DNA from: Escherichia phage SonjaBuckley_Bas74
DNA length: 43,096 bases
Sequence record: PQ850627.1
Reading direction: 5' to 3' (one strand)
In this document: positions 1 through 43,096 of the stretch, piece by piece
Layout: the number at the start of each line of letters is the position of its first letter
How positions within the stretch are numbered: the first letter of the stretch is position 1
Notes under the pieces: generated by a model
What the model saw: the letters and a program-made list of their open reading frames with translations, nothing else
Databases searched by the model: none
What the model was told of the DNA's origin: nothing
Made by a program: the position numbers and the translations under genes

Positions 1-549
1 GTGCGCTCTGATGGTCAGACGCATATGCAAGGGGATTCTATGAAGCTGAAACTTAAGCAGCCATCGCCAGAGGTGGTACAAGCTGCACATGAAGAAGCTG
101 TTAGCGCAAACCGTCGCCGTAAACGACCGCGCGGTAAACAGAGCCTTTATCAATCATCCCGTAATTCTGCGGCATTGTGGGACCCGGACTACTGTGACGC
201 GTTAATCGAGTTCTTCGACCGCACGTCGTGGGAGCTTGTGCCAACGTCTAAGGGTGACGAACGCCCACTGATTCAGGATAAGCCGCCGTCACTGGCCCGC
301 TTCGCCTTACACATCGGCGTCACTATCCCTATTATTAAGCTTTGGCTGCGTGAGATTCCCGCATTTGCAGAAGCCTGGGAGACAGCACAGGCGCTGGAAG
401 AGGCATACTTCACTGAAACGGGGGCCGCGGGCATCTCTGCTACGTTTGCCGCCGCGAAACTGGGCCTGAATAAAACAGTTGTCGCCGAAGAAGTACGCGA
501 CGAGCCAATCAGCGAAGTAACAATTAAGGTGGTGTCCGGTGAACGTTAA
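1..549 (+). CDS. terminase small subunit (frame open from window edge; likely start ATG at 40)
   Basis: ATG at 40 preceded by AAGGGGA SD; basic N-terminal stretch RRRKRPRGK and HTH-like segment; immediately upstream of and overlapping the large terminase ORF. Confidence 0.6.
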   Translation: MRSDGQTHMQGDSMKLKLKQPSPEVVQAAHEEAVSANRRRKRPRGKQSLYQSSRNSAALWDPDYCDALIEFFDRTSWELVPTSKGDERPLIQDKPPSLARFALHIGVTIPIIKLWLREIPAFAEAWETAQALEEAYFTETGAAGISATFAAAKLGLNKTVVAEEVRDEPISEVTIKVVSGER

Positions 550-1810
550 TATCACGGCAACGGAGCCGCAAGGCGCGTTTCTCGGTATGCATTGCAAGTT
601 TCCGGCATTCGTAGCTGGCTTCGGTACGGGTAAATCCGAAGTTATGTGCAACTCTGCACTACTCGACAGCATGGAAGGTGGTAGCGATTCTATCATCGCC
701 ATGTATGAGCCGACTTATGACCTGGTGCGCCTCATCCTTGCACCGCGTATGGAAGAAAAGCTCACCGACTGGGGTATCCGGTACAAATACAACAAGTCTG
801 ACAACATAATCTATACGTCTTCCGGACAATTTGGGGATTTTGTTCTGCGTACACTTGATAATCCAGCACGAATCGTTGGCTACGAATCGTTTCGTGCGAA
901 AATCGACGAGTTGGACACCCTTAACATGGAGCACGCCGAGCACGCGTGGAACAAAGTCATCGCCCGTAACCGCCAGTTGCCGCGGACATATAAACCTATT
1001 ACACCGAAACCTGCTAATACCGTTTCCGTGTTCACTACCCCGGAAGGATTCCGTTTCGTACATGACCGCTGGGTAGTCAAAAAGAATCCAGGCTACGAGA
1101 TGATTCAGGCGTCCACCCTGTCTAACCCGTTCCTGCCAGAAGATTATGTGCAGTCGTTACGCGACACATACCCAGGTCAGTTGATTGACGCCTACATCAA
1201 CGGCGAGTTCGTCAACCTGACGGCGGGGACTGTCTATTACGCCTATGACCGCAGGAAAAACAGCAGCCGCGAAACAATAAAACCAGGCGAGACTCTGTAT
1301 ATCGGGCAGGACTTTAACGTAGGCCACATGGCTAGTACAGTTTACGTGCAACGTGGCAAAGTCTGGCATGCAGTCGCCGAGTTGGTGGATATGTTCGATA
1401 CGCCCGATGTGGTGAGAGCCGTAACAGAGCGCTGGAAAAGTAAGGGCCACTATATCGTTATGTACCCCGACGCAAGCGGTAAAAACCGTAAAAGTAACAA
1501 CGCCAGCACATCTGATATTGCCCAGTTACAGCAGGCCGGCTTCGAAGTGCGCGCTAAATCGACAAACCCACAGGTTAAAGACCGCGTAGCGGCGATGAAT
1601 AAGGCGCTTGAATCTGGTATGGTCATGATTAATGAGCAGGCTTGCCCGGTTACCGCGCGATGCCTGGAGCAACAGGCTTACGACAAGAACGGCGAACCGG
1701 ATAAATCGGGTGGTGTGGACCACCAGAATGACGGGACCACATATCCCATCGCGTATGAAATGCCGATTCGCAAACCAGTTATTAACGTCCCGGTGACTTT
1801 CGCACTTTAA
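539..1810 (+). CDS. terminase large subunit
   Basis: GTG start with AAGGTGG SD; Walker A-like GFGTGKS near N-terminus; sits between small terminase and portal. Confidence 0.7.
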   Translation: MNVNITATEPQGAFLGMHCKFPAFVAGFGTGKSEVMCNSALLDSMEGGSDSIIAMYEPTYDLVRLILAPRMEEKLTDWGIRYKYNKSDNIIYTSSGQFGDFVLRTLDNPARIVGYESFRAKIDELDTLNMEHAEHAWNKVIARNRQLPRTYKPITPKPANTVSVFTTPEGFRFVHDRWVVKKNPGYEMIQASTLSNPFLPEDYVQSLRDTYPGQLIDAYINGEFVNLTAGTVYYAYDRRKNSSRETIKPGETLYIGQDFNVGHMASTVYVQRGKVWHAVAELVDMFDTPDVVRAVTERWKSKGHYIVMYPDASGKNRKSNNASTSDIAQLQQAGFEVRAKSTNPQVKDRVAAMNKALESGMVMINEQACPVTARCLEQQAYDKNGEPDKSGGVDHQNDGTTYPIAYEMPIRKPVINVPVTFAL

Positions 1811-1822
1811 GAGGATTATTCA

Positions 1823-3304
1823 ATGTTAACTATGAACGGTCAGAATCAGGGTGTTAAGACAAAACACCGGGAATGGCTGCATCACTTCGATAAATGGCAG
1901 AAGGTGCGCCACGCGCTGGAAGGTGACCTTATCCGCTATCTGCGCAACGTCGGGAAGAACGAGCCTGACCCTACCTACGCGGCACAGCGCCAGGAAGAAT
2001 ATGAGAATGGTGCTATCTGCTACAACTTCACTAAACGTACCCTTGCGGGGATGGTGGGGTCGGTGATGCGCAAAGACCCTGAACAGATTATCCCGCCTGA
2101 ACTGGAGTACCTGTTACGTAATGCAGACGGTTCAGGTGTCGGTCTGTGGCAGCACGCGCAGGACACGCTGATGGAGATTGACTCGGTAGGCCGTGGCGGG
2201 TTGCTGGTGGACGCGCCGGAGACAGCTGCGGCAACGGCAGCCGAACAGAACGCGGGGTTACTAAACCCGGTCATTGCATTCTACACTGCTGAGAACATCA
2301 TCAACTGGCGACTGACCCGCATCGGCTCAGTGAACCGTGTGACGATGGTCGTGTTACGTGAGGTGTGGGAATACTCAGAACCAAGTGCAGAGTTCGAAAC
2401 AAAGTTCGGTGAACAATACCGCGTTCTCGATTTGATTGACGGGCGCTACCGCCAGCGAATCTATCGCTTCGATGCCGAAGGTGGCGCACAGGATGAAGTA
2501 ATCGAAATCTTCCCGGAACTCGGCGAACAGTTGCGCGGTAAAATCCCGTTCACGTTCATTGGCGCAAGCAACAACGACGCCACTATAGACGATGCGCCTT
2601 TACTGCCGTTAGCTGAGCTAAATATAGGACACTTCAGAAATTCGGCCGATGTGGAAGAGGCCAGCTTTATAGTAGGTCAACCGACACTGTTCATTGCCCC
2701 CGGCGAGAACATGAGCATGGAGCAGTGGAAAGAAGCCAACCCACACGGCATACGCATGGGGTCGCGTTCAGGCCACAACATCGGCTCCGGCGGAAATGCG
2801 TTTCTGGTTCAGGCGGCGGAAACTAACCTCGCCAAACAGAATATGCTGGATAAAGAGAATCAGGCCATCCAGATTGGCGCGCAGCTTATCACCCCGACGC
2901 AGCAAATCACCGCGGAATCGGCCCGCCTGCAACGCGGCGCCGACACGTCAGTCATGGCAACAATAGCACGTAATGTAAGCATGGCGTATACCGATGCGTT
3001 GCGCTGGGTTGCGGGTATGCTTGGGCTTAGTGAAGATACTGAGATTGAGTTCAAGCTGAATATGGAATTCTTCCTGCAACCTATGACAGCTCAGGACCGC
3101 GCTCAGTGGATGGCGGATATTAACGCTGGCCTGCTACCCGCCACCGCTTACTATGCTGCGTTGCGCAAGGCAGGTGTGACTGACTGGACAGATGAGGACA
3201 TTCAGAACGCTATTGAAGACGCACCTCTGCCGTTGGGTTCTGTTGCTCAGGTAGCGGGAGAGATTCCGCAGTCGGCGCAGCAACAGGACACCACTCAGCA
3301 GTAA
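1823..3304 (+). CDS. portal protein
   Basis: 493 aa ORF with AAGAGGA SD directly after terminase; followed by intrinsic terminator; size and position typical of portal. Confidence 0.65.
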   Translation: MLTMNGQNQGVKTKHREWLHHFDKWQKVRHALEGDLIRYLRNVGKNEPDPTYAAQRQEEYENGAICYNFTKRTLAGMVGSVMRKDPEQIIPPELEYLLRNADGSGVGLWQHAQDTLMEIDSVGRGGLLVDAPETAAATAAEQNAGLLNPVIAFYTAENIINWRLTRIGSVNRVTMVVLREVWEYSEPSAEFETKFGEQYRVLDLIDGRYRQRIYRFDAEGGAQDEVIEIFPELGEQLRGKIPFTFIGASNNDATIDDAPLLPLAELNIGHFRNSADVEEASFIVGQPTLFIAPGENMSMEQWKEANPHGIRMGSRSGHNIGSGGNAFLVQAAETNLAKQNMLDKENQAIQIGAQLITPTQQITAESARLQRGADTSVMATIARNVSMAYTDALRWVAGMLGLSEDTEIEFKLNMEFFLQPMTAQDRAQWMADINAGLLPATAYYAALRKAGVTDWTDEDIQNAIEDAPLPLGSVAQVAGEIPQSAQQQDTTQQ

Positions 3305-3314
3305 GTTCACCTAT

Positions 3315-3336
3315 AGCCCCGAAAGGGGCTTTCTTA
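3315..3336 (+). terminator. intrinsic terminator after portal gene
   Basis: AGCCCC-GAAA-GGGGCT hairpin followed by TTCTT. Confidence 0.6.
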
Positions 3337-3373
3337 TAGTATGCTATTAACTTTAGCGCCACAGGGTTGATCT

Positions 3374-4417
3374 ATGAGCTTACTTACATCCCTAATCAGC
3401 CATCAGATATGGCTGCAACGCACCGCATCCGGTGAGGTGAAAGACCTCACGCCGTTCATTCAGGAGATAAGGGATGAAATCAAACGGCAGGTGCTGTTAT
3501 TCGGTGACGACGGTCGCAGCACTGCGCGACTGAATAAACTGTTACGCGACCTGGAAGAAGCACTAACCGGTATTACGGGTGACTGGCAAACAAAGCTAAC
3601 AGACGACCTTAAGGAACTGGCGGCGTACGAGGCTGAGTGGAACGTAAAGACACTGACCGCCAACGTAGACGCGGAATTTGTTACGCCTACCGCTGAGCAG
3701 GTATGGGCCGCTGCCGAGTTTCAACCATTATCATTGAGCGACAAGCCCGTTGATTTCACCAAGCTGATGTCTGGATGGGGCGAAACGGAAGTAGCACGTC
3801 TTGTAACTGGAGTTAAGATGGGCTTTGTGCAAGGTCAAACCACACGGCAGATTGTTAAGAATGTTGTTGGCGCTGGTGGACTAGCCGACATCTCAGAACG
3901 TAACGCGACTACGGTAATCCGCACCGCGCTGTCCCACGTATCCAACGAGGCCCGTAACGAGACGTACCGCCAGAACGACGACATCATCGAGAAGTACGAG
4001 TGGGTGTCAACGCTTGACAGCCGCACCAGTACGATTTGCAGGGTCAGAGACGGGATGACGTGGGAAATTGGTAAGGGGCCGATGCCCCCAGCCCATCCGA
4101 ACTGCCGGTCGTGCACGGCTCCGGTAATCAGTTCCGAGTTCGACTTCCTCGATAAAGGCGCAAAACGCGCGGCTAAAGGCGCGGAAGGTGGCACTCAGGT
4201 AAGCGCAGACACCACTTACTACGAGTTCCTTAAACAACAACCGGCGTGGTTTCAGGACCAGGCGCTCGGCCCGGTGCGAGGTAAGATTTTCCGTAACAGC
4301 GGTATATCGCCGGAAGAGTTTCGCGTAATATCTGTAGATGGTTTCGGGAATCCGCTCACGCTTAAGCAGATGGCGGAACTCGATAAACGTGTTGCTGATT
4401 ATCTGAAAGGGGAATAA
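3374..4417 (+). CDS. head morphogenesis protein (SPP1 gp7 / Mu F-like)
   Basis: 347 aa; C-terminal HPNCRSC motif characteristic of this family; position after portal. Confidence 0.65.
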   Translation: MSLLTSLISHQIWLQRTASGEVKDLTPFIQEIRDEIKRQVLLFGDDGRSTARLNKLLRDLEEALTGITGDWQTKLTDDLKELAAYEAEWNVKTLTANVDAEFVTPTAEQVWAAAEFQPLSLSDKPVDFTKLMSGWGETEVARLVTGVKMGFVQGQTTRQIVKNVVGAGGLADISERNATTVIRTALSHVSNEARNETYRQNDDIIEKYEWVSTLDSRTSTICRVRDGMTWEIGKGPMPPAHPNCRSCTAPVISSEFDFLDKGAKRAAKGAEGGTQVSADTTYYEFLKQQPAWFQDQALGPVRGKIFRNSGISPEEFRVISVDGFGNPLTLKQMAELDKRVADYLKGE

Positions 4418-4878
4418 TGATGGGCTTTTTCAAAGTAACTGACGTACCGTCTCGTCGCGTAGTCCAGTACGCCCGCGTGTCTGGCTCTGGCGAGAACGTG
4501 GTATTTATTGAGGACGAAAGTGTACTCGGTACACCGGTAGATGATATGCCGTTTGCAGATAAAACCGGTATTGCGTTGCCCGCCGCCGGTATGCTTTATG
4601 AAATTCCGTATCTGGCGGACGCTGGCGACGTGTATTTCTCTGCGCAACCGCAGGACGCTGAACTGGCGGGCGGCAGCGCAACCATCACTGTCGAGGTTAA
4701 GGCAGGCAAAGCGCCGTATTCTCTGACCTGGTACAAAGACGGTAAGGAAGTGGTGAATGCGCCTGAGGAGGCTCTGTCTCTGACGGTTAATGCGGTCGGC
4801 GAATACTTCGTTAAAGTTACTGATGCCGATGGAGTAGAGGCGGTAAGCAAAGCGGCGAAGGTTACTAAGCCAGAATGA
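4417..4878 (+). CDS. Ig-like domain protein (putative head decoration/accessory)
   Basis: C-terminal segment TITVEV...APYSLTWYKDGKEV...GEYFVKVTD resembles an Ig-like beta-sandwich; start overlaps preceding stop (TAATG); paralogous to 7879-8223. Confidence 0.45.
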   Translation: MMGFFKVTDVPSRRVVQYARVSGSGENVVFIEDESVLGTPVDDMPFADKTGIALPAAGMLYEIPYLADAGDVYFSAQPQDAELAGGSATITVEVKAGKAPYSLTWYKDGKEVVNAPEEALSLTVNAVGEYFVKVTDADGVEAVSKAAKVTKPE

Positions 4879-4881
4879 TAA

Positions 4882-4908
4882 AAGGCCCCATTATGGGGCC
4901 TTAGTTTT
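4882..4908. terminator. bidirectional intrinsic terminator
   Basis: GGCCCCA-TTA-TGGGGCC hairpin with A-run upstream and T-run downstream, between convergent genes. Confidence 0.65.
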
Positions 4909-5111
4909 CAACGGAATCTTGTGTTTAAATCCTGCTCATGGACAACCCTCAGAACAGTGTCATAATCCCCGTATCTTCCAGGTTCAAATATATCTAATGC
5001 CTTGTAAGCAGACATTGCGTCAGGGAAAACCTGCAGAACCTTTTTAACCCGGCACAAGTCACCGTCGAACTCTTCATCGAACTCTTGAACTACTTCGCAA
5101 ATTGCATACAT
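4908..5111 (-). CDS. hypothetical protein (antisense moron, 67 aa)
   Basis: ATG with strong SD AGGAGGTG 5 nt upstream; own promoter TTGCAC-N17-TACTAT at 5139-5167; terminator hairpin at its 3' end. Confidence 0.55.
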   Translation of the reverse strand: MYAICEVVQEFDEEFDGDLCRVKKVLQVFPDAMSAYKALDIFEPGRYGDYDTVLRVVHEQDLNTRFR

Positions 5112-5138
5112 TTTTCACCTCCTGTTTAAGTTAACTGA

Positions 5139-5167
5139 ATAGTACCCTATTATATTGGGGTGTGCAA
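5139..5167 (-). promoter_or_regulatory. sigma70-type promoter TTGCAC-N17-TACTAT for moron 4908-5111
   Basis: Minus-strand reading TTGCACACCCCAATATAATAGGGTACTAT; 31-bp core identical to copy at 13662-13692. Confidence 0.55.
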
Positions 5168-5218
5168 ACTATTTATTTACGTATTCCAGTTATTCCTCGA
5201 ATTGTAAATGTTGGAATA

Positions 5219-5234
5219 AACTATTCGAATAGTT
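5219..5234. promoter_or_regulatory. perfect 16-bp palindrome AACTATTCGAATAGTT (operator candidate) abutting TTGACT
   Basis: Exact inverted repeat; half-site ACTATTC recurs in several promoters of this genome; overlaps a TTGACT -35-like hexamer at 5233-5238. Confidence 0.45.
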
Positions 5235-5441
5235 GACTTTTCACTAAAAATATGATAAGCTCCACCTGAGCTTGTGAAGTATGAACAAGCGACCGCGGCG
5301 CGGGCAGGTAACGGAGCGGGACGTAAGTCCTGAGTGCAGTTACGCTGACGCGTTCGGAAGGGCCATACTCTATTGCTTGTGTAAAAAGTAACTGGTTTAC
5401 TGAGATTACGCCGTTTCTATGTTTAAATGATAAGGACTAGC

Positions 5442-5468
5442 GCCCCGCTTTATGGCGGGGCTTTACTT
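5442..5468 (+). terminator. terminator-like hairpin upstream of spanin genes
   Basis: GCCCCGC-TTTATG-GCGGGGC followed by TTTACTT. Confidence 0.5.
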
Positions 5469-5485
5469 ATCGAGAAAGGGGAAAC

Positions 5486-5872
5486 ATGAATCTTAAAGCA
5501 ACTGTCGTAGCAGGAGCATGTTTCATCATCCTGGTTTACGCACACGGCATCTACCAGTATCGCAGCGGATGGAACGAAGGCCGGGCTAATCTCGTTTCGC
5601 AGCAACAGCAGAAAGCACAGGCTGAGTTAGCGAAGAAAACACAACGGCAGCAGCAGGATGAATCGAAGGCCGCCGCCGCTGACAACGAAGGCAAGACGAA
5701 ATCAGAGGTGATTACCCGTGAAGTCGTTAAGTACATTAAAACGCCTGGTCGCAGCGTGTGCACTTTTGACCCTGAGCGCGTGCAGCTCAAGTCCCGCGCC
5801 GTCGCCAACGCCAATTCCATCCCCGGATACGACGATGATGCAGCCGCCGTGCAAACTGGCGCAGCCAAGTAG
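5486..5872 (+). CDS. i-spanin (Rz-like)
   Basis: N-terminal TMD ATVVAGACFIILVYAHGIY followed by Q/K/E-rich coiled-coil region; contains an overlapping +1 frame lipoprotein ORF. Confidence 0.65.
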   Translation: MNLKATVVAGACFIILVYAHGIYQYRSGWNEGRANLVSQQQQKAQAELAKKTQRQQQDESKAAAADNEGKTKSEVITREVVKYIKTPGRSVCTFDPERVQLKSRAVANANSIPGYDDDAAAVQTGAAK

Positions 5873-5981
5873 CGACGCTGATGAGGATTTGGCCGTCGAC
5901 GTTCAGAATGCTGAATGCGTACGGCAACTGAGACTGAAAGTGTTCATGTTGCAGGATTACGTGAGGAATATTCTGGAATAG
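5718..5981 (+). CDS. o-spanin (Rz1-like outer membrane lipoprotein)
   Basis: +1 frame relative to the i-spanin, overlapping its 3' half; signal peptide with lipobox LSAC; proline-rich mature part SSSPAPSPTPIPSP. Confidence 0.65.
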   Translation: MKSLSTLKRLVAACALLTLSACSSSPAPSPTPIPSPDTTMMQPPCKLAQPSSDADEDLAVDVQNAECVRQLRLKVFMLQDYVRNILE

Positions 5982-6036
5982 TTGCCTTGCATGTTGGAAT
6001 AATTTATTCTTGACATGTAAATCCGGGTGGCCCGGA
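5965..6036 (+). promoter_or_regulatory. phased GGAATA repeats, TTGACA hexamer and TCCGGG-N3-CCCGGA palindrome upstream of scaffold gene (candidate late promoter / activator site)
   Basis: GGAATA at 5965, 5975 and 5996; 12-mer ATGTTGGAATAA shared with 5208-5219; TTGACA at 6010-6015 without a recognisable -10. Confidence 0.35.
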
Positions 6037-6063
6037 TTCCAACGTCCAGGGGACATACTGACT

Positions 6064-6765
6064 ATGAATCGTTTTTTACGTTATCCGTTCCAGGAAGAAG
6101 CTGGAGCAGAAGATAAAGCTGGTGGCGGTGACGCTCCTAAAATGTTCACCGCTGAAGAAGTTCAGGCGCTGATTGAGAAAGAAGTTGCCGGGCTTAAGGC
6201 TAATCAGGAAGCATTGTTGGCGGAGAAGAAAGAAGCCGCTCGCAAAGCAAAAGAGGCCGAAGAAGAACGGCAGCGCGCGCACCAGGAGGCGTTAAAAGCC
6301 GCTGGTAAGATGGATGAGTTCGAAAAGACGATTCGTAGCCAGTACGACCCTGTGTTAGCCGAGAAAGACGGTCGCATCTCCAGAATGGCAGAGCGTATCC
6401 TCGGCAGCGAACGTAAAGCGGTGCTAGGCTCTTTCGCGGGTGACTTTATTACCCCAGAAGCAGTGGACATTCTTGCGCCGTTCGTTAAGACTGAGTTCGA
6501 AGGCGATGATGTGGTTACTAAGTTTGTTGGTGCAGACGGTAACGTAATCACGACTGACCCGGAACAGTTCCGCAAATACCTGCGCGAACACAAGGCGTTT
6601 TCGCATTTGATCAAAGCAAATGCAGCTTCCGGCGGCGGGGCTTCCGGTAGCAAAGGCGGCGGGGCCGCACCAGCGTTTAAAGACATGAGTGAAGCAGAGC
6701 GTTTAGCCCTGTATAAATCGAACCCTGCCGAATTTGAACGGCAACTTAAAGCCCTGAGGAAATAA
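6064..6765 (+). CDS. scaffold protein (putative)
   Basis: ATG at 6064 with AGGGGA SD (ORF track extends to 6010 without SD); K/E/A-rich coiled-coil-like sequence; directly upstream of major capsid gene. Confidence 0.55.
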   Translation: MNRFLRYPFQEEAGAEDKAGGGDAPKMFTAEEVQALIEKEVAGLKANQEALLAEKKEAARKAKEAEEERQRAHQEALKAAGKMDEFEKTIRSQYDPVLAEKDGRISRMAERILGSERKAVLGSFAGDFITPEAVDILAPFVKTEFEGDDVVTKFVGADGNVITTDPEQFRKYLREHKAFSHLIKANAASGGGASGSKGGGAAPAFKDMSEAERLALYKSNPAEFERQLKALRK

Positions 6766-6767
6766 TA

Positions 6768-7817
6768 ATGGCAATTACCACTATCGGCGATATCGTAACT
6801 GGCAACATCCCGGTCCTGGCGTCTTATATGACCGAGGACCCGGTAGAAAAAACCGCGTTCTTCCAGTCTGGTATTCTGACCCCGACCCCGTACGCTGCCG
6901 AGATTGCCCGCGGCCCGTCCAACGTCGCTAATATTCCTTTCTGGAAAGCGATTGATACCTCTATCGAGCCGAACTACTCGAACGACGTATACCAGGACAT
7001 CGCCACCCCGCGTAACGTGCAGACCGGCGAGATGATGGCGCGCGTTGCGTACCTGAACGAAGGTTTCGGTCAGGCGGATTTGACCGTTGAACTGACCAGC
7101 CAGAACCCGCTGCAATCCGTAGCGTCACGTCTGGATAACTTCTGGCAGCGTCAGGCACAACGCCGTCTGATTGCTACCGCGCTCGGGCTGTACAATGACA
7201 ACGTAGCCGCTACCGACGCATACCACGAGCAGAATGACATGGTAATCGACGTGTCTGCTACTCTGGGCTTCGATGCGGGCGCGTTCATCGACGCTACCCA
7301 GACTATGGGCGATGCTCTGATGGGCAACGGCGGTGAAGTGCTGGGGGCTATCGCGATGCATAGCTTCGTTTATGCGCAGGCACGTAAGCAGCAGCTTATC
7401 GACTTCATCCGTGACGCGGACAACAACACCATGTTCGCCACCTACCAGGGCTACCGCGTGATTGTTGACGACAGCATGACCGTAGTCGGCACTGACCAGA
7501 CCCGTAAGTTCATCTCTATTATCTTCGGTAACGGCGCTATCGGTTACGGTGAAGGTTCTCCGTCCAACCCGCTGGAATACGAGCGCGAAGCGTCTCGCGG
7601 TAATGGTGGTGGCGTTGAAACCCTGTGGACCCGTAAGACCTGGTTGCTGCACCCACTGGGCTACAGCTTCACCAGCGCAGTAATCACCGGCAACGGCACC
7701 GAGACTACCTCGCGCTCTGCTTCCTGGCAGGACCTGGCGAACGCCTCCAACTGGAACCGTGTTGTTGAACGTAAGCACGTACCGATCGCCTTCCTGGTAA
7801 CTGGTGTCAGGTCTTAA
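6768..7817 (+). CDS. major capsid protein
   Basis: 349 aa ORF with GAGGAA SD immediately after scaffold gene and followed by strong intrinsic terminator; size and position typical. Confidence 0.7.
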   Translation: MAITTIGDIVTGNIPVLASYMTEDPVEKTAFFQSGILTPTPYAAEIARGPSNVANIPFWKAIDTSIEPNYSNDVYQDIATPRNVQTGEMMARVAYLNEGFGQADLTVELTSQNPLQSVASRLDNFWQRQAQRRLIATALGLYNDNVAATDAYHEQNDMVIDVSATLGFDAGAFIDATQTMGDALMGNGGEVLGAIAMHSFVYAQARKQQLIDFIRDADNNTMFATYQGYRVIVDDSMTVVGTDQTRKFISIIFGNGAIGYGEGSPSNPLEYEREASRGNGGGVETLWTRKTWLLHPLGYSFTSAVITGNGTETTSRSASWQDLANASNWNRVVERKHVPIAFLVTGVRS

Positions 7818-7832
7818 GGTTAAGCTATAATC

Positions 7833-7858
7833 GAGAGGGACTTCGGTCCCTCTTTTCA
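7833..7858 (+). terminator. intrinsic terminator after major capsid gene
   Basis: GAGGGAC-TTCG-GTCCCTC followed by TTTTCATTT. Confidence 0.65.
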
Positions 7859-7878
7859 TTTACTAAGAGGATTCCTAT

Positions 7879-8223
7879 ATGGCAGACGTATTGAAGCGGC
7901 GCATCACCGGCGTCTCCGCTGACGCCCCAGGTGCTAAGATTGACATGGCGACTATTTCTCCTGCGTCTTTTTCTACCCCACTTAACGCTACTACCGAGGT
8001 TACCGCTCCCGCCGCATTGACTCTCACTGTTGCGGTAACTGGTGGTCTGGCCCCTTATTCCTACCAGTGGTATAAGAATAACAACGCCATCGCAGGCGCT
8101 ACCGAGGCTACGTACACCAAGGCCACTACTGTTGCTACTACCGACTCCGGTACGTATAAAGTGGTTGTTCACGATGCGTATGGTAATATTATCTCCAGCA
8201 GCACTGTAGCAACTGTGTCTTAA
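7879..8223 (+). CDS. Ig-like domain protein (putative capsid decoration)
   Basis: AAGAGGA SD; LTLTVAVTGGLAPYSYQWYKNNNAI...GTYKVVVHDAYG matches Ig-like pattern shared with 4417-4878. Confidence 0.5.
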   Translation: MADVLKRRITGVSADAPGAKIDMATISPASFSTPLNATTEVTAPAALTLTVAVTGGLAPYSYQWYKNNNAIAGATEATYTKATTVATTDSGTYKVVVHDAYGNIISSSTVATVS

Positions 8224-8259
8224 TACAGCGGCCCTTCGGGGCCGTAATAAGGAAAGGTC

Positions 8260-8439
8260 ATGGCAGATAATTATGTAATCCGCGAAAAGTACACCCACGT
8301 TGATATTTTAGACGGTCAGGTGATGCCTGTTCGCGGTGTGGTAGAAGCGGATGAACTGGTTGCGACTCAACCGGACAACGAAGAAGCGCACAACAACGGC
8401 GGTGGTACTAAGCGTCGCCGCCGTAAGTCAGAGGAATAA
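8260..8439 (+). CDS. hypothetical protein (59 aa, missed by 60-aa ORF cutoff)
   Basis: ATG at 8260 with AAGGAAAGG SD; uninterrupted frame to TAA at 8437-8439; C-terminal basic tail KRRRRK. Confidence 0.45.
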   Translation: MADNYVIREKYTHVDILDGQVMPVRGVVEADELVATQPDNEEAHNNGGGTKRRRRKSEE

Positions 8440-8442
8440 TTT

Positions 8443-8955
8443 ATGCCGCTAATCGTGGAAGATGGGTCAATAGTACCTAATGCTGACAGTTACATTAGTC
8501 TGGCTGACGCCCGCGCGTTAGCGGCTAATTATGGTCTGGAGCTACCTGCAGACGATACCGCCGCAGAGGTGGCCCTGCGCAACGGTGCTACTTATGTCGG
8601 GCTTGCAGAGCCGCGGATGTGCGGTCGTCGGGTGTCCGCCGAACAGTCTCTGGCGTATCCCCGTACCGGGGTAACGTTAAACGGATTCCCGGTAGCGGAT
8701 AATGTTATTCCGAAACAGGTGATTCTTGCGCAGGTAGTCGCCGCCGTTACGTACGGCTCCGGTACTGAGGTGCGGGCTAACTCGGACGGTCGTTCCGTGC
8801 AGACTGAGCGCGTAGAAGGCGCAGTGACCGTGACCTACTTCAACAACGGCAGCAGTGGCGCCACAACCGCGATTACCGCTGCGGACGACGCCTTACGCCC
8901 GTTACTGTGTGGTGGTCTTAACAACGGCTTCTCATTTAATGTGTACCGGGGTTAA
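8443..8955 (+). CDS. head-tail connector / head completion protein (putative)
   Basis: 170 aa ORF in the connector region between capsid and tail genes; call is positional only. Confidence 0.4.
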   Translation: MPLIVEDGSIVPNADSYISLADARALAANYGLELPADDTAAEVALRNGATYVGLAEPRMCGRRVSAEQSLAYPRTGVTLNGFPVADNVIPKQVILAQVVAAVTYGSGTEVRANSDGRSVQTERVEGAVTVTYFNNGSSGATTAITAADDALRPLLCGGLNNGFSFNVYRG

Positions 8956-8957
8956 AA

Positions 8958-9572
8958 ATGGCGAAGACTAAATCAGAGATGTTTACTCTTATCGGCGCAA
9001 ACCTCCCCGATAACACTACCGGGCTTATTACCCCAGCAGCGTTGCGCGAGGTAATGACACAGATGGCTGACTCACCTATTTACGCCACTCCAGGTGTTAA
9101 AGAGGTTGAAGTTCTCCGTGCCGCGTCTACGGTAACCCAAGCGCCTACCGCGGTAGATACGGCATTGCAGTTAACTTTCGGTGCAGCTCAGGGTAGTGCA
9201 TCCGACCCGGTAATGATTAATGCTGCGGGGCTGGTTACATTCAACACCGCCGGTAACTACGCCGTTCGCATCAAGTTACAGGCAGGCCGCACAGGTGCCA
9301 GCGGAACGTCTATCCTGTTATCGCGCATTCTTCTTAACGGAGCTCAATACGGCTCACCAGCTGCCACGAAACTGGTAAGCGCCGATGTAACAATCCCGAT
9401 TGAATCCCGCGTCGTTATTAACCCAGCCGCAGGCCAGACGTTTGCCGTTCAGATTATGCGGGATAGCGTCGGAACTAACTTCGGTGGTGTATACCCGCAA
9501 GTAGCTACCGTAACCGCATGGGGTACAGCACCGTCAGCGTTACTGGTTATTTCGGGACTGGAGGCTGCGTAA
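8958..9572 (+). CDS. structural protein, unknown role
   Basis: 204 aa ORF tightly packed after 8443-8955 in structural block. Confidence 0.4.
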   Translation: MAKTKSEMFTLIGANLPDNTTGLITPAALREVMTQMADSPIYATPGVKEVEVLRAASTVTQAPTAVDTALQLTFGAAQGSASDPVMINAAGLVTFNTAGNYAVRIKLQAGRTGASGTSILLSRILLNGAQYGSPAATKLVSADVTIPIESRVVINPAAGQTFAVQIMRDSVGTNFGGVYPQVATVTAWGTAPSALLVISGLEAA

Positions 9573-9681
9573 TGGAGGTTAAAAAACGCCTAGTAATAAA
9601 ACGTAGTTACGGTTATAAGAAGCGGTTGTCTGATGCAAGTAAGGAATTAGCCAACATTCTTTCGACCAAGAGAGGGTTAGA

Positions 9682-10041
9682 ATGAGCACCGCTTTCAGTA
9701 AACGTATGCAAGGCGTAGGCACACGCCTGCTAACCAAGTTCGGCAGCACGGTATCTCTCGTCCGCGCTGGCTCGAAAGTGTGGGATGAAGTTCTCGGTGA
9801 ATACGTCTGGTCTGCGGATGAAGTGTTGCCGTTGAAGGCTGTTCCGGTTCCGGTAAACGCGGGACTGGTAAACGGTACGACGATTCAGGCTGGCGACATG
9901 ATTGTTAAAGCGGATTGCAGCGTCGTTCCGAAGATGGAAGACAAAGTGCAATTCGGTGGCGAGCAGTGGTCTGTCGTAGCCATTGAGAAGAAGATGGTTA
10001 ACGATGATGTCGTGGCATACTTTATTCAGGTGAGAAAATGA
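9682..10041 (+). CDS. head-tail joining protein (putative)
   Basis: 119 aa ORF with GAGGG SD; stop overlaps next start (ATGA); positional call. Confidence 0.4.
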   Translation: MSTAFSKRMQGVGTRLLTKFGSTVSLVRAGSKVWDEVLGEYVWSADEVLPLKAVPVPVNAGLVNGTTIQAGDMIVKADCSVVPKMEDKVQFGGEQWSVVAIEKKMVNDDVVAYFIQVRK

Positions 10042-10433
10042 GTTTCGCGCTTGATGTCTCTAAGTTCGTGGAAAAGGCGAAGAAGAACCCCGAGAAGGTG
10101 ATGCGTCAGGTGTCTATCAAGCTGTTTTCCGCTATTATAAAGGCGAGTCCGGTAGATACAGGCCGGTTCCGAATGAACTGGATGGCATCTGGTGGTACTC
10201 CTGCTTCCGGGATTACGGATGCTACGGATAAATCAGGAAACACAGCAACCGGAAACGCTACAAGTTTCGTGCTGAAAGCCACCGACTGGCATGAGTTCAC
10301 GCTGACAAATAACCTGCCGTATGCACAACGGCTGGAGTATGGCTGGTCGCAACAGGCCCCGCAAGGATTCGTCAGGACTAACGTGTCCCGCTTCCAGCAA
10401 CTCATTAACGAAGAAGCTAGCAAGGTGAGATGA
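10038..10433 (+). CDS. neck / tail completion protein (putative)
   Basis: 131 aa; translationally coupled to flanking genes; positional call. Confidence 0.4.
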   Translation: MSFALDVSKFVEKAKKNPEKVMRQVSIKLFSAIIKASPVDTGRFRMNWMASGGTPASGITDATDKSGNTATGNATSFVLKATDWHEFTLTNNLPYAQRLEYGWSQQAPQGFVRTNVSRFQQLINEEASKVR

Positions 10434-10846
10434 TGGGCTACTTTGAGGACTTAACAAAAGCGTTTGATGTGCCGCTGGTAGCCTTCGGAACCACCAACGG
10501 CATCAAGGTAGCGCTTGAAAACATCGACGCGCCGACGTCAACAGATACGCCGTATCTGGCAAGTTACATGTTGCTGGCGGATACCGAGCAGGCTGACTTA
10601 TTCTTCACGGAACAACGCGCCGGTGTCTATCAGATAGACATTAACTACGCATCGGTGAAAGGTAGCGCGCCAATCAATAAAATGGCAGACTTACTTAACA
10701 CGGCGTTTAAAGCAGGTAAGTCATTTTCGCGTAACGACATCTGCGCCGAGGTTCAATCGGTTAGCCTGGGGCCGCTGATTGTAGAAAACGGATGGGCCAA
10801 ACGGCCATTGTCAATTAACTTTATAGCATTCACCAAGAGGCTGTGA
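10430..10846 (+). CDS. tail terminator / tail completion protein (putative)
   Basis: 138 aa; immediately upstream of major tail gene; positional call. Confidence 0.4.
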   Translation: MMGYFEDLTKAFDVPLVAFGTTNGIKVALENIDAPTSTDTPYLASYMLLADTEQADLFFTEQRAGVYQIDINYASVKGSAPINKMADLLNTAFKAGKSFSRNDICAEVQSVSLGPLIVENGWAKRPLSINFIAFTKRL

Positions 10847-10848
10847 AT

Positions 10849-12015
10849 ATGGCTACAACTCCTTTTAAGGGCGCGAATACCGCGCAATTCTATGTGGCGG
10901 AAGTGACCCCGGGTGTAACACCGACTAACCCGGTCTGGTCACCATTACGTAACACGGGCGGTGTTCCTGCCATTACCCGTGACACACTGACCTCCAACGA
11001 ACTCGACGGCAGCCGTGAAACTACATCCATCCGCACCGGTAACAAACAGGTTAGCGGTGAATACGCAATTGAGCTTAGCTCTAAAAGCCAGGATGACTGG
11101 CTAGCCGGGGCTTTAGGCTCTACGTGGCAGGCTGGCGTATCTCTGTCAGGGCTATCGATTACCGTCGCACCGGCTGGCAAGACGTTCACACGTGCCACCG
11201 GCAGCTTTATCACTGACGGAGTTGGGGTAGGCGACCTGATTGCGTTTACCGATTTAACTGGCGATAATGCAAAACCATTTATTGTTACTGCAGTAACGGC
11301 TACGGTTGTTACTGGTGCAGGCATCCAACACACCCTGACCACCGAGACAAAAACTAGTAAGGCTAAAACTGGCGACACGCTGGAAACCGGTAATACGTGT
11401 AAGACGTTCTCTATCCTTACCTGGTACAAAGGCCAGTGCGGCGGTACTGACGCGTACACGTTAACCAAAGGCGTGGAAGTTTCTGGTTTTACCATCGAAC
11501 AGGCTGTTAACGCGATGGTAACTGGCAGCTTCCCATTCATCGGTCGCAGTCAGGAGATTCTCACCACGCCGCCGACCGGTTCCAACTTCTCATCTGTTAC
11601 TTTTGGTGATGAGCCGTTTTCTTCGGTTGACGTTTCCGTGTTCGATGGCTCCACGCCGTTGCGTTGCGACAGCCTGACCATCACCAACGACAACAGCGCA
11701 TCCGCGCAGTTCGAACTCGGCAACACTAACGTAGCGTTTGTAGAACGTAGCCGCGCGGCTAACACCTTCTCCATCTCCGGCAAGCTGTATGACATGGCGA
11801 TGATTCAGAAGTTTATCAACGAGCAGCAGGTAGAGATTAACTCTATTCTGGCGGGGGTAAACGGGGCTATGTCTTTCAGTTTGAAACGTGCGGAGCTTAC
11901 GGCAGTTACCCCAGAGATTGGCGGACCTGAGTCAATCACTCAGTCCATTGAAGGCCAGGCTACTGGCAACCAGTACCAGTCGTCTATTGTTATTCAGCGT
12001 ATCACCTACGCATAA
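10849..12015 (+). CDS. major tail protein (putative)
   Basis: ATG at 10849 with AAGAGG SD (ORF track GTG start at 10843); 388 aa; followed by bidirectional terminator; position before chaperone and tape measure. Confidence 0.5.
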   Translation: MATTPFKGANTAQFYVAEVTPGVTPTNPVWSPLRNTGGVPAITRDTLTSNELDGSRETTSIRTGNKQVSGEYAIELSSKSQDDWLAGALGSTWQAGVSLSGLSITVAPAGKTFTRATGSFITDGVGVGDLIAFTDLTGDNAKPFIVTAVTATVVTGAGIQHTLTTETKTSKAKTGDTLETGNTCKTFSILTWYKGQCGGTDAYTLTKGVEVSGFTIEQAVNAMVTGSFPFIGRSQEILTTPPTGSNFSSVTFGDEPFSSVDVSVFDGSTPLRCDSLTITNDNSASAQFELGNTNVAFVERSRAANTFSISGKLYDMAMIQKFINEQQVEINSILAGVNGAMSFSLKRAELTAVTPEIGGPESITQSIEGQATGNQYQSSIVIQRITYA

Positions 12016-12019
12016 AACT

Positions 12020-12045
12020 AAGGCCCCGAAAGGGGCCTTTTTTAT
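12020..12045. terminator. bidirectional intrinsic terminator
   Basis: AAGGCCCC-GAAA-GGGGCCTT followed by TTTTTT; between convergent major tail gene and moron operon. Confidence 0.7.
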
Positions 12046-12275
12046 TACTCATCAATGTTACTCCTGTACTCCCGTAACTTTTCCAGACTTTCAATTGCTT
12101 CCGCTAAGTCGGTTCCGGTGTCCTTGTGTCCACGTAAACCCATGCACAATAGCTTCTTCAATGCGTGCTGTAACGCCGGGTCGCGGATGTCGAAAGCGCG
12201 GAGCACATCATAAACGTCTACTGTCATAGTGCTGCCGTGAGTATTTGTCATTGTGCGGTTGTATTTTGAAGTCAT
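12045..12275 (-). CDS. hypothetical protein (moron operon, 76 aa)
   Basis: Start overlaps stop of upstream gene (ATGA); ends at bidirectional terminator. Confidence 0.5.
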   Translation of the reverse strand: MTSKYNRTMTNTHGSTMTVDVYDVLRAFDIRDPALQHALKKLLCMGLRGHKDTGTDLAEAIESLEKLREYRSNIDE

Positions 12276-13402
12276 CCCAGCATCTCCGGTGAAATAGTTA
12301 AACGTGCGACCTCGCCATATTCGGCGCTATAAGTAATTACGTTTGCGCTACGCCCAGACATCCATCCGCCGCGCGAGGCGTAGGCGTCTTTCGCCGCTAA
12401 GGTGCGGTGTTGCTCAACAATCATGTTACGGCTTTCTACAATCTTCTGGTGGTGCAGATGGCCTACGTGGGCGTAGCTGTAAACACTCTCGCCGAACGCT
12501 TTACGGAACTTGGCAATCATAACCGGTTCGATAGCGTCGAATCGTGCTTTATGCCCGTGATGGAAGAACAGCGTCGTTTTGCCGTGTTGCACCATCTTAT
12601 AAACATCCGGCGACGTATCGACGAATACACGAGGCTCGTTGTCGTACAGTGTGCTGAACATCTCCGCCAGCCAAATCATTCCGCTTTCGTCGTGGTTCCC
12701 TTGCACTATAAGCAAGCGAACATTTTTATGCTTAACCAGTGCCATATCTACAACACGGCGCACCATACGAATCATGTAGCGAACAAGTTTTTGGTAGCGA
12801 GTGTCCGCGTCAAGGGCGTGACCGCTTGCTGGCGTAACGGCAACCAGACTATCGAAGTGCGCGAAGTCACCTAACAGGTTAATAACTCCAGTTCCTGCAT
12901 CCGGTGCTTTCTGAAACGCCGCGTCGAACCAGCGGGAGAACAGGTCTTCCGCAATCTTCATGTCCCAGTCGTCGCCGCTCTCGTCGGCCCAGGCCAGCAT
13001 ACCGAGATGAAAATCAGATACCGTGTAAAGATTGAGTAGCTTGCCGTCGCGTTTGGCGCGTGCTGCTTTAACAGGGGCGACTGGTGTAATCTCTGATTTC
13101 ATTCCTTCGATTACGGCTTTCATCAACTCGACCTGACGTTCGGCATCGGTGTCTGTCTTAACCCATTGCAACTTAGTGTTGCCGAACTCGTCCACAAGTG
13201 ACGACGTTCCTTTAATCTTGTAGCCATCTGGCACAAGGTGACTAACGTCACGTCCGTGGCCTACGCCTTTCTTAGCCAGCTTCGCTTTACGGATACGAAT
13301 AACGCGGTCTGAGATGCCGTATTTACGGGCGATGTCTACATTCTTCATCCCGGCGTTCAATTCTTCCTGTAACTGTTCGTCGGTTATTTTCTTCTGGGCC
13401 AT
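12272..13402 (-). CDS. metallophosphoesterase (calcineurin/Mre11-SbcD-like) with N-terminal HTH
   Basis: Motifs SDFHLG, LLGDFAHFD, VQGNHDE, FFHHGHKA, VGHLHH match the phosphoesterase motif series; N-terminal KNVDIARKYGISDRVIRIRKAKL is HTH-like; GAGGAAG SD. Confidence 0.65.
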   Translation of the reverse strand: MAQKKITDEQLQEELNAGMKNVDIARKYGISDRVIRIRKAKLAKKGVGHGRDVSHLVPDGYKIKGTSSLVDEFGNTKLQWVKTDTDAERQVELMKAVIEGMKSEITPVAPVKAARAKRDGKLLNLYTVSDFHLGMLAWADESGDDWDMKIAEDLFSRWFDAAFQKAPDAGTGVINLLGDFAHFDSLVAVTPASGHALDADTRYQKLVRYMIRMVRRVVDMALVKHKNVRLLIVQGNHDESGMIWLAEMFSTLYDNEPRVFVDTSPDVYKMVQHGKTTLFFHHGHKARFDAIEPVMIAKFRKAFGESVYSYAHVGHLHHQKIVESRNMIVEQHRTLAAKDAYASRGGWMSGRSANVITYSAEYGEVARLTISPEMLG

Positions 13403-13441
13403 GCTTTACTTCCTCGTGTTTAGGATTTGTCCTATACTAGC

Positions 13442-13633
13442 TCACTTCTCGTTAACATTCGAGTTGCAGGCCCAGATTAAAATAAATACCCACGGCAGCA
13501 GAACCCAACCAAGAAACAGATTAGCCATGAATATCGCTAATTTCGCTTTATGGTTGCGGAAGTATGCAACCAAGAAAGGTGCGAAATAGGCGAGCAGTGC
13601 AAACAGAATTAAGGAAACTGGTAAACTTGACAT
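13442..13633 (-). CDS. superinfection immunity-like small membrane protein
   Basis: Likely start at second ATG (AAGGGG SD); sequence YFAPFLVAYFRNHKAKLAIFMANLFLGWVLLPWVFILIWA resembles the Imm superinfection-immunity family pattern; two predicted TMDs. Confidence 0.55.
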   Translation of the reverse strand: MSSLPVSLILFALLAYFAPFLVAYFRNHKAKLAIFMANLFLGWVLLPWVFILIWACNSNVNEK

Positions 13634-13663
13634 TTTAAACCCCTTCATTGTTGGTGTAAGCGA

Positions 13664-13692
13664 ATAGTACCCTATTATATTGGGGTGTGCAA
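13664..13692 (-). promoter_or_regulatory. sigma70-type promoter TTGCAC-N17-TACTAT for Imm-phosphoesterase moron operon
   Basis: Identical 31-bp sequence to 5137-5167; located 16 nt upstream of ORF start at 13648. Confidence 0.55.
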
Positions 13693-13799
13693 GTAATGTG
13701 ATAGAATAATTTTGCGCCTAGTGTCGCACACGAAAAGCGGGTGGTTCCCGTCTGGCGCGTCAATCTTAACCTGTAACCTCTTAACCAAAGGATTAAAGA

Positions 13800-14216
13800 A
13801 TGAAACTTTCTGATTTTTATTTCGAAGAGAAAGCGCTGGTAGGCAAGAAGATGCCGATTCTCCTGCCGAATGGCGAAGACTCCGGTGAGTGGCTTAACGT
13901 TGTAAGCCCGGATGCGGATGCCGCCGTTAAAGCGGGGCGTGCTTTCATTATCGCGTACCGTCGCGGACTGGCGCGTTTCGAAGAACTGGAAAAAGCTGCC
14001 AAAGAATCCGGCGACTATACTGAATATAACCTGGCGGTTAACGAACTGGCCGAAGACCTCAACCGGCAACTTGCAGCAGAAGTAGTAAACGGCTGGAGCT
14101 TTGACGAGCCTTTCTCTAAGGAAGCGTTTAGTAAATTGCTCGACCAGTTCAAGGCATTAGGCACACAAGTAGCGGCGTTCCATAACGCCGAGCGCAAAGC
14201 ATTACAGGAAAAGTAG
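13800..14216 (+). CDS. tail assembly chaperone (gpG-like)
   Basis: 138 aa acidic ORF directly upstream of tape measure; -1 frame is open across its 3' end. Confidence 0.55.
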   Translation: MKLSDFYFEEKALVGKKMPILLPNGEDSGEWLNVVSPDADAAVKAGRAFIIAYRRGLARFEELEKAAKESGDYTEYNLAVNELAEDLNRQLAAEVVNGWSFDEPFSKEAFSKLLDQFKALGTQVAAFHNAERKALQEK

Positions 14217-14581
14217 ACGCGCTGTACAGGTTCGCCACCTACGAGTTCGTCGATAAGCATAAAATCAGAGAGTTTGATTCTATAGCTGACGGACACGAAC
14301 AGGCGCTTATCGCGATGGGTGTAATCGATAAGAAAAAACGTGCAGCGCGACGGGGTGGGCCAGAATGCCCGCCCCTTTTTATATCCACCTTTGAGACGTA
14401 TTGCGACATTAAGTTTACGCGACACGTGCGCGAGGACGCTGTAGTATTGTTTGCAAGAGAATCCGTTACGTGGCAAGACCTGAAAGCCTATCTCGATGTT
14501 ACGCAAAAACAGCTTAGCCTGTTCGAGATAGACATTATCATGGGCTTAGAAGCAATCTTTGAAGGTAGAAATCATGGCTGA
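14186..14581 (+). CDS. tail assembly chaperone -1 frameshift extension (gpGT-like, putative)
   Basis: -1 frame open from 14186 to 14581, overlapping the last 10 codons of the chaperone; GGAAAAG immediately before the TAG stop; ends just inside tape measure start. Confidence 0.4.
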   Translation, partial: RRAQSITGKVDALYRFATYEFVDKHKIREFDSIADGHEQALIAMGVIDKKKRAARRGGPECPPLFISTFETYCDIKFTRHVREDAVVLFARESVTWQDLKAYLDVTQKQLSLFEIDIIMGLEAIFEGRNHG

Positions 14582-16847
14582 TACCGCTAGCTTGATAGTA
14601 CGAGTATCATCGACCGGCGTCGATAAAACCACATCACAACTGAATGGTCTAACCAAAGCCGCGGGGGCTGCTGCCGCTGCTGTTGTTAGCCTGGAAACCG
14701 CTAAGCAGGTGTTCAGTGCGCTGGTGGCCTCTCAGCGCAACTTCGATAAGCTGAACTCAGGCCTCATCACAATGACCGGGAGTGCTGAGAACGCGGCTAA
14801 GGCTTTCAGCGTCCTGCAACAGTTCGCAAAAGAAACCCCGTATGGTCTTAACCAGGCGGTGGAAGGCTTTACTAAACTTGTAGCCCTCGGCCTGAACCCC
14901 AGCAAAGAAGCGTTAATCTCCTACGGCAACACCGCCGCTGCGATGGGTAAAGACCTTAATCAGATGATTGAGGCTGTGGCGGACGCCAGTACCTTTGAGT
15001 TTGAGCGCTTAAAAGAGTTCGGTATCAAGTCCTCCCAACAGGCGGATACAGTTTCGTTTACGTTCCGCGGCGTAACGACCACGGTTAAAAAGAACTCCGA
15101 AGAGATTCAGAAATACCTTCTGAGCATCGGCAACACCGATTTCGCCGGGGCGATGGAGACGCGCTCGAAGACCTTAGACGGTCAGTTGTCTAGCCTCGCC
15201 GACTCCTTCGATGGTCTTGTACTTGCGGTGGCGCAGTCTGGTTTTGGAGACGCGGTAGGTGAACAAGCGGCAACAGCGGAAGATGCTATTACTGCACTCA
15301 CCGACGCTATCGCGTCTAATGAGATAGCCGCCACGCTCCAGGATTGGGTGACACTGTTCAATGAGTCGTTCAAGTTTATTTCTGATGCCCTGAATGACCT
15401 GGCATTTGACACCGAGGACAAATCCGCTGATATGTCCGACTCGCTGGGCACTATACCAGACGCTATCCGTGAGTGGCTGCCTGACATTCAGCAGACGTTC
15501 CACGAGGTTATTGCATGGTTCCAGCGCATTGACGATTACGCCGTAGCGTTAGGTCAGACCCTTGCCGACGTGTTTGACCCGAGCAAAACGGCAGCGCTCA
15601 CATTTAAAAACCTGACCGCAGAGGCCGACGCCGCATACGCCGCCAGTATAAAACGTGCGGAGGCTGAATCGCAGGCCATTACAGACAGGTCTAAGCAGCG
15701 TAAGAAAGAAATTGAGGAACAGCGCAAGCAGTACGACGAGCGCAAGAAGCAAGAAATTGACTTAGCCAGCCTTGTTAATAAAAAGGGTGGAACTGGTGGC
15801 ACCGGAAACGCTGACGATAAAGCGACAAAAGCGGCTGCCAAGAAAGCAGAACAATTGCGGAATCAGGCGCAAGATTACCTCGACACTTTGGCCCGCCAGA
15901 ACAACGATGAGTTAAAGGCTATCGACGCGCAGGAACAGCAGAAACTGGCTAAGGCAAAAGAGTTCTACAGCCAGGGCGCGCTGTCGCTGAAAGAATACGA
16001 GCAAGCAAAAACGGCTATTGTCCTTGAAGCAGGGCAAAAACGCCAAGATGAACTGGATAAACGTCAGAAAGAAGCCCTGGAAAAGCAGCAGAAAGGTGAC
16101 GACTTCATGTCTCAGATTATGGGCCAGAACGCCACTGAGCTTGAGCTTCTCGATATCCAGGAACAGCAGAAACTGGCTGTCGCAGATAAGTACCGCGAAC
16201 AGGGTCTGATTAGCGAGAAGCAGTACCAGGCCGCGCTTAACGCCATCAACGAGCAGTACGCCACGAAACGCGCCGACGCAACGGCAACCGCCTTTGGTAA
16301 CATGGCCTCAAACATCGGTTCGGCTTTGGGCGAGGCTTCTGGCGCGTATAAGGCATTCGCTATCGTACAGGCCACTATAGCCACATACACCGCAGCTATT
16401 GAGGCGTACAAGTCCACGGCTGCTATCCCTGTAGTTGGCCCGTTCCTGGCCCCTGTAGCCGCTGCCGCAGCCGTTGGGGCGGGTATGGCGCAGATTTCCG
16501 CTATCAGGTCCGCGCGTGAACAGGGCGGTCAGTTATCCGCGGGGCAGGCTTCTACTATCGCCGAACGCGGTAAACCTGAGGTAATTATGCCGGCGGGGGC
16601 GTCGCGAGTACGCACCGCGCAACAAATGAAAGAGATTATGGGCCAAAACGGGTCTTCTTCCGGCCCATCTAATGTTACTATCGTAAACAACACGAGTTCG
16701 CAAATCGGCAACGTATCTACTGAACAGGATGATGAAGGGCGTCTGCGCATCATCATCGAGGAGCAGGTAGCTGCCTCTTTGCAGAACAGTAATAGTAAGA
16801 TTAGCAAGGCCCGCAAGGCCACAAGAAACGCGCCGGGGTTTAAATAA
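14559..16847 (+). CDS. tail tape measure protein
   Basis: 762 aa, largest ORF in tail block; alanine- and coiled-coil-rich; glycine/alanine-rich hydrophobic C-terminal segment; alternative ATG at 14574 with AAGGTAG SD. Confidence 0.8.
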   Translation: MKVEIMADTASLIVRVSSTGVDKTTSQLNGLTKAAGAAAAAVVSLETAKQVFSALVASQRNFDKLNSGLITMTGSAENAAKAFSVLQQFAKETPYGLNQAVEGFTKLVALGLNPSKEALISYGNTAAAMGKDLNQMIEAVADASTFEFERLKEFGIKSSQQADTVSFTFRGVTTTVKKNSEEIQKYLLSIGNTDFAGAMETRSKTLDGQLSSLADSFDGLVLAVAQSGFGDAVGEQAATAEDAITALTDAIASNEIAATLQDWVTLFNESFKFISDALNDLAFDTEDKSADMSDSLGTIPDAIREWLPDIQQTFHEVIAWFQRIDDYAVALGQTLADVFDPSKTAALTFKNLTAEADAAYAASIKRAEAESQAITDRSKQRKKEIEEQRKQYDERKKQEIDLASLVNKKGGTGGTGNADDKATKAAAKKAEQLRNQAQDYLDTLARQNNDELKAIDAQEQQKLAKAKEFYSQGALSLKEYEQAKTAIVLEAGQKRQDELDKRQKEALEKQQKGDDFMSQIMGQNATELELLDIQEQQKLAVADKYREQGLISEKQYQAALNAINEQYATKRADATATAFGNMASNIGSALGEASGAYKAFAIVQATIATYTAAIEAYKSTAAIPVVGPFLAPVAAAAAVGAGMAQISAIRSAREQGGQLSAGQASTIAERGKPEVIMPAGASRVRTAQQMKEIMGQNGSSSGPSNVTIVNNTSSQIGNVSTEQDDEGRLRIIIEEQVAASLQNSNSKISKARKATRNAPGFK

Positions 16848-18247
16848 TGAGCGACTTATACTTTCCACGTAGCCTTAAGCCAGTGGTATCGAAAGGCTAC
16901 TCAATGACCAGACGCAACAACGTCTGGAGTGTAGATTTAGCCGGTGGCGGAGTGCGTCAAGGCCGTGACACGTATTATGATGTGTTCCCAATAAGCGTAA
17001 CCCTGATTACATCTGCACTAGGGCGACAGGCGTTCCTGTCGTTCCTTGAGAAAGTGGACGGCGGCGCGTCAAGTTTCTGGATGGCGCATGACTTCGGCAT
17101 GGGTATTGAAGATTATCAGGTAACCATCACGTCCACCATCGCGGAGTCCACCGAAGACGGCATTAACTGGACGATTACTTTCACGGCAACCGCCGAGAAA
17201 TCCCCGTTCCAGGACCTCGAGAACCAGTGTCTTGTCAATAATCTGCCGGATTTGTATGGTTGCTATGGTGACGGGCTGGGGTGTTTCCTGAAAATATACG
17301 CGAACTATGAGACAACGTTCCCGCGAATCTGGAGTAATGAAGGCCCTGCCGGATATCCGCCGATTAACCTTCTGGCGTCGACTCTTGATAGCCGCATTGT
17401 GTATGAAGGGCCGCAGGTTTATTACATCAACCGCAACGGCAATCTTGTGCAGTCCGCCACTAATGAATGGCCTCTTACGTTTATCGATGGAGTTGCTGTT
17501 GGGCGTGTACCACCGGAAAAGGCGGCTACCAATGTGGTAGAACATTCTAACAACTTACTATCTACATCATTTTCGCGCACCAGAACAACAACTACGGCGA
17601 GTTCTTTGGCGTTATTCCAAGAAACTTATGCTGCTAAATTAACCGCAACGTCGGTATCAGGTAACCATTATATAAACAAGGCAGAGGCCCCAGAACAAGA
17701 AACAAGATACTCTATTAGTGCTATTATAAAAGCAGATGAGTACCAGTCGGCAGCGGTATCCATCGGCAACCGAGCCGCTTTAGATAATTTCCAGTATGCC
17801 TATGTTGACTTAGCCTCCGGCTATTTGATATCAGGCGACACCTCAAGGTCGTTCGTAAGCAATCTTGGTGGTGGGTGGTATCACGTTTCAATGTCAGCGG
17901 ACACTAACGACTCCGGCGGATTGATTTATTCGCAGATAAACATGTTGTCTCCGTCTAACTCCCTCACCTTCACAGGGGATGATGTCAGTGGGTTCATTAT
18001 AGCCCTAATCCAGATGGAGCCTTCAGAGTTTGCCTCCTCCCCGATAGTGACCGAGGAGTCACCGGTAACTCGTCCAACGGCATCAGCAAAAGTGGCAATG
18101 AACGGCGCGACAAGCATCGACATTACCTATTCCGACGGCTCTGTGGTAAACGTTCTGGCGGCAGATGATTACGCAACCATCCCGCAGGCTGATTCCGCGT
18201 GGGGTAGCAAGTACATCACTCGTATTGATTTTAATGTGGACGGTTAA
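16847..18247 (+). CDS. distal tail / minor tail protein (putative)
   Basis: 466 aa ORF starting at TAATG overlap with tape measure stop; positional call. Confidence 0.45.
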   Translation: MSDLYFPRSLKPVVSKGYSMTRRNNVWSVDLAGGGVRQGRDTYYDVFPISVTLITSALGRQAFLSFLEKVDGGASSFWMAHDFGMGIEDYQVTITSTIAESTEDGINWTITFTATAEKSPFQDLENQCLVNNLPDLYGCYGDGLGCFLKIYANYETTFPRIWSNEGPAGYPPINLLASTLDSRIVYEGPQVYYINRNGNLVQSATNEWPLTFIDGVAVGRVPPEKAATNVVEHSNNLLSTSFSRTRTTTTASSLALFQETYAAKLTATSVSGNHYINKAEAPEQETRYSISAIIKADEYQSAAVSIGNRAALDNFQYAYVDLASGYLISGDTSRSFVSNLGGGWYHVSMSADTNDSGGLIYSQINMLSPSNSLTFTGDDVSGFIIALIQMEPSEFASSPIVTEESPVTRPTASAKVAMNGATSIDITYSDGSVVNVLAADDYATIPQADSAWGSKYITRIDFNVDG

Positions 18248-18250
18248 TTT

Positions 18251-18766
18251 ATGAGCCAGGAATCTGTAGAAGCCGCCTATCGCCGTAAGCTGGCCTCAAA
18301 TCCCGACGGCGAGATGGACTACATCACGTTGCAAATCAGCCACCCGTTGTTGTCAAAGACGTACTATCTTGTTCGTGGGCTACAGGAACTCACGGCAACA
18401 CTGGAGACAGGCGAAATTATCACGTTCGAGCCAACCCCGATGGAGGCGTCGGGGGCGGCTAACAACAGTGATATGGACCAGACGACTACGTTTACTTTAC
18501 CGGATATTCTCAATCAACTTGACGATGAGATGGATAAAATCCCTATGAGTAACACCGAGTTGCCGAAGTTCGTCTTCCGTCGTTACGTCAGCACAGACCT
18601 GTCTTATCCGGCTGACGGTCCTGTCATGTATGAGTTGCAGGCCATCAACCAGGAGAAGGGCGAGTTCTCCGCGGATGTTGGTACACCTATGCTGAACCAG
18701 CGAAGCACTGGTATACTGATGACACCTAAAGAGATACCGTTATTACGCGGCCTGTTGACCACATGA
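18251..18766 (+). CDS. minor tail protein (putative)
   Basis: 171 aa; tightly packed in tail tip gene set. Confidence 0.4.
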   Translation: MSQESVEAAYRRKLASNPDGEMDYITLQISHPLLSKTYYLVRGLQELTATLETGEIITFEPTPMEASGAANNSDMDQTTTFTLPDILNQLDDEMDKIPMSNTELPKFVFRRYVSTDLSYPADGPVMYELQAINQEKGEFSADVGTPMLNQRSTGILMTPKEIPLLRGLLTT

Positions 18767-19128
18767 ATATTAACGACTACACGGGCATACCTTACGACTT
18801 TCGCAAGCGCAATTGCTGGCATCACGTTCGCATTGTACGGGCCGATGCCGGGTTAGAAACCCCGGCGTTCGACGTTACAAGCCCAACGGCGATTAACGAA
18901 GCGTTCGACGAAGGCCATCGTGACACGAAGGGGCTTACAAAAATTGATAAGCCTGAAAACTTCTGTGCGGTTCTTATGGGGTATCGCCGTGGCGGTCGTA
19001 TCGTGTGGCACGCGGGAGTTTACTTCGACGGGATGGTGAGTCATTGCGAGCTTGCGTCCCGTCAGGTACGGCTTGACAGGCTGGCGGATCTCAGAGACAC
19101 GTACACGGAGATTGAATTTTGGCGATAA
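18763..19128 (+). CDS. tail assembly protein with NlpC/P60-like Cys-His signature (putative)
   Basis: 121 aa; NCWHHV and later His residues reminiscent of NlpC/P60 catalytic signature seen in lambda K-like proteins; ATGA coupling to upstream gene. Confidence 0.4.
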   Translation: MNINDYTGIPYDFRKRNCWHHVRIVRADAGLETPAFDVTSPTAINEAFDEGHRDTKGLTKIDKPENFCAVLMGYRRGGRIVWHAGVYFDGMVSHCELASRQVRLDRLADLRDTYTEIEFWR

Positions 19129-21686
19129 TCCTGCACTACACGCGAAACGCTGATGGCGCTTTCAACCGTACAAAACACGTCGGGATGCCGATGGAGTTTG
19201 TCGTTAACCGTATCCCGGACGGCGTTCCGGTACGCGTCTATCTTGGCGAGATTGGTGATGATACTGATGTTACAGACGACTTCGACGCGCTCAAAGACGA
19301 GGACGCCGTGTACCACATTATTGAGGGCGCTGGCGGCGGCATTGGCGACGCCATCGGGAGTGTATTCAGTTTCATCCTTAAGCCAATCGCCAAATTGTTC
19401 GGGCTAAACACAGCGGCTAACGCTAATTATTCCGCTACCAACAATCAGGCTACGTCGCCTAACAACAGTCTCACCGACCGCTCAAACAAGCCACGACCTT
19501 ATGAGCGTTCCTATGATATCTGCGGGACAGTGCAGACCATCCCCAATGACCTGATGCAGACATATAAGGTGTTTAATGCCGCGGGTGCGCTTATTGAATA
19601 TGCGTACTATGACGCCGGTCGAGGGTATCTGCATATTGAGGAAGACGGTGTAACTGAGGCAGATACCCGAATCAGCGAGATAACTGGCTCGTCGGTGACG
19701 GTGTATTCTCCTTACACTTCGCCGAATAACACCAGCACACCACAATTGCATATCGGCGACCCTATAGACCAGAAATTGTACGTTACATTTAAAAACGCCG
19801 ATGTCGATGGCGCTGTTCTTCCCGCCCCTAATGATATCGCTATAGACGTGCAGGACTACACTGTCCAGCGGCAGGGAACAACCGGCGTTGTAGTAGGCGA
19901 TGACGCTGGTTTCGATGAGTTTTTGGCGGTCGGGGACCTGGCATACTTCGATAACGTATATGCAGATACAACCCCAGGGTCTTTGGGTAATGAGGTTAAC
20001 CTGGACGGGAGGTACACGGTTCTTTCGGTTAGTGAAACCACCCTTATTGTGGACGTCAGTACAAATCAATCAGTATGGAACCAGCTAGGGGCGTCTGTGT
20101 GGTTTATAGGTGAAGAGGGTAACCATCTTATAGGCCCGGCGGACACTTACGCGGCTTCTCTCTCTGAATGGGCGTACATCACCCGCGGTACTGTCGACCG
20201 TGTTGTAGCCAATGTCGCCGCCAGCAACGGCATGTATAAATACAACGGCGACTATAACCGCGCTTCAGTGACAGTGGAACTGCAATACCAGATGGTTGAT
20301 GAGCTGAAACAGCCTGTAGGTGATATATTTACTGTACAAGGAACCGTAACAGGCCGGAACACGGATTACACAGGTATTACTCTTTACGGAAGTTTACCAA
20401 CTGCTTCCAGATTCCGCGCCCGTATGCGTCGTGTTTCCGACACCGATAAAGATTTTGAAGGTACTGTTAGTGATGAGGTTACTTTCACTAATCTGTACGG
20501 GCAGTCTCTGGACACAACCCCGCACTACGGCAACAGAACCACCGTACACTGCGCTCGTAAACAAACGCCACGTGCCGCGGAGGTGTCAGAACCGGAACTA
20601 CGCATGATAGCAACCGAGATGTGTTACAAATACTTAGGTAACGGCATATTCGATACTGTAATGACCACAAATACTCAGGCGGTGCAGTCGCTAATCAGAC
20701 TGGCCCGTGACCCGGCGGTAGGTAACTTAGAACTGACAACCGCAAACATGGACAAGTTACTCGCTGTGCAGGAAGAAATTGAGTCCTATTTCGGCAGTGA
20801 ATTAGCGGGACAATTCTGCTACACGTTCGACGACTACGACACCACGATGCAGGACATCGTTCAGACTATAGCGGAAGCCGTGTTCTGTACTGCGTACCGT
20901 AAAGGTGCGGATATTATGCTGCGATTCGACCGTCCGGTTGCTGGGCCTGAGATGGTGTTCACCCACCGCAGCAAAACTACTGGTACAGAGAAATGGACGC
21001 GCACGTTCAACGATTCGACAACCTATGATAGCCTGTCGTTCTCATACATCGACCCGGATACTAACGTACAGGAAACGATTTATATCCCGGAAGAACTCGG
21101 AGCAAACACCGAGGAATATGAATCGAAGGGCGTACGTAACTATCAGCAGGCATATTGGCTGGCGTGGCGTCGCTACCAGCGCAACGCGTTAAGTAAAGTT
21201 GTCGTAGAGTTCGAAGCTACCGAAGAAGGCGCTCTAGCTACTCCCGGCGGCGTAATCAGCGTGGTTAAAGGCTCCCGCATCGCGCCGCAGGATGGTTATG
21301 TTGTCGCCGTTAATGGGCTTACGCTTACGCTGTCGCAGCCGGTTACGTTTACTCCTGGTGATGACCATTCCATCATTCTTAAGAAGCGCGACGGCTCTGT
21401 GCAGAGTATTTCTGTTATCAAAGGAAGCCACGACCGCGAAGTGATTATGCTCTCCGCGCCGGAGGAGGCAATCTACACGGGGAATAGCGCGCTAAAAACT
21501 GAGTTTTCATTCGGCAACGAAGCAAGGCATAATGCTCAGAAGATAGTTGTTTCTTCAATCGACCCCGGCGACGACCGCACGGTCAAGATTACGGGCTACA
21601 ACTATGATGACGGATTCTATAAATACGACGGCGTCGCGCCATACGGCAGCGGTTTCTCCGACGGATTCAGCAATGGTTTTAATTAA
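19119..21686 (+). CDS. tail tip / central fiber host-specificity protein (putative)
   Basis: 855 aa ORF, apparent TTG start with GGAG SD; position after tail assembly proteins. Confidence 0.45.
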   Translation: MAIILHYTRNADGAFNRTKHVGMPMEFVVNRIPDGVPVRVYLGEIGDDTDVTDDFDALKDEDAVYHIIEGAGGGIGDAIGSVFSFILKPIAKLFGLNTAANANYSATNNQATSPNNSLTDRSNKPRPYERSYDICGTVQTIPNDLMQTYKVFNAAGALIEYAYYDAGRGYLHIEEDGVTEADTRISEITGSSVTVYSPYTSPNNTSTPQLHIGDPIDQKLYVTFKNADVDGAVLPAPNDIAIDVQDYTVQRQGTTGVVVGDDAGFDEFLAVGDLAYFDNVYADTTPGSLGNEVNLDGRYTVLSVSETTLIVDVSTNQSVWNQLGASVWFIGEEGNHLIGPADTYAASLSEWAYITRGTVDRVVANVAASNGMYKYNGDYNRASVTVELQYQMVDELKQPVGDIFTVQGTVTGRNTDYTGITLYGSLPTASRFRARMRRVSDTDKDFEGTVSDEVTFTNLYGQSLDTTPHYGNRTTVHCARKQTPRAAEVSEPELRMIATEMCYKYLGNGIFDTVMTTNTQAVQSLIRLARDPAVGNLELTTANMDKLLAVQEEIESYFGSELAGQFCYTFDDYDTTMQDIVQTIAEAVFCTAYRKGADIMLRFDRPVAGPEMVFTHRSKTTGTEKWTRTFNDSTTYDSLSFSYIDPDTNVQETIYIPEELGANTEEYESKGVRNYQQAYWLAWRRYQRNALSKVVVEFEATEEGALATPGGVISVVKGSRIAPQDGYVVAVNGLTLTLSQPVTFTPGDDHSIILKKRDGSVQSISVIKGSHDREVIMLSAPEEAIYTGNSALKTEFSFGNEARHNAQKIVVSSIDPGDDRTVKITGYNYDDGFYKYDGVAPYGSGFSDGFSNGFN

Positions 21687-21698
21687 AGAGGACTCTAT

Positions 21699-23879
21699 AT
21701 GTCAAGCGGATGCGGTGACGTTTTAAGCCTGGCGGATTTACAGACCGCCAAGAAGCACCAGATTTTTGAAGCTGAGGTTATCACCGGTAAAGCTGGCGGT
21801 GTAGCTACGGGTGCTGATATTGATTACGCAACTAATCAGGTTACGGGACAGACACAGAAGACGTTGCCAGCCGTGTTGCGTGACGCCGGGTTCAGACCTG
21901 CGCCATTCACATTCGAAACAGGTGGGACTTTGGGCGTTAACGACGCTGACCTGGCGGTGTTGTGGCCAGGGCCATCAGGCGACGGCAACTATTATGCATG
22001 GAAAGGTGCCCTGCCAAAAACCATCCCGGCATCTTCAACCCCGGCGTCTACGGGCGGAGTAGGCCAGACCGCATGGGTTGCCGTTAGTGAAGCTGCATTG
22101 CGCCGTGATTTGGCCCTAAGCACTGGCGCAGGGTTAGTTGGGACAACATCCGGCAGGACCGTACAGGCAGAGTTTGACTACCGCAAGACTCAAGCAGCAA
22201 AAACAGAGATAAACATACTTGACTACCTTCCAGCTAACGTGATCGCAGCTCTAAACGATGTTAACGCGTCAAAAGCACTAGGAAGCGTAAGGACATACAT
22301 TGAGCAGGCTTTAGCGGCAGCAACTAGCGAGAATATCGGTACTGGGGTTACTTTACGTTTCCCGGCTGGGTTCTTTTGGCTTGATTCTACTCTTAACCTT
22401 CCAAAAAGGACGCGTATTGTTGGGGTCTACCCAGAAACATACTTTATGGCTCTCCCTGACTTTACTGGCACTAACGTAATTGCCGGTTCCACAGGACCCG
22501 CTATAGTCGCTATTGATAACACAGGACAAGACCCGTTTTATATTGAAGGTTTCCAGATAAACGCAGATGGTTCCCAGCCGAATGTGGTTGGGCTGCACAT
22601 TGGCGGCTGCCGTAATTCCGTCGTCCGTCGGATATCTGTATCTGGAACCTTCGATGCTGCTGTTATTATCCACCCTAAAAACGCAACATCTGGAGACGTG
22701 GAGAACCTGGAATTAAGCCACGTATGGACATTAGGCGGTGGGCTTGTGCTCAGGACTAATACAGATATCGACCGTGGAAATTTAACAGGCCTGTCATTCC
22801 GGGATTGTATGTTTTTCAGCACAATCGACAACAACCCTTCATGGGCGACATCTGGCAACCCTAGTATCAGGTTCTCCTGCCATGTAGACCGACAGATTTT
22901 TGCATGTACATTCGACCGTGTAGGATGGGCGAGTCGCGCAACATACGCCATCTATTCAGAAAGCCTAGCCGGAAATAGTGCATCTGATGTCAAGGGCTTC
23001 CGCGATATTCATTTTACAGATTTCCACGGAGAAGCCCACAATGCCGATGGGTCATTAACAGCGGACTGTACTTTTGCCCTTCTTGCGAATATGCGTAACA
23101 GTACATTTACTAATATCCAACGCTCCGGCGCTGTGACTCGCGGCGGCATTATCATGGATGGGTGCGAATACGTAACATTCAACTCAGTATCATTTGCGGA
23201 CCCTAATATCACAACAGGAACAACGACACCTTGTTGCGTATACCAGAACTCCACCAACAGATTTAATAGATTTATTAACTGTGACTTAACAGATGCAACC
23301 GGGAGCATGTTTGATTTAGCCGGTCGGACCGTGTCAGCCAGTGTAATGTATTATTTTAATGGTCTTTTTTGGGACGATAGTGGGACAAGTACCTGGGATA
23401 GTGAACAAATGTCTTCAAAACCATTTGTTCTTTTTAAAAGGTCTGCGCTTAACGCTAATAACGGTTCTGCTTACCCGCAGGAATCAGGCGTAACTATGAC
23501 TACTTCTGGTGATAATCTACAGGTTACCTTTGCACGAGACGTTCCCCAAAAAACATTCACAATACCAATCACAACTACAAACGCGGTTTTCAACAATCAC
23601 GACCGCGTTTATGTTCTTTTCAGGCATCAATTTACCAGTTATGGGACAAATACTGTCGTAAAAATAGGACTAGGAACCTCATATGTGACTATATCACCAC
23701 AGAACGGTAACGATTATTTTGCAGCCATCAGTCTTGCCAGAAGCCAGGCAACTAGTTTTAATATCCAAGTTACCTATAGCGGCGCATCTGCAGACTGCAG
23801 CATATTAATCAGAGATTTAGTAATTTCTGACAGGATGCCGTGGGTGCCAAACTTCACCAAATCCTTACTTTGCGATTAA
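21699..23879 (+). CDS. tail spike / receptor-binding protein with beta-helix-like repeats (putative)
   Basis: 726 aa, last structural gene before bidirectional terminator; N/T/G/S-rich repetitive sequence suggestive of a right-handed beta-helix. Confidence 0.5.
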   Translation: MSSGCGDVLSLADLQTAKKHQIFEAEVITGKAGGVATGADIDYATNQVTGQTQKTLPAVLRDAGFRPAPFTFETGGTLGVNDADLAVLWPGPSGDGNYYAWKGALPKTIPASSTPASTGGVGQTAWVAVSEAALRRDLALSTGAGLVGTTSGRTVQAEFDYRKTQAAKTEINILDYLPANVIAALNDVNASKALGSVRTYIEQALAAATSENIGTGVTLRFPAGFFWLDSTLNLPKRTRIVGVYPETYFMALPDFTGTNVIAGSTGPAIVAIDNTGQDPFYIEGFQINADGSQPNVVGLHIGGCRNSVVRRISVSGTFDAAVIIHPKNATSGDVENLELSHVWTLGGGLVLRTNTDIDRGNLTGLSFRDCMFFSTIDNNPSWATSGNPSIRFSCHVDRQIFACTFDRVGWASRATYAIYSESLAGNSASDVKGFRDIHFTDFHGEAHNADGSLTADCTFALLANMRNSTFTNIQRSGAVTRGGIIMDGCEYVTFNSVSFADPNITTGTTTPCCVYQNSTNRFNRFINCDLTDATGSMFDLAGRTVSASVMYYFNGLFWDDSGTSTWDSEQMSSKPFVLFKRSALNANNGSAYPQESGVTMTTSGDNLQVTFARDVPQKTFTIPITTTNAVFNNHDRVYVLFRHQFTSYGTNTVVKIGLGTSYVTISPQNGNDYFAAISLARSQATSFNIQVTYSGASADCSILIRDLVISDRMPWVPNFTKSLLCD

Positions 23880-23883
23880 AACT

Positions 23884-23908
23884 AAGGCCCCGTTTGGGGC
23901 CTTTTCTC
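23884..23908. terminator. bidirectional terminator at structural / replication block junction
   Basis: AAGGCCCC-GTTT-GGGGCCTT followed by TTCTCT; convergent transcription units meet here. Confidence 0.65.
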
Positions 23909-24045
23909 TACTCTTCCGATAACTTCTCCAGCACAAACGCCAGTTGCGCATTAGCGGCATCTCTCTGTTGCCGTAGGCGTAGAACCTCCTCTTCGAGTTC
24001 CTTGATACGTTTTTGCAATGCTGGAATCGGGGCTATGATGTTCAT
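23908..24045 (-). CDS. hypothetical coiled-coil protein (45 aa)
   Basis: ATG overlaps helicase stop (ATGA); uninterrupted frame to TAG; not in ORF track because under 60 aa. Confidence 0.4.
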   Translation of the reverse strand: MNIIAPIPALQKRIKELEEEVLRLRQQRDAANAQLAFVLEKLSEE

Positions 24046-25466
24046 TTCTTACCTCGTCTCTTCATGTAGTTAAGCAACTCTTCCTGTACCGATTTCTTCT
24101 CGTCGGTACGCGCGGCAACAACCTCGTCCAGCGTGTCTTTAGCGACTATGTGATAAAGGAACACCGGGCGCTCGTGCCCAGCTTGTTTCTGACGGACCGG
24201 GCCTATACGCTCGACAACCTGCAAATAGTGCTCAAGGTTCCAGCCTTGTGAGATGAATGCCAGATGATGTCCGCCGTCTTGTAAATTCAAACCATGGCCC
24301 GCTGACGCAGGATGTACGCATAAGATTTCTACTTCACCGCGGTTCCACGCTTCCATCTGCTTATTACCCCTGACACCTTTGGCAAAGGCCTGTGCTTGTG
24401 GGAATCGCTTAAGGATGCGCTCCAGTTCGTGCTTGAACTGATAGGCCACCAGTAACGGTGCCCCCTGTAACTCCTCAACAATGGACTCGAGCGCATCAAG
24501 TTTCGTGTCGTGCACTTTCTCCCATTCTTTGGTTGATTCGCCATCTGGCCCCGATACATACACGGCACCGGAGGCAATCTGTAGGCACTTCGACGTCTTC
24601 GCCGCAGCGTTAGCCGCTTCAACTTCTCCGCTTTCCAGTTCCGCGAATAACTTCTCCTCCATATCGATGTACGCCTGACGTGCTTTCTTCGGCAGGTCGA
24701 TTTCAACCGGCACAATAATCGGCGCTTCACACCCGAACCACTCGGCGGCGTCAATCGTGAGACTAATGTCCTTCATCTTCTGGTGAATTTCATTATCCGC
24801 ACCCGGGCGTGCGTGGTATTCACGGGCCATCGCAGATTTCCCTTTCTGTACCGAGTTAAACCAGCGGTCGGTGAATGCTGTGTACGATGACCCCAGGCGC
24901 TCGCCTGCGTCGATAAACCAGTTCTGCCCCCACAAGTCCTTGAGGCCGTTTGGTGACGGCGTGCCAGTCAGGTTAATGAAACGCTTAACTTTGCCAAATG
25001 CCACTTTACTAAGCGCCTTTGCCCTCTTGCTGCCGCCTGAACGGCTGCGGAATGACTTCAGTTTCGTGCTTTCATCGGCAACGATAACGGTAAAAGGCCA
25101 GTCGTCTTTGCCGTAGTAGTCAATCAACCACTCTATTACCTCATAGTTCGTGCACACCACGTTAGCGTCCGACTCCAGCGCCGCGATGCGGCGCTTCTCT
25201 GAACCGGTCGCGTCTACGACACGCAGACATGGGAAATTCCACTTAGTTTGTTCCGCCGGCCATGTGCCTGATGCAACGCGCAACGGGGCGAGGATTAACA
25301 CGCGGTCCTCTTCTGTAAGCTGCCCGTTGCGGAACAGTCGGTTTAATGTCCACAGTACGCTGCCAGTCTTCCCGGCGCCCATGCTCGCCCAAATATTACA
25401 GCGATGGTGCCGCAACATGAACGAAGTCATTAGCTTCTGGTATTCGCGCCTTTGAAACTTACTCAT
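24042..25466 (-). CDS. SNF2-like superfamily 2 DNA helicase
   Basis: Walker A GAGKTG, motif II VIVADESTKLK, motif III LTGTPSPNGL. Confidence 0.75.
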   Translation of the reverse strand: MSKFQRREYQKLMTSFMLRHHRCNIWASMGAGKTGSVLWTLNRLFRNGQLTEEDRVLILAPLRVASGTWPAEQTKWNFPCLRVVDATGSEKRRIAALESDANVVCTNYEVIEWLIDYYGKDDWPFTVIVADESTKLKSFRSRSGGSKRAKALSKVAFGKVKRFINLTGTPSPNGLKDLWGQNWFIDAGERLGSSYTAFTDRWFNSVQKGKSAMAREYHARPGADNEIHQKMKDISLTIDAAEWFGCEAPIIVPVEIDLPKKARQAYIDMEEKLFAELESGEVEAANAAAKTSKCLQIASGAVYVSGPDGESTKEWEKVHDTKLDALESIVEELQGAPLLVAYQFKHELERILKRFPQAQAFAKGVRGNKQMEAWNRGEVEILCVHPASAGHGLNLQDGGHHLAFISQGWNLEHYLQVVERIGPVRQKQAGHERPVFLYHIVAKDTLDEVVAARTDEKKSVQEELLNYMKRRGKK

Positions 25467-26253
25467 TTACGGCCCCTATGAACGCCTTTATAAATTCAGC
25501 GGCTACTTGCGGGACGATAGCATTGCCGTAACCGCGCAATCGTCCCACTCTGGCGGGTACCCCATTAGCCAGCGGGAATGCGCCGGGTTCAACTGGCCTG
25601 AATTTTCCATCCCGGCATCCGAGCCAGTCAGCATCTGACCAGAACCCGTTAGGCGGATTGGCTGTGTCAGAGATGCCTCTGTTTGCAGATTGTGGCCCCC
25701 GTTCCTGCCCTGATGGCCTGCTCCCGCCGAGTTGTTCGCACACGGTGTTGGCCAGTTGCTGCGCTCCGAAGAACAATCGATTCCTTTTGTGCGGTGCGCC
25801 GACGCTACAAGCTGGGAGTACGGCAAACCCGACGGCGTAGTCTTCTCTTTCCAGGTGAGTTTGTAAATCGCACATCCACGATTTTGCAATTGCTGCCGCA
25901 ACCTGCTCCCCAAAGATGACTGGAGGGTGGCACTCGCTGATGAGGTCGAGGAGCACAGGTGCGAGGTGTCTCTGGTCGAACTGTCCGAGTTGCTTTCCTG
26001 CCGTGCTAAACGGTTGGCAAGGCGGACTTCCCGTCCATATAGGCGTATCTTCAGAAACTCCCGCAAGTCTGAGCGCGAGAGGCCAGCCGCCGATACCCGC
26101 GAAAAAATGACACTGGGTGAACCCGTCAAGGTCTTCTGGCTTAACTTCGGTAATGCTTCTTTCATCTACAACTCCAAAAGGTATGTGACCCTGTTTTATC
26201 AACTCACGCAGCCACGCGGCTGCGCCTTTATCCCATTCGTTGTAATAGTTCAT
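25459..26253 (-). CDS. DNA (cytosine-5)-methyltransferase, short form
   Basis: FAGIGG (motif I), PPCQPFS (catalytic PCQ motif IV), [16 protein letters not shown]; only 264 aa. Confidence 0.6.
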
Positions 26254-26441
26254 TTCGCCACCAGAACTAACTCTTTACGCCCGAACGCCGTAACGTTACC
26301 GGTTACGTCTTCAATAACCAGTTTACCGTTCGACTCGACGAACACCGTATCAACGGCAACAGGACGACGGGTCTTAACGTTGAAAATCATGTCGCCTGGT
26401 ACGATGTCACGTGCTGGTTTGCGGTCATATTCGTGTTTCAT
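26250..26441 (-). CDS. hypothetical protein (63 aa)
   Basis: ATG with AAGGAA SD; preceded by TTGACA-N17-TATAGT promoter; ATGA coupling to methyltransferase. Confidence 0.5.
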   Translation of the reverse strand: MKHEYDRKPARDIVPGDMIFNVKTRRPVAVDTVFVESNGKLVIEDVTGNVTAFGRKELVLVAK

Positions 26442-26757
26442 TTCTAAATTCCTTATATTGTTGGGGTATGTGCTTACTATAATAGTCTGCTATTAGGGTG
26501 TCAATCTGTTTTATCGAACCAACGACAAAAACATTTGCGCCACGTTTACGTATACGCTCGTGTTCCCGTAGCTGGTGCGGGTCTGGCTTAGTGTTTTCGT
26601 CTTTCTTCACCTCGACGAACCAGACGATGCCGCCGGGTAGAATTGCCAGCAGGTCAGGAGCGCCTGAACGTCCTTCGTAGGAAAGTTTACGAACGAGGCC
26701 ACCAATGGCCTCGAATCGCTCTTTTGCGTATTTCTGGATGCGGCCCTCTTTAGTCAT
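26425..26757 (-). CDS. VRR-NUC domain nuclease
   Basis: GAPDLLAIL...VWFVEVKK...HQLREHERIRKRGANVFVV matches the VRR-NUC pattern (PD-(D/E)XK-type core). Confidence 0.6.
   Translation of the reverse strand: MTKEGRIQKYAKERFEAIGGLVRKLSYEGRSGAPDLLAILPGGIVWFVEVKKDENTKPDPHQLREHERIRKRGANVFVVGSIKQIDTLIADYYSKHIPQQYKEFRNETRI
26476..26504 (-). promoter_or_regulatory. promoter TTGACA-N17-TATAGT (internal to 3' end of VRR-NUC gene)
   Basis: Minus-strand reading TTGACACCCTAATAGCAGACTATTATAGT; perfect -35, near-consensus -10, 17-bp spacer. Confidence 0.5.
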
Positions 26758-26906
26758 GACCGCAGCATCCAGGTAAGGAAAACCCAGCCTAGAATGGCAA
26801 CACCGGCAAACTGAAAGAACAGGCCGTAACAGAACATAGCAGCTATTCCCGCACCGAGTAACAGTGCGAGCATGGTTACTATGGTCCTAAATACAAACAT
26901 TGTCAT
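26754..26906 (-). CDS. small hydrophobic membrane protein (50 aa)
   Basis: Uninterrupted frame; stop overlaps VRR-NUC start (ATGA); sequence almost entirely hydrophobic. Confidence 0.4.
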   Translation of the reverse strand: MTMFVFRTIVTMLALLLGAGIAAMFCYGLFFQFAGVAILGWVFLTWMLRS

Positions 26907-26988
26907 AATACGCACCCCTCACGTTTCGTATGCTCAATCCCGCAGCGCGGGCAGATTCGGCAGTCTTCTTCATAAAACCAGTAAATTT

Positions 26989-27120
26989 TCATTCCAGCAC
27001 CCACATATAAATTGCGATGAACATGCCCAATATGGCAACCATCATGCCGTATTGTCCCTCGTGACAGTAGACACCGGCGGCAAATCCCGCCAGTACCGCG
27101 ATAATCAGTTTACTTGGCAT
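26989..27120 (-). CDS. small hydrophobic membrane protein (43 aa)
   Basis: ATG with AAGGAGA SD; two hydrophobic segments. Confidence 0.4.
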   Translation of the reverse strand: MPSKLIIAVLAGFAAGVYCHEGQYGMMVAILGMFIAIYMWVLE

Positions 27121-27805
27121 CTCTACATTCTCCTTCAGGCCACCTATTAGGAAAAGACGGTATATGTGAAACTTCTCTCGCCGCTTTTATTCTTTTAATG
27201 GTGGGACCTATCTCCGTAACCATTTCAATGAATGTAAACCGGTGTCCTCTGGTAAGATTACATGTCTGACAACAAGAAACGCAGTTAGATACTATGTGCC
27301 CGCTTGTATTATCTATGCGGTCTACCCCGACTTTTGTAGTGCTTCCGCAATAATGGCATGGCTGTGATATTAGTTTAATAACGCTTTCCAGTGTTAAATC
27401 GCAGATAAGCCCTTTTCCTGAATCTGCTCTTTTGTATCCTAACAAAAGCGCGTACGCCCGCGTCCTTTGGTCCTTATTCACCAGTTCCCTGCGTTGCTTG
27501 TTGAGACACTCCCGGCAATCTTTCCTGATATGAGAGCCATTACTTTTATTTCCTTTCCTGAAGTTTTCCTCTGTTAAAGGTTTTACCTCCCCACACTTTC
27601 TGCATTTAACAGGCTTCCCAGTGAAAACATACCAAGGGCTTTCTCGTCTGGATTTACCTTGTAATTTAAGTTTTTCGTCATACTTTTCCTTCCTGTTAGC
27701 ATTTACACACTCTTTACACCAGCGTTGCAGCCCGAGGCGCGTTGACTTTGAAAAATACTCTGTAGTCGCCGGTTTATCTTCGCCGCATCTTGAACACTTT
27801 TTCAT
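27110..27805 (-). CDS. HNH homing-type endonuclease
   Basis: Cys pairs CSRCG, CKEC, CRKCG, CREC plus CHYCG...GVDRIDN...H core; ATG at 27805 with GGAG SD (ORF track TTG start at 27817); inserted between polymerase terminator and nuclease genes. Confidence 0.7.
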   Translation of the reverse strand: MKKCSRCGEDKPATTEYFSKSTRLGLQRWCKECVNANRKEKYDEKLKLQGKSRRESPWYVFTGKPVKCRKCGEVKPLTEENFRKGNKSNGSHIRKDCRECLNKQRRELVNKDQRTRAYALLLGYKRADSGKGLICDLTLESVIKLISQPCHYCGSTTKVGVDRIDNTSGHIVSNCVSCCQTCNLTRGHRFTFIEMVTEIGPTIKRIKAAREVSHIPSFPNRWPEGECRDAK

Positions 27806-27815
27806 TAATAACTCC

Positions 27816-27850
27816 AAAAAAAAATACCGACATAGCCATTATATCGGTAT
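27816..27850 (-). terminator. intrinsic terminator after DNA polymerase gene (minus strand)
   Basis: ATACCGA/TCGGTAT stem followed on the minus strand by a run of nine T. Confidence 0.7.
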
Positions 27851-27882
27851 TTACATTTTCTACAACGTATTTCCTAAATCTA

Positions 27883-30063
27883 CTACTTGGCGTATCTGTA
27901 CATTTCGCTACCTTCTGCTACAAGAGGGAACCCCTCCGCCCATTCCGGTAATTCACACATCAACCGCTCAAGCTCTGCAACATTGTATTCCGGTAAATCA
28001 GGTGTCTCGCAGATAATCTCATCGTGTACGTGAAGTACAATCGGGTAGCCGTTTGCTTCTACGTTCAGCAGGGCATTAGCCAGCAAATCACGGCACAATG
28101 CCTGAGTGCAGTTTTCCACCAGTTTACCCGAGTAGGTGTACTGGAACCCCCACTGACGGGTTAGCTGATTTTCGCCCTGGTACTTAATGCGCACGTTAGT
28201 AGACACTTTTCCATCTTCGTCTGTTTCTTTCGACACGCTCAACCCGACGCCCGGATAAGACATAACGCGACCCGACGGCAACGTCATGCGCAACCACCAG
28301 CCGGCGACTTTGTTGCCGTTGTTGTCTGTCTCTACGTTGCGCGAAAACTTAACCCCCCTAGGCCCCGCGGTGAACTCTTTACCTGGATTGCGGATAGCGG
28401 CCATAGCTGCGTCTTCAATATCTCGCCAGAAAGCTACTGTTTCAGGGTGTGACTCTCGCCACATACGCTTGATAGCGTCACAGGTACGCCACACTTTCTT
28501 ATCAAGAATATACGATGGTCGGTCATCCTTCTCCCCGGGTCGCGGCGGTCGCTTGGCTTCCTGAATACGTGCCCATTCATAGCCGCGTGCAGTAGCCGCC
28601 CAGATGTGGTCCGGGAAAGTACCGTCCATTGTTTTTGACATATCAACAAGGTCAAGTCCGAGGTTCTTAGCAAACTGAACGAAAGCGCCAACACCACCAG
28701 CGTAGCCGAGGCCAAGCTCGCAGGCTTTACCAATCTGGCGCAAGTCTTTGCGTTCCTTCTTAATGTAATCCGGCTCCATGCCGAACATCTTACCCGCGGT
28801 TACACAGTAAATGTCCAGCCCGGCGCGGAACGTATCTAGCGCGGTTTCTTCGCCTGCCAGCCACGCAAGCCCCCGACCTTCAACGTTAGAGTAATCGGCG
28901 ACGACAAACTTTTTTCCGGCTTCCGGGATAATGCAGCTACGCACCGTCGATGCCGTTAGCTTAGCGACATCGAAACGGCGATGCGCGCGGCCCTTAAGTA
29001 ACGCTGAAATACCTTTATCCAGTTCATCATCGTGATAGTACCCACGCGCGAGGTTCTGCGGCTGAAATCCTTTACCGGCAAATCGTAATGTACGCTTGGC
29101 TCCGCCGTACTGAATGCAACCACGACGGCGGTCGTCCGACGAGCGCCCTAACAGCAGCGGGTTATATTTCGTTGACGCTGTGGACGCGGCCCCGAGGCGC
29201 ATTTCGATAATCGTGCGTGCGTCGTCCGGTAAATCATCATCCGCCAACAGGTCGTTAAGCGTAGACTTCTGCGCGTTGTGGATGCGGTGCGCTGGTGCAA
29301 GTTCACGCAGAATCGGCAGGAAGTCTTTACCAGTAAGCGAGCCGCCGTATTTGCGCTGTGCTTCTTCCTGTAGCTGGGCCTTGTGTTTTTCCACGGCTTC
29401 AATCGCGGCTTCCGCCAGCGTCACATCAACCTTAAACCCACGGTCGTTAATCAACTGGTCCAGTTCCAGTACACGGTCTTCGAACTCGGAGTTACCCCAA
29501 CGCGGCAGCTTATGGAAGACTTCACGCATCGCAGTGATGTCGCTCACGGCGTACCTGATGAACATCGCCCACTCGTCAGGGTGAGTTTCTGCGGTGTAGC
29601 GGCGGATTTTGTAGTTCTTCGGCGTCGGTTTAGAGAAACGCTTAATCAGAGCCTTGCCGCGTTTATCTTTCGCGTTGTCTGCAGACACGCCCAGCACTTC
29701 GCACAGCGCATCAAGAGAACCCGGCAGCGCGTGACGGAACGCCCAAATCATAGTATCAATGGTGTTACTTACCGGAATATCAAAGTCCCAGCAGTGTTTC
29801 ATGATTAGGCGATCGAAAAGTCCACCGTTGTGCCACACCATCTTGATGCGGCTGTTGGGCTTAACAAGGCGGCGCAGTGCGCGGTGTAAATCCCCCGGCA
29901 TGTCGCTGCCGTCGGTGCAATCCCATACCCGCACAGGTTCGTCGTCAAAAGCATATGTACAGATAAGCACTTCGGTTGACGGGTGTTCGGCGTAAGCGTA
30001 AGAACCGACTTTCTTCAAATCGGCTTCTGAGAATGTTTCAAAGTCTAAGAACAGGTAACTCAT
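27883..30063 (-). CDS. DNA polymerase I family (family A) with N-terminal 3'-5' exonuclease domain
   Basis: N-terminal FLDFETFS exonuclease motif; C-terminal RQIGKACELGLGYAGG and VLHVHDEIICE polymerase motifs; 726 aa. Confidence 0.85.
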   Translation of the reverse strand: MSYLFLDFETFSEADLKKVGSYAYAEHPSTEVLICTYAFDDEPVRVWDCTDGSDMPGDLHRALRRLVKPNSRIKMVWHNGGLFDRLIMKHCWDFDIPVSNTIDTMIWAFRHALPGSLDALCEVLGVSADNAKDKRGKALIKRFSKPTPKNYKIRRYTAETHPDEWAMFIRYAVSDITAMREVFHKLPRWGNSEFEDRVLELDQLINDRGFKVDVTLAEAAIEAVEKHKAQLQEEAQRKYGGSLTGKDFLPILRELAPAHRIHNAQKSTLNDLLADDDLPDDARTIIEMRLGAASTASTKYNPLLLGRSSDDRRRGCIQYGGAKRTLRFAGKGFQPQNLARGYYHDDELDKGISALLKGRAHRRFDVAKLTASTVRSCIIPEAGKKFVVADYSNVEGRGLAWLAGEETALDTFRAGLDIYCVTAGKMFGMEPDYIKKERKDLRQIGKACELGLGYAGGVGAFVQFAKNLGLDLVDMSKTMDGTFPDHIWAATARGYEWARIQEAKRPPRPGEKDDRPSYILDKKVWRTCDAIKRMWRESHPETVAFWRDIEDAAMAAIRNPGKEFTAGPRGVKFSRNVETDNNGNKVAGWWLRMTLPSGRVMSYPGVGLSVSKETDEDGKVSTNVRIKYQGENQLTRQWGFQYTYSGKLVENCTQALCRDLLANALLNVEANGYPIVLHVHDEIICETPDLPEYNVAELERLMCELPEWAEGFPLVAEGSEMYRYAK

Positions 30064-30077
30064 TATTTTTGACCCCT

Positions 30078-30108
30078 AGTAAAAAGGCCCAATGAAGGGC
30101 CTTAGTTA
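30078..30108 (-). terminator. intrinsic terminator after SSB gene (minus strand)
   Basis: AAGGCCC-N6-GGGCCTT hairpin followed on the minus strand by TTTTT. Confidence 0.65.
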
Positions 30109-30122
30109 AATTGATTCAGATA

Positions 30123-30749
30123 TTAGCGGCGGCGACGTTCGCGGCGCGGTGCTTCATCTTCTTCGTCGTCTTCCAGGTCATTGACGCTCGCAGCGACTTT
30201 AGAACCGCCGAACGCTTTGCCTTCGCCAACGTATTTAATCGCCAGCAGGTTAACGCCGAGGACTTTGTATTTCTGGCTGAACCAGATTTCAACGCTTACG
30301 TTAGCTAAGCATCCGCTGTAAACCTGTTCACCTTCAATCTGTTCGCCGTCTACGTTGAAGTCCTGCTCTACCTGAGTCTCACCTTTTTTAGAGGTTACAA
30401 TCAGCGGCTGTTTCTGTGCCTTCGCTTTGAAGTAGAAGCCTTCCGGGAAGTCTTCAAACGGATTGTCGCGCTCGGCAATGTCTTTAATCGCGCATTTATC
30501 CATGTGCTTACCTTCACCGTAGTTGGACTTCATCCATTTCTCGGCAGCGGCTGCGCCTAACGCTTCTTCAACTACAGCGTAAACGGTGTCGTAGAGTGCA
30601 TCGATTTGAGCATGGTCAGACGGCAGGATGATAGTCGCGCTGTACTGGCCTTTAGTGATTGAGCCATCATCGTTTTCACGGTCTTTTTCACGTTCAAATA
30701 CGTTAACCCAAGCAGTGTTTACTTTACGCAGATTCAGTTTAATACCCAT
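30123..30749 (-). CDS. single-stranded DNA-binding protein (DUF2815-like) with acidic C-terminal tail
   Basis: 208 aa; C-terminus DLEDDEEDEAPRRERRRR; located between DUF2800-like nuclease and polymerase; own promoter and terminator. Confidence 0.55.
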   Translation of the reverse strand: MGIKLNLRKVNTAWVNVFEREKDRENDDGSITKGQYSATIILPSDHAQIDALYDTVYAVVEEALGAAAAEKWMKSNYGEGKHMDKCAIKDIAERDNPFEDFPEGFYFKAKAQKQPLIVTSKKGETQVEQDFNVDGEQIEGEQVYSGCLANVSVEIWFSQKYKVLGVNLLAIKYVGEGKAFGGSKVAASVNDLEDDEEDEAPRRERRRR

Positions 30750-30808
30750 CTTAATTTCTCGCTTTTAAGTTTCGTTTACTCCGGGAAGCTGCCCGGTCAG
30801 TGATTAGA

Positions 30809-30837
30809 ACTATAATAGCTAACTATTCAGGTGTCAA
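30809..30837 (-). promoter_or_regulatory. promoter TTGACA-N17-TATAGT upstream of SSB gene
   Basis: Minus-strand reading TTGACACCTGAATAGTTAGCTATTATAGT; spacer contains AATAG-N5-CTATT inverted repeat. Confidence 0.55.
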
Positions 30838-31026
30838 ATAAAATTTCGCAATACGGACTATGTTCTCGAAATCATTCATATCAACGGGTTCGAATTCATC
30901 CTCCACATGGTTGTATCGCACCATCGTGCCGTTCAGGAACGTAAACGATTCCGAATGGATATAACCGCCCCAGCGCCATATCATCACAAAATCTTTATCT
31001 GTGGGCATTTCATTTACTTGAATCAT
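30823..31026 (-). CDS. hypothetical protein (67 aa)
   Basis: ATG at 31026 with GAGGAGGA SD, overlapping stop of upstream nuclease (ATGA). Confidence 0.45.
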   Translation of the reverse strand: MIQVNEMPTDKDFVMIWRWGGYIHSESFTFLNGTMVRYNHVEDEFEPVDMNDFENIVRIAKFYLTPE

Positions 31027-32264
31027 TCCAAATCCTCCTCTGTTACCTGATTCCACTCAGGACGTTTGTCGTCTGCCGTTGCGACACATGGTGCGCCTGG
31101 CTTACGGGTAATGAAGTCTTTCAGTTCTTCTTCCGGTATGACTTTAACAGCTTCGGTAGGTGACATGAGCACTTCTTTAGTCAGCTTGTCGCCGTAGAGT
31201 TCTGTTACTTTCTCCGCGTCTTTCCATGCACGATTACCCGGGCGGCCTTCAACCAACTTGTAACCATGAACTTTCTTACCTGAATGCAACGCGGCCGCCA
31301 TAGCTTTCTCAACCTTGTCGATGTGCTGGCGCAACAGCGGCAACTTCTCATACTCAGCTACGAGTTGCTCCGGCGTCAGTTCCAGCACAAAGTCGTCTTC
31401 CAGTTCTTCCGCCAGTACAGAATTAACCGTCTTTGTACGCGCAGCGCATTGTTCAGAGAACCGGCACCACTGACAACCATCTACCGATGGCTTGAAGTCC
31501 GACGCTTTCAGGTTCTTCTTGCCACGGAAATACGCATCAAGCGCTAACAGCGCGCGTTTCTGTGCGAACTTAGCGAACAGTTCCAGTCCTTCAACCGGGA
31601 TGTCCCACTCTGTCGCGCCCCCAGCGTAAGGCTGGAAGATGACCAGACGAACGGTTGTTATGTTATAACGTCTCTTGAGTCGACGATAAACACCGAGAGC
31701 GTAAAGCATAAGCTGCTTGTTTTCTTTCGCTTCGACGCGATGCCGCCCGGTTTTCAGGTCGCCGATAATGAGCATGTGCTCGTCGGTGTTTGCCAGTTCC
31801 TGGACAGCAACGAGGTCAGCGGTTCCGAACGTCTCAACGCCTTCATACCCCGGATGCAATACCTCAGTAAGATTGACACGCATTTCCAGCTTGGCGTAAG
31901 TCGCTACGTCTATAATCGCTTTGCAGTAGTCGGTGTACTTGCGCACCTGCTCAATCATGTCCGCCGTAATCAGTACCGCGCCTTTCATCGGGCTGATTAG
32001 CGCCTTAATCTGACCTTTGCCTTCATCCAGTACGTAAGCGCCGACTTCACGCTCCAACGGCAACGCAGTGCCGCGTATATAGGCGTTGAGATGGACCTCA
32101 GCTATGGTGTGCATGGCGGTCCCCGTAACGGCAGCTTTACCTGACGTGTTAGGAATATCTTTTTCACAGGCCAGTGATGCACTGCACGTCAGCCACTTCT
32201 TAGCACCTGACGGCGACAATAAGGCGTGCACATCATTATTGCCACCGCGTTCTTTTAGAATCAT
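31023..32264 (-). CDS. PD-(D/E)XK nuclease, Cas4/RecB-like (DUF2800-like)
   Basis: N-terminal LLSPSGAKKWLTCSAS; C-terminal cysteines CQWCRFSEQC typical of Cas4-like Fe-S nucleases; start likely ATG at 32264 (GGGAGA SD), ORF track GTG at 32279. Confidence 0.6.
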   Translation of the reverse strand: MILKERGGNNDVHALLSPSGAKKWLTCSASLACEKDIPNTSGKAAVTGTAMHTIAEVHLNAYIRGTALPLEREVGAYVLDEGKGQIKALISPMKGAVLITADMIEQVRKYTDYCKAIIDVATYAKLEMRVNLTEVLHPGYEGVETFGTADLVAVQELANTDEHMLIIGDLKTGRHRVEAKENKQLMLYALGVYRRLKRRYNITTVRLVIFQPYAGGATEWDIPVEGLELFAKFAQKRALLALDAYFRGKKNLKASDFKPSVDGCQWCRFSEQCAARTKTVNSVLAEELEDDFVLELTPEQLVAEYEKLPLLRQHIDKVEKAMAAALHSGKKVHGYKLVEGRPGNRAWKDAEKVTELYGDKLTKEVLMSPTEAVKVIPEEELKDFITRKPGAPCVATADDKRPEWNQVTEEDLE

Positions 32265-32533
32265 GCTCTGTTCTCCCACTGGTCAATTAAATGCCGTGTC
32301 TTGTGGTCGCAATGTAAGGCCCATCCATACATCGACTCGAAGACATAAAAGTCAGGCTTGGCGAAAGTTGTGCGCTTAATCTGTGACACGTGACGGCCTA
32401 TATCTTTAGGCCGTGGTACTTTTCCTAAGTACGCCATCTCTTCCATCTGGTGCGCACCGGACGGAGCACGCAATAGCCATAGCGCCTCTGTGTTATCCCG
32501 CCTGTCGACGGCTCGGTAGAGTTGGTAAATCAT
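32261..32533 (-). CDS. hypothetical protein (90 aa)
   Basis: ATG start; ATGA coupling to downstream nuclease gene. Confidence 0.5.
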   Translation of the reverse strand: MIYQLYRAVDRRDNTEALWLLRAPSGAHQMEEMAYLGKVPRPKDIGRHVSQIKRTTFAKPDFYVFESMYGWALHCDHKTRHLIDQWENRA

Positions 32534-32576
32534 AATTCCGACCCTCAGTTAAAGCGGCCCGAAGGCCGCGAGATAG

Positions 32577-33077
32577 TTATTCTTCTTCGAAATACTTGTT
32601 CTTGATTGCTGTCAGGCGTTCCAGGTATTCAGCCAGGTCTTCGTCTTTAATCGCTGCAATCTTCATTTTCTTACCTGTGAACTCTTCCAGCAGTTCATCA
32701 GAATCATCGCACGCGGCATCGCTCGGACCTTCGTTAATTGCATCGTCGATAGCCTGAATCTGGTCGCGCAGAGACTTATAGTCTACTTCTTCTTTCTCTT
32801 CTTCCGGCTCTGGCGTCGTTTCCTCTACTTTAGCTTTACGCGGCTTGCGTTTTGGCTTCTCTTCCTCCGCCGGTTTAGTGTCAACTACGTCTTCACCTTC
32901 AACCGGGATTTCTTTTGTTGCTTCTTCAGCGCACTCAGCTACCGCTTCTTTGGTGTACGATACCGTCTCTACTTCCAGCGGCGTGGCAACCTGAACAACT
33001 TGTTTCGCACTGTTCGCGGCAATCAGTTCGTGCGCAACTACGAAACGTTCCAGTAATACTAAGAATTTCTCTAACAT
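32577..33077 (-). CDS. highly acidic hypothetical protein, first gene of minus-strand early operon
   Basis: GAGGAGAG SD; 166 aa with long D/E-rich segments and a short basic patch KPKRKPRKAK; immediately downstream of TTGACA-N17-TATAGT promoter. Confidence 0.5.
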   Translation of the reverse strand: MLEKFLVLLERFVVAHELIAANSAKQVVQVATPLEVETVSYTKEAVAECAEEATKEIPVEGEDVVDTKPAEEEKPKRKPRKAKVEETTPEPEEEKEEVDYKSLRDQIQAIDDAINEGPSDAACDDSDELLEEFTGKKMKIAAIKDEDLAEYLERLTAIKNKYFEEE

Positions 33078-33108
33078 TTGTTTCTCTCCTCTCGTTTGGT
33101 ATGGGCTA

Positions 33109-33137
33109 ACTATAATAGCGAACTATTCACATGTCAA
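33109..33137 (-). promoter_or_regulatory. promoter TTGACA-N17-TATAGT for minus-strand early operon
   Basis: Minus-strand reading TTGACATGTGAATAGTTCGCTATTATAGT; differs at three positions from the 30809-30837 copy. Confidence 0.55.
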
Positions 33138-33176
33138 TGGGCTTTTCTAAAATAATTAATATGGTACTATTCACAT
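33122..33176 (+). promoter_or_regulatory. pair of 11-bp direct repeats ACTATTCACAT spaced 44 bp (operator candidates) with weak plus promoter for HTH gene
   Basis: Exact repeats at 33122-33132 and 33166-33176; second copy overlaps TACTAT -10-like hexamer 32 nt upstream of the regulator ATG. Confidence 0.4.
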
Positions 33177-33201
33177 ATCAACTGACTAAGGAGTAATTGA
33201 C

Positions 33202-33417
33202 ATGCAACCATCTGAACTAGGCATCCGTGTAGAACAACGCCGCAAAGAACTCGGCATCTCCCAGCGCCGTTTGGCGGCCCTGACCGGCGTTTCCCAGGGC
33301 GCGATTAACCAACTGGCACTTGGAGTAACTCAGGACGTCCGCCCGGCAACGCTGTTCAAACTGGCGGAAGTTCTGGAAGTAGACGCCAAGTGGCTGGCGT
33401 TAGGTGAAGGGGCTTAA
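33202..33417 (+). CDS. XRE/Cro-type helix-turn-helix transcriptional regulator
   Basis: 71 aa; LGISQRRLAALTGVSQGAINQL is a classic HTH; AAGGAG SD; lone plus-strand gene convergent with primase, followed by terminator. Confidence 0.7.
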   Translation: MQPSELGIRVEQRRKELGISQRRLAALTGVSQGAINQLALGVTQDVRPATLFKLAEVLEVDAKWLALGEGA

Positions 33418-33431
33418 AGCCCCTTTCTTTT
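33409..33431 (+). terminator. intrinsic terminator after HTH regulator gene
   Basis: GGGGC-TTAAA-GCCCC followed by TTTCTTTTT. Confidence 0.6.
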
Positions 33432-33434
33432 TAC

Positions 33435-35657
33435 CTATTCCAAATCCTCCTCTGTCACCACCAGCATCTCATTTGGTTCGTATAGTGTCTTCGGCCTTAA
33501 TCTATCCCCTATTCTTTCGGGTATACGATATGTTCTCGGTACTACTTCGCCGTTAGCATCGCAACCAAGCATTAGTTCTCCATCTTTCAACATTTTATCA
33601 AGATGGGTGTTAGTCACAGAGAAGTCACCGGAACGAGCCACTATCTGCTGCTGAGTAAAACCGCGACCTGTGTCATCTGACTGTTGCAGGTCTTCCAGTG
33701 CCGAAAGTATTGACTCCTTCCTTACTTCATCCCTGCCGCGTTTAACTTCTTCCTTTACTTTTTGCTTACCTTCTTTCGTCAACCCTTCTTCCCGCTCTTT
33801 CTCCTCGTCAGTTTTGAACGGCTCGAAACCCCACGGCATCAACACAAGCGCCTTGTGTGGTTCAGGAAGGTCCAGGTTTACGATTGTGCCGTATTCTTCT
33901 GTGCCCCCCAGGAACTCAACCGCACGGTACTCTTTCGGCGGCGGAGCTTCGCGGAACTGCACAGACTCCAGCACCATGCCAACCGTTTTCTGTTGAGGAC
34001 CGTGCTTAAATTTCGAGTGGTATACGTTTATTTGACGGTCGGTTGCACGTTCGATTGTCAGTTCCACGTCAACACCCGCATACAGCGCCCCACTGCCGCG
34101 TGCTTTCTTTCCACCCTTCGGCGTATGGTGGACAACGCCTACTGCGGCTTTAGTTGCATCGCGTACTTCTTTCAGAATGGCGATAACTTTACCCATGCCG
34201 ATTGCTGTTGATGAACTGTTCTCGTCGAACTTATCAATCGTCAGTGCCAGGGTCTGGTTAAGGGTGTCGAACGCAACCATGCCAATTGGCTCGTCGCCAG
34301 CAGTTTCGCGCATTAACTTAATCAGGCTTTTAAGTTTGCCGACTTCGCCCATATCGATGACGTGTACATAATCTTTACCTTCCCCGCCATATTTAGCCGC
34401 TAGTGCATCAATACGGGTGCGTGTAGCTGCGCCACCCTCACCATCAATATAGAAATGGTGGCAACGCTGGGTATCCGCCCCCGCAAACCTGTACCCGGCG
34501 GCGCTGAGGTACATCATCCCCAGCGTATAGAACGATTTGTACGTGCCAGATTCCCCGACGATATCCCAGATACAATCCGACGGCATGTACCCCTCAACGA
34601 CGAAATCAGCCTTTACCGGCTCCGGTAACTCGTCCTCCTCTGAGTCCTCGTCGTCTTCCAGGTCGTCGAGGCTGCAAGTTACTGGGTCCTCGTTCTCTGT
34701 GCGGTGTAGTTCTTCAATCTCTTCTTCCGGTAAATCAGGCAGAGCCGCACGAATGCTGTTAATGCTGATAGGTTGCTTATCTATGTTAAGCTCGTCGGGT
34801 AGGCCACACATACGCAGGGCCAAATGCTGCCTACGGTTAAGCTCGGTGCAAGCGCCGTTGTTTGTATGCTGGCAGACAAAGCGCACTTCTTTACCGTCGA
34901 GCATTATGCTGGTGGAGCCCTTGCCTGTATGCAGATGTTCGTTAGGGCATGGCACTTCGTACCCGCGCCCGGAAGATAAAGCGTCAAGGCCAAGCTCGGC
35001 TTCGCAGAAGTGTGCTATATCCGCGTTAAGCCCATGCTCATCAGCGGCAAGTGTTTTAGCCTCACGCTTACGCAACCCCATCTCTTCGGCTTTCTTGATG
35101 TACCGCTCAGCACGGATAACACGCCCTTCTGTAACCGTTATCTTCGACTCTTTATGCGGCAGGTAGATAAGGCGGTTGCCGTCTTCTGTGCAGTGGTCGC
35201 GCAACGCTTCGTCTATTTCTAACTCTGCACAAATAGCACGTTGCACCATCCACGCGTCGTTAGAGTTAAACGGCGTGCGAGCTGGAACCAGAACGCGGAA
35301 AGCGTAATCTCCATTTTTACATGCGTGCTGATGCGATGCCGTTGTGTGCAGAATATTGAAGAACGGCGCGTTCTTGAATTTGCGTGTCAGGTCGCGGTAC
35401 TGAGTACGGTTGAGATGGTCGAAATCGAACTTAACCACACTGTCTTCCAGGATAGCGTTTTTACGGCGACCACCAACAGGCGCAATAGCTTTCTGTTTAA
35501 TCTTGGCAGCGTCGTACTCTTCCTTAGTCCATGACGGGTCCACGGATAAACGCTTCGATGTATCGCAGACATACTCGACAAACTGCTCCAGCGGCATTTC
35601 ACGCGCTACAGGGTTTTTATCGAATGTGTTACGCAGCGTTGCAAAAACAATATTCAT
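33435..35657 (-). CDS. DNA primase-helicase (primase domain plus RecA-like ATPase)
   Basis: 740 aa; Walker A GESGTYKS; N-terminal region with Cys/His cluster; synteny with PolA, SSB and nuclease genes. Confidence 0.6.
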   Translation of the reverse strand: MNIVFATLRNTFDKNPVAREMPLEQFVEYVCDTSKRLSVDPSWTKEEYDAAKIKQKAIAPVGGRRKNAILEDSVVKFDFDHLNRTQYRDLTRKFKNAPFFNILHTTASHQHACKNGDYAFRVLVPARTPFNSNDAWMVQRAICAELEIDEALRDHCTEDGNRLIYLPHKESKITVTEGRVIRAERYIKKAEEMGLRKREAKTLAADEHGLNADIAHFCEAELGLDALSSGRGYEVPCPNEHLHTGKGSTSIMLDGKEVRFVCQHTNNGACTELNRRQHLALRMCGLPDELNIDKQPISINSIRAALPDLPEEEIEELHRTENEDPVTCSLDDLEDDEDSEEDELPEPVKADFVVEGYMPSDCIWDIVGESGTYKSFYTLGMMYLSAAGYRFAGADTQRCHHFYIDGEGGAATRTRIDALAAKYGGEGKDYVHVIDMGEVGKLKSLIKLMRETAGDEPIGMVAFDTLNQTLALTIDKFDENSSSTAIGMGKVIAILKEVRDATKAAVGVVHHTPKGGKKARGSGALYAGVDVELTIERATDRQINVYHSKFKHGPQQKTVGMVLESVQFREAPPPKEYRAVEFLGGTEEYGTIVNLDLPEPHKALVLMPWGFEPFKTDEEKEREEGLTKEGKQKVKEEVKRGRDEVRKESILSALEDLQQSDDTGRGFTQQQIVARSGDFSVTNTHLDKMLKDGELMLGCDANGEVVPRTYRIPERIGDRLRPKTLYEPNEMLVVTEEDLE

Positions 35658-35782
35658 TTCTTTTTCTCCGCACGTTCTAAGGCTTCCTGCATACGGCGCA
35701 TTGCGCGGTTCATCTTTACCGGCGCGAAGAAATCGGCGCCGTGTTTCTGTCGGCGCAGCTGTGGAACTATTAACTTCGTCAT
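35654..35782 (-). CDS. hypothetical small basic protein (42 aa)
   Basis: ATG with AAGGAT SD; stop overlaps primase start (ATGA). Confidence 0.35.
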   Translation of the reverse strand: MTKLIVPQLRRQKHGADFFAPVKMNRAMRRMQEALERAEKKK

Positions 35783-35851
35783 TGTATAATCCTTGTGCTT
35801 ACTTTGATGATTTGTGCTTTGGCCCCGACGTTCTTGCGTTGGGGTTTCTTT

Positions 35852-36142
35852 TTACCGTTTAGCCAACCCTTCCAGCAAATTTTTATACTCTTCAAAATAT
35901 TCCTCGACCAAATCATCGCCGAAATAGAAGTCGATATACTCGAGATTATCTCTTACGTTAAGCGATGCCGACATGGTGCTTAGTTGGCGTAAGCTAATTA
36001 GCTTCATTTCTGTTTCTACGCAGAAAGGCCGGTAGGTATCAAGATGGCAAGAGATATTGAAGCATAAAGCGAACTCTCCGGCCACGGAGTGAACCATATA
36101 CACTTCGTTTTCTGCTTTATTGTGGAAAATTACGCCTTTCAT
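35852..36142 (-). CDS. hypothetical protein (96 aa)
   Basis: ATG with AAGGAGA SD; ATGA coupling to upstream HTH gene. Confidence 0.5.
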   Translation of the reverse strand: MKGVIFHNKAENEVYMVHSVAGEFALCFNISCHLDTYRPFCVETEMKLISLRQLSTMSASLNVRDNLEYIDFYFGDDLVEEYFEEYKNLLEGLAKR

Positions 36143-36321
36143 TTCACGTTCTCCTTAATCCATGCTTCGACTTTATTACGGTCAAATGTTCCCGGTAAAC
36201 GGCGGCCCATAACCTTAATACAGCAGTCAGGGAATTTGCCGCTGCGCAACCAGTTATTAATGGTCTGACGTGTCACCCCGATACGCTCGGCTACCTCATT
36301 CTGTGTCATGTAATGTTGCAT
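36139..36321 (-). CDS. AlpA/excisionase-type HTH DNA-binding protein
   Basis: Likely ATG start at 36321 with AGGGGAT SD (ORF track GTG at 36435); MTQNEVAERIGVTRQTINNWLRSGKFP matches the HTH_17 pattern; first gene downstream of TTGCTT-N17-TATACT promoter. Confidence 0.55.
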   Translation of the reverse strand: MQHYMTQNEVAERIGVTRQTINNWLRSGKFPDCCIKVMGRRLPGTFDRNKVEAWIKENVK

Positions 36322-36352
36322 TTTTATATCCCCTGTTTGTTTAGTGAAACCG

Positions 36353-36381
36353 AGTATAGGATAGCGGGAATGTAAAAGCAA
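36353..36381 (-). promoter_or_regulatory. promoter TTGCTT-N17-TATACT for AlpA-like HTH operon
   Basis: Minus-strand reading TTGCTTTTACATTCCCGCTATCCTATACT, about 30 nt upstream of ATG at 36321. Confidence 0.45.
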
Positions 36382-36418
36382 CCAATCCCTGCAATATTTA
36401 ATCTTTACAAAAAAGTTA

Positions 36419-36448
36419 TTGAAAGTTCTTGACACATGTTTGTATAAT
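36419..36448 (+). promoter_or_regulatory. promoter TTGAAA-N18-TATAAT driving a non-coding transcript
   Basis: Consensus -10 TATAAT at 36443-36448; divergent from the minus promoter at 36353-36381. Confidence 0.45.
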
Positions 36449-36455
36449 GGTTTTG

Positions 36456-36675
36456 GGACTTGTATATATTACGGAGTTGACGAACCCTCCCCGAGGGATT
36501 CGTCAACCCCTCCCAGACAGCTGAGATGCTTGCCTTGTGGTTTAAGGATAAGTGTATCTAAATCTCATTTAAAGAAGTAACCCGCTGAAATATCTACTGT
36601 TTCTTAATGTGCCGTAGATTCGCAACCGTAAAAATGTAACGATTATTGGGCAGGCTTAGGGCCTGCCCTTTAGTT
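36456..36675 (+). ncRNA. candidate small non-coding RNA (about 220 nt)
   Basis: Promoter upstream, strong 5' hairpin at 36476-36507, intrinsic terminator at 36648-36675, no ORF with SD (only an 11-codon ATG frame). Confidence 0.3.
36648..36675 (+). terminator. intrinsic terminator closing the candidate sRNA
   Basis: GGGCAGGC-TTAGG-GCCTGCCC followed by TTTAGTT. Confidence 0.6.
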
Positions 36676-36740
36676 ACCAAGTAATAAGAATAAAGGCACA
36701 ACAGTTTCGAAAGAATCACAACGGCAACGTAACTATTCTC

Positions 36741-36769
36741 TTGCACACCCCAACATAATAGGATACTAT
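36741..36769 (+). promoter_or_regulatory. sigma70-type promoter TTGCAC-N17-TACTAT for plus-strand small-gene cluster
   Basis: TTGCACACCCCAACATAATAGGATACTAT; 29 of 31 positions identical to the moron promoter repeat. Confidence 0.55.
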
Positions 36770-36803
36770 TCACTTATCGAAACGAGACAGAGGAGTGAAG
36801 GTT

Positions 36804-36989
36804 ATGTTTAAGAAGGGTCAGTTGGTTCGTAATAGATTGAGCGGCGATTTATTTACAGTAATAGAATCAAATCTAATGTGGTTTGGTTTTGTGGAGGTTA
36901 ATAGCGTAGCGGGTTTCGGTAAAGGGTTACTCCGTAAATGTGATTTAGAACTCATCGGCAACAATTTTAAATTCAAAGGGGCGAAGTGA
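36804..36989 (+). CDS. hypothetical protein (61 aa)
   Basis: ATG with AGGAGTGAAGG SD (ORF track GTG at 36795); first gene downstream of TTGCAC-N17-TACTAT promoter. Confidence 0.45.
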   Translation: MFKKGQLVRNRLSGDLFTVIESNLMWFGFVEVNSVAGFGKGLLRKCDLELIGNNFKFKGAK

Positions 36990-37348
36990 TGGATAAGCAA
37001 GTTTTACGAACAGCCGCTGAAGGCGCTATTGAGAAATATGGGGACGAATGGTTTGGGACTGGAAGTCAAATTTGCACCGTTCACAAGTCAAAGATTAAGC
37101 TTATATCTTATGCCAGCCCTAATCTCGTAATTGAATTGCTGGATGAAATAGCAGCCCTAACAGAGGAGAATATTAAACTTAATCAAAAAATTGATAAGTT
37201 ATTAATATGGCCCGGTATAGAGTTTGATTCGTCAGCGTGGGGTTTCTCTAACAATGATGGTGATGCCGCGCTTGAATTAATATGCGACCACACGGCATCG
37301 GATCCTGATGCTCGTGCCGACGACTCTGAGGGAGGTTGCCGTAAATGA
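36986..37348 (+). CDS. hypothetical protein (120 aa)
   Basis: ATGA coupling to upstream gene; uninterrupted frame. Confidence 0.5.
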   Translation: MMDKQVLRTAAEGAIEKYGDEWFGTGSQICTVHKSKIKLISYASPNLVIELLDEIAALTEENIKLNQKIDKLLIWPGIEFDSSAWGFSNNDGDAALELICDHTASDPDARADDSEGGCRK

Positions 37349-37536
37349 GAATTCGAATAACTGATGTTGATTATGCGGACCCGCGCGACGGTGACGATTT
37401 GCCGCTTAGTTACTGGGGTGTTGCTCTTGGTGGTGAGTTTGAAGTGGACGACGTAGCTGACGGTACATTCGTAATTGAATGTGACGCCGGGTATGTAGTT
37501 GTGTACCCCTGTGAATGCGAAGTCCTGGAGGACTAA
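37345..37536 (+). CDS. hypothetical acidic protein (63 aa)
   Basis: ATGA coupling; D/E-rich. Confidence 0.45.
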   Translation: MRIRITDVDYADPRDGDDLPLSYWGVALGGEFEVDDVADGTFVIECDAGYVVVYPCECEVLED

Positions 37537-37539
37537 GTT

Positions 37540-37683
37540 ATGAGAGAAGCATTTGAACGGTGGGCCGTCGTTGAGGGTCTGCCCGTTAACAAGGGTTCGA
37601 AGAAAGAGTACCTGAACGCTAAGACGCGTCTCGCGTGGCGGGCGTGGAAGGCTGGTATGCAAGCTGTGATGAATAAGGGGTGA
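37540..37683 (+). CDS. hypothetical protein (47 aa)
   Basis: ATG with GGAGGA SD; uninterrupted frame to TGA; under ORF-track cutoff. Confidence 0.4.
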   Translation: MREAFERWAVVEGLPVNKGSKKEYLNAKTRLAWRAWKAGMQAVMNKG

Positions 37684-37686
37684 TTT

Positions 37687-37887
37687 ATGAGTCAGTGGAT
37701 TAAGTGTAGTGAGCGGATGCCGGAAGAAGGCGAGATGGTCCTTACTGCGTTTCGTGGTGTTGTTAGGTCGGGCGTGTGTAAGGCTGTAGATGTTATCGGC
37801 GGTAAGTGTTTTGTAAGTGAGATTGACAGATGCCACGGGACACCGGCGACCCACTGGATGCCGTCACCAAGGCCGCCGGAACAATAG
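37687..37887 (+). CDS. hypothetical protein, DUF551-like C-terminus
   Basis: 66 aa ending THWMPSPRPPEQ, resembling the conserved C-terminal motif of the DUF551 phage protein family; followed by strong terminator. Confidence 0.45.
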   Translation: MSQWIKCSERMPEEGEMVLTAFRGVVRSGVCKAVDVIGGKCFVSEIDRCHGTPATHWMPSPRPPEQ

Positions 37888-37910
37888 TTTAAGATTTTAC
37901 TGAGTGACTT

Positions 37911-37948
37911 ACGCTGCTACACAGCAGCGTATCATTTTTCTCATTTTT
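37911..37948 (+). terminator. intrinsic terminator after 37687-37887
   Basis: ACGCTGCT-ACAC-AGCAGCGT followed by ATCATTTTTCTCATTTTT. Confidence 0.65.
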
Positions 37949-38001
37949 GTTCTATTTCACCAAACGCAACAATCGAAGCGACTATTGCAGGAGATGCAAC
38001 A

Positions 38002-38100
38002 ATGAAACTGAATGACATCGTAACCTGGACCGGTAGAAACGGAGAAAAGCGATTCGGGCTTATTGTTGCGTCAAACGGCAACAAGTACCGTGTTATGTGA
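38002..38100 (+). CDS. hypothetical small protein (32 aa)
   Basis: ATG with AGGAGA SD 8 nt upstream; short frame to TGA. Confidence 0.3.
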   Translation: MKLNDIVTWTGRNGEKRFGLIVASNGNKYRVM

Positions 38101-38179
38101 TGGCGTCAGTGGGCACGACGCCCGAGGTACTACTGGATTAGTGGAGAACGATTATCTTTAAAACACCAATAAAATTTAC

Positions 38180-38208
38180 TTGCACACTGTGATAGAATAG
38201 GCTACTAT
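38180..38208 (+). promoter_or_regulatory. sigma70-type promoter TTGCAC-N17-TACTAT
   Basis: TTGCACACTGTGATAGAATAGGCTACTAT followed by leader ACAAACGAGAGGAGAG and ATG at 38240. Confidence 0.5.
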
Positions 38209-38239
38209 TCATTTACACAAACGAGAGGAGAGACAGAAG

Positions 38240-38368
38240 ATGTATAAGTATCTGACGGTAGAAAAACTGGAACAGATTTATGCGGAGTTGCGAGTTTGCT
38301 GCGTATGCAGCGGCAACTACAAACTTGTTTACGGAGAACTGGAGGTAGACGATGCTCCTGGAATGTAA
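38240..38368 (+). CDS. hypothetical small protein (42 aa)
   Basis: ATG with GAGAGGAGAG leader downstream of TTGCAC-N17-TACTAT promoter; CCVCSG cysteine cluster. Confidence 0.35.
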   Translation: MYKYLTVEKLEQIYAELRVCCVCSGNYKLVYGELEVDDAPGM

Positions 38369-38570
38369 ATCCCATGATCGCTATTGGGTGCTCACTAAAA
38401 ATGACTTGTACCACCTCAAAGAAGACGGCGACGAGAGCCGCTGCTACATAATAGACGACAATGGCACTGAACTTGATGTCTATTACACCGGGTATGGTCG
38501 GTGGGCGTTATCAGCGGACGATGAATTTGTGTTTGAAGAATATAACGGGGAGGAGCCAGAAGATGAGTAA
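38352..38570 (+). CDS. hypothetical acidic protein (72 aa)
   Basis: ATG with GGAGGT SD; overlaps end of previous small ORF. Confidence 0.5.
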   Translation: MLLECKSHDRYWVLTKNDLYHLKEDGDESRCYIIDDNGTELDVYYTGYGRWALSADDEFVFEEYNGEEPEDE

Positions 38571-38982
38571 CAAAAACGAAGTATTCGAGTACCTGATTGA
38601 CCAGCTACGGCAGCAGGTAAATAACAACCAGTGCGAAGACCTGGCGCATGAGGTGCAGTCACTTAAGAATCAGTTACGCGATGCGTCTGCACAGATTAAG
38701 GAGTTGCATCTGGCGCTGGTTACAGCTACCGGTGATGTGGAGGCGTACAAACTTATCCGCAAAGGTGGGTACGTTTCCGCAGGCCAGCGCTACGTGGTTG
38801 GCGAACATGCGCCCGGGCCAACGGTAAATTGTCGGCGCACCCAGACGCCTGTACCGCCGGAGCAATCTGGTTGCCGTAAAGAAGATGCCCAGGAAGGGCC
38901 CTACCGTTTCTATTATGTAGTGATAGATGGCTCCGCGCCGTTCGGTACGAAAGTATGTAAAACGTGCGGGGGATACTTCTGA
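38563..38982 (+). CDS. hypothetical protein with coiled-coil segment and C-terminal CxxC (139 aa)
   Basis: ATG at 38563 with GGGGAGGAG SD, overlapping upstream stop; ORF-track start 38461 lies inside the preceding gene and lacks an SD. Confidence 0.5.
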   Translation: MSNKNEVFEYLIDQLRQQVNNNQCEDLAHEVQSLKNQLRDASAQIKELHLALVTATGDVEAYKLIRKGGYVSAGQRYVVGEHAPGPTVNCRRTQTPVPPEQSGCRKEDAQEGPYRFYYVVIDGSAPFGTKVCKTCGGYF

Positions 38983-39185
38983 TGACCAGCATCTTATTTA
39001 TCTGGGTATTGTACGCAGGCCAGATGCAACTAGCGGCATCAGAAACGTTTTACTCGATGGAGGCGTGCCAGTCAGCGGCACGCGCCGCAGAGAACGCGCA
39101 CTTCCTGTTTCAGGGCGACAAGCCCAACGATTCAGAGGTACGCGCTATCTGCTCACCTAAGAGACTTGGTAAACAGGAGAAATAA
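38982..39185 (+). CDS. small secreted/membrane-anchored protein (putative signal peptide)
   Basis: ATG overlapping upstream TGA; N-terminus MTSILFIWVLYAGQMQLAAS is signal-peptide-like. Confidence 0.4.
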   Translation: MTSILFIWVLYAGQMQLAASETFYSMEACQSAARAAENAHFLFQGDKPNDSEVRAICSPKRLGKQEK

Positions 39186-39186
39186 C

Positions 39187-39390
39187 ATGGTACAGAGATA
39201 TTCTAAGTATGGGTCCGACAACCATTTCATTGACCGCCACGGGAAGTGGGTTAAGTTTGAGGACTACCAGAATCTTGACCTAAAGCTGTTGGAAGTTGAA
39301 GCCGAGTTACAGAAATACAAGGACCAGTTCCCGGATTACGTCGAGTGCGCGAACTGTGGGTCAGTTACACATGTGGGAGGGGTGGAGTAA
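39187..39390 (+). CDS. hypothetical protein (67 aa)
   Basis: ATG with CAGGAGA SD; CANCG near C-terminus. Confidence 0.45.
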   Translation: MVQRYSKYGSDNHFIDRHGKWVKFEDYQNLDLKLLEVEAELQKYKDQFPDYVECANCGSVTHVGGVE

Positions 39391-39683
39391 TGTCGTTAGC
39401 AACTGACATCCTGAAACGAAGCGGCCTTGCGCCGCTGTCACCGAGAGCGAAGACACGTATACACAAGCGTCGCCGTAACGTGCTGTACCCTGAGATTCAG
39501 GCCAGACGCAAAGTTGTCCGCGCCTGTGGATTCCAGAACGGGAAGGCCGTGAATCTGGGTGAGTTCAAAACACAGGAACGCGCAGCTATCGCTAATCGGT
39601 TATTTAATTACTGGAAATCGCTGGGGTATGAAGATATTCCGACGAAACCGCAGAGACGACAATACATCTGGCGTCATAAATAA
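39390..39683 (+). CDS. AP2-like DNA-binding domain protein (putative)
   Basis: ATG with GGGAGGGGTGGAG SD; GFQNGKAVNLGEFKTQERAAIANRLFNYW resembles the AP2 domain pattern common in phage HNH-associated proteins. Confidence 0.4.
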   Translation: MSLATDILKRSGLAPLSPRAKTRIHKRRRNVLYPEIQARRKVVRACGFQNGKAVNLGEFKTQERAAIANRLFNYWKSLGYEDIPTKPQRRQYIWRHK

Positions 39684-39758
39684 ACCGTTATTAGGATAAT
39701 TCCTACCCGTGGTATCCTCCAGTTACTGCATACTTAATACGCACCTGGAGGATTCATC

Positions 39759-40067
39759 TTGGATAAATTTACTGAAACAGTGACAGGCTGGCTTCTGGCA
39801 GCCGCACTAGCTGGTGGGGTAATCGGACTACGACAACATAAGTCCGCTATTTCCGGCCCTATCGACGGATTCTGCTTTATTGCAACTGGCTTCACTTGCG
39901 CCGTATTTGGCGCGCCTCTCGCCGCTCAATGGTTCGGTATTACCGGAGAGCGCGAGATAGCTGGCCTCGGATTCATCATCGCAATTCTCTGGATGCCCAT
40001 CTATTCCCGTCTCTCCGGTATCGTCGCCGGAGAATACATCGCACGTCGAGGAGGCACAGATGAATGA
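39759..40067 (+). CDS. holin (three predicted TMDs)
   Basis: Apparent TTG start 6 nt after GGAGGA SD; three hydrophobic helices and charged C-terminus; directly upstream of endolysin cassette. Confidence 0.55.
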   Translation: MDKFTETVTGWLLAAALAGGVIGLRQHKSAISGPIDGFCFIATGFTCAVFGAPLAAQWFGITGEREIAGLGFIIAILWMPIYSRLSGIVAGEYIARRGGTDE

Positions 40068-40332
40068 ATTATTCTGGTTCGGCGGTATGCTGGCAATCGG
40101 AGGCACATCGCTGTTTAATGTATATCACCCCAGCGCGGATGACGGATTATTTGGCCGTGTGCTATATATCCTGACCGCTATTGTCTGCGCCGCAGGATGT
40201 ATCCACCTGTTACAGGGCAGCATGTCTCCGACGCTGCCTGAGACATTAATCACATTAGTTGCGCTGCGCCAGATTCGTCAGGCGTGGCTGTCATACGGAG
40301 GACATAAGCGTGTCTCGAAATATTTCAGATAA
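40060..40332 (+). CDS. membrane protein, second holin/antiholin-like component (putative)
   Basis: 90 aa with two hydrophobic helices; overlaps holin stop; between holin and endolysin. Confidence 0.45.
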   Translation: MNELFWFGGMLAIGGTSLFNVYHPSADDGLFGRVLYILTAIVCAAGCIHLLQGSMSPTLPETLITLVALRQIRQAWLSYGGHKRVSKYFR

Positions 40333-40422
40333 TGGACTTACCGCAGATAAGCTGCGCGAGGTTTTACACTACGACCCCGATACCGGAGTTTTCGCGAACC
40401 ATAAATTACGGGAAGGTGCTTT

Positions 40423-40908
40423 ATGAGAAACATTAGCAACAATGGCATCAAATTCACCGCCGCGTTCGAGGGATTCCGCGGAACTGCGTATCGTGCTACG
40501 CCAAATGAGAAGTACCTGACTATTGGGTACGGTCATTATGGGCCAGACGTAACGCCAGGCAAGACCATCACCCCGGGACAAGGCCTCCTGTTACTGAATC
40601 GTGATATGGCTAAGGCTGTAGCTGCGGTTGACGCAGCAGCACACCATTCATTGACACAGGCACAGTTCGATGCAGTGTGCGACCTGGTATACAACGCAGG
40701 TGCTGGTGTGATTGCTGCTACTACCGGCACGGGTAAGGCACTGCGTTCTGGTGATATTGCAACGCTGCGGGCTAAGCTGACACTGTTCATCAACCAGAAC
40801 GGCAGACCGTTACTTGGTCTGCGCCGCCGTACTGCCGGTCGTCTGGCGCTGTTCGACGGTAAACCGTGGCAAGAGGCAGAGGCTATCGGGCGCGCGGTGA
40901 AAGGTTGA
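40423..40908 (+). CDS. endolysin, T4-type lysozyme (GH24-like)
   Basis: FEGFRGTAY...TIGYGH and QFDAVCDLVYNAG match the catalytic region pattern of phage lysozymes; followed by strong intrinsic terminator. Confidence 0.75.
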   Translation: MRNISNNGIKFTAAFEGFRGTAYRATPNEKYLTIGYGHYGPDVTPGKTITPGQGLLLLNRDMAKAVAAVDAAAHHSLTQAQFDAVCDLVYNAGAGVIAATTGTGKALRSGDIATLRAKLTLFINQNGRPLLGLRRRTAGRLALFDGKPWQEAEAIGRAVKG

Positions 40909-40974
40909 CACCTGAGACTAATCCGACGATACTTAAATCACCTCCTGTTCCATACCTCTGCTCTCCAGTTTTAT

Positions 40975-41003
40975 CCCGGCCCTGACCCAGCCGGGATTTT
41001 TTT
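40975..41003 (+). terminator. intrinsic terminator after endolysin
   Basis: CCCGGC-N9-GCCGGG followed by ATTTTTTT. Confidence 0.7.
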
Positions 41004-41025
41004 ATCTATTTTCTGCAATGACTAG

Positions 41026-41054
41026 TTGACTATTACCTACGACCCTATTATATT
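41026..41054 (+). promoter_or_regulatory. promoter TTGACT-N17-TATATA after endolysin terminator
   Basis: TTGACTATTACCTACGACCCTATTATATA followed by leader CAACGAGAACGGAG and ATG at 41088. Confidence 0.45.
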
Positions 41055-41087
41055 TACTCCATCGACAACGAGAACGGAGTAGAGAAG

Positions 41088-41336
41088 ATGAGTAACGTAC
41101 AGACAATCGCAATAACCGAGGAACTTGAAGCCAAATGTATCGCATGGACTATGGGTAATGACCCGGTTGCTATGCGTAAATTTCCAATGAAAATCACAGA
41201 TACCGAAGCATTCAAAGACGCACAACTGATGGCGCGTATCGCCGTTAGTAACCTGAGCCGCAATATCCCTGCGGATGCGTTCTGGTTCGCGGCTATGCAG
41301 ACACTGAAAGCAGCTTATGCAGGAGAGAAGAAATGA
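41088..41336 (+). CDS. hypothetical protein (82 aa)
   Basis: ATG with GGAGTAGAGAAG leader downstream of TTGACT-N17-TATATA promoter. Confidence 0.5.
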   Translation: MSNVQTIAITEELEAKCIAWTMGNDPVAMRKFPMKITDTEAFKDAQLMARIAVSNLSRNIPADAFWFAAMQTLKAAYAGEKK

Positions 41337-41530
41337 AAGTTAAAGCCGCTAAAATTCTCTGGTTAGCCGCCCTTGACTATGTCACAGAGGGTAAAGTGTA
41401 TGATGTATACAACCCGACAGCTACTGGTTTCGGTTATATAGACTCCGACGACGACTGCCATATTTTCATAGACTTTGGTAACGATGACGGTGATGGTTTC
41501 CACGGCGTTAAATGGGAGGTTGTAGAATGA
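41333..41530 (+). CDS. hypothetical acidic protein (65 aa)
   Basis: ATGA coupling to upstream gene. Confidence 0.45.
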   Translation: MKVKAAKILWLAALDYVTEGKVYDVYNPTATGFGYIDSDDDCHIFIDFGNDDGDGFHGVKWEVVE

Positions 41531-41688
41531 GCGAACAAGGTCAAGTAAGCCAACCATTACGAGTAGGCCGTAAGGTGAGTCACACCCCGTTCCCGACACG
41601 CGAGGAACTGATGAAACGTAACAGTTTCCCTGGGCCGGACAAGAACAAGTATCTCAACCGCATGTGGGGAGAGCGTAAAAATGACTGA
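41527..41688 (+). CDS. hypothetical protein (53 aa)
   Basis: ATGA coupling; uninterrupted frame; under ORF-track cutoff. Confidence 0.35.
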   Translation: MSEQGQVSQPLRVGRKVSHTPFPTREELMKRNSFPGPDKNKYLNRMWGERKND

Positions 41689-41866
41689 CCGTGAATATGA
41701 AAAGATGATGGTAGAGGCCGTTAACGGCGGCGTAGACATTAGCCACGTGATGTGCGTCCTGAATAATAAAATCGCGGTAGCCGAGCAAATGGTGGAGTCG
41801 CTTTATGAGGCGCGCCGCGAACTGATTAACCGCTTCAACCTGAACAAAGGTGACACCAATGCATAA
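41681..41866 (+). CDS. hypothetical protein (61 aa)
   Basis: ATG overlapping upstream gene by 8 nt. Confidence 0.45.
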   Translation: MTDREYEKMMVEAVNGGVDISHVMCVLNNKIAVAEQMVESLYEARRELINRFNLNKGDTNA

Positions 41867-42158
41867 AATCACAATTGCATCGCTCGAGCGCCGTATTATG
41901 GTGCTTGAGTCGGAGAAACAGACGTTAGGCGGGCAACTGTCAATTAACGGTGAGTTTCAACTGGAGGCGTATAAAGAACTTCTAGAGGCGTTTAAAGAGC
42001 TACAAGCCATCGCGTCTGACATAGAAAATATGATTGGATTGTTGCAATCCGGGGAGTGGGCCGAACACTGCACTAAATCGGCGTTAGGAAAACGGCTTGA
42101 GACGGAGATTACTGACATGCTGAGTTGTCTTGTTGAGGCGCCAGATGAGCACGCCTGA
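41859..42158 (+). CDS. hypothetical coiled-coil protein (99 aa)
   Basis: ATG at 41859 with AAAGGTGA SD (ORF-track GTG at 41850). Confidence 0.45.
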   Translation: MHKITIASLERRIMVLESEKQTLGGQLSINGEFQLEAYKELLEAFKELQAIASDIENMIGLLQSGEWAEHCTKSALGKRLETEITDMLSCLVEAPDEHA

Positions 42159-42327
42159 GCCGGTAGTTATCGATGGCGTCCTGTGGAAACCTTACTCGGT
42201 TAACCACATCGACGCCGATGGGAAGAAGTTCAGTTTCTACATTTTTGCGATTAGCCGTGAGCACGCTGCGTGTGTAGTAGACGATATACGAGAAACGGCG
42301 TGGCTTGGCGATGAGATAGTGGGGTGA
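42145..42327 (+). CDS. hypothetical protein (60 aa)
   Basis: ATG overlapping upstream gene end; ORF-track start 42130 lacks an SD. Confidence 0.4.
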   Translation: MSTPEPVVIDGVLWKPYSVNHIDADGKKFSFYIFAISREHAACVVDDIRETAWLGDEIVG

Positions 42328-42331
42328 GAGC

Positions 42332-42415
42332 ATGAGTCTTGAGGTTGTTATAAGTCTGGTTGGTATTAGTTACTTCATTGGGCTATTGGTCGGTTTTCTG
42401 TGGGGTAGATACTAA
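42332..42415 (+). CDS. hydrophobic micropeptide (27 aa, single TMD)
   Basis: ATG after GGGGTGAGAG; sequence MSLEVVISLVGISYFIGLLVGFLWGRY; stop overlaps next start (TAATG). Confidence 0.3.
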   Translation: MSLEVVISLVGISYFIGLLVGFLWGRY

Positions 42416-42585
42416 TGTTCAGCGACATCAACGCAGCAATCGAAGAAGCAATCTGGCGCCGTTACAACGGCGAGCAACAGCGTCACTTCTGCCTGGTGCA
42501 ACGTGGTAACATGGTCGCCGTGGTGCAGGACCGCGATAACAAATATCCGAATGCGATGTGGACAACGAGGAATTTCTTAGGATGA
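42415..42585 (+). CDS. hypothetical protein (56 aa)
   Basis: Translationally coupled on both sides; uninterrupted frame. Confidence 0.35.
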   Translation: MFSDINAAIEEAIWRRYNGEQQRHFCLVQRGNMVAVVQDRDNKYPNAMWTTRNFLG

Positions 42586-42818
42586 TTACCAGCATTCCTA
42601 ACCTGATTAAAGAATTTGGTACGATGGCGGAGACATGCCGACAAACCGGTATCAACGAAATGACGATTGCTAAGTACAGTAAAGACGTTGATTGTGAGCG
42701 CCACGTAATTTATAACAATCGTCTGATGACGCACGTTAAGACTAGCCCGGTGTTATTCACGCGCCGTGGTATCACTAAAACTGAGCAACGTATTGCTAAA
42801 GAGGAGAGTGGAGAATGA
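42582..42818 (+). CDS. hypothetical protein (78 aa; alternative start 42558)
   Basis: ATGA coupling at 42582; same frame as ORF-track start 42558. Confidence 0.4.
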   Translation: MITSIPNLIKEFGTMAETCRQTGINEMTIAKYSKDVDCERHVIYNNRLMTHVKTSPVLFTRRGITKTEQRIAKEESGE

Positions 42819-43000
42819 AAAAGTTAACTATCTACTGGAAAACAGGGGCTACGTCAGAACTCGATGTTTTCAGCGTAACGCAGTGTGAAAAGTTCTGGTA
42901 TGCCGAAACATTCAACGGTGAAGTGAGAATACCAATCGCACTGGTATACGGCGGCGATATAACAGAATACCAATCGCACTGGTATACGGCGGCGATATAA
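42815..43000 (+). CDS. hypothetical protein whose 3' end runs through a 38-bp tandem duplication
   Basis: ATGA coupling; stop codon lies in the second repeat copy; followed by intrinsic terminator. Confidence 0.4.
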   Translation: MKKLTIYWKTGATSELDVFSVTQCEKFWYAETFNGEVRIPIALVYGGDITEYQSHWYTAAI

Positions 43001-43001
43001 C
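42926..43001 (+). repeat. perfect 38-bp tandem duplication (2 copies)
   Basis: AGAATACCAATCGCACTGGTATACGGCGGCGATATAAC at 42926-42963 and again at 42964-43001, followed by partial third start AGAATAA. Confidence 0.9.
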
Positions 43002-43018
43002 AGAATAACCAACCCACA

Positions 43019-43043
43019 AGCCCTCTACGGAGGGCTTTTCTGT
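43019..43043 (+). terminator. intrinsic terminator at right end of window
   Basis: AGCCCTC-TACG-GAGGGCT followed by TTTCTGT. Confidence 0.6.
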
Positions 43044-43096
43044 ACATCCCGCCCAATCCCCTTATATAATCCATTTAGACGCGTAGGGCGCGTCTG

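Follow-up and report, generated by a model that had tools for sequence, protein, structure and literature searches.

Two Ig-like domain proteins encoded around the capsid assembly genes of a Kagunavirus siphophage, and their probable role as accessory virion proteins

Two short open reading frames on either side of the capsid assembly genes of Escherichia phage SonjaBuckley_Bas74 (PQ850627.1) raise the question of what their products do and whether one gene arose from the other. The original prediction read both as Ig-like decoration proteins and as two copies of one duplicated accessory module. Here we examined these proposals across the window, meaning the whole stretch of 43,096 nucleotides analysed, which is a near-complete Kagunavirus (Guernseyvirinae) genome ∼97% identical to that of Escherichia phage Bas76. 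The coordinates originally given for the two ORFs are exact (Table 1). Their orthologues in the Jerseyvirus Salmonella phage vB_SenS-Ent1 (Ent1), gp06 and gp12 respectively, have an overall identity to them of ∼64–67%, and genes of the two types are present in ∼460–490 deposited phage genomes. Hundreds of Jerseyvirus/Kagunavirus genomes already list both as genes for Ig-domain or Hoc-like decoration proteins, and a protein identical to the ORF2 product is already in the database (P0121). ORF1 residues 2–153 match positions 1–152 of the 152 in the PHROG 3945 profile (E=1e-85) and ORF2 residues 1–114 match positions 1–116 of the 116 in PHROG 4069 (E=5e-50). Of the possible roles, accessory decoration is the most plausible, and it agrees with the existing annotation of both PHROG families as “Hoc-like head decoration”, a label also carried by the copies in Bas76, Bas72 and Ent1. 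Public names nevertheless conflict, and include neck whiskers, fibritin and tail protein as well as Hoc-like.

Table 1. Features around ORF1 and ORF2, with positions in the window.
Feature	Position	Strand	Basis or remark
ORF1, 153 aa, Ent1 gp06 orthologue	4417..4878	+	ORF; PHROG 3945
Bidirectional terminator-like hairpin (AAGGCCCCATTATGGGGCCTT)	4882..4902	.	Terminator scan and sequence
Reverse-strand gene	4908-5111	-	In ORF1–ORF2 interval
Rz/Rz1 spanin pair	5486-5981		In ORF1–ORF2 interval
Major capsid protein, SPP1 gp13-like	6768..7817	+	PHROG 247, E=5e-120
Terminator-like hairpin and T-run, directly 3' of capsid gene	7833..7854	+	Terminator scan
Shine-Dalgarno AAGAGGA	7865..7871	+	7 nt upstream of ORF2 start; sequence
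ORF2, 114 aa, Ent1 gp12 orthologue	7879..8223	+	ORF; PHROG 4069
GC-rich hairpin with UUCG loop (CGGCCC-TTCG-GGGCCG), without T-run	8229..8244	+	Just 3' of ORF2; read from sequence

The start of ORF1 overlaps the stop of a MuF-like head morphogenesis gene (TAATG), with a Shine-Dalgarno sequence (AAAGGGGAA) upstream, and this junction contains neither a slippery site nor a long open -1 frame. To judge from its sequence, the bidirectional hairpin beyond ORF1 ends both the terminase-portal-MuF-ORF1 transcription unit and the reverse-strand gene that faces it; the equivalent site carries an annotated terminator in Ent1 and phage eta. A terminator had also been predicted after the capsid gene, and the scan found a terminator-like hairpin with a T-run there, which is kept in Bas72, Bas76, Bas71 and Ent1 and is annotated as a terminator in the last of these. 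ORF2 is bracketed by this hairpin and the GC-rich one; Ent1 has an annotated putative terminator at the site that corresponds to the latter. The description of the two genes as flanking the capsid assembly genes is correct in that the scaffold and capsid genes lie between them, but the interval also holds the reverse-strand gene and the spanin pair. Similarly, ORF2 does directly follow the capsid gene here, but this is a derived state: in Ent1 and most Kagunavirus genomes a head-fiber gene (PHROG 4366, 95–99 aa) lies between the capsid gene terminator and the gp12-type gene, and in the alignment with Bas72 and Ent1 it is this head-fiber gene that the AAGAGGA site precedes. The head-fiber gene is absent from the window and from Bas76, while Bas72 has all three genes. 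Gene order in Ent1 is otherwise the same (MuF, gp06, terminator, spanins, scaffold, major capsid protein, terminator, then gp12).

With regard to fold, an Ig-like beta-sandwich is predicted for both proteins, as had been proposed, by confident AF2 models of the Ig domains (pLDDT mostly >70; 75–93 in ORF1) together with Foldseek matches to Ig domains. Searches of the PDB with the ORF1 model returned Axl, Tyro3, Robo, twitchin, Moo19 9d7z_J/K (rmsd 2.5–3.0 over ∼95 columns) and N4 9e99, and the ORF2 model returned a chitinase FN3 domain, MALT1 Ig, CD22 Ig and Moo19; these matches include I-set/C2 Ig domains and the capsid decoration proteins of Moo19 and N4. Assignment to the HMM families suggested at the outset (Big_2, I-set, FN3) failed, since both proteins fell below the Pfam gathering cut-offs: Big_2 scored 15.7 against 22.8, for ORF1 only, I-set scored 15.2 and 19.5 against 23.7, and FN3 gave no match. 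ORF2 barely reaches the cut-offs of Ig_2 (PF13895; 27.3 against 27) and SprB (PF13573; 28.2 against 28), and ORF1 is below every Pfam cut-off, its best scores being those for BiPBP_C (24.5 against 26.8) and Ig_3 (22.8 against 30).

Each protein has a single pb10-type Ig-like domain behind an N-terminal region that we refer to as its anchor. In ORF1 an orphan domain of residues 1–75 (nt 4417–4641) precedes the Ig domain (∼76–153), and in ORF2 a conserved peptide of ∼31 residues (nt 7879–7971) precedes it (∼32–114). AF2 predicts the ORF1 N-domain, at low confidence (pLDDT 39–64), to be beta-rich, and a low-confidence model of the ORF2 peptide is disordered with a short helix. We found no match to the ORF1 N-domain in Pfam or the PDB, the ORF2 peptide likewise matched nothing known, and neither anchor resembles any known capsid-binding domain among the Pfam and PDB entries compared. 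The ORF1 N-domain occurs in just 13 clusters among 1.8e9 representatives, and co-occurs only with a MuF/SPP1-like head module, distant relatives included.

The survey of related genomes showed that both genes are subfamily-wide, forming separate orthologous lineages across Jerseyvirus and Kagunavirus, and that they are conserved under purifying selection (omega 0.03–0.19). A natural knockout of ORF1 did not appear in the survey, in which 487 of 488 records had at least 80% of its N-domain. ORF2 appears dispensable, because in the viable isolate Bas71 a 164-bp deletion has removed its ribosome-binding site, start, anchor and first strands. Comparison with near-identical relatives gave dS values of 0.84–1.03 for the Ig-coding halves of the two genes versus 0–0.14 for the anchor-coding halves; in close relatives, recombination has put divergent alleles in place of these Ig-coding halves. 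This contrast fits an exposed, exchangeable Ig domain on a conserved anchor.

Among characterised proteins the closest relative, by way of its C-terminal Ig domain, is pb10 of phage T5 (T5.151; PDB 5LXK, 5LXL, 8ZVI). By BLASTP its Ig domain is 48% identical to that of ORF2 over 71 aa (E=3e-16; hhalign 98.7%, E=3e-16) and 32% identical to that of ORF1 over 69 aa (hhalign probability 91.9%), and the motif GGxxPYxYxWxK is common to all three. Like ORF1 and ORF2, pb10 is small, about the size of one such monomer, and ends in a single Ig-like domain, which a linker joins to an N-terminal anchor of ∼70 aa; ORF1 (N-domain ∼75 aa, Ig domain ∼78 aa) matches it in size, whereas the ORF2 anchor is shorter. 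The gene orders (portal-pb10-protease-MCP in T5, portal-MuF-ORF1 here) put pb10 and ORF1 at comparable places among the head genes. Infection by T5 does not depend on pb10, a property that ORF2 seems to share. It has been shown experimentally that pb10 sits, as a monomer, at the centre of capsid hexamers, bound through an N-terminal domain that is an alpha-helical five-helix bundle with an FGxxLPx4-5FF motif (PMC5292684). This motif is absent from ORF1 and ORF2, and neither hhalign nor BLASTP aligned them with pb10 beyond the Ig domain; the predicted beta-rich N-domain of ORF1 has no sequence similarity to the helical one of pb10, and ORF2 offers only its short peptide. The capsids also differ, that of T5 being T=13 and the present one SPP1-like and presumed T=7.

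Shigella phage Sf14 gp20 likewise occupies hexamer centres through an N-terminal capsid-binding domain, as shown experimentally (PMC11821841). The tandem Ig domains of Sf14 gp20 (PDB 9C2D chain S) and of 9NCF chain S match the ORF2 Ig domain with profile E-values of 1e-30 and 2e-34. Unlike ORF1 and ORF2, these two proteins have 3–4 Ig domains, of a subtype without the xPY insertion, and their capsid-binding domains are larger and unrelated to the anchors described here. T4 Hoc, the source of the “Hoc-like” label, is a non-essential capsid-surface protein with Ig-like domains, three of them in tandem at the N-terminus and followed by a C-terminal capsid-binding domain (PMC5292684; PMC10385173). 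With an N-terminal anchor and one C-terminal Ig domain after which nothing follows, ORF1 and ORF2 have a different plan; Hoc was not among the sequence-search matches, and Hoc-family proteins were matched at fold level only. The major capsid protein of the window matches the SPP1 coat protein (PDB 4an5 and 6r3a, E∼1e-43), and the PDB holds no Guernseyvirinae capsid structure. The decoration protein of this closest solved capsid, SPP1 gp12, is an accessory protein at the hexamer centres of a gp13-type capsid, but is a collagen-like trimer without an Ig domain, a contrast with ORF1 and ORF2 that concerns domain type only.

Ig-like domains are also known from siphophage tails, where they extend the tail tube protein at its C-terminus or are joined to it through a frameshift; gpV of lambda has one. 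The tail tube protein of Sf11, gp24 (PDB 9OCC), carries the same type as ORF1 and ORF2, and the ORF2 profile matches its residues 155–226 with E=1.4e-5. In gp24 the domain is fused to the tube protein, whereas ORF1 and ORF2 are free-standing proteins of the head module. The presence of this subtype on a tail tube protein means that having the Ig domain is not enough to assign a protein to the head. When we searched the window in six frames with an HMM built from the Ig domains of ORF1 and ORF2, only these two were found (E=2.7e-39 and 9e-37; next best E=0.29); the tail tube gene lacks the domain, as does the rest of the window.

As to the origin of the pair, the segment originally noted in both ORFs (ATITVEVKAGKAPYSLTWYKDGK and GEYFVKVTDADG in ORF1, LTLTVAVTGGLAPYSYQWYKNNN and GTYKVVVHDAYG in ORF2) is indeed common to them, and their similarity is far above chance (BLASTP 22/55 identities, 40%, E=9e-9; hhalign comparison of the family profiles, probability 96.1%, E=3e-9, 58 columns). 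A recent duplication of a single decoration gene in the lineage of this genome would account for the same Ig subtype, with its xPY insertion, occurring twice in one genome; ORF2 is also, among the sequences compared, marginally the best outside match of the ORF1 Ig domain (40 bits versus 37 for pb10), and ORF1-type genes can duplicate, as seen from a tandem pair in a distant relative. We consider such a recent event quite improbable, however. Only the Ig domains are alike (ORF1 residues ∼85–142, ORF2 ∼44–105), at 38–40% identity over just ∼55–60 residues, and the two anchors are unrelated. Furthermore, the ORF2 Ig domain is closer to T5 pb10 (64 bits), Sf14 gp20 (50–61) and 9ncf (51) than to that of ORF1 (40), so that a recent in-genome duplication is unsupported. 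Each gene has its own Jerseyvirus orthologue, with 62–67% identity in the Ig domain, and the split between them therefore predates the subfamily. The notion of a duplicated module thus does not survive this comparison: given old separate lineages, unrelated anchors and the scores of the ORF2 Ig domain, any common origin must be old, unless the two Ig domains were picked up separately.

We propose that ORF1 and ORF2 are probably two non-essential accessory virion proteins of this siphophage, built on the pb10 plan of an anchor and an exposed pb10-subtype Ig domain. Analogy with pb10, Hoc and Sf14 gp20 is our basis for placing them in the virion and on the capsid rather than the tail, for the docking site and for glycan binding; we also counted in favour of the capsid the linkage of the ORF1 N-domain to the head module and the lack of an Ig domain in the tail tube protein. 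A study of the virion proteins of phage eta covered bands of at least 38 kDa only. One or both proteins might instead sit on the neck or tail, as a whisker or tail-tube ornament, with the anchor binding portal, adaptor or tail-tube proteins. The ORF2 gene has the capsid gene on one side and the head-tail adaptor genes on the other, ORF1 follows portal and MuF, the C-terminal domain of Sf11 gp24 is of the same subtype, the Ig domain is also matched by PHROG families named “major tail protein” and “tail protein”, and many records use neck or tail names. We regard this placement as rather unlikely, since those names are transferred with no experiment behind them, the tail-family matches cover the Ig domain only, both genes are in the head module far from the tail tube and tape-measure genes, and the characterised small free-standing proteins matched here that pair an anchor with this Ig subtype (pb10, Sf14 gp20) are capsid proteins. 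It is highly unlikely that the two are not virion components at all and act in or at the infected cell, for instance by aiding assembly, or as factors that are secreted or adhesive. The translational coupling of the ORF1 start to the MuF morphogenesis gene speaks for such a role, but reading the sequences by eye revealed no signal peptide or lipobox, both genes belong to late structural operons, Bas71 appears to do without ORF2, and phage Ig domains of this subtype, where studied, are parts of virion proteins.

On the preferred reading of capsid decoration, each protein would dock on the outer surface of the head through its own anchor once the SPP1-like capsid has assembled and expanded, ORF1 by its 75-residue domain and ORF2 by its 31-residue peptide, with the major capsid protein as the presumed partner of both. 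Since ORF1 and ORF2 have unrelated anchors, we would expect each to occupy a site of its own. The Ig domains would project into solvent and could adhere to O-antigen, capsule, mucus or other glycans in a weak, multivalent way, which may keep the phage close to its host and aid in finding it, and would not be required for infection. We know of no direct demonstration of glycan binding by a pb10-type Ig domain. For pb10 itself it was proposed as a mere possibility (PMC5292684).

More speculatively, and in our view less likely than not, the small SPP1-like head may bear a layered modular decoration: two sites, two undescribed anchors (the head-module-restricted domain of ∼75 aa and the tag of ∼31 residues) and, in most relatives, an optional third component, the head fiber, with recombination swapping exposed Ig cassettes among phages precisely at the anchor/Ig boundary so that glycan adhesion is retuned independently of the tailspike. 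If this is true, few known capsid-docking tags would be shorter than the ORF2 peptide, which would also make a convenient handle for display.

Because both genes were already annotated as decoration proteins, the discovery value of our analysis is small, but a replacement is now possible for the conflicting public labels (neck whiskers, fibritin, tail protein, Hoc). The two anchors are uncharacterised candidate capsid-docking parts, possibly useful for display on an engineerable 43-kb phage. For the function of these proteins, the BASEL isolates form a natural set, in which Bas71 is without ORF2, Bas76 and the phage studied here are without the head fiber, and Bas72 has all three.

The original prediction placed two paralogous genes for Ig-like domains, here called ORF1 and ORF2, on either side of the capsid genes. 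Both ORFs are present at the positions it assigned, the motifs it quoted occur in their translations, and the terminator it noted after the capsid gene was detected as a hairpin in a terminator scan. ORF1 and ORF2 show 40% identity over 55 residues in BLASTP (E=9e-9), and profiles built from 22 homologues of ORF1 and 21 of ORF2 aligned with a probability of 96.1% over 58 columns. The prediction thus describes a real similarity, far above chance. It is confined to the C-terminal ∼60–80 residues of the two proteins. We looked for a third copy, for example in the tail tube protein, but when the window was translated in all six frames, an HMM of both Ig families matched ORF1 and ORF2 only (next best E=0.29). 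A programmed −1 frameshift from the upstream MuF gene into ORF1, by which Ig domains are added in other phages, was also rejected: upstream of its start the ORF1 frame runs only 6 codons without a stop, and there is no X_XXY_YYZ site. Further evidence against a frameshift fusion is the TAATG junction of the two genes, the Shine-Dalgarno sequence of ORF1's own, and the absence of overlap between the same genes in the Jerseyvirus Salmonella phage vB_SenS-Ent1 (Ent1).

The window is in essence the complete genome of a siphophage that belongs to the genus Kagunavirus, subfamily Guernseyvirinae. Over its full length the stretch 3300-8500 shows ∼97% identity to Escherichia phages VerenaMeyer_Bas76 and vB_Ec_DUEC01, and it matches 485 phage records, for the most part of Salmonella Jerseyvirus and of E. 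coli Kagunavirus. The capsid protein is homologous to SPP1 gp13 (E∼1e-43, PDB sequences); no solved Guernseyvirinae capsid was found in the PDB. An Rfam scan of the whole window gave 0 matches. Long antisense ORFs over the region (e.g. 7825-8298, reverse strand) were not taken as genes, the substitution pattern fitting the plus-strand frames.

Features of the head region and its surroundings (window coordinates)
Feature	Coordinates	Strand	Remarks
Small terminase	1-549	+	
Large terminase	539-1810	+	
Portal	1823-3304	+	
MuF/SPP1-gp7-like head morphogenesis protein	3374-4417	+	
ORF1	4417-4878	+	
Bidirectional hairpin	4882-4902	both	
Small reverse-strand gene, 67 aa	4908-5111	-	weak PHROG 27256 match, E=5e-4; strong Shine-Dalgarno
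Rz/Rz1 spanins	5486-5981	+	o-spanin overlaps i-spanin gene end
Scaffold	to 6765	+	
Major capsid protein	6768-7817	+	
Hairpin plus T-run	7833-7854	+	terminator scan
ORF2	7879-8223	+	
Hairpin	8229-8244	+	
59-aa ORF, conserved	8260-8439	+	PHROG 4451, function not assigned
Head-tail adaptor and tail genes	from 8443	+	

Several neighbouring features deserve mention. The Rz/Rz1 pair stands alone amid head genes, and in the near-identical Bas76 holins and an endolysin lie at ∼40.2-41.3 kb; in Serratia phage eta and L006, a distant metagenomic relative (Logan SRR14653397 contig), the slot of the pair is taken by a full lysis cassette of holin, lysin and Rz. Adjoining the small reverse-strand gene is a mostly non-coding stretch of ∼350 bp (5120-5470) with divergent promoter-like sites, in whose Bas76 equivalent a 36-aa ORF is annotated; a strong terminator-like hairpin (5442-5461) lies just upstream of the Rz start. 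The 59-aa ORF that separates ORF2 from the head-tail adaptor gene has a highly basic C-terminal tail, KRRRRKSEE. Some relatives, namely Escherichia phage fEg-Eco06 (PQ141284) and vB_VIPECOMC04, carry mobile insertions in the head region, annotated as an intein in the MuF-like minor head protein or as an HNH endonuclease and RusA-like resolvase under the match.

AlphaFold2 models from family alignments fold ORF1 residues ∼75-153 into a β-sandwich with confidence (pLDDT 75-93); that of ORF2, residues ∼36-113, is reasonable (pLDDT about 60-84). In Foldseek searches of the PDB these resembled I-set/C2 Ig domains (Axl, Tyro3, Robo, twitchin, CD22, MALT1), one FN3 domain, and the capsid decoration proteins of Shigella phage Moo19 (9d7z) and N4 (9e99, 9lbz); matches among viral predicted structures were, besides tail proteins that bear Ig domains, Hoc, decoration and outer-capsid proteins. 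The Pfam signal is weak: ORF2 makes the cut-off for Ig_2 and for SprB only narrowly, and ORF1 makes none; of the families that had been proposed, Big_2 and I-set stayed below threshold and FN3 was absent. When the ORF2 profile was compared with PDB sequences, the matches were the Ig-repeat protein 9ncf_S (E=2e-34), Sf14 gp20 (9c2d_S, E=1e-30), the T5 decoration protein pb10 (8zvi and 5lxk, E=4e-16), N4 gp17, and the unmodelled C-terminus of gp24 (9occ), the tail tube protein of Sf11 (PMC12724387). Sf14 gp20 is Hoc-like and sits at hexamer centres, with an N-terminal capsid-binding domain (PMC11821841). The dispensable pb10, present at one copy per hexamer, at its centre, combines an α-helical N-terminal capsid-binding domain with a solvent-exposed Ig-like C-terminal domain (PMC5292684). 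ORF2 is 48% identical to pb10 (T5.151) over 71 residues (E=3e-16) and ORF1 32% over 69 residues, and all three have a three-residue insertion, GGxxPYxYxW, which is absent from the gp20 and 9ncf domains. No alignment with pb10 reaches the N-terminal parts of ORF1 or ORF2.

The two genes had been read as a duplicated decoration module. They are better described as two genes with the same promiscuous Ig module, given their unrelated N-terminal parts (anchors), the Ig domain scores and the separate orthologues. In all-against-all BLASTP of the Ig domains, ORF2 scored higher with pb10 (64 bits), the Sf14 gp20 domains (50-61 bits) and 9ncf (51 bits) than with ORF1 (40 bits); ORF1 gave 37 bits with pb10 and essentially none with gp20 or 9ncf. 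Each gene has its own Ent1 orthologue at the matching position, gp06 for ORF1 and gp12 for ORF2, with 62% and 67% identity in the Ig domain respectively, and tblastn detected ORF2 in 457 phage records and the N-domain of ORF1 in 488. Because of these separate orthologues and this wide occurrence the pair is old and conserved in the subfamily, its anchors being unrelated. ORF1-type genes have been duplicated elsewhere: L006 carries two in tandem (283-1592), of 149 aa and 286 aa, the larger with an extra C-terminal region.

Neither anchor, the ORF1 N-domain or the ORF2 N-peptide, showed homology to known capsid-binding domains in Pfam, PDB sequences, or PHROGs beyond its own family. AlphaFold2 defined both poorly: the N-terminal 75 residues of ORF1 are β-rich (pLDDT 39-64), and the first ∼30 of ORF2 are disordered apart from a short helix. 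A search of 1.8 billion representative proteins placed the ORF1 N-domain in only 13 clusters, mostly relatives with the domain or fragments, two (P0249, P0250) being low-complexity artefacts; P0242, a candidate variant with a non-Ig C-terminus, was left out because it is probably a frameshifted fragment on a 593-nt contig. In every context examined the domain lies 3' of the MuF gene of this SPP1-like head module. It is more conserved than its own Ig domain (73% versus 62% identity between genera; 100% versus 94% with Bas76). Within Kagunavirus the first 31 residues of ORF2 show good conservation in spite of their predicted disorder, which suggests that the peptide may fold on binding. These properties fit docking modules, a candidate role for both anchors.

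Outside the Ig-coding parts the region is 96-100% identical to the BASEL phages Bas72 and Bas76, but within them identity falls to 65-79% in ORF2 (7900-8200) and, with Bas76, to 82-91% in ORF1 (4600-4900). Ig-coding segments gave dS 0.84-1.03 and omega 0.03-0.16, against dS 0-0.14 in the anchor-coding halves. Since the Ig-coding halves alone diverge, with high dS and low omega, the comparison indicates that, under purifying selection, recombination close to the anchor/Ig boundary has swapped the Ig cassettes for divergent alleles. We considered positive selection as the source of this divergence; with omega of 0.03-0.19 at dS of about 0.8-1.0, the source is recombination with divergent alleles, not diversifying selection.

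In LotteLoewe_Bas71 (PQ850615; L004), which was isolated for BASEL and is viable, 164 bp are deleted from directly after the capsid terminator (L004 370-400, equivalent to window 7858-8021); the deletion takes out the ORF2 RBS, start codon, anchor and first strands, and Bas71 is a natural ORF2 knockout. Its remaining 62 ORF2 codons are still annotated 'Hoc-like head decoration protein'. A 'head fiber' gene (PHROG 4366; 95-99 aa, coiled-coil) separates the capsid terminator from ORF2 in most Kagunavirus/Jerseyvirus genomes, Ent1 and Bas72 included; the window, Bas76 and DUEC01 are without it. The loss is clean (window 7855-7880 versus relatives L002, 5070-5390, and L005, 4190-4500), and the RBS of ORF2 in the window is that of the head-fiber gene in relatives. 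Other relatives have unrelated genes in this slot, gene 52 in eta and an acidic 116-aa non-Ig protein after the capsid gene of L006. L006 also has a Tad2-like (anti-Thoeris family) gene directly before the head-tail adaptor (6311-6577).

The best-supported reading, drawn by analogy from pb10, Hoc and gp20, is that ORF1 and ORF2 would bind the outside of the mature head via their N-terminal anchors, each displaying one Ig domain for weak multivalent glycan adhesion. We infer from the same analogy their presence in the virion, a location on capsid rather than tail, the docking site and the ligand. Attachment to the neck or tail, the main rival, keeps some probability, as a tail tube protein, Sf11 gp24, carries the same Ig subtype. 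A literature search found no Kagunavirus virion proteome, and only bands of 38 kDa and above were excised in the phage eta virion study. If the proteins do decorate the head, glycan adhesion could aid reversible adsorption or mucus retention, since receptors of Guernseyvirinae members are O-antigen or capsule (PMC11990801).

Of the original prediction, then, the Ig-like fold stands and accessory decoration is plausible by analogy, but the duplicated module is not supported, and Big_2, I-set and FN3, the families it proposed to search, gave no match above cut-off. The feature is already annotated publicly, as Ent1 gp06/gp12, as PHROG 3945/4069 and in BASEL phages; the database also contains a protein with the exact sequence of ORF2. 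GenBank names for the orthologues are inconsistent (Hoc-like head decoration, hoc protein, capsid decoration protein, neck whiskers protein, fibritin (wac), putative tail protein, putative major tail subunit, glycoprotein), and we found no experiment behind any of them. What remains new is the pair of uncharacterised anchors and, among BASEL isolates, a natural series of presence and absence by which the function of these anchor/Ig proteins can readily be tested.

What the first reader, a model, noticed from the sequence alone, without database searches (positions are those of the whole stretch)
5137..5167. A 31-bp promoter sequence occurs twice identically and drives both antisense morons, with near-copies ahead of plus-strand small-gene clusters
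GAATAGTACCCTATTATATTGGGGTGTGCAA is found at 5137-5167 and 13662-13692 (plus-strand text). On the minus strand both read TTGCAC-N17-TACTAT and sit directly upstream of the two antisense units (4908-5111 and the Imm-phosphoesterase operon). A copy with two mismatches in plus orientation lies at 36741-36771, and a related version at 38180-38208. Identical promoters imply co-regulation of the morons with the first plus-strand genes, and hint at modular acquisition or duplication.
Basis: seen in the sequence. Interest (0 to 1): 0.6.

Follow-up and report, generated by a model that had tools for sequence, protein, structure and literature searches.

The report
Conserved operator-bearing phage promoter family
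The repeated 31-bp sequence is real and is best read as one class of host-type promoters, shared by E. coli and Salmonella phages of this subfamily and already listed as predicted promoters in published genome papers; what is not in those papers is that each copy carries a small palindrome that looks like a repressor binding site.

Summary
The window is a complete ~43 kb Kagunavirus genome (Guernseyvirinae), 99.5-99.9% identical over a 2-kb segment to E. coli phages KMB35 and Bas71.

**Observation:** confirmed. There are two exact 31-mers, a 2-mismatch copy in the opposite orientation and a fourth related copy. All read TTGCAC-N17-TACTAT and sit 21-28 nt upstream of a start codon with a ribosome-binding site.

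**What it is:** four members of a family of 7-8 sigma-70-type promoters that share the 14-bp palindrome AATAG-N4-CTATT. The other members are near-consensus TTGACA-N17-TATAGT promoters in the replication module.
- The palindrome is the most over-represented palindrome of that geometry in the Kagunavirus genomes (7-8 copies) and the Jerseyvirus genome (5) examined. It is absent from the one Cornellvirus genome and four Cornellvirus-like contig segments examined.
- Its centre sits at -12.5, -15.5 or -18.5, always inside the core promoter.
- Its left arm, in the spacer, is as invariant as the -10.

I infer an operator for a phage-encoded helix-turn-helix repressor. No binding or transcription start has been shown.

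**Not supported:** recent duplication or acquisition of promoter plus gene as a unit. The promoters are old backbone, the cargo behind them varies, and there is no concerted evolution.

**Prior reports:** the motif is already listed as a predicted promoter by the PHIRE repeat-finding program in two Kagunavirus genome papers.

**Verdict:** ordinary and largely known; interest is low to moderate.

The parts
5137..5167 (-). Promoter copy 1 (family 1): -35 TTGCAC 5167..5162, 17-bp spacer, -10 TACTAT 5144..5139, palindrome AATAG-N4-CTATT 5138-5151, predicted +1 A at 5132
   Evidence: conserved in Kagunavirus contigs ahead of varying cargo
4908..5111 (-). Cargo of antisense slot 1: 67-aa ORF of unknown function with a Shine-Dalgarno sequence (AGGAGG)
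   Evidence: only a weak match to an unknown-function PHROG; replaced by other ORFs in relatives
4882..4902 (.). Hairpin terminator ending antisense slot 1 on the minus strand
   Evidence: related to the terminators at 12020 and 23884 (I5 and I7)
13662..13692 (-). Promoter copy 2 (family 1), identical 31-mer: -35 13692..13687, -10 13669..13664, palindrome 13663-13676, predicted +1 A at 13657
   Evidence: TTGCAN-N17-TA(C/G)TAT kept in most distant relatives at this slot
13442..13648 (-). Superinfection-immunity (Imm) membrane protein; the true start is probably the second ATG at 13633, behind the Shine-Dalgarno sequence AAGGGG
   Evidence: Pfam Imm_superinfect E 9e-13; PHROG 1039 E 1e-22; sequence
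12272..13402 (-). Calcineurin-like phosphoesterase / 'DNA repair exonuclease' (376 aa)
   Evidence: PHROG 704 E 1e-166; weak Metallophos matches below Pfam cut-off
12045..12275 (-). 76-aa ORF, last gene of antisense slot 2
   Evidence: PHROG 2452, unknown function
12020..12039 (.). Bidirectional hairpin terminator ending antisense slot 2 and the upstream late (+) transcript
   Evidence: listed on both strands
36741..36771 (+). Promoter copy 3 (family 1, 2 mismatches): -35 36741-36746, -10 36764-36769, palindrome 36757-36770, predicted +1 36776; first ORF 36804-36989
   Evidence: slot alignment of 29 unique sequences
38180..38210 (+). Promoter copy 4 (family 1, different spacer): -35 38180-38185, -10 38203-38208, palindrome 38196-38209, predicted +1 38215; first ORF 38240-38368
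33109..33137 (-). Family 2 promoter TTGACA-N17-TATAGT with the palindrome (33114-33127) in the spacer; drives the 166-aa ORF 33077..32577
33152..33181 (-). Weaker tandem family 2-like promoter (TTGATA...) with a 1-mismatch palindrome at 33158-33171
30809..30837 (-). Family 2 promoter TTGACA-N17-TATAGT with palindrome 30814-30827; drives the Gp2.5-like ssDNA-binding gene 30749..30123
   Evidence: annotation of Bas71
26476..26504 (-). Family 2 promoter TTGACA-N17-TATAGT with palindrome 26481-26494, inside the 3' end of the VRR-NUC gene; drives 26441..26250 and downstream genes
36139..36321 (-). Candidate regulator A: 60-aa HTH_17 (excisionase/MerR-like) protein, first gene of the leftward early operon
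   Evidence: Pfam E 1.6e-8. 70-100% identical in all Kagunavirus and Jerseyvirus sequences examined; not found in the Cornellvirus genome or contig segments examined. Its own promoter has no palindrome.
33202..33417 (+). Candidate regulator B: 71-aa Cro/CI-type HTH_3 protein, divergent from the double-palindrome region 33109-33181
   Evidence: Pfam E 4e-13; closest solved homologues are 434 Cro and 434 repressor; sequence
13680..13758 (+). Putative plus-strand restart promoter (TTGGGG-N16-TG-A-TAGAAT, 13680-13707) overlapping promoter copy 2 back to back, followed by a conserved structured leader (13714-13758) ahead of the tail assembly chaperone gene
   Evidence: sequence; TAGAAT conserved in most relatives; 16 pairs, 5 with compensatory changes

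Best explanation
The 31-mer is a host sigma-70 promoter: -35 TTGCAC, 17-bp spacer, -10 TACTAT, start about 7 nt downstream at a conserved A. It belongs to a promoter family that is part of the conserved backbone of the Kagunavirus and Jerseyvirus phages.

Four 'family 1' copies head the two antisense accessory cassettes and two rightward clusters of small genes. Three to four 'family 2' promoters (TTGACA-N17-TATAGT) head replication-module operons. All carry the 14-bp palindrome AATAG-N4-CTATT inside the core promoter.

The most likely mechanism is that host RNA polymerase fires these promoters on infection, and a dimeric phage-encoded helix-turn-helix protein then binds the palindrome and occludes the -10/spacer, shutting the whole set down together. 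This would be a Cro-like turn-down of early and middle transcription. The candidate proteins are the 60-aa HTH_17 early protein and the 71-aa 434-Cro-like HTH_3 protein.

**Shown:** the repeats, their geometry, their conservation and their gene context.

**Inferred:** promoter activity, the start sites, binding to the palindrome, repression, and which protein binds.
For: **Non-random repeats**
- The four TTGCAC-N17-TACTAT sites are far beyond chance.
- AATAG-N4-CTATT occurs 7 times exactly, and 13 times with up to one mismatch against 0.99 expected.
- All 7 exact sites lie in promoter-like contexts that point at genes.

**Two discrete geometries**
- Across all fetched sequences two geometries dominate the exact-palindrome sites: 89 unique contexts with the -10 starting 7 nt into the palindrome (TTGCAC/TACTAT), and 84 with the -10 starting at nt 13 (TTGAC[A/G]-N17/18-TATAGT).
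- In SETP3 the slot-2 promoter has a spacer segment 3 nt shorter. It uses TATTAT 3 nt further on, which keeps the 17-bp spacing. This compensatory shift argues that -35/-10 spacing is what selection preserves.

**Conservation**
- Most distant relatives at slot 2 keep TTGCA(C/T/A)-N17-TA(C/G)TAT or CAGTAT, even where the palindrome drifts.
- In an alignment of slot 3 anchored only on the downstream ORF (29 unique Kagunavirus and Jerseyvirus sequences), the invariant blocks are CTTG (-35), ATAATAG (left arm, in the spacer) and TACTATT (-10 and right arm), with partial conservation around the Shine-Dalgarno region.
- An invariant spacer block is not expected of a plain sigma-70 promoter.

**A phage-specified rather than host factor**
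- AATAG-N4-CTATT is the top 5-N4-5 palindrome in the Kagunavirus genomes (7-8 copies) and in the one Jerseyvirus genome (5).
- It is absent from the Cornellvirus genome. That genome infects the same host genus as Jerseyvirus and carries TATTA-N6-TAATA at the equivalent cassette promoters.

**Occlusion rather than activation**
- The palindrome centre lies at -12.5, -15.5 or -18.5, that is, on different faces of the helix but always inside the core promoter.
- Family 2 promoters are 11/12 matches to consensus and should need no activator.

**Candidate proteins**
- HTH_17 co-occurs with the palindrome (present in Kagunavirus and Jerseyvirus, not found in Cornellvirus).
- Its likely homologue in phage K1B4 is reported as an early gene (PMC12645636); the match to K1B4 gene 008 is my inference from gene order.
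- HTH_3 is 434-Cro-like. From my own knowledge, 434 Cro and repressor bind 14-bp ACAA-N6-TTGT operators, the same geometry as AATA-N6-TATT. Its gene abuts two palindrome copies.

**Cassette anatomy:** each antisense unit ends at a hairpin terminator.
Against: - No transcription start, reporter assay or binding experiment exists for any member of the subfamily in the library searched.
- By hexamer match alone, family 1 is only 7/12 to consensus and was not picked up by the generic scan.
- The right arm of the palindrome overlaps the -10, so part of its conservation is explained by the promoter itself.
- The palindrome also brings -10-like hexamers (TATAAT, TATTAT) on both strands, which could matter in their own right.
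- The link between regulator and palindrome rests on one phylogenetic contrast (Cornellvirus against the rest).
- The recognition helix of HTH_3 does not track the palindrome: SQGAINQ in Kagunavirus, SQSLITH in Jerseyvirus, TQSAISH in Cornellvirus.
- The only RNA-seq study of a Kagunavirus (K1B4, coarse sampling at 5-120 min) classes the Imm gene as peaking late. This does not fit a simple early-on, then-off pattern (PMC12645636).
Confidence: 0.6

Rival explanations
1. These are plain, unregulated sigma-70 promoters. The palindrome has no binding protein and is a by-product of AT-rich -10-like hexamers, or of common descent of the promoters from one ancestral sequence.
For: The right arm coincides with the -10. 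The element contains extra -10-like hexamers such as TATAAT and TATTAT. No regulator has been shown to bind. A family of promoters descended from one ancestor would share sequence.
Against: - The left arm lies in the spacer, which is normally unconstrained, yet it is invariant across 29 unique Kagunavirus and Jerseyvirus sequences.
- It never varies between copies 1 and 2 in the ten genomes and contigs compared.
- The same palindrome sits at three different registers relative to the -10 in families 1 and 2 and in SETP3. A pure -10 by-product would not give this.
- Cornellvirus has a different palindrome at the equivalent promoters.
Confidence: 0.2
2. These are phage-specific promoters read by a phage-encoded RNA polymerase or sigma factor, or by a host polymerase reprogrammed by a phage factor. 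This is how the PHIRE-based genome papers label the motif.
For: PHIRE found the motif as a repeated 'phage promoter' in Golestan (PMC7203180, Table S4) and in fBC-Eco01. The fBC-Eco01 paper ascribes it to a phage RNA polymerase (PMC9825357). The conserved TTGCAC departs from the consensus -35.
Against: - No RNA polymerase or sigma gene is annotated in the near-identical Bas71 genome.
- No such domain was found in the unknown ORFs scanned.
- No unassigned ORF is large enough for a T7- or N4-type polymerase.
- -35/-10 hexamers at 17 bp, with a compensatory register shift, fit sigma-70.
- Family 2 members are near-perfect sigma-70 consensus promoters.
Confidence: 0.06
3. The identical 31-mers mark a recent duplication, or morons acquired as ready-made promoter-gene-terminator modules.
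For: The two copies match at 31 of 31 positions in this genome. The cassettes have their own promoter and terminator and lower G+C for the small cargo genes: 0.43 and 0.42 against 0.51 for the genome.
Against: - The flanks diverge immediately outside the 31-mer.
- The two copies differ by 0-3 nt in other Kagunavirus genomes and contigs, and within-genome similarity equals between-genome similarity.
- Copy 2 is kept in the same slot in Kagunavirus and Jerseyvirus, and the same slots hold promoter-headed antisense cassettes in Cornellvirus.
- The cargo changes behind an unchanged promoter.
- SETP3 lacks both cassette and promoter at slot 1.
Confidence: 0.05
4. The conserved sequences serve mainly as recombination anchors, that is, shared boundary sequences for exchanging accessory cassettes between co-infecting phages. 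Promoter activity would be secondary.
For: Copy 1 is the constant left boundary of a hypervariable cargo slot. The terminators at the other boundary are also a repeat family (D2 and I5-I12).
Against: Four of the 7-8 palindrome-bearing sites head conserved, non-variable replication genes. Orientation and distance to the start codons are those of promoters. A 31-bp anchor is short for homologous exchange. This reading is compatible with, rather than an alternative to, promoter function.
Confidence: 0.08

Closest known systems
PHIRE-predicted 'conserved/phage-specific promoters' of Kagunavirus phages vB_EcoS-Golestan (PMC7203180, Suppl. Table S4) and fBC-Eco01 (PMC9825357)
   Same: This is the same element. 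Golestan lists seven 20-mers (TAATAGGGTACTATTCATTA, TAATAGCGTACTATTCACTT, TAATAGCGAACTATTCACAT, TAATATGGTACTATTCACAT, TAATAGGATACTATTCACTT, GAATAGGCTACTATTCATTT, TTATAGTATGCTATTAACTT). They fall in slots that match this window by sequence and gene order, including both antisense units. fBC-Eco01 gives seven sites with the consensus tgAATAGTa-ccTATTat-T.
   Different: Those papers report only a repeated 20-mer found by software. In the passages and table I read they do not mention the -35/-10 reading or the palindrome, and one paper ascribes the motif to a phage RNA polymerase that these phages do not encode. PHIRE also treats family 2 sites as the same orientation, although they drive transcription the opposite way.
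Cro/CI operators of lambdoid phages, especially the 14-bp operators of phage 434 (ACAA-N6-TTGT, from my own knowledge) overlapping PR/PRM and PL
   Same: A 14-bp dyad (AATA-N6-TATT) lies inside core promoters at several sites in the genome. The phage encodes a 71-aa protein whose best solved homologues are 434 Cro and 434 repressor. Two dyads 44 bp apart sit between that gene and a divergent operon.
   Different: This is a virulent phage with no integrase or lysogeny module annotated. The sites are dispersed singly over 7-8 promoters rather than as tripartite OL/OR clusters. Binding is untested, and the recognition helix of the Cro-like protein does not co-vary with the dyad.
Morons of lambdoid phages, e.g. 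HK97 and HK022 (from my own knowledge): an autonomous promoter-gene-terminator unit inserted between genes of a late operon
   Same: Both antisense units have their own promoter and terminator. They sit between conserved structural genes, carry accessory functions (superinfection immunity), vary between relatives, and their small genes have below-average G+C.
   Different: Here the promoter and the slot are conserved backbone shared with early and replication genes, and only the cargo turns over. They are antisense to the late operon, which appears to restart from its own promoter on the far side.

Membership tests
Sigma-70 (housekeeping) bacterial promoter | -35-like and -10-like hexamers with A at -11 and T at -7, separated by 17 +/- 1 bp | tested here: met
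   TTGCAC-N17-TACTAT in all four copies. This is 7/12 to consensus with both key -10 bases present. Family 2 is 11/12. Spacing is preserved by a compensatory register shift in SETP3 and in most distant relatives.
Sigma-70 (housekeeping) bacterial promoter | Placed upstream of, and oriented toward, a transcription unit with a short leader | tested here: met
   Predicted leaders are 21-28 nt, each followed by a Shine-Dalgarno sequence and ATG. Terminators precede or follow each unit.
Sigma-70 (housekeeping) bacterial promoter | A mapped transcription start, or activity with sigma-70 holoenzyme | not testable with these tools
   No 5'-end mapping for any Guernseyvirinae phage was found. The K1B4 RNA-seq is gene-level only.
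Repressor operator (Cro/CI-type dyad) | Dyad-symmetric site of about 14-17 bp, over-represented and confined to regulatory regions | tested here: met
   Seven exact AATAG-N4-CTATT sites, all in promoter-like contexts, plus a 1-mismatch copy at the eighth promoter. It is the top palindrome of its geometry in five genomes.
Repressor operator (Cro/CI-type dyad) | Overlaps the core promoter so that a bound protein excludes RNA polymerase | tested here: met
   Dyad centre at -12.5 (family 1), -15.5 (SETP3 slot 2) and -18.5 (family 2), derived.
Repressor operator (Cro/CI-type dyad) | Conservation of dyad positions that the promoter itself does not need | tested here: met
   The left arm ATAATAG in the spacer is invariant in 29 unique sequences and never varies between copies 1 and 2 in the ten genomes and contigs compared.
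Repressor operator (Cro/CI-type dyad) | A cognate DNA-binding protein whose presence or specificity tracks the site | tested here: inconclusive
   HTH_17 is present with the dyad in Kagunavirus and Jerseyvirus and was not found in the Cornellvirus sequences examined. That amounts to a single contrast. HTH_3 is 434-Cro-like, but its recognition helix does not track the dyad.
Repressor operator (Cro/CI-type dyad) | Demonstrated binding and repression | not testable with these tools
   Needs a gel-shift or footprinting assay, or reporter assays.
Phage-RNA-polymerase promoter (the label given by PHIRE-based papers) | The phage encodes its own RNA polymerase or sigma factor | tested here: not met
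   None is annotated in the near-identical Bas71 genome. No such domain was found in the unknown ORFs. No ORF of suitable size is unassigned.
Moron | Own promoter and own terminator, inserted between genes of a conserved operon | tested here: met
   Promoters at 5167..5137 and 13692..13662; terminators at 4902..4882 and 12039..12020. The flanking genes are head and tail genes.
Moron | Presence or absence, or changing content, among close relatives | tested here: met
   At least eight different first ORFs occur in slot 1. Slot 2 variously carries HNH, Rha/Ant, acid phosphatase or other genes. SETP3 has an empty slot 1.
Moron | Promoter travels with the gene as one acquired module | tested here: not met
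   The promoter stays constant while the cargo changes. The same promoter family heads core replication and early genes. There is no excess similarity between copies within a genome.

The most novel reading that the evidence does not exclude
The 14-bp dyad is the operator of a small phage-encoded helix-turn-helix protein (HTH_17 or the 434-Cro-like HTH_3). That protein would run a genome-wide switch in a strictly virulent siphovirus, shutting down 7-8 early and middle promoters together.

At slot 2 the antisense promoter overlaps, back to back, a conserved extended -10 promoter for the tail operon, and the dyad centre lies near -44.5 of that promoter. The same bound protein could therefore turn the accessory cassette off and release or stimulate restart of late tail transcription. 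That would be a lambda PR/PRM-like toggle embedded in a structural operon.
Probability: 0.3. Interest if true: 0.45.

Novelty: already known. Interest (0 to 1): 0.27.

Why it matters
As given, the finding re-discovers a promoter-like repeat that genome papers on sister phages already list, so it adds little on its own. The comparative work adds four points:

- The motif should be read as ordinary sigma-70 promoters, not phage-polymerase promoters as one published paper states.
- It defines a probable regulon of 7-8 promoters with an operator-like dyad. This gives a concrete, cheap experiment to find the temporal regulator of a widely used group of therapeutic E. coli and Salmonella phages: two small proteins and one 14-bp site.
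- The two antisense cassettes are fixed, insulated expression slots with exchangeable cargo. That is useful for annotating accessory and anti-defence genes, and for engineering payloads into these phages.
- Two conserved structured RNA elements next to the promoters, seen in passing, may be of more interest than the promoters themselves.

Tried and rejected
1. **Rfam and tRNA scans.** Nothing at gathering thresholds in the whole window; only a chance-level hit at 5200-5500; no tRNAs.
2. **Alternative promoter readings.**
   - The perfect TATAAT inside the spacer of copies 1-3 has no usable -35, except ATCACA at copy 2, and it is not conserved in distant relatives. Rejected as the general -10.
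   - Opposite-strand readings of the same sites have poor -35 hexamers.
3. **Two operator classes for two regulators** (AATA-N6-TATT for HTH_17, ATTA-N6-TAAT for HTH_3). ATTA-N6-TAAT has only one promoter-associated site in the window, at 30803; the others are in coding sequence. Not supported.
4. **Concerted evolution or gene conversion between copies 1 and 2.** Rejected.
5. **The 1-mismatch site at 3335-3348**, which Golestan lists as a promoter 'before ORF3'. It has no -35 on either strand and lies directly after a terminator. It is probably a relic or chance; in SETP3 an antisense cassette sits in this region.
6. **IMG/VR scan for AATAG-N4-CTATTATAGT.** Contigs with several copies were all about 24-45 kb, many of them already fetched here as Guernseyvirinae relatives. 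Single hits elsewhere cannot be told from chance.
7. **K1B4 RNA-seq supplements.** They hold host annotation, not per-gene phage profiles, so they were no help with timing.
8. **PSP2-22 (L005)** proved to be a chimeric 'UNVERIFIED_ORG' record and was discarded.
9. **Literature searches** for MB78 promoters, Jerseyvirinae promoters and the motif string itself gave nothing relevant.
10. **The minus-strand ORFs overlapping the promoters** (36594-36773 and 13635-14069). I regard both as spurious: one region is replaced by unrelated sequence in most relatives, and the other overlaps the tail chaperone gene.
Full report
**What the window is.** A 2-kb segment around the finding is 99.9% identical to Escherichia phage vB-Eco-KMB35 and 99.5% identical to LotteLoewe_Bas71. 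It matches some hundred Kagunavirus records and several hundred Salmonella Guernseyvirinae records at lower identity. Gene order matches Bas71 from the small terminase gene at position 1 to the end. The window is therefore a whole Kagunavirus genome. It has no tRNA genes and no Rfam family at gathering score.

**Checking the observation.**
- The 31-mer occurs exactly at 5137-5167 and 13662-13692. A 2-mismatch copy lies at 36741-36771 on the other strand. None of 100 shuffles gave any match.
- TTGCAC-N15-19-TACTAT occurs four times, always with a 17-bp spacer, against 0.01 expected. The fourth site is 38180-38208.
- Read in the promoter direction, each copy is followed by TTCAnTTA. If transcription starts 7 nt after the -10, the start falls on a conserved A: 5132 and 13657 on the minus strand, 36776 and 38215 on the plus strand.
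- The predicted leaders are 21-28 nt and end in a Shine-Dalgarno sequence and ATG.
- For the Imm gene, the second ATG (13633), behind AAGGGG, is the more likely start.
  - a 67-aa ORF of unknown function;
  - an Imm_superinfect protein (Pfam E 9e-13; PHROG 'immunity to superinfection' E 1e-22);
  - a PHROG-704 phosphoesterase/'DNA repair exonuclease' (E 1e-166);
  - a 76-aa ORF.
- Both units end at hairpin terminators, 4902..4882 and 12039..12020.

**The repeat is part of a larger family.**
- The repeat finder linked the core of the 31-mer to sites at 26475, 30808, 33108 and 33157.
- The common element is the dyad AATAG-N4-CTATT. It has seven exact copies, and 13 with up to one mismatch against 0.99 expected.
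- Four exact copies are the TTGCAC promoters ('family 1'). There the dyad spans -19 to -6, and its right arm supplies CTAT of the -10.
- The other three lie in the spacers of minus-strand promoters that match consensus at 11 of 12 positions: TTGACA-N17-TATAGT at 33137..33109, 30837..30809 and 26504..26476 ('family 2'). There the dyad spans -25 to -12.
- A weaker tandem promoter at 33181..33152 holds a 1-mismatch dyad.
- Family 2 promoters head the replication-module operons: the 166-aa ORF, the Gp2.5-like ssDNA-binding gene, and the methyltransferase/helicase block.

**Comparative evidence that these are promoters.**
- Exact dyad sites were pooled from four full Kagunavirus genomes including the window, one Jerseyvirus genome (SETP3) and about 135 IMG/VR contig segments (the one Cornellvirus genome contributes none). 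Two geometries dominate: 89 unique contexts of family 1 and 84 of family 2. Readings on the opposite strand have poor -35 hexamers.
- In SETP3 the slot-2 promoter reads TTGCAT-AACCGTT-AATAGTGTCCTATT-AT. The stretch between -35 and dyad is 3 nt shorter, and the -10 shifts to TATTAT, which keeps 17 bp.
- Contigs whose tail-chaperone protein is only 49-65% identical mostly keep TTGCA(C/T/A)-N17-TA(C/G)TAT or CAGTAT at slot 2, even where the dyad has drifted.
- SETP3's depositors annotated BPROM promoters at slot 2, before its own antisense ORF4, and in the early divergent region; a further promoter feature, without a stated method, coincides with the family 2 dyad site at 32244.

**Evidence that the dyad is more than promoter sequence.**
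- An alignment of slot 3 was anchored only on the downstream ORF and used 29 unique Kagunavirus and Jerseyvirus sequences. It shows invariant blocks at CTTG (-35), ATAATAG (left arm), TACTATT (right arm and -10) and part of the Shine-Dalgarno region, with variable sequence between them. The left arm lies in the spacer, which sigma-70 does not read base by base.
- Between copies 1 and 2 in the ten genomes and contigs compared, all differences fall in -35 positions 4-6, the spacer, or the 4-bp gap of the dyad. None falls in the arms.
- AATAG-N4-CTATT is the most frequent 5-N4-5 palindrome in every Kagunavirus genome examined (7-8 copies) and in SETP3 (5 copies, extended to TAATAG-N4-CTATTA). Cornellvirus vB_CECAV_044 has none, even allowing two mismatches.
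- Cornellvirus instead has TATTA-N6-TAATA over the -10 of its two antisense-cassette promoters and one small-gene promoter.
- Jerseyvirus and Cornellvirus both infect Salmonella, so the specificity looks phage-encoded rather than host-encoded.
- The dyad centre lies at -12.5, -15.5 or -18.5, on different helical faces. That fits steric repression better than activation, and family 2 promoters are too close to consensus to need an activator.

**Which protein might bind.** Two small helix-turn-helix proteins are encoded.
- *HTH_17* (36139-36321, minus strand; Pfam E 1.6e-8) is the first gene of the leftward early operon.
  - Its own promoter, TTGCTT-N17-TATACT, has no dyad.
  - It is 70-100% identical across 442 phage records, almost all E. 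coli or Salmonella Guernseyvirinae.
  - It was found in every Kagunavirus and Jerseyvirus genome or contig segment checked, and in none of the Cornellvirus-type ones.
  - By gene order it probably corresponds to K1B4 gene 008, the only annotated 'early' gene in the one published Kagunavirus RNA-seq study (PMC12645636). That correspondence is my inference.
- *HTH_3* (33202-33417, plus strand; Pfam E 4e-13) has 434 Cro and 434 repressor as its closest solved homologues (E 5e-6 to 1e-5).
  - From my own knowledge, those proteins bind 14-bp ACAA-N6-TTGT operators, the geometry of AATA-N6-TATT.
  - Its gene lies divergent from the two dyads at 33114 and 33158.
  - Against it, its recognition helix is more alike in Jerseyvirus and Cornellvirus than in Jerseyvirus and Kagunavirus, which is the opposite of the dyad pattern.
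- I cannot decide between the two. Neither has been tested.

**Duplication or acquisition?**
- Outside the 31 bp the flanks of copies 1 and 2 are unrelated.
- In the ten Kagunavirus genomes and contigs that hold both slots, the copies differ by 0-3 nt. The mean is 1.9 within a genome and 2.0 between genomes, so there is no sign of recent duplication or gene conversion.
- Behind an unchanged copy 1, at least eight unrelated first ORFs occur.
- Slot 2 cargo includes HNH endonucleases, a Rha/antirepressor protein, an acid phosphatase, or two unrelated ORFs.
- The cassettes have moron anatomy, and their small genes have low G+C (0.42-0.43 against 0.51). But the promoter belongs to the backbone and only the cargo turns over.

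**Prior reports.**
- The Golestan genome paper lists seven PHIRE 'conserved promoter sequences'. By sequence and gene order they are these sites, including both antisense slots (PMC7203180, Table S4).
- The fBC-Eco01 paper gives seven sites with consensus tgAATAGTa-ccTATTat-T and ascribes them to a phage-encoded RNA polymerase (PMC9825357).
- No such polymerase or sigma factor is annotated or detectable.
- No transcription start mapping was found for the subfamily.

**Surroundings.**
- *Slot 2.* The antisense promoter overlaps, back to back, a conserved plus-strand extended -10 (TG-A-TAGAAT, 13699-13707). The -35 candidate of that promoter (TTGGGG, 13680-13685) is the complement of the antisense promoter's spacer.
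  - A conserved structure follows immediately (13714-13758). It has 16 predicted pairs, 5 with compensatory changes, across Kagunavirus, Jerseyvirus, Cornellvirus and more distant contigs.
  - This looks like the restart point of tail-gene transcription after the bidirectional terminator at 12020-12039.
  - The dyad centre would lie near -44.5 of this promoter, which suggests, but does not show, a dual role.
- *Slot 1.* A separate promoter (TTGACT 5233-N17-TAAGCT with TG) precedes a structured RNA of about 100 nt (5264-5362). It has 30 predicted pairs, 7 with compensatory changes, and no Rfam match.
  - A paralogue of this RNA sits beside the HTH_17 gene in many other Kagunavirus contigs, but not in this window.

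**Verdict.** The promoter reading is well supported by comparison but unproven by experiment. The co-regulation idea is strengthened and widened by the dyad. The acquisition/duplication idea is not supported. The element is already in the literature as a predicted promoter motif, so novelty is low. The operator reading and the two neighbouring RNA structures are the parts worth an experiment.

Noticed in passing
window 13694-13802 (+), structure 13714-13758: A conserved structured element lies directly upstream of the tail assembly chaperone gene. An outer GCGCC/GGCGC stem encloses two hairpins, and a conserved extended -10 (TGATAGAAT, 13699-13707) precedes it. There are 16 predicted pairs, 5 with compensatory changes, across Kagunavirus, Jerseyvirus, Cornellvirus and more distant contigs. 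It may be the 5' end of a restarted tail-operon mRNA. No Rfam family matches.
   Followed up: partly
window 5233-5362 (+); paralogue e.g. L006 37399-37542: A candidate small structured RNA of about 100 nt sits behind a strong promoter (TTGACT-N17-TAAGCT with TG). It has 30 predicted pairs, 7 with compensatory changes, and no Rfam hit. Bas71 annotates a 36-aa ORF here. A copy 78-87% identical lies beside the HTH_17 gene in many other Kagunavirus contigs, but not in this window. SETP3 also has a copy at slot 1.
   Followed up: partly
window 36419-36668 (+): A near-consensus promoter (TTGAAA-N18-TATAAT) is followed by about 200 nt without a convincing ORF and then an intrinsic terminator (36648-36668). 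The first ~170 nt occur in only two of the fetched contigs (L042, L049). Most relatives carry the paralogue of the 5233 RNA at this place.
   Followed up: partly
window 42926-43001: A perfect 38-bp tandem duplication (not a multiple of 3) lies at the end of a small ORF. No other fetched genome or contig has the exact 38-mer, and two contigs carry a single copy of its first 20 nt. It is either a recent duplication or an assembly artefact.
   Followed up: partly
window 4908-5111 (-) and equivalents in L003, L008-L012, L015, L063: Antisense slot 1 is a hotspot of accessory-gene turnover. At least eight unrelated first ORFs follow the same promoter in different Kagunavirus genomes. Cornellvirus has a RusA-like gene in the same neighbourhood. 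None was characterised.
   Followed up: no
window 12272-13402 (-), N-terminal ~45 aa: By eye, the phosphoesterase has an N-terminal stretch that looks like a helix-turn-helix (…VDIARKYGISDRVIRIRKAK…). It also has a faint PHROG match to 'late transcriptional activator' (E 9e-4). It could be a third DNA-binding candidate.
   Followed up: no
window 3335-3348: A 1-mismatch copy of the dyad (TATAGTATGCTATT) lies directly after the portal-gene terminator, with no usable -35 on either strand. Golestan's PHIRE table lists it as a promoter. SETP3 has an antisense cassette (ORF4) in this region. It may be a relic of a third slot.
   Followed up: partly
window 30803-30816: The ssDNA-binding-gene promoter carries a second, overlapping dyad (ATTA-N6-TAAT) across its -10 and start region. 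It is conserved in Kagunavirus and Jerseyvirus, and its core resembles the Cornellvirus dyad.
   Followed up: no
window 36594-36773 (-) and 13635-14069 (-): These ORFs overlap promoter copies 3 and 2. The first is annotated as a hypothetical protein in Bas71 (Bas71_0055). Both look spurious: one is not conserved in relatives, and the other is antisense to the tail chaperone gene.
   Followed up: partly

Follow-up and report, generated by a model that had tools for sequence, protein, structure and literature searches.

A conserved structured RNA between a predicted promoter and the i-spanin gene in phages of the Guernseyvirinae

We studied the intergenic island that precedes the spanin genes in the genome of Escherichia phage SonjaBuckley_Bas74 (sequence record PQ850627.1), a member of the genus Kagunavirus (Guernseyvirinae); the whole stretch of 43,096 nucleotides that was analysed is called the window hereafter. 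Phages of the Guernseyvirinae are often isolated for therapy and biocontrol and are represented in the BASEL collection (Bas70-76); to our knowledge, little is known about the timing of late and lysis genes in this subfamily (Kagunavirus, Jerseyvirus). Upstream of the island, the genes for the portal, a head morphogenesis protein and a Hoc-like decoration protein end at position 4878, and a strong hairpin (4883-4902) closes their operon. Next come a divergent accessory gene of 67 codons in the negative strand (4908-5111, with a ribosome binding site, AGGAGG, at 5118-5123), the island itself (5112-5485), and two overlapping ORFs in the positive strand that are annotated as spanins in relatives: i-spanin (5486-5872) and o-spanin (5718-5981), the latter with a lipobox. 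The scaffold and major capsid genes follow, and further positive-strand terminators are found along the late operon at 7833, 12020 and 14352; the holin and endolysin genes are distant from the spanins, at about 40 kb. The region 4880-6070 was 99.8% identical to that of Escherichia phage vB-Eco-KMB35, and matches were found in 329 phage records, for the most part from Kagunavirus and from Salmonella Jersey-like phages (Guernseyvirinae). A preliminary description of the island, made from its sequence, had listed a palindrome, a TTGACT hexamer, a 36-codon frame and a terminator-like hairpin ahead of the spanin genes, and all of these were confirmed in the sequence at the positions given below.

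Conservation is higher in the island than in the neighbouring genes. The form present in the window, called type A, occurs in 181 phage records, almost always with at least 90% identity; among them are Salmonella phages whose spanin and scaffold region is just ~81% identical to that of the window. In three such phage genomes the island core was 95-96% identical, as compared with 74-81% for i-spanin, 82% for scaffold, 83% for capsid and 72-80% for the head morphogenesis gene. The 50-nt blocks from -250 to -1 relative to the spanin ATG showed 92-100% identity in these three genomes, and the first 100 nt past the ATG only 66-74% in two of them (L033 and L042); because of this abrupt change, the conserved module corresponds exactly to the promoter-to-ribosome-binding-site stretch. 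The hyper-conserved block stops precisely at the Shine-Dalgarno sequence AAAGGGG and the i-spanin ATG (5475-5488, positive strand). Besides this window, type A is carried by Kagunavirus and by some Salmonella phages; Jerseyvirus has type B, and more distant contigs have type C. Together with two weakly matching types, D and E, all of them lie between a promoter and the i-spanin ribosome binding site, within ~15-25 nt of the latter in every type examined; the RNA family described below is thus located directly 5' of i-spanin in all the Guernseyvirinae examined.

Inspection of the promoter-like sequences showed that the accessory gene 4908-5111 is preceded, at ~5137-5167 in the negative strand, by a repeated motif, TTGCACACCCCAATATAATAGGGTACTATTC, in agreement with the minus-strand promoter proposed earlier for this gene. 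The motif recurs at 13662 in the negative strand and at 36765 and 38204 in the positive strand, and it precedes several other genes too. A repeated promoter-like consensus published for the Kagunavirus phage fBC-Eco01, tgAATAGTa-ccTATTat-T (PMC9825357), is the reverse complement of the TATAATAGGGTACTATTCA motif at 5137-5167. The word ACTATTC is common to this motif and to the island palindrome; it occurs 11 times in the window versus 4.4 times expected (1 of 100 shuffles reached 11), and most of its copies are part of TTGCACACCCCAATATAATAGGGTACTATTC. The earlier remark that the palindrome half-site recurs in the promoters of this genome therefore holds in that ACTATTC is found at promoter-like sites, but its placement differs: in sites of the fBC-Eco01 type (PMC9825357), and in most of its recurrences, it lies 3' of the TATAAT box, whereas in the island promoter it belongs to a palindrome 5' of the -35 hexamer.

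The island promoter is a predicted sigma-70 promoter with an extended -10 element in the positive strand (5233-5261), composed of a -35 hexamer TTGACT (5233-5238, five of six consensus positions), a 17-bp spacer, TG at 5253-5254 and a -10 hexamer TAAGCT (5256-5261). The -10 hexamer matches the consensus at three of six positions (T1, A2 and T6) and a simple promoter scan missed it; the elements that define the extended -10 class (-35, a spacer of 16-18 bp, TG, and A2/T6) are all there. The predicted promoter would place the transcription start at ~5268. Its geometry was kept in type B (TAGACT-17-TGtTACGCT), in type C (TGGACT-17-TGaTAACCT) and in the second copy of the element described below (TTGACT-17-TGcTAAGCT). 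Just upstream, a presumed binding array for a regulator (5182-5231) is made of the units TATTCC (5182-5187), TTATTCC (5190-5196), GGAATAA (5213-5219), TATTC (5222-5226) and GAATA (5227-5231), and the same arrangement, i.e., two direct TTATTCC repeats, a spacer, GGAATA-N3-TATTC and then the -35 hexamer, was found in types A, B and C. Only one other cluster of these pentamers in the window (5966-6009) is as dense; it lies 5' of the scaffold gene, in an intergenic region that is highly conserved and contains a candidate promoter, TTGCCT-17-TATTCT (5982-6010), followed by a covarying hairpin (6021-6039). We consider that one DNA-binding protein probably acts at both clusters; two small predicted regulators, the homologues of Bas70_0050 and Bas70_0054, would be candidates. 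The candidate promoter before scaffold also means that the capsid genes may not depend on the 5233-5471 unit.

A perfect 16-bp palindrome, AACTATTCGAATAGTT (5219-5234), overlaps the -35 hexamer by 2 bp and has its centre at 5226.5, that is, at -41.5 from the predicted start. It is the sole perfect palindrome of 16 bp within the window; such a palindrome was present in 54% of window shuffles (mean 0.74 per shuffle), for which reason we rejected the idea that it is statistically special. What it offers as evidence, in our reading of the alignments, is its conservation and not its perfection: it was exact in 33 of the 38 distinct type-A sequences carrying it, where it arises through an added GAATAG, and it was absent from types B and C and from the second copy. 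Its presence in relatives, which the preliminary description had set as a check, is consequently true of type A only. The position would suit a putative operator for a dimeric regulator at the Class II position. To call the promoter repressible, as was done before, was a guess, since the palindrome is specific to type A and the family-wide TTATTCC/GGAATAA array could equally bind an activator.

Downstream of the promoter, the region 5262-5440, taken before as spacer with a doubtful frame, proved to be a conserved structured RNA supported by covariation, and it is the principal content of the island. The structure was drawn on an alignment of 12 type-A variants, from which a covariance model (R1) was built. 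The conserved core (5268-5366, positive strand) consists of a short hairpin, P1 (5270-5275 with 5285-5290), a 65-nt rod (5293-5357) and the tail AAGGGCC. The rod, ~25 bp broken by conserved internal loops, is formed by P2 (5293-5302 with 5349-5357), P3 (5305-5312 with 5339-5347, G5344 bulged), a 2-bp step (5316-5317 with 5336-5337) and an apical P4 (5318-5322 with 5327-5331) closed by a GUAA loop. Model R1 recovered 5268-5366 with 123.6 bits (E 2e-29) as its sole match in the window. Across 27 distinct sequences, 98.3% of 772 cells were paired and 16 of 30 pairs were changed on both sides, counts that are biased towards the proposed structure because the alignment was fitted to the model. None of 500 shuffles was as good, and sliding the partners by 1-3 columns left 29-44% of cells paired and 1-3 double-changed pairs. 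One rod pair was found as C-G, U-A and A-U. G-U pairs were present in 24 of 26 rows at two positions; as these would be C-A mismatches on the other strand, the folded strand is that of the positive-strand transcript. Fold stability was z -2.3 for the positive strand versus z -1.4 for the negative one. The unpaired motifs AAGGGCC and UCUAUUG were strongly conserved.

What types A, B and C have in common is the geometry of the promoter (-35, 17 bp, TGnTAnnCT), one short and one long, irregular hairpin, the motif CGGAAGGG(C/U)C and, adjoining the spanin ribosome binding site, a compound hairpin at the 3' end. Model R1 detected the type-B RNAs with E values of 1e-5 to 1e-8. Type C was undetected by R1 and by a further model, R2, with filters off; its putative homology was judged by eye from common motifs (CGGAAGGGUCGAG), promoter geometry and position. 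Types D/E (L045, L049 and L056) gave weak model matches (E 0.02-0.2); these RNAs are spanin-linked and are likewise built from a hairpin and a rod with a GUAA cap.

An ATG frame of 36 codons (5281-5391, positive strand) lies inside the RNA and lacks a Shine-Dalgarno sequence. It is annotated as a hypothetical protein in Bas70 and Schulenburg, and the doubt that the preliminary description had cast on it was justified. The frame was intact in 29 of 43 distinct type-A sequences; in the other 14 its length was altered or the ATG was missing, with 1-nt indels shifting the frame in L009, L019 and L025. Types B and C had no start equivalent to this ATG. Variation fell at first and second codon positions and was compensatory in the RNA stems, and the peptide string AFGRA is the translation of the conserved CGGAAGGGCC motif. 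We rejected the small-protein reading on the grounds of the frameshifts in relatives, the lack of a shared start and the missing Shine-Dalgarno sequence: by these comparisons, the 36-codon frame is not a gene, and the unit has no protein-coding capacity.

As read from the sequence, the 3' part of the RNA (5367-5428) contains the motif CUCUAUUG, the word GCUUGUG (5376-5382), also present in the 5' strand of P1, and a small hairpin, AGUAA-CUGGU-UUACU (5387-5401). The duplication of GCUUGUG offers a possible alternative pairing. A compound, terminator-like hairpin follows (5429-5471) and ends 14 nt before the i-spanin start codon. Its lower stem pairs GAUAAG (5429-5434) with CUUAUC (5466-5471), and its upper stem (5442-5449 with 5454-5461) reads GCCCCGCT/TTAT/GGCGGGGC, then TTTACTTATC. 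The upper stem has eight pairs, seven of them G-C, and the tail UUUACUUAUC; a simple terminator scan flagged it as terminator-like. In an unbiased MAFFT alignment, 4 of the 10 predicted pairs of the upper stem were changed on both sides, and the lower stem covaried between types (GAUAAG/CUUAUC, UAUACG/CGUAUA and GUAAUGG/CUGUUAC). A promoter and a terminator-like hairpin ahead of the spanins, as first described, are thus borne out by the geometry kept among types and by these compensatory changes. The U-tract after the hairpin is moderate in the window and poor in Jerseyvirus and the more distant versions (the type-B tail is UUAGCGUAUA and the type-C tail UGUUACGAGG), and the hairpin may be just a weak terminator. 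It was also noted that AGCGGG (5315-5320) could pair with CCCGCU of the 3' hairpin, a possible antiterminator pairing. An Hfq-dependent small RNA was considered and rejected: its run of U is just three residues long, and GAUAAG (5429-5434) can pair with the tail.

The 24 nt that separate the hairpin from the i-spanin ATG at 5486 leave no room for a promoter, so that spanin transcripts from the 5233-5261 promoter must pass the hairpin; for these transcripts, the read-through called for by the preliminary description is indeed needed. Its further proposal, a lysis-timing control through antitermination, is possible. No obvious conserved structure was found that would compete with the 3' hairpin, and the stability of the latter without such a competitor would point to control at the polymerase rather than to refolding of the riboswitch type.

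A second copy of the element was present in part of the group. The type-A core was found at 223 places in 180 records of the phage database, so about 43 records, a quarter of them, would carry two copies, and in several Kagunavirus contigs the second model match was located ~10.7 kb upstream. This copy has the promoter core of the spanin-linked one (TTGACTTTT.ACT..AAAAT.TGCTAAGCT) and also its RNA core, in which additional compensatory changes were seen; its 3' part is common only as far as ...UCUAUUG, is different beyond, and has a compound hairpin of its own. The TTATTCC array is missing from its upstream region. It stands in the divergent early region, where it heads the other positive-strand operon, at a site equivalent to ~36700 of the window and just 5' of a repeated-motif promoter that itself precedes the next gene. 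The covariance model found no such copy in the whole window, where the corresponding locus holds a different promoter-to-terminator unit (36419-36680; 226-nt fold, z = -4.5). The RNAs of types D/E at the spanin locus use the promoter type of this second-locus unit, and the two loci therefore exchange RNA cassettes; the spanin-linked core of L010 was identical to the second-copy core of contig L215.

Searches in databases and literature placed the element outside the described RNA families. Rfam 15 gave no match at gathering thresholds over the whole window, and at E <=10 on 4850-6100 it returned noise (<=20 bits, far below the threshold of each family). BLAST found no match among 5,426 complete E. 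coli genomes. The only plasmid match, CP088689.1, is 44 kb long and contains the element twice; it probably represents a Kagunavirus genome that was deposited as a plasmid. In a core-pattern scan of a genome collection all 65 matches were non-enterobacterial, mostly in GC-rich genomes (Streptomyces, Actinomycetota and others). In a metagenome scan with the same pattern, only four contigs among the matches listed, each of ~44 kb, look like phage genomes by their size. No bacterial or prophage home of the RNA emerged from these pattern scans (for metagenomes, among the matches listed). A viral-contig scan for TATTCCARTTATTCC was discarded, this pattern being AT-rich and unspecific; among the matches listed it gave unrelated contigs. 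Full-text literature searches on small RNAs, RNA-seq or promoters of Kagunavirus, Jerseyvirus or Guernseyvirinae yielded no account of such an RNA. We thus class the element as a new family of promoter-proximal structured RNA or small RNA of phages.

The layout of the island recalls the late gate of lambda-type phages, in which the pR' promoter gives a ~194-nt '6S' transcript that ends at the terminator tR' unless the antiterminator Q acts (PMC7547250). Both have a constitutive-looking strong promoter, a transcript of ~200 nt ending at a hairpin immediately 5' of lysis and morphogenesis genes, a DNA element at the promoter that looks protein-binding, and a short RNA that could have its own function. 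The likeness is one of layout alone, with a short terminated transcript predicted from 5268 to ~5468 ahead of lysis genes. The annotation of the close relative Bas70 lists no antitermination or Q-family protein, and about half of its small genes are hypothetical. Unlike in the lambda gate, the island transcript has a covarying structure conserved across the subfamily, only the spanins follow it (holin and endolysin are at ~40 kb), and the phage is virulent.

A second parallel is offered by putL and putR of phage HK022, cis-acting antiterminator RNAs that need no protein factor and act through the beta' zinc-binding domain of RNA polymerase (PMC9378689). Like put, the element is located just 3' of a sigma-70 promoter and 5' of terminators and has two adjacent irregular stem-loops, and in some relatives of the window two paralogous copies are found at the heads of two operons. 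The put RNAs are ~70 nt long, compared with 99 nt for the island core with its 65-nt rod, and, unlike put, the second copy is followed by another promoter. Membership in the put family was rejected: with filters off, model R2 had a single match in the complete HK022 genome (E 1.1, at 36892-36931), and this is not at a put site. The nut sites of lambda, finally, consist of boxA and boxB and work with the N protein, the leader RNA being read by the transcription complex. In the island, the linear motif CUCUAUUG followed by the small hairpin 5387-5401 resembles this arrangement by eye, although CUCUAUUG is a poor match to boxA and no N-like protein was identified.

A unit composed of a promoter, a structured RNA and a 3' hairpin very probably exists. 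As the best explanation of the whole, we propose that 5233-5471 is a single sigma-70 unit with a cis-acting leader RNA, a proposal in which our confidence is about evenly divided. Host RNA polymerase would start near 5268 and make the folded RNA. Part of the transcripts would stop at the hairpin and U-rich tail (~5462-5471), giving a stable RNA of ~200 nt, and the remainder would run on into the spanin genes, so that the RNA would be an obligatory 5' leader of the spanin message. The folded core would act in cis, either on the complex that transcribes it or on the message to which it belongs, and would set the amount of transcription passing the hairpin and later terminators, taking the role of nut or put RNAs in a layout like that of pR', 6S RNA and tR' in lambda. 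Timing of the promoter would come from a phage DNA-binding protein at the TTATTCC/GAATAG array and the palindrome by the -35 hexamer. For the folded core itself, a cis-regulatory role is tentative and a little weaker than the proposal as a whole. We favour action in cis because the RNA is tied to the spanin ribosome binding site in every type and the hairpin has no evident competing fold, and also because more positive-strand terminators lie downstream and two copies at two operon heads recall putL and putR.

Several observations speak against a cis-acting leader, among them the Bas70 annotation without an antiterminator and the lack of similarity to HK022 put; others would suit a stand-alone gene for a trans-acting small RNA. 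That gene would produce an abundant RNA of ~200 nt acting on a host or phage target, where it may work by base-pairing, by protein titration or as an anti-defence decoy, and the spanins would draw low-level expression from terminator leak. A precedent is StxS, the short pR' transcript of Shiga-toxin phages, which is a small RNA whose downstream genes are fed by terminator leak (PMC7547250). Behind the second copy, present in ~43 of the 180 carriers, come a hairpin of its own and a separate promoter that precedes the following gene; the genes downstream of it would accordingly need no read-through, which fits a stand-alone RNA gene better. The module, whose edges are a promoter and a ribosome binding site, recombines independently of the spanin coding sequence, and the cassette-like traffic between the loci (the core common to L010 and L215, the other structured unit at the second locus of the window, and the promoters of types D/E) points in the same direction. 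So do the conserved unpaired motifs AAGGGCC and UCUAUUG, the possible separate promoter of the scaffold gene and the pairing of the U-rich tail with an A-rich 5' flank, a feature seen in ProQ-type ligands. The poor U-tracts of types B and C count against both readings, and they would oblige a discrete small RNA to be released by processing. A free-standing gene, however, has no need to stay within ~15-25 nt of the i-spanin ribosome binding site in every type, and the short U-tail is unlike that of an Hfq-dependent small RNA. On balance, we regard the trans-acting RNA as rather unlikely, less so than the other alternatives.

An element for processing or stability is improbable. Here the rod would be a site of the RNase III type, such as those that occur in T7 messages, or the leader and hairpin would protect the message or tune spanin translation. 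The ~25 bp of the rod with their conserved internal loops, the stable hairpin abutting the Shine-Dalgarno sequence in all types and the similar covarying hairpin (6021-6039) where the scaffold message is predicted to begin are consistent with it; yet the near-100% conservation of loops and linkers exceeds what a stabiliser needs, and the second copy has no adjacent coding sequence to stabilise. Control at the DNA level alone, by operator, promoter and terminator around a 36-residue protein or an inert spacer, is most improbable of all. It could claim the palindrome conserved within type A and an ORF intact in 29 of 43 distinct sequences and annotated in some records, but indels shift that frame, which has no Shine-Dalgarno sequence and no common start in types B and C, its variation at codon positions 1 and 2 is compensatory in RNA stems, and spacer DNA is not expected to be 92-100% identical beside coding sequence of 66-74% identity.

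These results turn what had been a hypothetical protein plus spacer into a defined RNA element with nucleotide-level boundaries and a structure supported by covariation, inside which several GenBank records annotate a spurious ORF. Natural variants are available in types A to C, in the two weakly matching distant types and in the paralogous second copy of some genomes. A bolder suggestion, which we consider doubtful, is that the core represents a new phage RNA family that binds a conserved host factor, be it the transcription machinery or another, either as a protein-independent processive antiterminator, put-like and unrelated to put in sequence, that would open late and lysis operons in a whole subfamily of virulent siphophages, or as an RNA directed at the host with a regulatory or anti-defence role. 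Control of read-through by the RNA would make it a rare case in which transcription in a virulent coliphage is governed by RNA; action in trans would make it a new phage small RNA with a host target.

Next to the island with the structured RNA that precedes the i-spanin gene (the island RNA), a divergent gene of 67 codons (4908-5111, negative strand) occupies an accessory slot whose content differs from phage to phage, and in many relatives the match to the window begins only at about position 5109. In Schulenburg, the slot holds a sliding-clamp-like gene, and an HNH endonuclease lies further upstream. The hairpin AAGGCCCCATTATGGGGCCTT at 4883-4902, flanked by T-rich tails on both strands, is likely a bidirectional terminator closing both the upstream positive-strand operon and the accessory gene; nearly identical hairpins were found at 12020-12039 and 23884-23903.

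A promoter-like motif, (TTGCACACCCC)AATATAATAGGGTACTATTC, is repeated in the window 5' of several genes: at 5137-5167 and 13662 in the negative strand, and at 30822, 33122, 33166, 36765 and 38204. Only 7 bp separate its TTGCAC and TATAAT hexamers, too few for a standard -35/-10 pair. One genome paper attributed the motif to a phage RNA polymerase (PMC9825357); the annotation of the close relative Bas70 contains no RNA polymerase.

The intergenic stretch that precedes the scaffold gene (5982-6063) was 99-100% identical among Kagunaviruses and 83-93% identical in distant relatives, i.e., better conserved than part of the flanking coding sequence. It contains the second GAATA/TATTC cluster of the window, a possible promoter (TTGCCT at 5982-5987, a 17 bp spacer and TATTCT at 6005-6010), and, at 6021-6039, a hairpin with a covarying stem (AATCCGGG, ACACCGGG, AGCCGGG and GACGGGC).

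Three distant relatives presented RNAs before their spanin genes (L045, 1491-1572; L056, 1461-1544; L049, 1597-1672) that matched the covariance model of the type-A core weakly (E 0.02-0.2) and share the architecture of the island RNA: a hairpin together with a rod that ends in a GGCC-GUAA-GGCC cap. The RNA of L045 also carries the motif AUAGUCUAUU, and its 3' module is common to type C, a diverged version of the island RNA. The island itself was found, at 97.9% identity, in two places of an E. coli "plasmid" record (CP088689.1; 44,086 bp); this record probably represents a Kagunavirus genome that was deposited as a plasmid.

The window has another non-coding unit that runs from a promoter to a terminator, at 36419-36680. 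Its promoter (TTGAAA-18-TATAAT) is followed by a perfect hairpin, GTTGACGAACCCTC...GAGGGATTCGTCAAC, and its terminator, with the tail TTTAGTTACC, is at 36648-36668; the 226-nt fold of the unit has z = -4.5. The 3' half of the unit is kept in 334 phage records and the 5' half is variable. In relatives, this same locus harbors copy 2, a paralogous island RNA present in about one quarter of the type-A carriers (L228, 12249-12349, and L196, 11817-11917, both in the negative strand; L242, 6743-6841; L235, 11337-11435; L215, 1610-1709). Copy 2 has the same promoter and core as the spanin-linked copy, lacks the 16-bp palindrome, and differs in its 3' part and hairpin (GGGGTGGGC-TAAC-GCCCACCC). The spanin-linked copy of L010 and copy 2 of L215 have identical cores, which suggests exchange between the spanin locus and the copy-2 locus.

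Follow-up and report, generated by a model that had tools for sequence, protein, structure and literature searches.

Does the predicted spanin pair of Escherichia phage SonjaBuckley_Bas74 lie among head genes as a recently acquired cassette, or is this its ordinary place, and what does the 12-mer that flanks it on both sides represent? We addressed these questions in the complete, circularly permuted Kagunavirus genome (subfamily Guernseyvirinae; PQ850627.1), whose 43,096 nt constitute the window throughout this text and whose positions 4400-6800 share 99.6-99.9% identity with phages vB-Eco-KMB35 and Bas71. The explanation that we favour, with a probability of roughly 90%, is that a two-component spanin of the "Jersey" family occupies an ancestral slot in the head block and that the 12-mer is the edge of a palindrome flanking it.

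The spanin gene pair

The original prediction described an i-spanin and an overlapping, +1-frame lipoprotein o-spanin (LSA/C), and both open reading frames were found, with the sorting signals as described:

5486..5872, + strand: i-spanin gene, 128 aa, ATG start
5718..5981, + strand: o-spanin gene, 87 aa, GTG start, +1 frame

The two genes overlap by 155 nt, and the offset between their starts (5718 - 5486 = 232 = 3 x 77 + 1) places the o-spanin, preceded by a ribosome-binding site GAGG at 5705-5708, in the +1 frame. The i-spanin has a single hydrophobic N-terminal 19-mer (residues ~5-23, mean Kyte-Doolittle 1.85) and would adopt an N-in topology with a C-out periplasmic domain, where its periplasmic cysteine is Cys92. 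A single-sequence AlphaFold2 model yielded a continuous helix for residues 3-63 (pLDDT 75-92) and pLDDT values below 50 in the C-terminal half; for the near-identical K1G and K1ind i-spanins, an apparently single coiled-coil segment has been predicted at residues 33-66 (Kongari et al. 2018, PMC6139136, supplement). The o-spanin reads MKSLSTLKRLVAACALLTLSA/CSSSP..., with the lipobox LTLSA/C, Cys22 and Ser at +2. Its mature part comprises 66 aa with a proline-rich linker as well as Cys45 and Cys67, and it is the sole plausible lipobox reading frame in the whole window.

Database comparisons matched the i-spanin to phrog_2536 over residues 1-128 (E = 4.8e-57) and the o-spanin to both phrog_1267 (E = 3e-21) and phrog_5672 (E = 2e-30), and the pair also matched other Rz-like and Rz1-like families weakly yet specifically. 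Neither protein reached a curated Pfam cut-off (best DUF2514, 16.8 bits versus 26) or that of the NCBIfam spanin models (P2_Rz1, 17.3 versus 27). The "Jersey" family of overlapped spanins, a bioinformatic assignment, includes Jersey, SETP3, K1G, K1H and K1ind1-3; in K1G, K1H and K1ind1-3, the two spanins are 128 and 87 aa long, their genes overlap by 155 nt and the signal reads MKSLSTLKRLAAACALLTLSA/CSS, and the pair of K1G lies at 4662-5158 (Kongari et al. 2018, PMC6139136). Cys45 and Cys67 of our o-spanin are shared with this family as well. Only 4 of 128 residues distinguish our i-spanin from that of K1ind1 in the supplement of the same study (~97% identity). Judged by sequence, the two reading frames are predicted to be a genuine two-component spanin pair and another member of the "Jersey" family, with few substitutions and at the same genome position.

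Lysis genes elsewhere in the genome

The holin, a second membrane protein and the endolysin are located at 39759-40908 and followed by a terminator, exactly as had been proposed:

39759..40067, + strand: holin, 102 aa (phrog_2359, E = 9e-30)
40060..40332, + strand: second holin-family membrane protein, 90 aa (phrog_2508, E = 7e-33)
40423..40908, + strand: endolysin, soluble lysozyme-type, 161 aa (Pfam Phage_lysozyme, E = 8e-27)
40973..41003, + strand: intrinsic terminator past the lysis cassette, stem 40973-40980/40990-40997 followed by seven T

The endolysin has no N-terminal membrane segment (hydropathy maximum 1.15), and the terminator begins 65 nt past its stop codon (-13.8 kcal/mol, z = -3.35). 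A spanin is indeed missing from this side: our search of reading frames found no lipobox ORF near the endolysin and no other spanin candidate in the genome, and the arrangement is conserved in relatives. A 39-aa reading frame after the endolysin (40866-40985), considered as a hidden spanin, has neither a hydrophobic segment nor a lipobox.

The separation from the holin-endolysin cassette, given earlier as ~34 kb, is correct in one direction (33.8 kb), but this figure is set by the cut of the map. The end and start of the genome are contiguous in other phage records, which indicates circular permutation, and the Bas71 record is circular. On the circular map, the spanins lie ~7.7 kb downstream of the endolysin, along a path on which all genes are on the + strand.

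We also weighed whether the two reading frames might encode small membrane proteins of head assembly rather than of lysis, a role that their location among head genes and their scores below the Pfam and NCBIfam spanin cut-offs would fit. This appears exceedingly improbable, given the full two-component signature of a membrane-anchored helical protein with a +1-frame lipoprotein, periplasmic cysteines and a proline-rich linker, the specificity of the weak Rz-like and Rz1-like matches, and the lack of any alternative spanin candidate in a genome equipped with holins and an endolysin.

A fixed slot among relatives

The pair lies between the head morphogenesis and scaffold genes, in agreement with the original prediction, within the following neighbourhood:

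3374-4417: head morphogenesis gene
4417-4878: Hoc-like gene
6064..6765, + strand: head scaffolding protein gene, downstream neighbour (phrog_206, E = 2.6e-55)
6768-7817: major capsid gene

To compare this location across related genomes, we used 48 IMG/VR loci together with phiEap-2, Ijeoma and Hafnia TS33, plus Dhillonvirus JLBYU60. The cassette occupies the same slot in all 51 Guernseyvirinae relatives examined, and the spanins of JLBYU60 likewise have the head morphogenesis gene on one side and the scaffold gene on the other; with the i-spanin as query, tblastn matched 661 phage records. The o-spanin frame, whose loss in relatives would have spoken against the pair, is retained with its signal peptide and cysteine in 50 of 50 loci examined (with the lipobox LLNG/C or LLSG/C in the Jerseyvirus type), and Cys45 and Cys67 are conserved in relatives.

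The head-block slot is hence a fixed layout of Guernseyvirinae and Dhillonvirus, for which it is ancestral, and not peculiar to SonjaBuckley_Bas74. Both the pair and its separate position were predicted correctly, but they had been documented before and are ordinary. Kagunavirus phage papers (Golestan, fBC-Eco01) already record spanins apart from the holin-endolysin genes, as ORF7/8 versus ORF66-68 in the case of Golestan, and coordinates for the K1G, K1H and K1ind pairs are available (Kongari et al. 2018, PMC6139136).

As a side observation, many GenBank records, including that of Bas71, and also PHROG 5672 contain a truncated 48-aa o-spanin that lacks the lipoprotein signal.

Putative transcription signals and a probable structured leader RNA

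The non-coding sequence on either side of the spanins contains several putative signals:

4882..4902, no single strand: bidirectional terminator hairpin AAGGCCCCA-TTA-TGGGGCCTT (terminator scan; fold -16.3 kcal/mol, z = -3.41)
5233..5261, + strand: upstream promoter-like site, TTGACT-17 nt-TAAGCT, extended -10 TG at 5253-5254 (read from sequence)
5266..5368, + strand: leader core with P1 5270-5290, long irregular hairpin P2-P4 5294-5357 and motif CGGAAGGG at 5355-5362 (RNAalifold)
5429..5471, + strand: two-part hairpin just upstream of the i-spanin ribosome-binding site, stems 5429-5434/5466-5471 and 5442-5449/5454-5461
5982..6010, + strand: scaffold promoter-like site, TTGCCT 5982-5987, 17 nt, TATTCT 6005-6010
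6020..6038, + strand: hairpin AAUCCGGG-UGG-CCCGGAUU at the predicted 5' end of the scaffold/capsid mRNA

The first of these ends the terminase-portal-head morphogenesis-Hoc transcription unit, and Jerseyvirus and other loci likewise have a terminator at this place after Hoc. The upstream promoter-like site scores below the threshold of a simple promoter scan, and its -35 and TGnTA(A/C)GCT elements are conserved across genera; it would act as a promoter with transcription starting at ~5268. Ahead of the scaffold gene, TTGCCT-17-TATTCT is conserved together with a palindrome (see below) in Kagunavirus and Jerseyvirus, and both sites are putative promoters at the level of consensus, with a start predicted near 6017 for the second. 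The hairpin that follows shows a compensatory variant in Jerseyvirus (ACACCGGG/CCCGGUGU) and further variants in phiEap-2 (GCCGGG/CCCGGC), TS33 (GAGUGGGG/CCCUACUC) and Dhillonvirus JLBYU60 (AAGCGGG/CCCGCUU).

Just upstream of the spanins, we additionally observed a conserved, apparently structured RNA leader of ~200 nt (5266-5471). Covariance model R1, built from Kagunavirus-type seeds only, detects Jerseyvirus-type leaders at 33-39 bits, with 95% of cells paired, compared to 25-45% in slid controls, and 15 of 29 pairs changed on both sides. The two-part hairpin, consisting of a lower stem and an upper GC stem (-23 kcal/mol, z = -3.49), is conserved with compensatory changes: in covariance model R2, both stems are 98-100% paired and 4 pairs are changed on both sides. 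Its tail reads UUUACUUAU in Kagunavirus and UUAGCGUAU in Jerseyvirus, is terminator-like in Kagunavirus only, and has bases that pair in a lower stem. An outer helix between UUUCU and the i-spanin ribosome-binding site was rejected, with 71% pairing and no covariation.

Searches of Rfam 15 returned no match at the gathering score for the whole window and, for positions 5100-6100 (E <= 10), nothing better than E = 1.3; no second copy of the leader was found in the window. Using blastn, only sequences at least 95% identical and the operator region of phiEap-2 and Ijeoma were recovered, and the Jerseyvirus-type leader was not reached. A loose gapped DNA pattern run against IMG/VR gave the RNA in 2 of 80 among the matches listed, both from contigs already counted, and thus no evidence for the leader outside Guernseyvirinae among those matches. 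JLBYU60 contains no R1 or R2 match, and a literature search found no transcriptome or sRNA data on Guernseyvirinae. From the covariation across Guernseyvirinae, we consider it quite probable that the leader structure exists. That it has a role in regulation is conjectural, with attenuation, processive antitermination of the HK022 put type, and mRNA processing or stabilisation as candidate modes.

Within the leader RNA, some records annotate a spurious 36-aa protein. We rejected the corresponding reading frame (5281-5391) as a genuine gene: truncations or frameshifts affect it in six loci (L002, L008, L017, L023, L024, L027), its ATG context was not found in L013 (GTG there) or L028, and it has no counterpart in Jerseyvirus-type, phiEap-2 and TS33 loci.

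The flanking 12-mer and a palindrome

The 12-mer ATGTTGGAATAA was confirmed on both sides of the cassette as exact copies at 5208-5219 and 5991-6002, with no other site in the window even when one mismatch is permitted; the pair can be extended to 19 nt at 89% identity. By an estimate (N^2/2/4^12), chance alone would yield ~55 exact same-strand 12-mer pairs in 43 kb. Chance does not account for the retention of both copies in ~30 relatives across the genus Kagunavirus, the check that had been suggested for the repeat, or for the location of both within a palindrome conserved across genera. Each copy falls within a cluster of half-sites:

5182..5232, + strand: half-site cluster 1, operator-like, GGAATA/TATTCC half-sites; holds 12-mer copy 1 (5208-5219)
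5965..6010, + strand: half-site cluster 2, GGAATATTC, GGAATAG and GGAATAA-T-TTATTC; holds 12-mer copy 2 (5991-6002)

The half-sites of cluster 1 are TATTCC-AG-TTATTCC, GGAATA-AAC-TATTC and GAATAG, and TATTCCAGTTATTCC together with the inverted repeat GGAATA-N3-TATTC is conserved in Kagunavirus, Jerseyvirus and phiEap-2. Cluster 2 overlaps the promoter-like TTGCCT-17 nt-TATTCT. The palindrome GGAATAA-N-TTATTCC (palindrome-bearing sequence GGAATAATTTATTCC) is present to either side of the cassette, within promoter-like regions, in 4 of 4 lineages examined (Kagunavirus, Jerseyvirus, phiEap-2 and TS33), as a perfect 7-1-7 in the last two. Relative to the upstream and the scaffold promoter-like site, its centre lies at ~-48 and ~-14, respectively. 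Jerseyvirus, phiEap-2 and TS33 lack the 12-mer even though they possess the cassette, and the repeat reads as the Kagunavirus-specific edge or extension of the palindrome.

An exact repeat on each side could also indicate that the cassette is a recent mobile or moron-type module and that the 12-mers mark where it was inserted (as a target duplication or as recombination sites). The Hoc-to-leader region is variable, with a minus-strand gene at 4908-5111 in 3 of 48 loci, and spanin alleles have been exchanged in three loci (L037, L034, L048), of which L037 has a different allele between flanks of 98-99% identity. Such swaps are, however, accounted for by homologous recombination of the ordinary kind within conserved flanking sequence, and the cassette has no integrase, transposase or homing endonuclease next to it. 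With the i-spanin 278 nt downstream of copy 1, and with the leader RNA and a promoter-like site in between, the 12-mer does not delimit the spanin ORFs. Because no relative lacks the cassette (51 of 51, and the same place in Dhillonvirus) and Jerseyvirus, phiEap-2 and TS33 carry it without the 12-mer, we can discern no mobile-element boundary. A recent insertion is largely refuted by these observations and very improbable. The proposal that the 12-mer marks a module boundary survives in one respect, in that recombination joints do fall in the conserved non-coding flanks (L037), and fails with regard to a mobile-element or insertion boundary.

Alternatively, the 12-mer and the GGAATA/TATTCC motifs may be functionless, consisting of AT-rich promoter sequence kept by kinship, with the 12-nt identity arising by chance. 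The number of 12-mer pairs expected would allow this, and conservation within the genus is weak evidence because Kagunavirus genomes are 90-99% identical. Furthermore, Jerseyvirus does not conserve the five-base extension of the palindrome, ATGTT, and the total of GGAATA/TATTCC hexamers in the window is ordinary (26 versus 20.5 in shuffles). The palindromic core, on the other hand, is found at both sites in four lineages across which the spanin proteins share only 46-68% identity with the SonjaBuckley_Bas74 pair. GGAATA-N(1-4)-TATTC has exactly two sites in the window, both flanking the cassette, compared to 0.10 expected, and the only two clusters of three half-sites in the window are the same two. 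The arms are kept whereas the bases at the centre differ (AAC, CTT, A, T), which is the pattern of a protein-binding site. We therefore regard a lack of function as unlikely, albeit not negligibly so, and the palindrome most likely as a candidate binding site of a dimeric regulator. To our knowledge, it has no convincing fit to the host Fur, ArgR, CpxR or CRP boxes.

Proposed action and implications

For the "Jersey"-family pair in its ancestral slot, the likely steps of action follow from what is established on spanins in general (lambda Rz/Rz1; Kongari et al. 2018, PMC6139136). The N-terminal helix would anchor the i-spanin in the inner membrane, and the o-spanin would be lipidated at Cys22 and sorted to the outer membrane by virtue of Ser at +2. 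Joined via their C-termini, the two proteins would bridge the periplasm, with their cysteines forming intermolecular disulfides. These complexes would build up harmlessly in late infection, restrained by peptidoglycan, until the holins (39759-40332) trigger and the endolysin (40423-40908) degrades the wall, upon which the spanins would fuse or disrupt the outer membrane. As the timing of lysis is set by the holin alone, the spanin genes would need late expression only, not adjacency to the holin. They would head a second late transcription unit, before scaffold and capsid, in the order post-Hoc terminator, promoter-like site 5233-5261, leader of ~218 nt, spanins, promoter-like site 5982-6010, scaffold and capsid.

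It is conceivable, if on balance doubtful, that the undescribed cis-acting leader RNA and the two flanking palindromic operators form a switch setting transcription into the spanin-scaffold-capsid late unit. If this is true, spanin dosage would be linked to head-gene expression.

That lysis genes need no clustering is textbook knowledge from T4 and T7, and tables covering this phage group exist already; our analysis is of practical use for annotation and engineering (o-spanin truncation, spurious 36-aa protein). Kagunaviruses are in use as small synthetic-biology chassis, and in module swaps the "head module" is predicted to include essential lysis genes and conserved regulatory RNA and DNA elements as well. 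The leader RNA and the palindromes provide leads into late-gene control in a common, little-studied phage subfamily.

Comparison with known spanin systems

Lambda Rz/Rz1 is the prototype two-component spanin, with which the SonjaBuckley_Bas74 pair shares no sequence similarity that we could detect; neither Pfam Rz nor Pfam Rz1 is matched. Whereas lambda Rz1 is embedded, the o-spanin gene described here overlaps the i-spanin gene and runs beyond its end, and, unlike in lambda, the pair is not next to the holin and endolysin genes. T7 18.5/18.7 are located between the DNA-packaging genes 18 and 19. In T4, the spanins pseT.3/pseT.2 lie away from both holin t and endolysin e (Kongari et al. 2018, PMC6139136, Fig. 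8 legend). T4 (separated architecture) and T7 (embedded) are thus precedents for spanins unlinked to other lysis genes, with sequences unrelated to the SonjaBuckley_Bas74 pair and other neighbour genes. Dhillonvirus (JLBYU60 gp05/gp06; HK578-like phages) differs in that its pair directly overlaps the end of the head morphogenesis gene, with no Hoc-like gene, leader RNA or GGAATAA palindrome; the pair is nevertheless homologous, belongs to the same Kongari family, occupies the same slot between head morphogenesis and scaffold genes, and shares the hairpin upstream of the scaffold gene.

Spanin genes within the head-gene block

Our analysis centers on two overlapping genes:

5486-5872, + strand: i-spanin, ORF of 128 aa
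5718-5981, + strand: o-spanin, ORF of 87 aa with a GTG start, in the +1 frame, overlapping the i-spanin gene by 155 nt

The original prediction of an i-spanin with an overlapping +1-frame, lipobox-containing o-spanin holds: both ORFs are present, and the two proteins match PHROG families annotated as "Rz-like spanin" (phrog_2536, E = 4.8e-57; phrog_1267, 3e-21; phrog_5672, 2e-30), with neither reaching the Pfam or NCBIfam cut-offs. The i-spanin, which differs from that of K1ind1 at 4 of 128 positions, has a single, N-terminal hydrophobic segment; in a single-sequence AlphaFold2 model residues 3-63 form one helix (pLDDT 75-92), with the C-terminal half at low confidence. The o-spanin (MKSLSTLKRLVAACALLTLSA followed by CSSSPAPSPTPIPSP...) carries the lipobox Cys22 with Ser at +2, a Pro-rich linker, Cys45, and Cys67. 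When the whole window was scanned in six frames for small ORFs combining a signal peptide with a lipobox, the hits were the o-spanin and a 39-aa ORF (18920-19039), alongside which no i-spanin-like membrane partner was identified. We consider the spanin interpretation of the two ORFs sound.

In many GenBank records, including Bas71, the o-spanin is called as a 48-aa ORF (5835-5981; 5836-5982 in the related locus L052), which lacks the signal peptide and lipobox Cys because its start is placed at an internal ATG. The correct start is the GTG at 5718, preceded by a GAGG ribosome-binding site (5705-5708). PHROG 5672 (47 positions) appears to have been built from truncated calls.

We compared the region with 48 IMG/VR loci (i-spanin identity 63-98%). 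All 48 have the pair immediately before the scaffold and major capsid genes, and in every locus whose contig includes the upstream flank it follows the Hoc-like head-decoration gene. Enterobacter phage phiEap-2, Salmonella phage Ijeoma, and Hafnia phage TS33 share this placement. The predicted location within the head-gene block is borne out. Outside the subfamily, Dhillonvirus JLBYU60 has a homologous pair directly after a head morphogenesis gene and before the scaffold gene, and a tblastn search with the i-spanin matched 661 phage records. The +1 frame, signal peptide, and Cys of the o-spanin are intact in 50/50 loci examined. With the frame conserved in relatives and no spanin beside the endolysin, these two early grounds for rejecting the prediction fall away.

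The lysis cassette and the circular map

The lysis cassette comprises two holin-family proteins (39759-40067 and 40060-40332) and a soluble lysozyme-type endolysin without a membrane segment (40423-40908), with a strong terminator 65 nt past the endolysin stop. The sole ORF after the endolysin (40866-40985) has neither lipobox nor hydrophobic segment, confirming the claim that holin, second membrane protein, and endolysin are followed by a terminator with no spanin beside them.

An HNH homing endonuclease has left a ~110-nt remnant (40310-40426, + strand) between the second holin and endolysin genes. Its ORF, VSRNISDNGLTADKLREVLHYDPDTGVF..., opens with a duplicated endolysin N-terminus (compare MRNISNNGI at 40423), and 40328-40392 matches the 5' ends of HNH genes that Salmonella phages STP03, pink, and S102 carry at this site. 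Bas73 alone has the arrangement in full.

Positions 4400-6800 are 99.9% identical to vB-Eco-KMB35 and 99.6% to LotteLoewe_Bas71, and match phage records (n = 482) mainly of Jerseyvirus and Kagunavirus phages of Salmonella and Escherichia. The Bas71 record is circular and begins at the terminase gene; over the first ~7.8 kb its gene coordinates agree to ≤1 nt with the window. When the two ends of the window (250 bases each) are joined, the resulting sequence is contiguous in other phage records (e.g., phage 590B; 100% coverage, 99.4% identity); the window is therefore a complete Kagunavirus genome, circularly permuted and cut at the terminase gene. The predicted separation of ~34 kb between spanins and lysis cassette is therefore correct on the linear map (33.8 kb to the holin) but an artefact of that map: on the circle, the path from the endolysin stop downstream to the spanin cassette measures ~7.7 kb (40908-43096 plus 1-5486). 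Along this shorter path all genes annotated in the near-identical Bas71 record are on the + strand. At least two terminators interrupt it (after the endolysin and after Hoc at 4882-4902), and the spanin and holin-endolysin genes therefore probably belong to separate transcription units.

Near the junction, a 38-nt tandem duplication (42926-43012; 2.3 copies, 97% match) lies within a small ORF (42815-43000); as 38 is not divisible by 3, the duplication alters the C-terminus of the ORF. The 590B span matching the 500-nt junction query is 462 nt in two aligned pieces, 38 nt shorter, consistent with one fewer repeat copy.

Conserved flanks and allele exchange

Three further features flank the spanin genes:

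4908-5111, - strand: ORF of 67 aa (phrog_27256), between Hoc and the leader
5266-5471, + strand: structured RNA leader of ~200 nt, between a promoter-like site and the i-spanin start
6020-6038, + strand: hairpin xxCGGG-NGG-CCCGxx, inferred 5' end of the scaffold mRNA

The 12-mer reported on both sides of the spanin cassette occurs exactly twice in the window (5208-5219 and 5991-6002, at -278 and +505 from the i-spanin start). One such pair is not unusual in itself, as an estimated ~55 exact 12-mer pairs are expected by chance in 43 kb. Both copies are kept in nearly all Kagunavirus-type loci, and neither is found in Jerseyvirus-type loci. In the alignments, the conserved upstream order is TATTCCAGTTATTCC, GGAATA-N3-TATTC, a -35-like T(T/A)GACT, a 17-nt spacer, and an extended -10 TGnTA(A/C)GCT; downstream, TTGCCT, a 17-nt spacer, and TATTCT are conserved, with GGAATAA-T-TTATTC occupying spacer and -10. 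The upstream site is a perfect 7-1-7 palindrome in phiEap-2 and TS33 (GGAATAAATTATTCC and GGAATAATTTATTCC). GGAATA-N(1-4)-TATTC is confined to these two sites in the window (0.10 expected), as are clusters of three GGAATA/TATTCC hexamers. With the promoter-like sites inferred from consensus and conservation only, we read the 12-mer as the putative edge, specific to this genus, of an operator-like palindrome that lies in both promoter-like regions.

The suggestion that the 12-mer marks a module boundary fails in the sense of a mobile element, because no relative is missing the cassette. It survives in another sense, as the conserved non-coding flanks behave as recombination linkers between which spanin alleles are exchanged. 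In locus L037 (4001-4586), leader and downstream spacer are Kagunavirus-type (99% and 98% identical to the window) around a divergent allele with 74% identity over half of the o-spanin part. This is the one locus with a "separated" pair (118 aa and 81 aa, 14-nt overlap), a variant described for FSL_SP-031 by Kongari et al. 2018 (PMC6139136). Three further loci (L034, L035, and L048) are Kagunavirus-type in the leader but have become Jerseyvirus-type by the 3' half of the cassette.

Relatives differ in how long the Hoc-to-leader gap is (~350 to 920 nt), which marks it as a hotspot for accessory genes; the 67-aa ORF occurs in 3/48 loci (L014, L015, and L026). A 13-mer, ACCCTATTATATT, is present both in this Hoc-spanin intergenic region (5144-5156) and at 41043-41055, where it forms the -10 region of a promoter-like TTGACT-17-TATATT after the lysis-cassette terminator. 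Within the first copy, the minus strand reads a perfect TATAAT (5149-5154) that could serve the minus-strand gene.

The scaffold hairpin lies directly after the conserved promoter-like site and ~25 nt upstream of the scaffold start codon. Its pairing survives at least four different lower-stem sequences, Dhillonvirus included, and it also precedes the scaffold genes of L050, L053, and L054. Two speculative roles are stabilising the 5' end and serving as an operator for autoregulation by the scaffold.

A structured RNA leader

Conservation of the 218 nt from the upstream promoter-like site to the i-spanin start exceeds that of the spanin genes: L034 has a leader at 96% identity (i-spanin protein, 77%) and L048 one at 97% (67%). 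From 5' to 3', the leader folds into a first hairpin, a second that is long and irregular, the conserved motif CGGAAGGG (5355-5362; CGAGAGGC in TS33), and a two-part hairpin before the ribosome-binding site. A covariance model of the leader core (R1), seeded with Kagunavirus-type sequences only, detects the ~70%-identical Jerseyvirus-type leaders at 33-39 bits. In an alignment fitted to the covariance model, which favours structure, 95% of cells are paired and 15/29 pairs changed on both sides, against 25-45% pairing in slid controls. In the 3' hairpin, pairing is 98-100% in both stems, and 4 pairs have changed on both sides. Compensatory changes keep the helices across Kagunavirus and Jerseyvirus. 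A helix over the i-spanin ribosome-binding site was also proposed and found no support in the alignment.

The leaders of phiEap-2 and TS33 are related but divergent, with analogous hairpins by eye; R1 scored only 14 bits on phiEap-2, and a model of the two-part hairpin (R2) matched neither. Rfam gave no match to the leader of the window. Among candidate roles, the leader may serve as a 5' UTR for stabilisation or processing, as an attenuator, or as a put-like antitermination RNA.

A 36-aa "hypothetical protein" annotated here (5281-5391, + strand; Bas71_0007 and other records) is probably spurious. The ORF is truncated or frameshifted in 6 related loci, the ATG context is missing in 2 more, and Jerseyvirus-type, phiEap-2, and TS33 loci have no counterpart. 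RNA structure is kept across its bases.

Comparison with known spanin systems

By analogy with established spanin biology, the i-spanin would sit in the inner and the o-spanin in the outer membrane, linking across the periplasm and building up during late infection. They would act only once the holin has triggered and the endolysin has cleared the peptidoglycan. With timing set by the holin, late expression would be all that the spanin genes need, presumably provided by their place at the head of a late unit that also makes scaffold and capsid.

Only the leader RNA and the palindromes may repay further work. The spanin arrangement itself is already known. Kongari et al. 2018 (PMC6139136) placed Jersey, SETP3, K1G, K1H, K1ind1-3, and others in a "Jersey" family of overlapped spanins; the supplement records proteins of 128 aa and 87 aa, genes overlapping by 155 nt, the signal MKSLSTLKRLAAACALLTLSA followed by CSS, and coordinates near the left genome end (e.g., K1G 4662-5158). 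In the paper on phage Golestan, the spanins are ORF7/8, against ORF66-68 for holins and endolysin, and the T4 spanins are likewise unlinked to the T4 holin and endolysin (PMC6139136). The arrangement in SonjaBuckley_Bas74 is a documented, conserved layout of a large phage group.

Follow-up and report, generated by a model that had tools for sequence, protein, structure and literature searches.

A probable host-type promoter with a hairpin-capped leader and a conserved GGAATA cassette ahead of the scaffold and capsid genes of a Kagunavirus phage

On balance, the DNA ahead of the scaffold and major capsid genes of Escherichia phage SonjaBuckley_Bas74 is read here as an ordinary host-type promoter (P2), followed by a hairpin-capped leader and carrying a GGAATA cassette as a probable operator. 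This reading is considered somewhat probable from comparison of related sequences. The window, the whole stretch of 43,096 nucleotides that was analysed (PQ850627.1), is the genome of a Kagunavirus (Guernseyvirinae) siphophage; Escherichia phages vB-Eco-KMB35 and Bas71 are 99.6-99.9% identical to it. A first-pass annotation had placed a promoter region ahead of the scaffold and capsid genes, and the conservation described below supports that placement. The promoter elements had been assigned differently, and their assignment is revised here.

Results

The promoter-leader module

The following features frame the region.

5718-5981, + strand: o-spanin open reading frame, ending AGG AAT ATT CTG GAA TAG
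6064-6765, + strand: scaffold gene, predicted to be served by P2
6768-7817, + strand: major capsid gene, predicted to be served by P2
7833-7854, + strand: intrinsic terminator at the end of the scaffold-capsid unit, made up of a 9-bp stem and a TTTCATTT tail

The region is present in about 490 deposited genomes. Comparisons were carried out on 61 distinct upstream sequences drawn from Kagunavirus, Jerseyvirus, Cornellvirus and more distant metagenomic lineages. The promoter-leader is 99% identical up to the ATG ahead of diverged scaffold and capsid alleles, and positions 5975-6063 most likely constitute a self-contained promoter-leader module for the two genes. A TTG-initiated N-terminal extension of the scaffold open reading frame (from 6010) was rejected; its frame is not kept in Jerseyvirus because the leader there is 1 nt longer.

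The core elements of P2 are as follows.

5982-5987, + strand: predicted -35 element TTGCCT, 17 bp 5' of the -10
5989-5995, + strand: hypervariable upstream half of the spacer
6005-6010, + strand: predicted -10 element TATTCT, 17 bp after TTGCCT (TATATT in distant lineages)
6010-6015, + strand: orphan -35-like hexamer TTGACA, at about -7 to -2 and sharing its first base with the -10
6017 (6016-6019), + strand: predicted transcription start, 7 nt past the -10

TTGCCT-17-TATTCT matches the consensus at 8 of 12 positions, and its spacing falls within the 16-18 bp of a sigma-70 hexamer pair; its -10 has the A at position 2 and the T at position 6 that mark such promoters. The promoter scan was run at a threshold of 9/12, and the site is absent from its list because an 8/12 match lies below that value. 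The P2 hexamer score alone is indistinguishable from chance, and the case for a promoter depends on conservation. In nearly all of the 61 sequences the hexamers form the best or second-best sigma-70-like pair within the 95 nt upstream, and their position is kept even where the scaffold protein is only 56-70% identical. The -35 occurs as TTGCCT, TTGCAT, TTGCAA or TTGTTA in nearly all of these sequences. The distance from the end of the -10 to the loop of the first leader hairpin is 17-19 nt in nearly all lineages (13 nt in L105/L106). Between the hexamers, positions 5989-5995 read GCATGTT, AGTAAGT, CTCCTGT, ATCGTTT or TCATACT according to lineage, with a column variability of 0.4-0.6 between invariant flanks. 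None of the sigma-E, sigma-54 and sigma-28 consensus spacings, compared by eye with GGAATA and TTGC, fits the site.

We infer from the sequence that P2 is active and where it starts: host sigma-70 RNA polymerase would use TTGCCT, the 17-bp spacer and TATTCT, and initiate near 6017. The scaffold-capsid transcription unit would stop at the terminator at 7833-7854. Transcript 5'-end mapping for Guernseyvirinae was not found in the literature searched; the K1B4 transcriptome paper (PMC12645636) gives coarse time classes only, without 5' ends.

The TTGACA hexamer

TTGACA was confirmed at 6010-6015 by direct reading. It had been taken as the -35 of an activator-dependent late promoter without a -10, the phased GGAATA copies being the activator sites. 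The hexamer is a perfect match to the -35 consensus with repeats upstream, and it is kept in Kagunavirus, Cornellvirus and the Pantoea-phage-like lineage. However, it is TTGTTA in all Jerseyvirus and absent from the L053, L056 and L105 lineages, where the module is otherwise retained. A -10 was sought 16-18 bp 3' of TTGACA and none was found (candidates CCGGAT, CGGATT and GGATTC); TTGCCT-17-TATTCT, however, is conserved just upstream. The would-be -10 would lie inside an RNA-covarying hairpin, in its 3' arm, and a start about 30 nt further 3' would leave this conserved hairpin outside the transcript. An activator-dependent class would be recognised by a core lacking a recognisable -10 or -35, and here both hexamers are conserved. 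We consider a -35 role for TTGACA very improbable. The broader suggestion of a general late-promoter class does not hold either: GGAATA clusters at two promoters only in the genome, with no cluster ahead of the terminase, tail or holin genes of the window genome.

A pausing role of the lambda pR' type is extremely improbable for the same hexamer. TTGACA and, after a gap of 1 bp, GTAAAT (+1 to +6) would hold sigma-70 in a pause close to the promoter, and a Q-like protein would load at the GGAATAA of the spacer; as an antiterminator, it would take polymerase past the terminator at 7833-7854. A terminator does follow the capsid gene, and the window geometry matches that of lambda pR', where a -35-like TTGACT shares the final T of the -10 and is followed, after 1 bp, by the pause element AACGAT, with the Q site in the spacer. 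The -10-like element varies, though, being AGAAAC in Jerseyvirus and GTAAAG in Cornellvirus; GTAAAT occurs in Kagunavirus only. Three Pfam scans covering about 30 open reading frames of the window found no Q-family or other Q-type antiterminator protein.

Leader hairpins

Two hairpins are predicted in the leader of the P2 transcript.

6020-6038, + strand: leader hairpin 1, 8-bp stem AAUCCGGG/CCCGGAUU with loop UGG
6044-6054, + strand: leader hairpin 2, GUCC-AGG-GGAC, carrying the Shine-Dalgarno G-run

The palindrome TCCGGG-TGG-CCCGGA is present at 6022-6036 as first described, and extends to an 8-bp stem, AATCCGGG/CCCGGATT, at 6020-6038. It had been listed among the promoter elements, a role that is not upheld, as it covaries as an RNA hairpin within the transcript. 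From its covariation and position, we read it as a 5'-terminal leader stem-loop. Hairpin 1 begins about 3 nt from the predicted 5' end, with an overhang of about 2-4 nt across lineages. In the alignment 92.5% of cells are paired and five of the eight pairs have changed on both sides; these values were reached in 0 of 500 shuffles, a statistic that overstates independence because the compared sequences are kin. Controls slid along the alignment were at most 50% paired. The outer stem is conserved in pairing, and the inner stem (CCGGG/CCCGG) and loop (N-G-G) in sequence. Folding of the leader gave a minimum free energy no better than that of shuffles (z = -0.27). A covarying hairpin is found close to the 5' end, the position of that end being predicted.

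It is quite improbable that the palindrome acts instead as DNA, in the form of a repressor operator past the start, or as a terminator of the spanin transcript. The perfect 8-bp inverted repeat at +4 to +22 does occupy a classic repressor position, and Kagunavirus lacks the spanin terminator known from other genera. Nevertheless, compensatory substitutions and U-G wobbles account for the changes in the outer stem pairs. The wobbles pair on the + strand only and count against a DNA dyad, because they are A-C mismatches on the other strand. Nor does a U-run follow the G+C-rich stem, as it would in a terminator: the stem continues into TCCAACGTCC, and the scan did not call the site terminator-like.

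As a leader stem-loop, hairpin 1 may protect abundant scaffold/capsid mRNA from 5'-end-dependent decay, or may serve as a translational or autoregulatory handle. Hairpin 2 would present the Shine-Dalgarno sequence. Compensatory variants of hairpin 2 are GACC/GGUC in the L053 group and UGCC/GGCA in L105/L106. A search of Rfam 15 with 4800-6300 on either strand (E up to 1) gave no match, and nothing near the gathering score was found in the matching regions of Cornellvirus SP-031 and Pantoea phage AH01. The invariant GG of the loop and the conserved inner stem of hairpin 1 leave room for an RNA-reading protein.

The GGAATA cassette at two promoters

GGAATA does occur at 5965-5970, 5975-5980 and 5996-6001, with the reported spacings of 10 and 21 bp. 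The elements of the P2 cassette are as follows.

5965-5970, + strand: GGAATA copy 1, at about -50, within the o-spanin codons Arg-Asn-Ile
5975-5981, + strand: GGAATAG copy 2, abutting the -35 and also forming the GAA codon and TAG stop of the o-spanin gene
5996-6009, no strand assigned: element V, a GGAATA-ATT-TATTC palindrome formed by copy 3 and an inverted half-site that is the -10, centred at about -14

In this arrangement two direct copies stand just 5' of the -35, and the palindrome extends across the second half of the spacer into the -10. The possibility that the repeats are coding sequence and nothing else is borne out for copy 1, which consists of codons, but not for copies 2 and 3, which are conserved in non-coding DNA elsewhere. 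Copy 1 occurs in Kagunavirus and Jerseyvirus only; the last six o-spanin codons are nucleotide-identical between these genera, whereas neighbouring codons differ. Where the o-spanin gene lies apart from the promoter, it ends ...NVTE* without GGAATA. In Cornellvirus-type loci BLAST homology to the window starts at 5975, and ATAGGAATAGTTGCCTT is kept in non-coding DNA. The columns of copy 2 are invariant across 25 distinct sequences, and copy 2 is, by this comparison, an ancestral part of the promoter module. Kagunavirus, Jerseyvirus, Cornellvirus and phiEap-2-like phages all have element V at P2 unchanged, and it is missing from the Pantoea-phage-like and more distant lineages.

A second promoter (P1) with the same motif lies upstream of the spanins.

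5182-5196, - strand: element U', two TATTCC half-sites 9 bp apart, at about -84 and -75 from the predicted P1 start
5213-5232, no strand assigned: element V of P1, GGAATA-AAC-TATTC plus GAATAG, lying partly in AACTATTCGAATAGTT
5219-5234: AACTATTCGAATAGTT, a 16-bp palindrome
5233-5261, + strand: promoter P1, TTGACT, 17 bp and an extended -10, TG-a-TAAGCT, with a predicted start at about 5268

In phage fBC-Eco01, an in silico prediction lists the sequence of P1 as host promoter HP1 (PMC9825357, supplement). The likeness to 5208-5238 claimed in the first-pass annotation is real in its parts: ATGTTGGAATAA and TTGACT (5233-5238) are present and GGAATA is shared. The geometry differs, however. At P1 an extended -10 goes with TTGAC, here a genuine -35, and the cassette lies at about -38 to -86, whereas the P2 cassette spans about -9 to -52. 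The internal spacing of both cassettes is the same, about 30 bp, and segments of 19 nt and 13 nt are common to P1 and P2 in permuted order.

In the non-coding DNA at P1, column variability is 0.024 for the half-sites against 0.226 for the remaining columns (Mann-Whitney p = 3e-9). For the promoter hexamers it is 0.048, and the half-sites are no less conserved than these. The columns of element U' have a variability of about 0.02 over 57 distinct sequences from three genera. The centre of element V of P1 varies (AAC, CTT, AAT) and its half-sites are conserved.

Word counts were less telling. GGAATA was counted 26 times where 17.5 +/- 4.2 were expected; a count of 26 was reached in 5 of 100 shuffles, and enrichment is not clear. 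The 12-mer ATGTTGGAATAA is exact at 5208 and 5991; as evidence this repeat was discarded, being at chance level (4 occurrences with at most two mismatches against 3.4 expected). Clustering gave a different picture. The 43 kb hold 108 GAATA/TATTC pentamers, and five per 50 bp are reached at two places only, 5966-6015 and 5182-5231, the next window having two. In 200 Markov shuffles the maximum was four and never five; clustering of this kind does not arise by chance. Bas71, Jerseyvirus AG11 and Cornellvirus SP-031 also have their densest clusters at these two sites, and Pantoea phage AH01 has none. GGAATA is thus non-random, conserved and common to both promoters, as would fit a common regulator.

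Losses and gains of the cassette were also followed. The L048/L055/AH01 lineage has no GGAATA at either promoter and retains TTGCAT-17-TATTCT and the hairpin; in one lineage the motif is present at P2 and absent at P1. The phiEap-2-like phages have a full palindrome 5' of the -35 and a third cassette copy, with copies in either orientation. A stop codon and a terminator flank this third copy, which has no adjoining promoter. A BLAST search with both cassettes against 5,426 complete E. coli genomes gave no match. RNA hairpins between TATTCC and GGAATA were considered and found unconvincing, as three disruptions stand against one compensatory pair (L016) and one wobble.

A cassette without function, GGAATA being a by-product of o-spanin codons, of the TATTC of the -10 and of an old duplication of P1 and P2, appears improbable. 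It would account for a copy 1 that is coding and missing from all loci whose spanin gene lies away from the promoter, for a right palindrome half that is the -10 itself, for the weak enrichment at the word level, and for the permuted shared segments, which are expected after duplication. It does not agree with non-coding half-sites at P1 that are about ten times less variable than their neighbours in three genera, with an invariant spacer half containing GGAATAA beside a hypervariable half, with joint loss at both promoters in one lineage, or with extra copies in either orientation in phiEap-2-like phages.

The cassette is operator-like and probably binds a regulator. One sequence-specific DNA-binding protein, of phage or host, may co-regulate P1 and P2 through it. 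Occupancy of the cassette at P2 would be likelier to hinder RNA polymerase, because the palindrome overlaps the -10.

The opposite effect, in which the P2 core is unchanged and the cassette binds an activator that recruits RNA polymerase to a weak promoter late in infection and P2 would be activator-dependent after all, is possible though unlikely. The core hexamers are weak (8/12). The two direct copies, at about -50 and -40, stand next to the -35, where activators typically bind; the whole P1 cassette is upstream of its -35, and the full palindrome of phiEap-2-like phages is just upstream of theirs. On the other hand, a protein on the P2 palindrome would sit over the -10 and the spacer, and proteins bound there usually compete with polymerase. 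With its near-consensus -35 and extended -10, P1 should need no activation, and the lineage without GGAATA has an equally weak core, TTGCAT-17-TATTCT. The Pfam scans of about 30 open reading frames yielded three HTH proteins, none of which can be linked to the motif, and no activator gene.

Candidate binders

The HTH proteins identified with Pfam are encoded as follows.

33202-33417: XRE protein
36142-36435: HTH_17 protein
42558-42818: NinH-like protein

The early-promoter element that is probably read by the Cro-like XRE protein differs between genera.

The NinH-like gene is found together with the motif in Kagunavirus, Jerseyvirus, Cornellvirus and phiEap-2-like phages, and it is missing from the motif-less lineages compared. 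In L237 a NinH-like gene is present and a cassette is lacking within 10 kb; L155 and L218 combine the gene with a motif-free P1. The phyletic pattern weakly favours the NinH-like protein as a candidate binder, with this counter-example. A Fis/NinH site is a 15-bp pseudo-palindrome with G and C 13 nt apart (PMC7166090). Where G-N13-C was expected, the conserved geometry found in the cassette was G-N11-C, and the outer positions vary (C, A, G, T). The Cro-like XRE protein is disfavoured as binder, being only 43-49% identical between genera while the cassette is invariant. There are partial matches of the motif to the RcsAB box and the Lrp consensus.

It is doubtful whether a dedicated regulator, be it the NinH-like Fis-mimicking HTH protein or a conserved enterobacterial factor, uses the cassette as its operator. 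If true, a small regulon comprising the spanin promoter, the scaffold/capsid promoter and, in some phages, a third site would time morphogenesis. With the NinH-like protein as binder, it would be the first physiological target of the NinH family.

Discussion

The GGAATA motif appears to be undescribed; the kind of element is ordinary and unsurprising. The value of the analysis lies in the corrected promoter assignment and in the definition of a strongly conserved motif. Kagunavirus, Jerseyvirus and Cornellvirus belong to the Guernseyvirinae, a subfamily of about 500 sequenced phages that are among those most often isolated on E. coli and Salmonella, some of them characterised as therapy candidates. 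The resulting map comprises a P2 promoter-leader module, a second promoter 5' of the spanins, and a shared cis-element that possibly times both. The P2 module, about 90 bp long, recombines as a unit and is a candidate expression part.

P2 resembles the sigma-70 promoters of virulent and temperate coliphages that depend on host RNA polymerase in its TTGACA/TATAAT-like hexamers and 17-bp spacer, and sigma-70 units of these phages in having its own promoter and terminator around highly expressed scaffold/capsid genes. Unlike a plain sigma-70 promoter, it has 8/12 matches and a spacer of which part is conserved far beyond need.

Stem-loops of the ompA type at the 5' terminus reportedly stabilise mRNA. 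Hairpin 1 is like these leaders, a stable hairpin a few nt from the predicted 5' end of an abundant mRNA, and a stabilising role is suggested by analogy. Unlike a pure stabiliser, its loop and inner stem are conserved in sequence, which hints at protein recognition, for example in scaffold autoregulation. Scaffold autoregulation occurs in phage P22.

Two features of the window are shared with lambda pR'/Q: the -35-like hexamer runs into the final base of the -10, and +1 to +6 contain a -10-like element. Unlike in lambda, the -10-like element is not kept in relatives, and no terminator lies directly past the start.

The sites of phi29 p4 repress one promoter and activate another. The GGAATA motif differs from these sites in sequence; as in the p4 operators, a short motif is used in direct and inverted copies at differing positions of two promoters.

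The E. coli NanR operator, (GGTATA)3, requires at least two correctly spaced repeats for binding (PMC8012715). NanR operator identity was rejected, the hexamers here being GGAATA throughout; the likeness is a resemblance only, because the third base is A and not T in every copy, and the motif is equally conserved in Salmonella phages. The resemblance consists in tandem hexamers with a period of 8-10 bp, and at P1 GGAATAACTGGAATA is similar to GGTATAACAGGTATA.

A conserved hexamer pair upstream of the scaffold gene

The window is a complete genome of the Kagunavirus type, with 99.6-99.9% identity to Escherichia phages Bas71 and vB-Eco-KMB35. The GGAATA region lies in the following setting:

5486-5872, i-spanin gene, upstream of the GGAATA region
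5718-5981, o-spanin gene, overlapping the i-spanin gene, upstream of the GGAATA region
6064, ATG of the scaffold gene, which the major capsid gene follows
6768-7817, major capsid gene, 3' of the scaffold gene
7833-7854, good intrinsic terminator, closing the scaffold and capsid pair

About 170 related loci (viral and metagenomic contigs) and three complete GenBank genomes were compared. Their upstream sequences fall into the lineages listed below; scaffold identity goes down to 56% in the three distant metagenomic groups. In every lineage, two hexamers 17 bp apart were found at the equivalent place.

Core hexamers of the predicted scaffold promoter (5982-6010 in the window)
TTGCCT-17-TATTCT: Kagunavirus, Jerseyvirus, Cornellvirus
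TTGCAA-17-TATTCT: phiEap-2-like group
TTGCAT-17-TATTCT: Pantoea-phage-like group
TTGTTA-17-TATATT, TTGCAT-17-TATATT or TTGCCT-17-TAACAT: distant metagenomic groups

TTGCCT-17-TATTCT agrees with the consensus in only 8 of 12 positions, and the promoter scan does not list it; the case for a core promoter comes from conservation, not score. When the 95 nt upstream of the leader hairpin were scanned in 61 distinct sequences, the pair ranked best or second-best almost everywhere, and 17-19 nt separated the -10 end from the hairpin loop (13 nt in the related loci L105 and L106). Within the spacer, hypervariability between lineages is confined to the seven bases that follow TTGCCTT (column variability 0.4-0.6); the flanks of this stretch are invariant. 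The first-pass annotation had taken TTGACA (6010-6015) for the -35 of a promoter without a recognisable -10. Neither part held, as a -10 (TATTCT in the window) is conserved in position across lineages and TTGACA shares its last base, is replaced by TTGTTA in every Jerseyvirus sequence and is missing in three lineages. TTGACA is thus an orphan hexamer at about -7 to -2. In P AB-2017-type phages, promoter and leader are 99% identical up to the ATG and the scaffold and capsid alleles thereafter are diverged, so promoter and leader behave as a separable module.

The best sigma-70-like match of the region, GTGTCA-16-TATAAT (7804-7831, 10/12), spans the capsid gene end (stop codon 7815-7817) directly 5' of the terminator hairpin. 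It is probably a chance match; it could also serve transcription restart for the downstream head-tail genes.

GGAATA half-sites cluster at two predicted promoters

Direct reading confirmed GGAATA at 5965, 5975 and 5996 (copies 1, 2 and 3), as well as TTGACA and the dyad at 6022-6036. The word occurs 26 times in the window against 17.5 expected (5 of 100 shuffles reach 26), and the 12-mer ATGTTGGAATAA, with exact copies at 5208 and 5991, is at chance once mismatches are allowed. There are 108 GAATA/TATTC pentamers, and only at 5966-6015 and 5182-5231 do five of them share a 50-bp interval; no other such interval has more than two, and none of 200 shuffles reached five. The motif is not spread across late genes generally, contrary to what an activator-dependent late promoter class would lead one to expect.

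Copies 1 and 2 form the last o-spanin codons and stop (AGG AAT ATT CTG GAA TAG). In Cornellvirus and all more distant lineages, o-spanin ends in ...NVTE* without any GGAATA, a variable gene on the minus strand, which has its own promoter and a bidirectional terminator, separates it from the scaffold promoter, and homology to the window begins exactly at 5975. Only in Kagunavirus and Jerseyvirus, therefore, does the spanin C-terminus contain copy 1. The objection that the repeats are merely coding applies to this copy; copy 2 (GGAATAG, directly next to the -35) and copy 3 are both conserved in other genera where the DNA is truly non-coding. In the palindrome GGAATA-ATT-TATTC, copy 3 forms the left half and the -10 the right half. 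The six last o-spanin codons are nucleotide-identical between Kagunavirus and Jerseyvirus and neighbouring codons differ, which is only suggestive of an extra constraint.

In other genera, the gaps between Hoc and the spanin promoter (P1) and between o-spanin and the scaffold promoter are hot spots of variable minus-strand genes. Where these are absent, upstream ORFs enter the half-site cluster (the cassette) and stop within a half-site (GAA TAG or GAA TAA), so that part of the regulatory element doubles as a gene's last codon and stop. The places concerned are:

5975-5981, window
~26306-26664, related locus L111
11499-11540 and 12630-12650, related locus L224
15605-15650, related locus L218

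The spanin promoter had been said to show a similar arrangement. The same parts are indeed present at 5182-5232 (two TATTCC half-sites 9 bp apart, a GGAATA-AAC-TATTC palindrome and GAATAG abutting the -35), with about 30 bp from direct-repeat pair to palindrome at both promoters, but measured from the core elements the whole cassette lies about 34 bp further upstream here (~-38 to -86, against ~-9 to -52 at the scaffold promoter). The P1 core (5233-5261, TTGACT-17-TGaTAAGCT, extended -10) is conserved as T(T/A/G)GACT-17-TGnTA(A/C)(G/C)CT in three genera and was predicted in silico as host promoter HP1 of phage fBC-Eco01 (PMC9825357). Neither that paper nor the AG11 GenBank record has a predicted promoter at the scaffold site. 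In 57 distinct non-coding P1 sequences, mean column variability was 0.024 for half-sites, 0.048 for promoter hexamers and 0.226 for other columns (half-site vs other columns, Mann-Whitney p = 3e-9); the palindrome centre varies (AAC, CTT, AAT). In one Kagunavirus variant (L016), a single case, two P1 half-sites are altered alike (TTATTCC to TTATTCT, GGAATAA to AGAATAA), either as a compensatory pair of an RNA or DNA hairpin or as a parallel change of two protein sites.

These two sites likewise hold the top pentamer clusters of Bas71, Jerseyvirus AG11 and Cornellvirus SP-031. No cluster is present in Pantoea phage AH01, and Pantoea-phage-like and more distant lineages keep hexamers and hairpin with no GGAATA at either promoter. 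In some genomes the motif is at the scaffold promoter and the spanin promoter is motif-free. The phiEap-2-like phages have an additional full palindrome just upstream of the -35, besides the spacer palindrome, and a third cassette between stop codon and terminator without an adjoining promoter. A BLAST search of 5,426 E. coli genomes gave no match to either cassette. A perfect copy of the palindrome, GAATAA-A-TTATTC, within coding sequence, at the Cornellvirus o-spanin start ATGAATAAATTATTCCTG (M-N-K-L-F-L; L111 26067-26084, L155 ~9119-9140), is probably a coincidence.

These arrangements make it somewhat more likely that the cassette represses than that it activates: the palindrome extends over the -10 of the scaffold promoter, and Cornellvirus has extra half-sites within the spanin-promoter spacer. 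Activation by the cassette binder, against which both features count, is nevertheless a live alternative, favoured by the weak core hexamers and by two GGAATA copies abutting the -35.

Leader hairpins

The dyad TCCGGG-TGG-CCCGGA extends to an 8-bp stem, AATCCGGG/CCCGGATT (6020-6038), and a transcript predicted to start near 6017 would begin with GUA followed by this stem. In an ungapped alignment of 25 distinct versions, 92.5% of cells were paired and 5 of 8 pairs had changes on both sides. None of 500 shuffles reached these values, and pairing was ≤50% when the 3' arm was slid as a control. Outer-stem changes include AU/AU, CA/UG and AG/CU; whole-stem replacements include GACGGG/CCCGUC and AAGCGGU/GCCGCUU. 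Several versions contain U-G wobbles. On the opposite strand, or if the dyad acted as DNA, these would be A-C mismatches, so the constraint acts on the plus-sense RNA. No T-run follows the stem, which was not called terminator-like in the scan. With an N-G-G loop in all versions and a nearly invariant inner stem, the RNA could be read by a protein. A second hairpin of 4 bp (6044-6054, GUCC-AGG-GGAC) bears the Shine-Dalgarno G-run and has compensatory versions (GACC/GGUC, UGCC/GGCA). The folding energy of the leader was no better than that of shuffles, and Rfam gave no match for it.

In a distant relative (L237, 10930-10995), a promoter-like TTGCTT...TATACT upstream of the small terminase gene is followed at once by a hairpin CGGGGG-TGG-CCCCCG. 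This G+C stem with an NGG triloop right after a promoter repeats the design of the first leader hairpin, a design that may be more widely used in these phages.

Between P1 and the i-spanin start (5262-5485) lies a G+C-rich leader of ~200 nt (~290 nt in Cornellvirus and the Pantoea-phage-like lineage), conserved across genera and ending in a hairpin with a weak U-tail (5442-5461). Both-sided changes occur in 9 of 36 predicted pairs; Rfam gave no match. GenBank places short hypothetical ORFs here (Bas71_0007, AG11_07), and a 36-codon ORF (5281-5391) is without ATG in Jerseyvirus. A structured regulatory RNA or an attenuator preceding the spanin genes is one possible reading of this segment.

Candidate binders

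Pfam detected no Q-type antiterminator among the window ORFs scanned. The candidates were:

33202-33417, plus strand, XRE/Cro-like HTH protein (Pfam)
36142-36435, HTH_17 protein (Pfam)
42558-42818, NinH-like HTH protein of the Fis-mimic family (below the Pfam gathering score, E = 6e-5)

The XRE protein has only 43-49% identity between genera and its probable target, a 32-nt early-promoter element, also differs between genera; as the cassette is invariant, its binder should be more conserved than this. The NinH-like protein (55-67% identity among aligned homologues) has a sequence pattern that is clearly of the NinH type, and RefSeq assigns its homologues to the NinH family. Its ORF is one of only three window ORFs that occur in AG11 and SP-031 yet are absent from AH01; in motif-free loci, no homologue turned up within 10 kb on the upstream side of the scaffold gene, and gene and cassette occur together in most lineages, not all. 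Against NinH, L237 has the gene with no cassette within 10 kb, and the conserved G and C of the GGAATA palindrome are 11 nt apart, not 13 as in lambda NinH and Fis sites (PMC7166090). A host factor fits the same phyletic pattern, since motif-bearing phages infect Escherichia, Salmonella and Enterobacter. The NinH-like gene lies upstream of the small terminase gene, with one short ORF between (42815-43000).

The ~32-nt element TGAATAGTACCCTATTATATtggggtgtgcaa has six copies against 0 expected: 5136-5167 (+), 13661-13692 (+), 33110-33129 (-), 33154-33173 (-), 36753-36784 (-) and 38192-38223 (-). Its opposite strand reads TTGCAC-17-TACTAT, 20-30 nt upstream of small-gene RBSs. It was listed among 'phage RNA polymerase promoters' of fBC-Eco01 (PMC9825357); no phage RNA polymerase is annotated in these genomes, and the copies have the look of early promoters or operators of host type that form one family. 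Two copies and a near-consensus TTGACA-17-TATAGT promoter lie in a divergent control region (33078-33201) between the XRE/Cro-like gene and minus-strand replication genes, a layout like that of a small genetic switch; the phage is regarded as virulent.

Proposed mechanism and comparison with known systems

From sequence comparison, sigma-70 RNA polymerase would start near position 6017. How stable the scaffold-capsid mRNA is and how well it is translated would be influenced by the 5' hairpin and by the one with the Shine-Dalgarno sequence, and the unit would end at the terminator. One protein recognising GGAATA half-sites would occupy both promoters. The literature searched contained no description of the GGAATA motif, its restriction to two (sometimes three) sites or the covarying leader hairpins. 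The tandem hexamers resemble the (GGTATA)3 operator of NanR, although the third base differs in every copy (PMC8012715). The whole combines a probable promoter of host type, a repeat cassette resembling an operator, and a structured leader; each of the three is a known kind of element.
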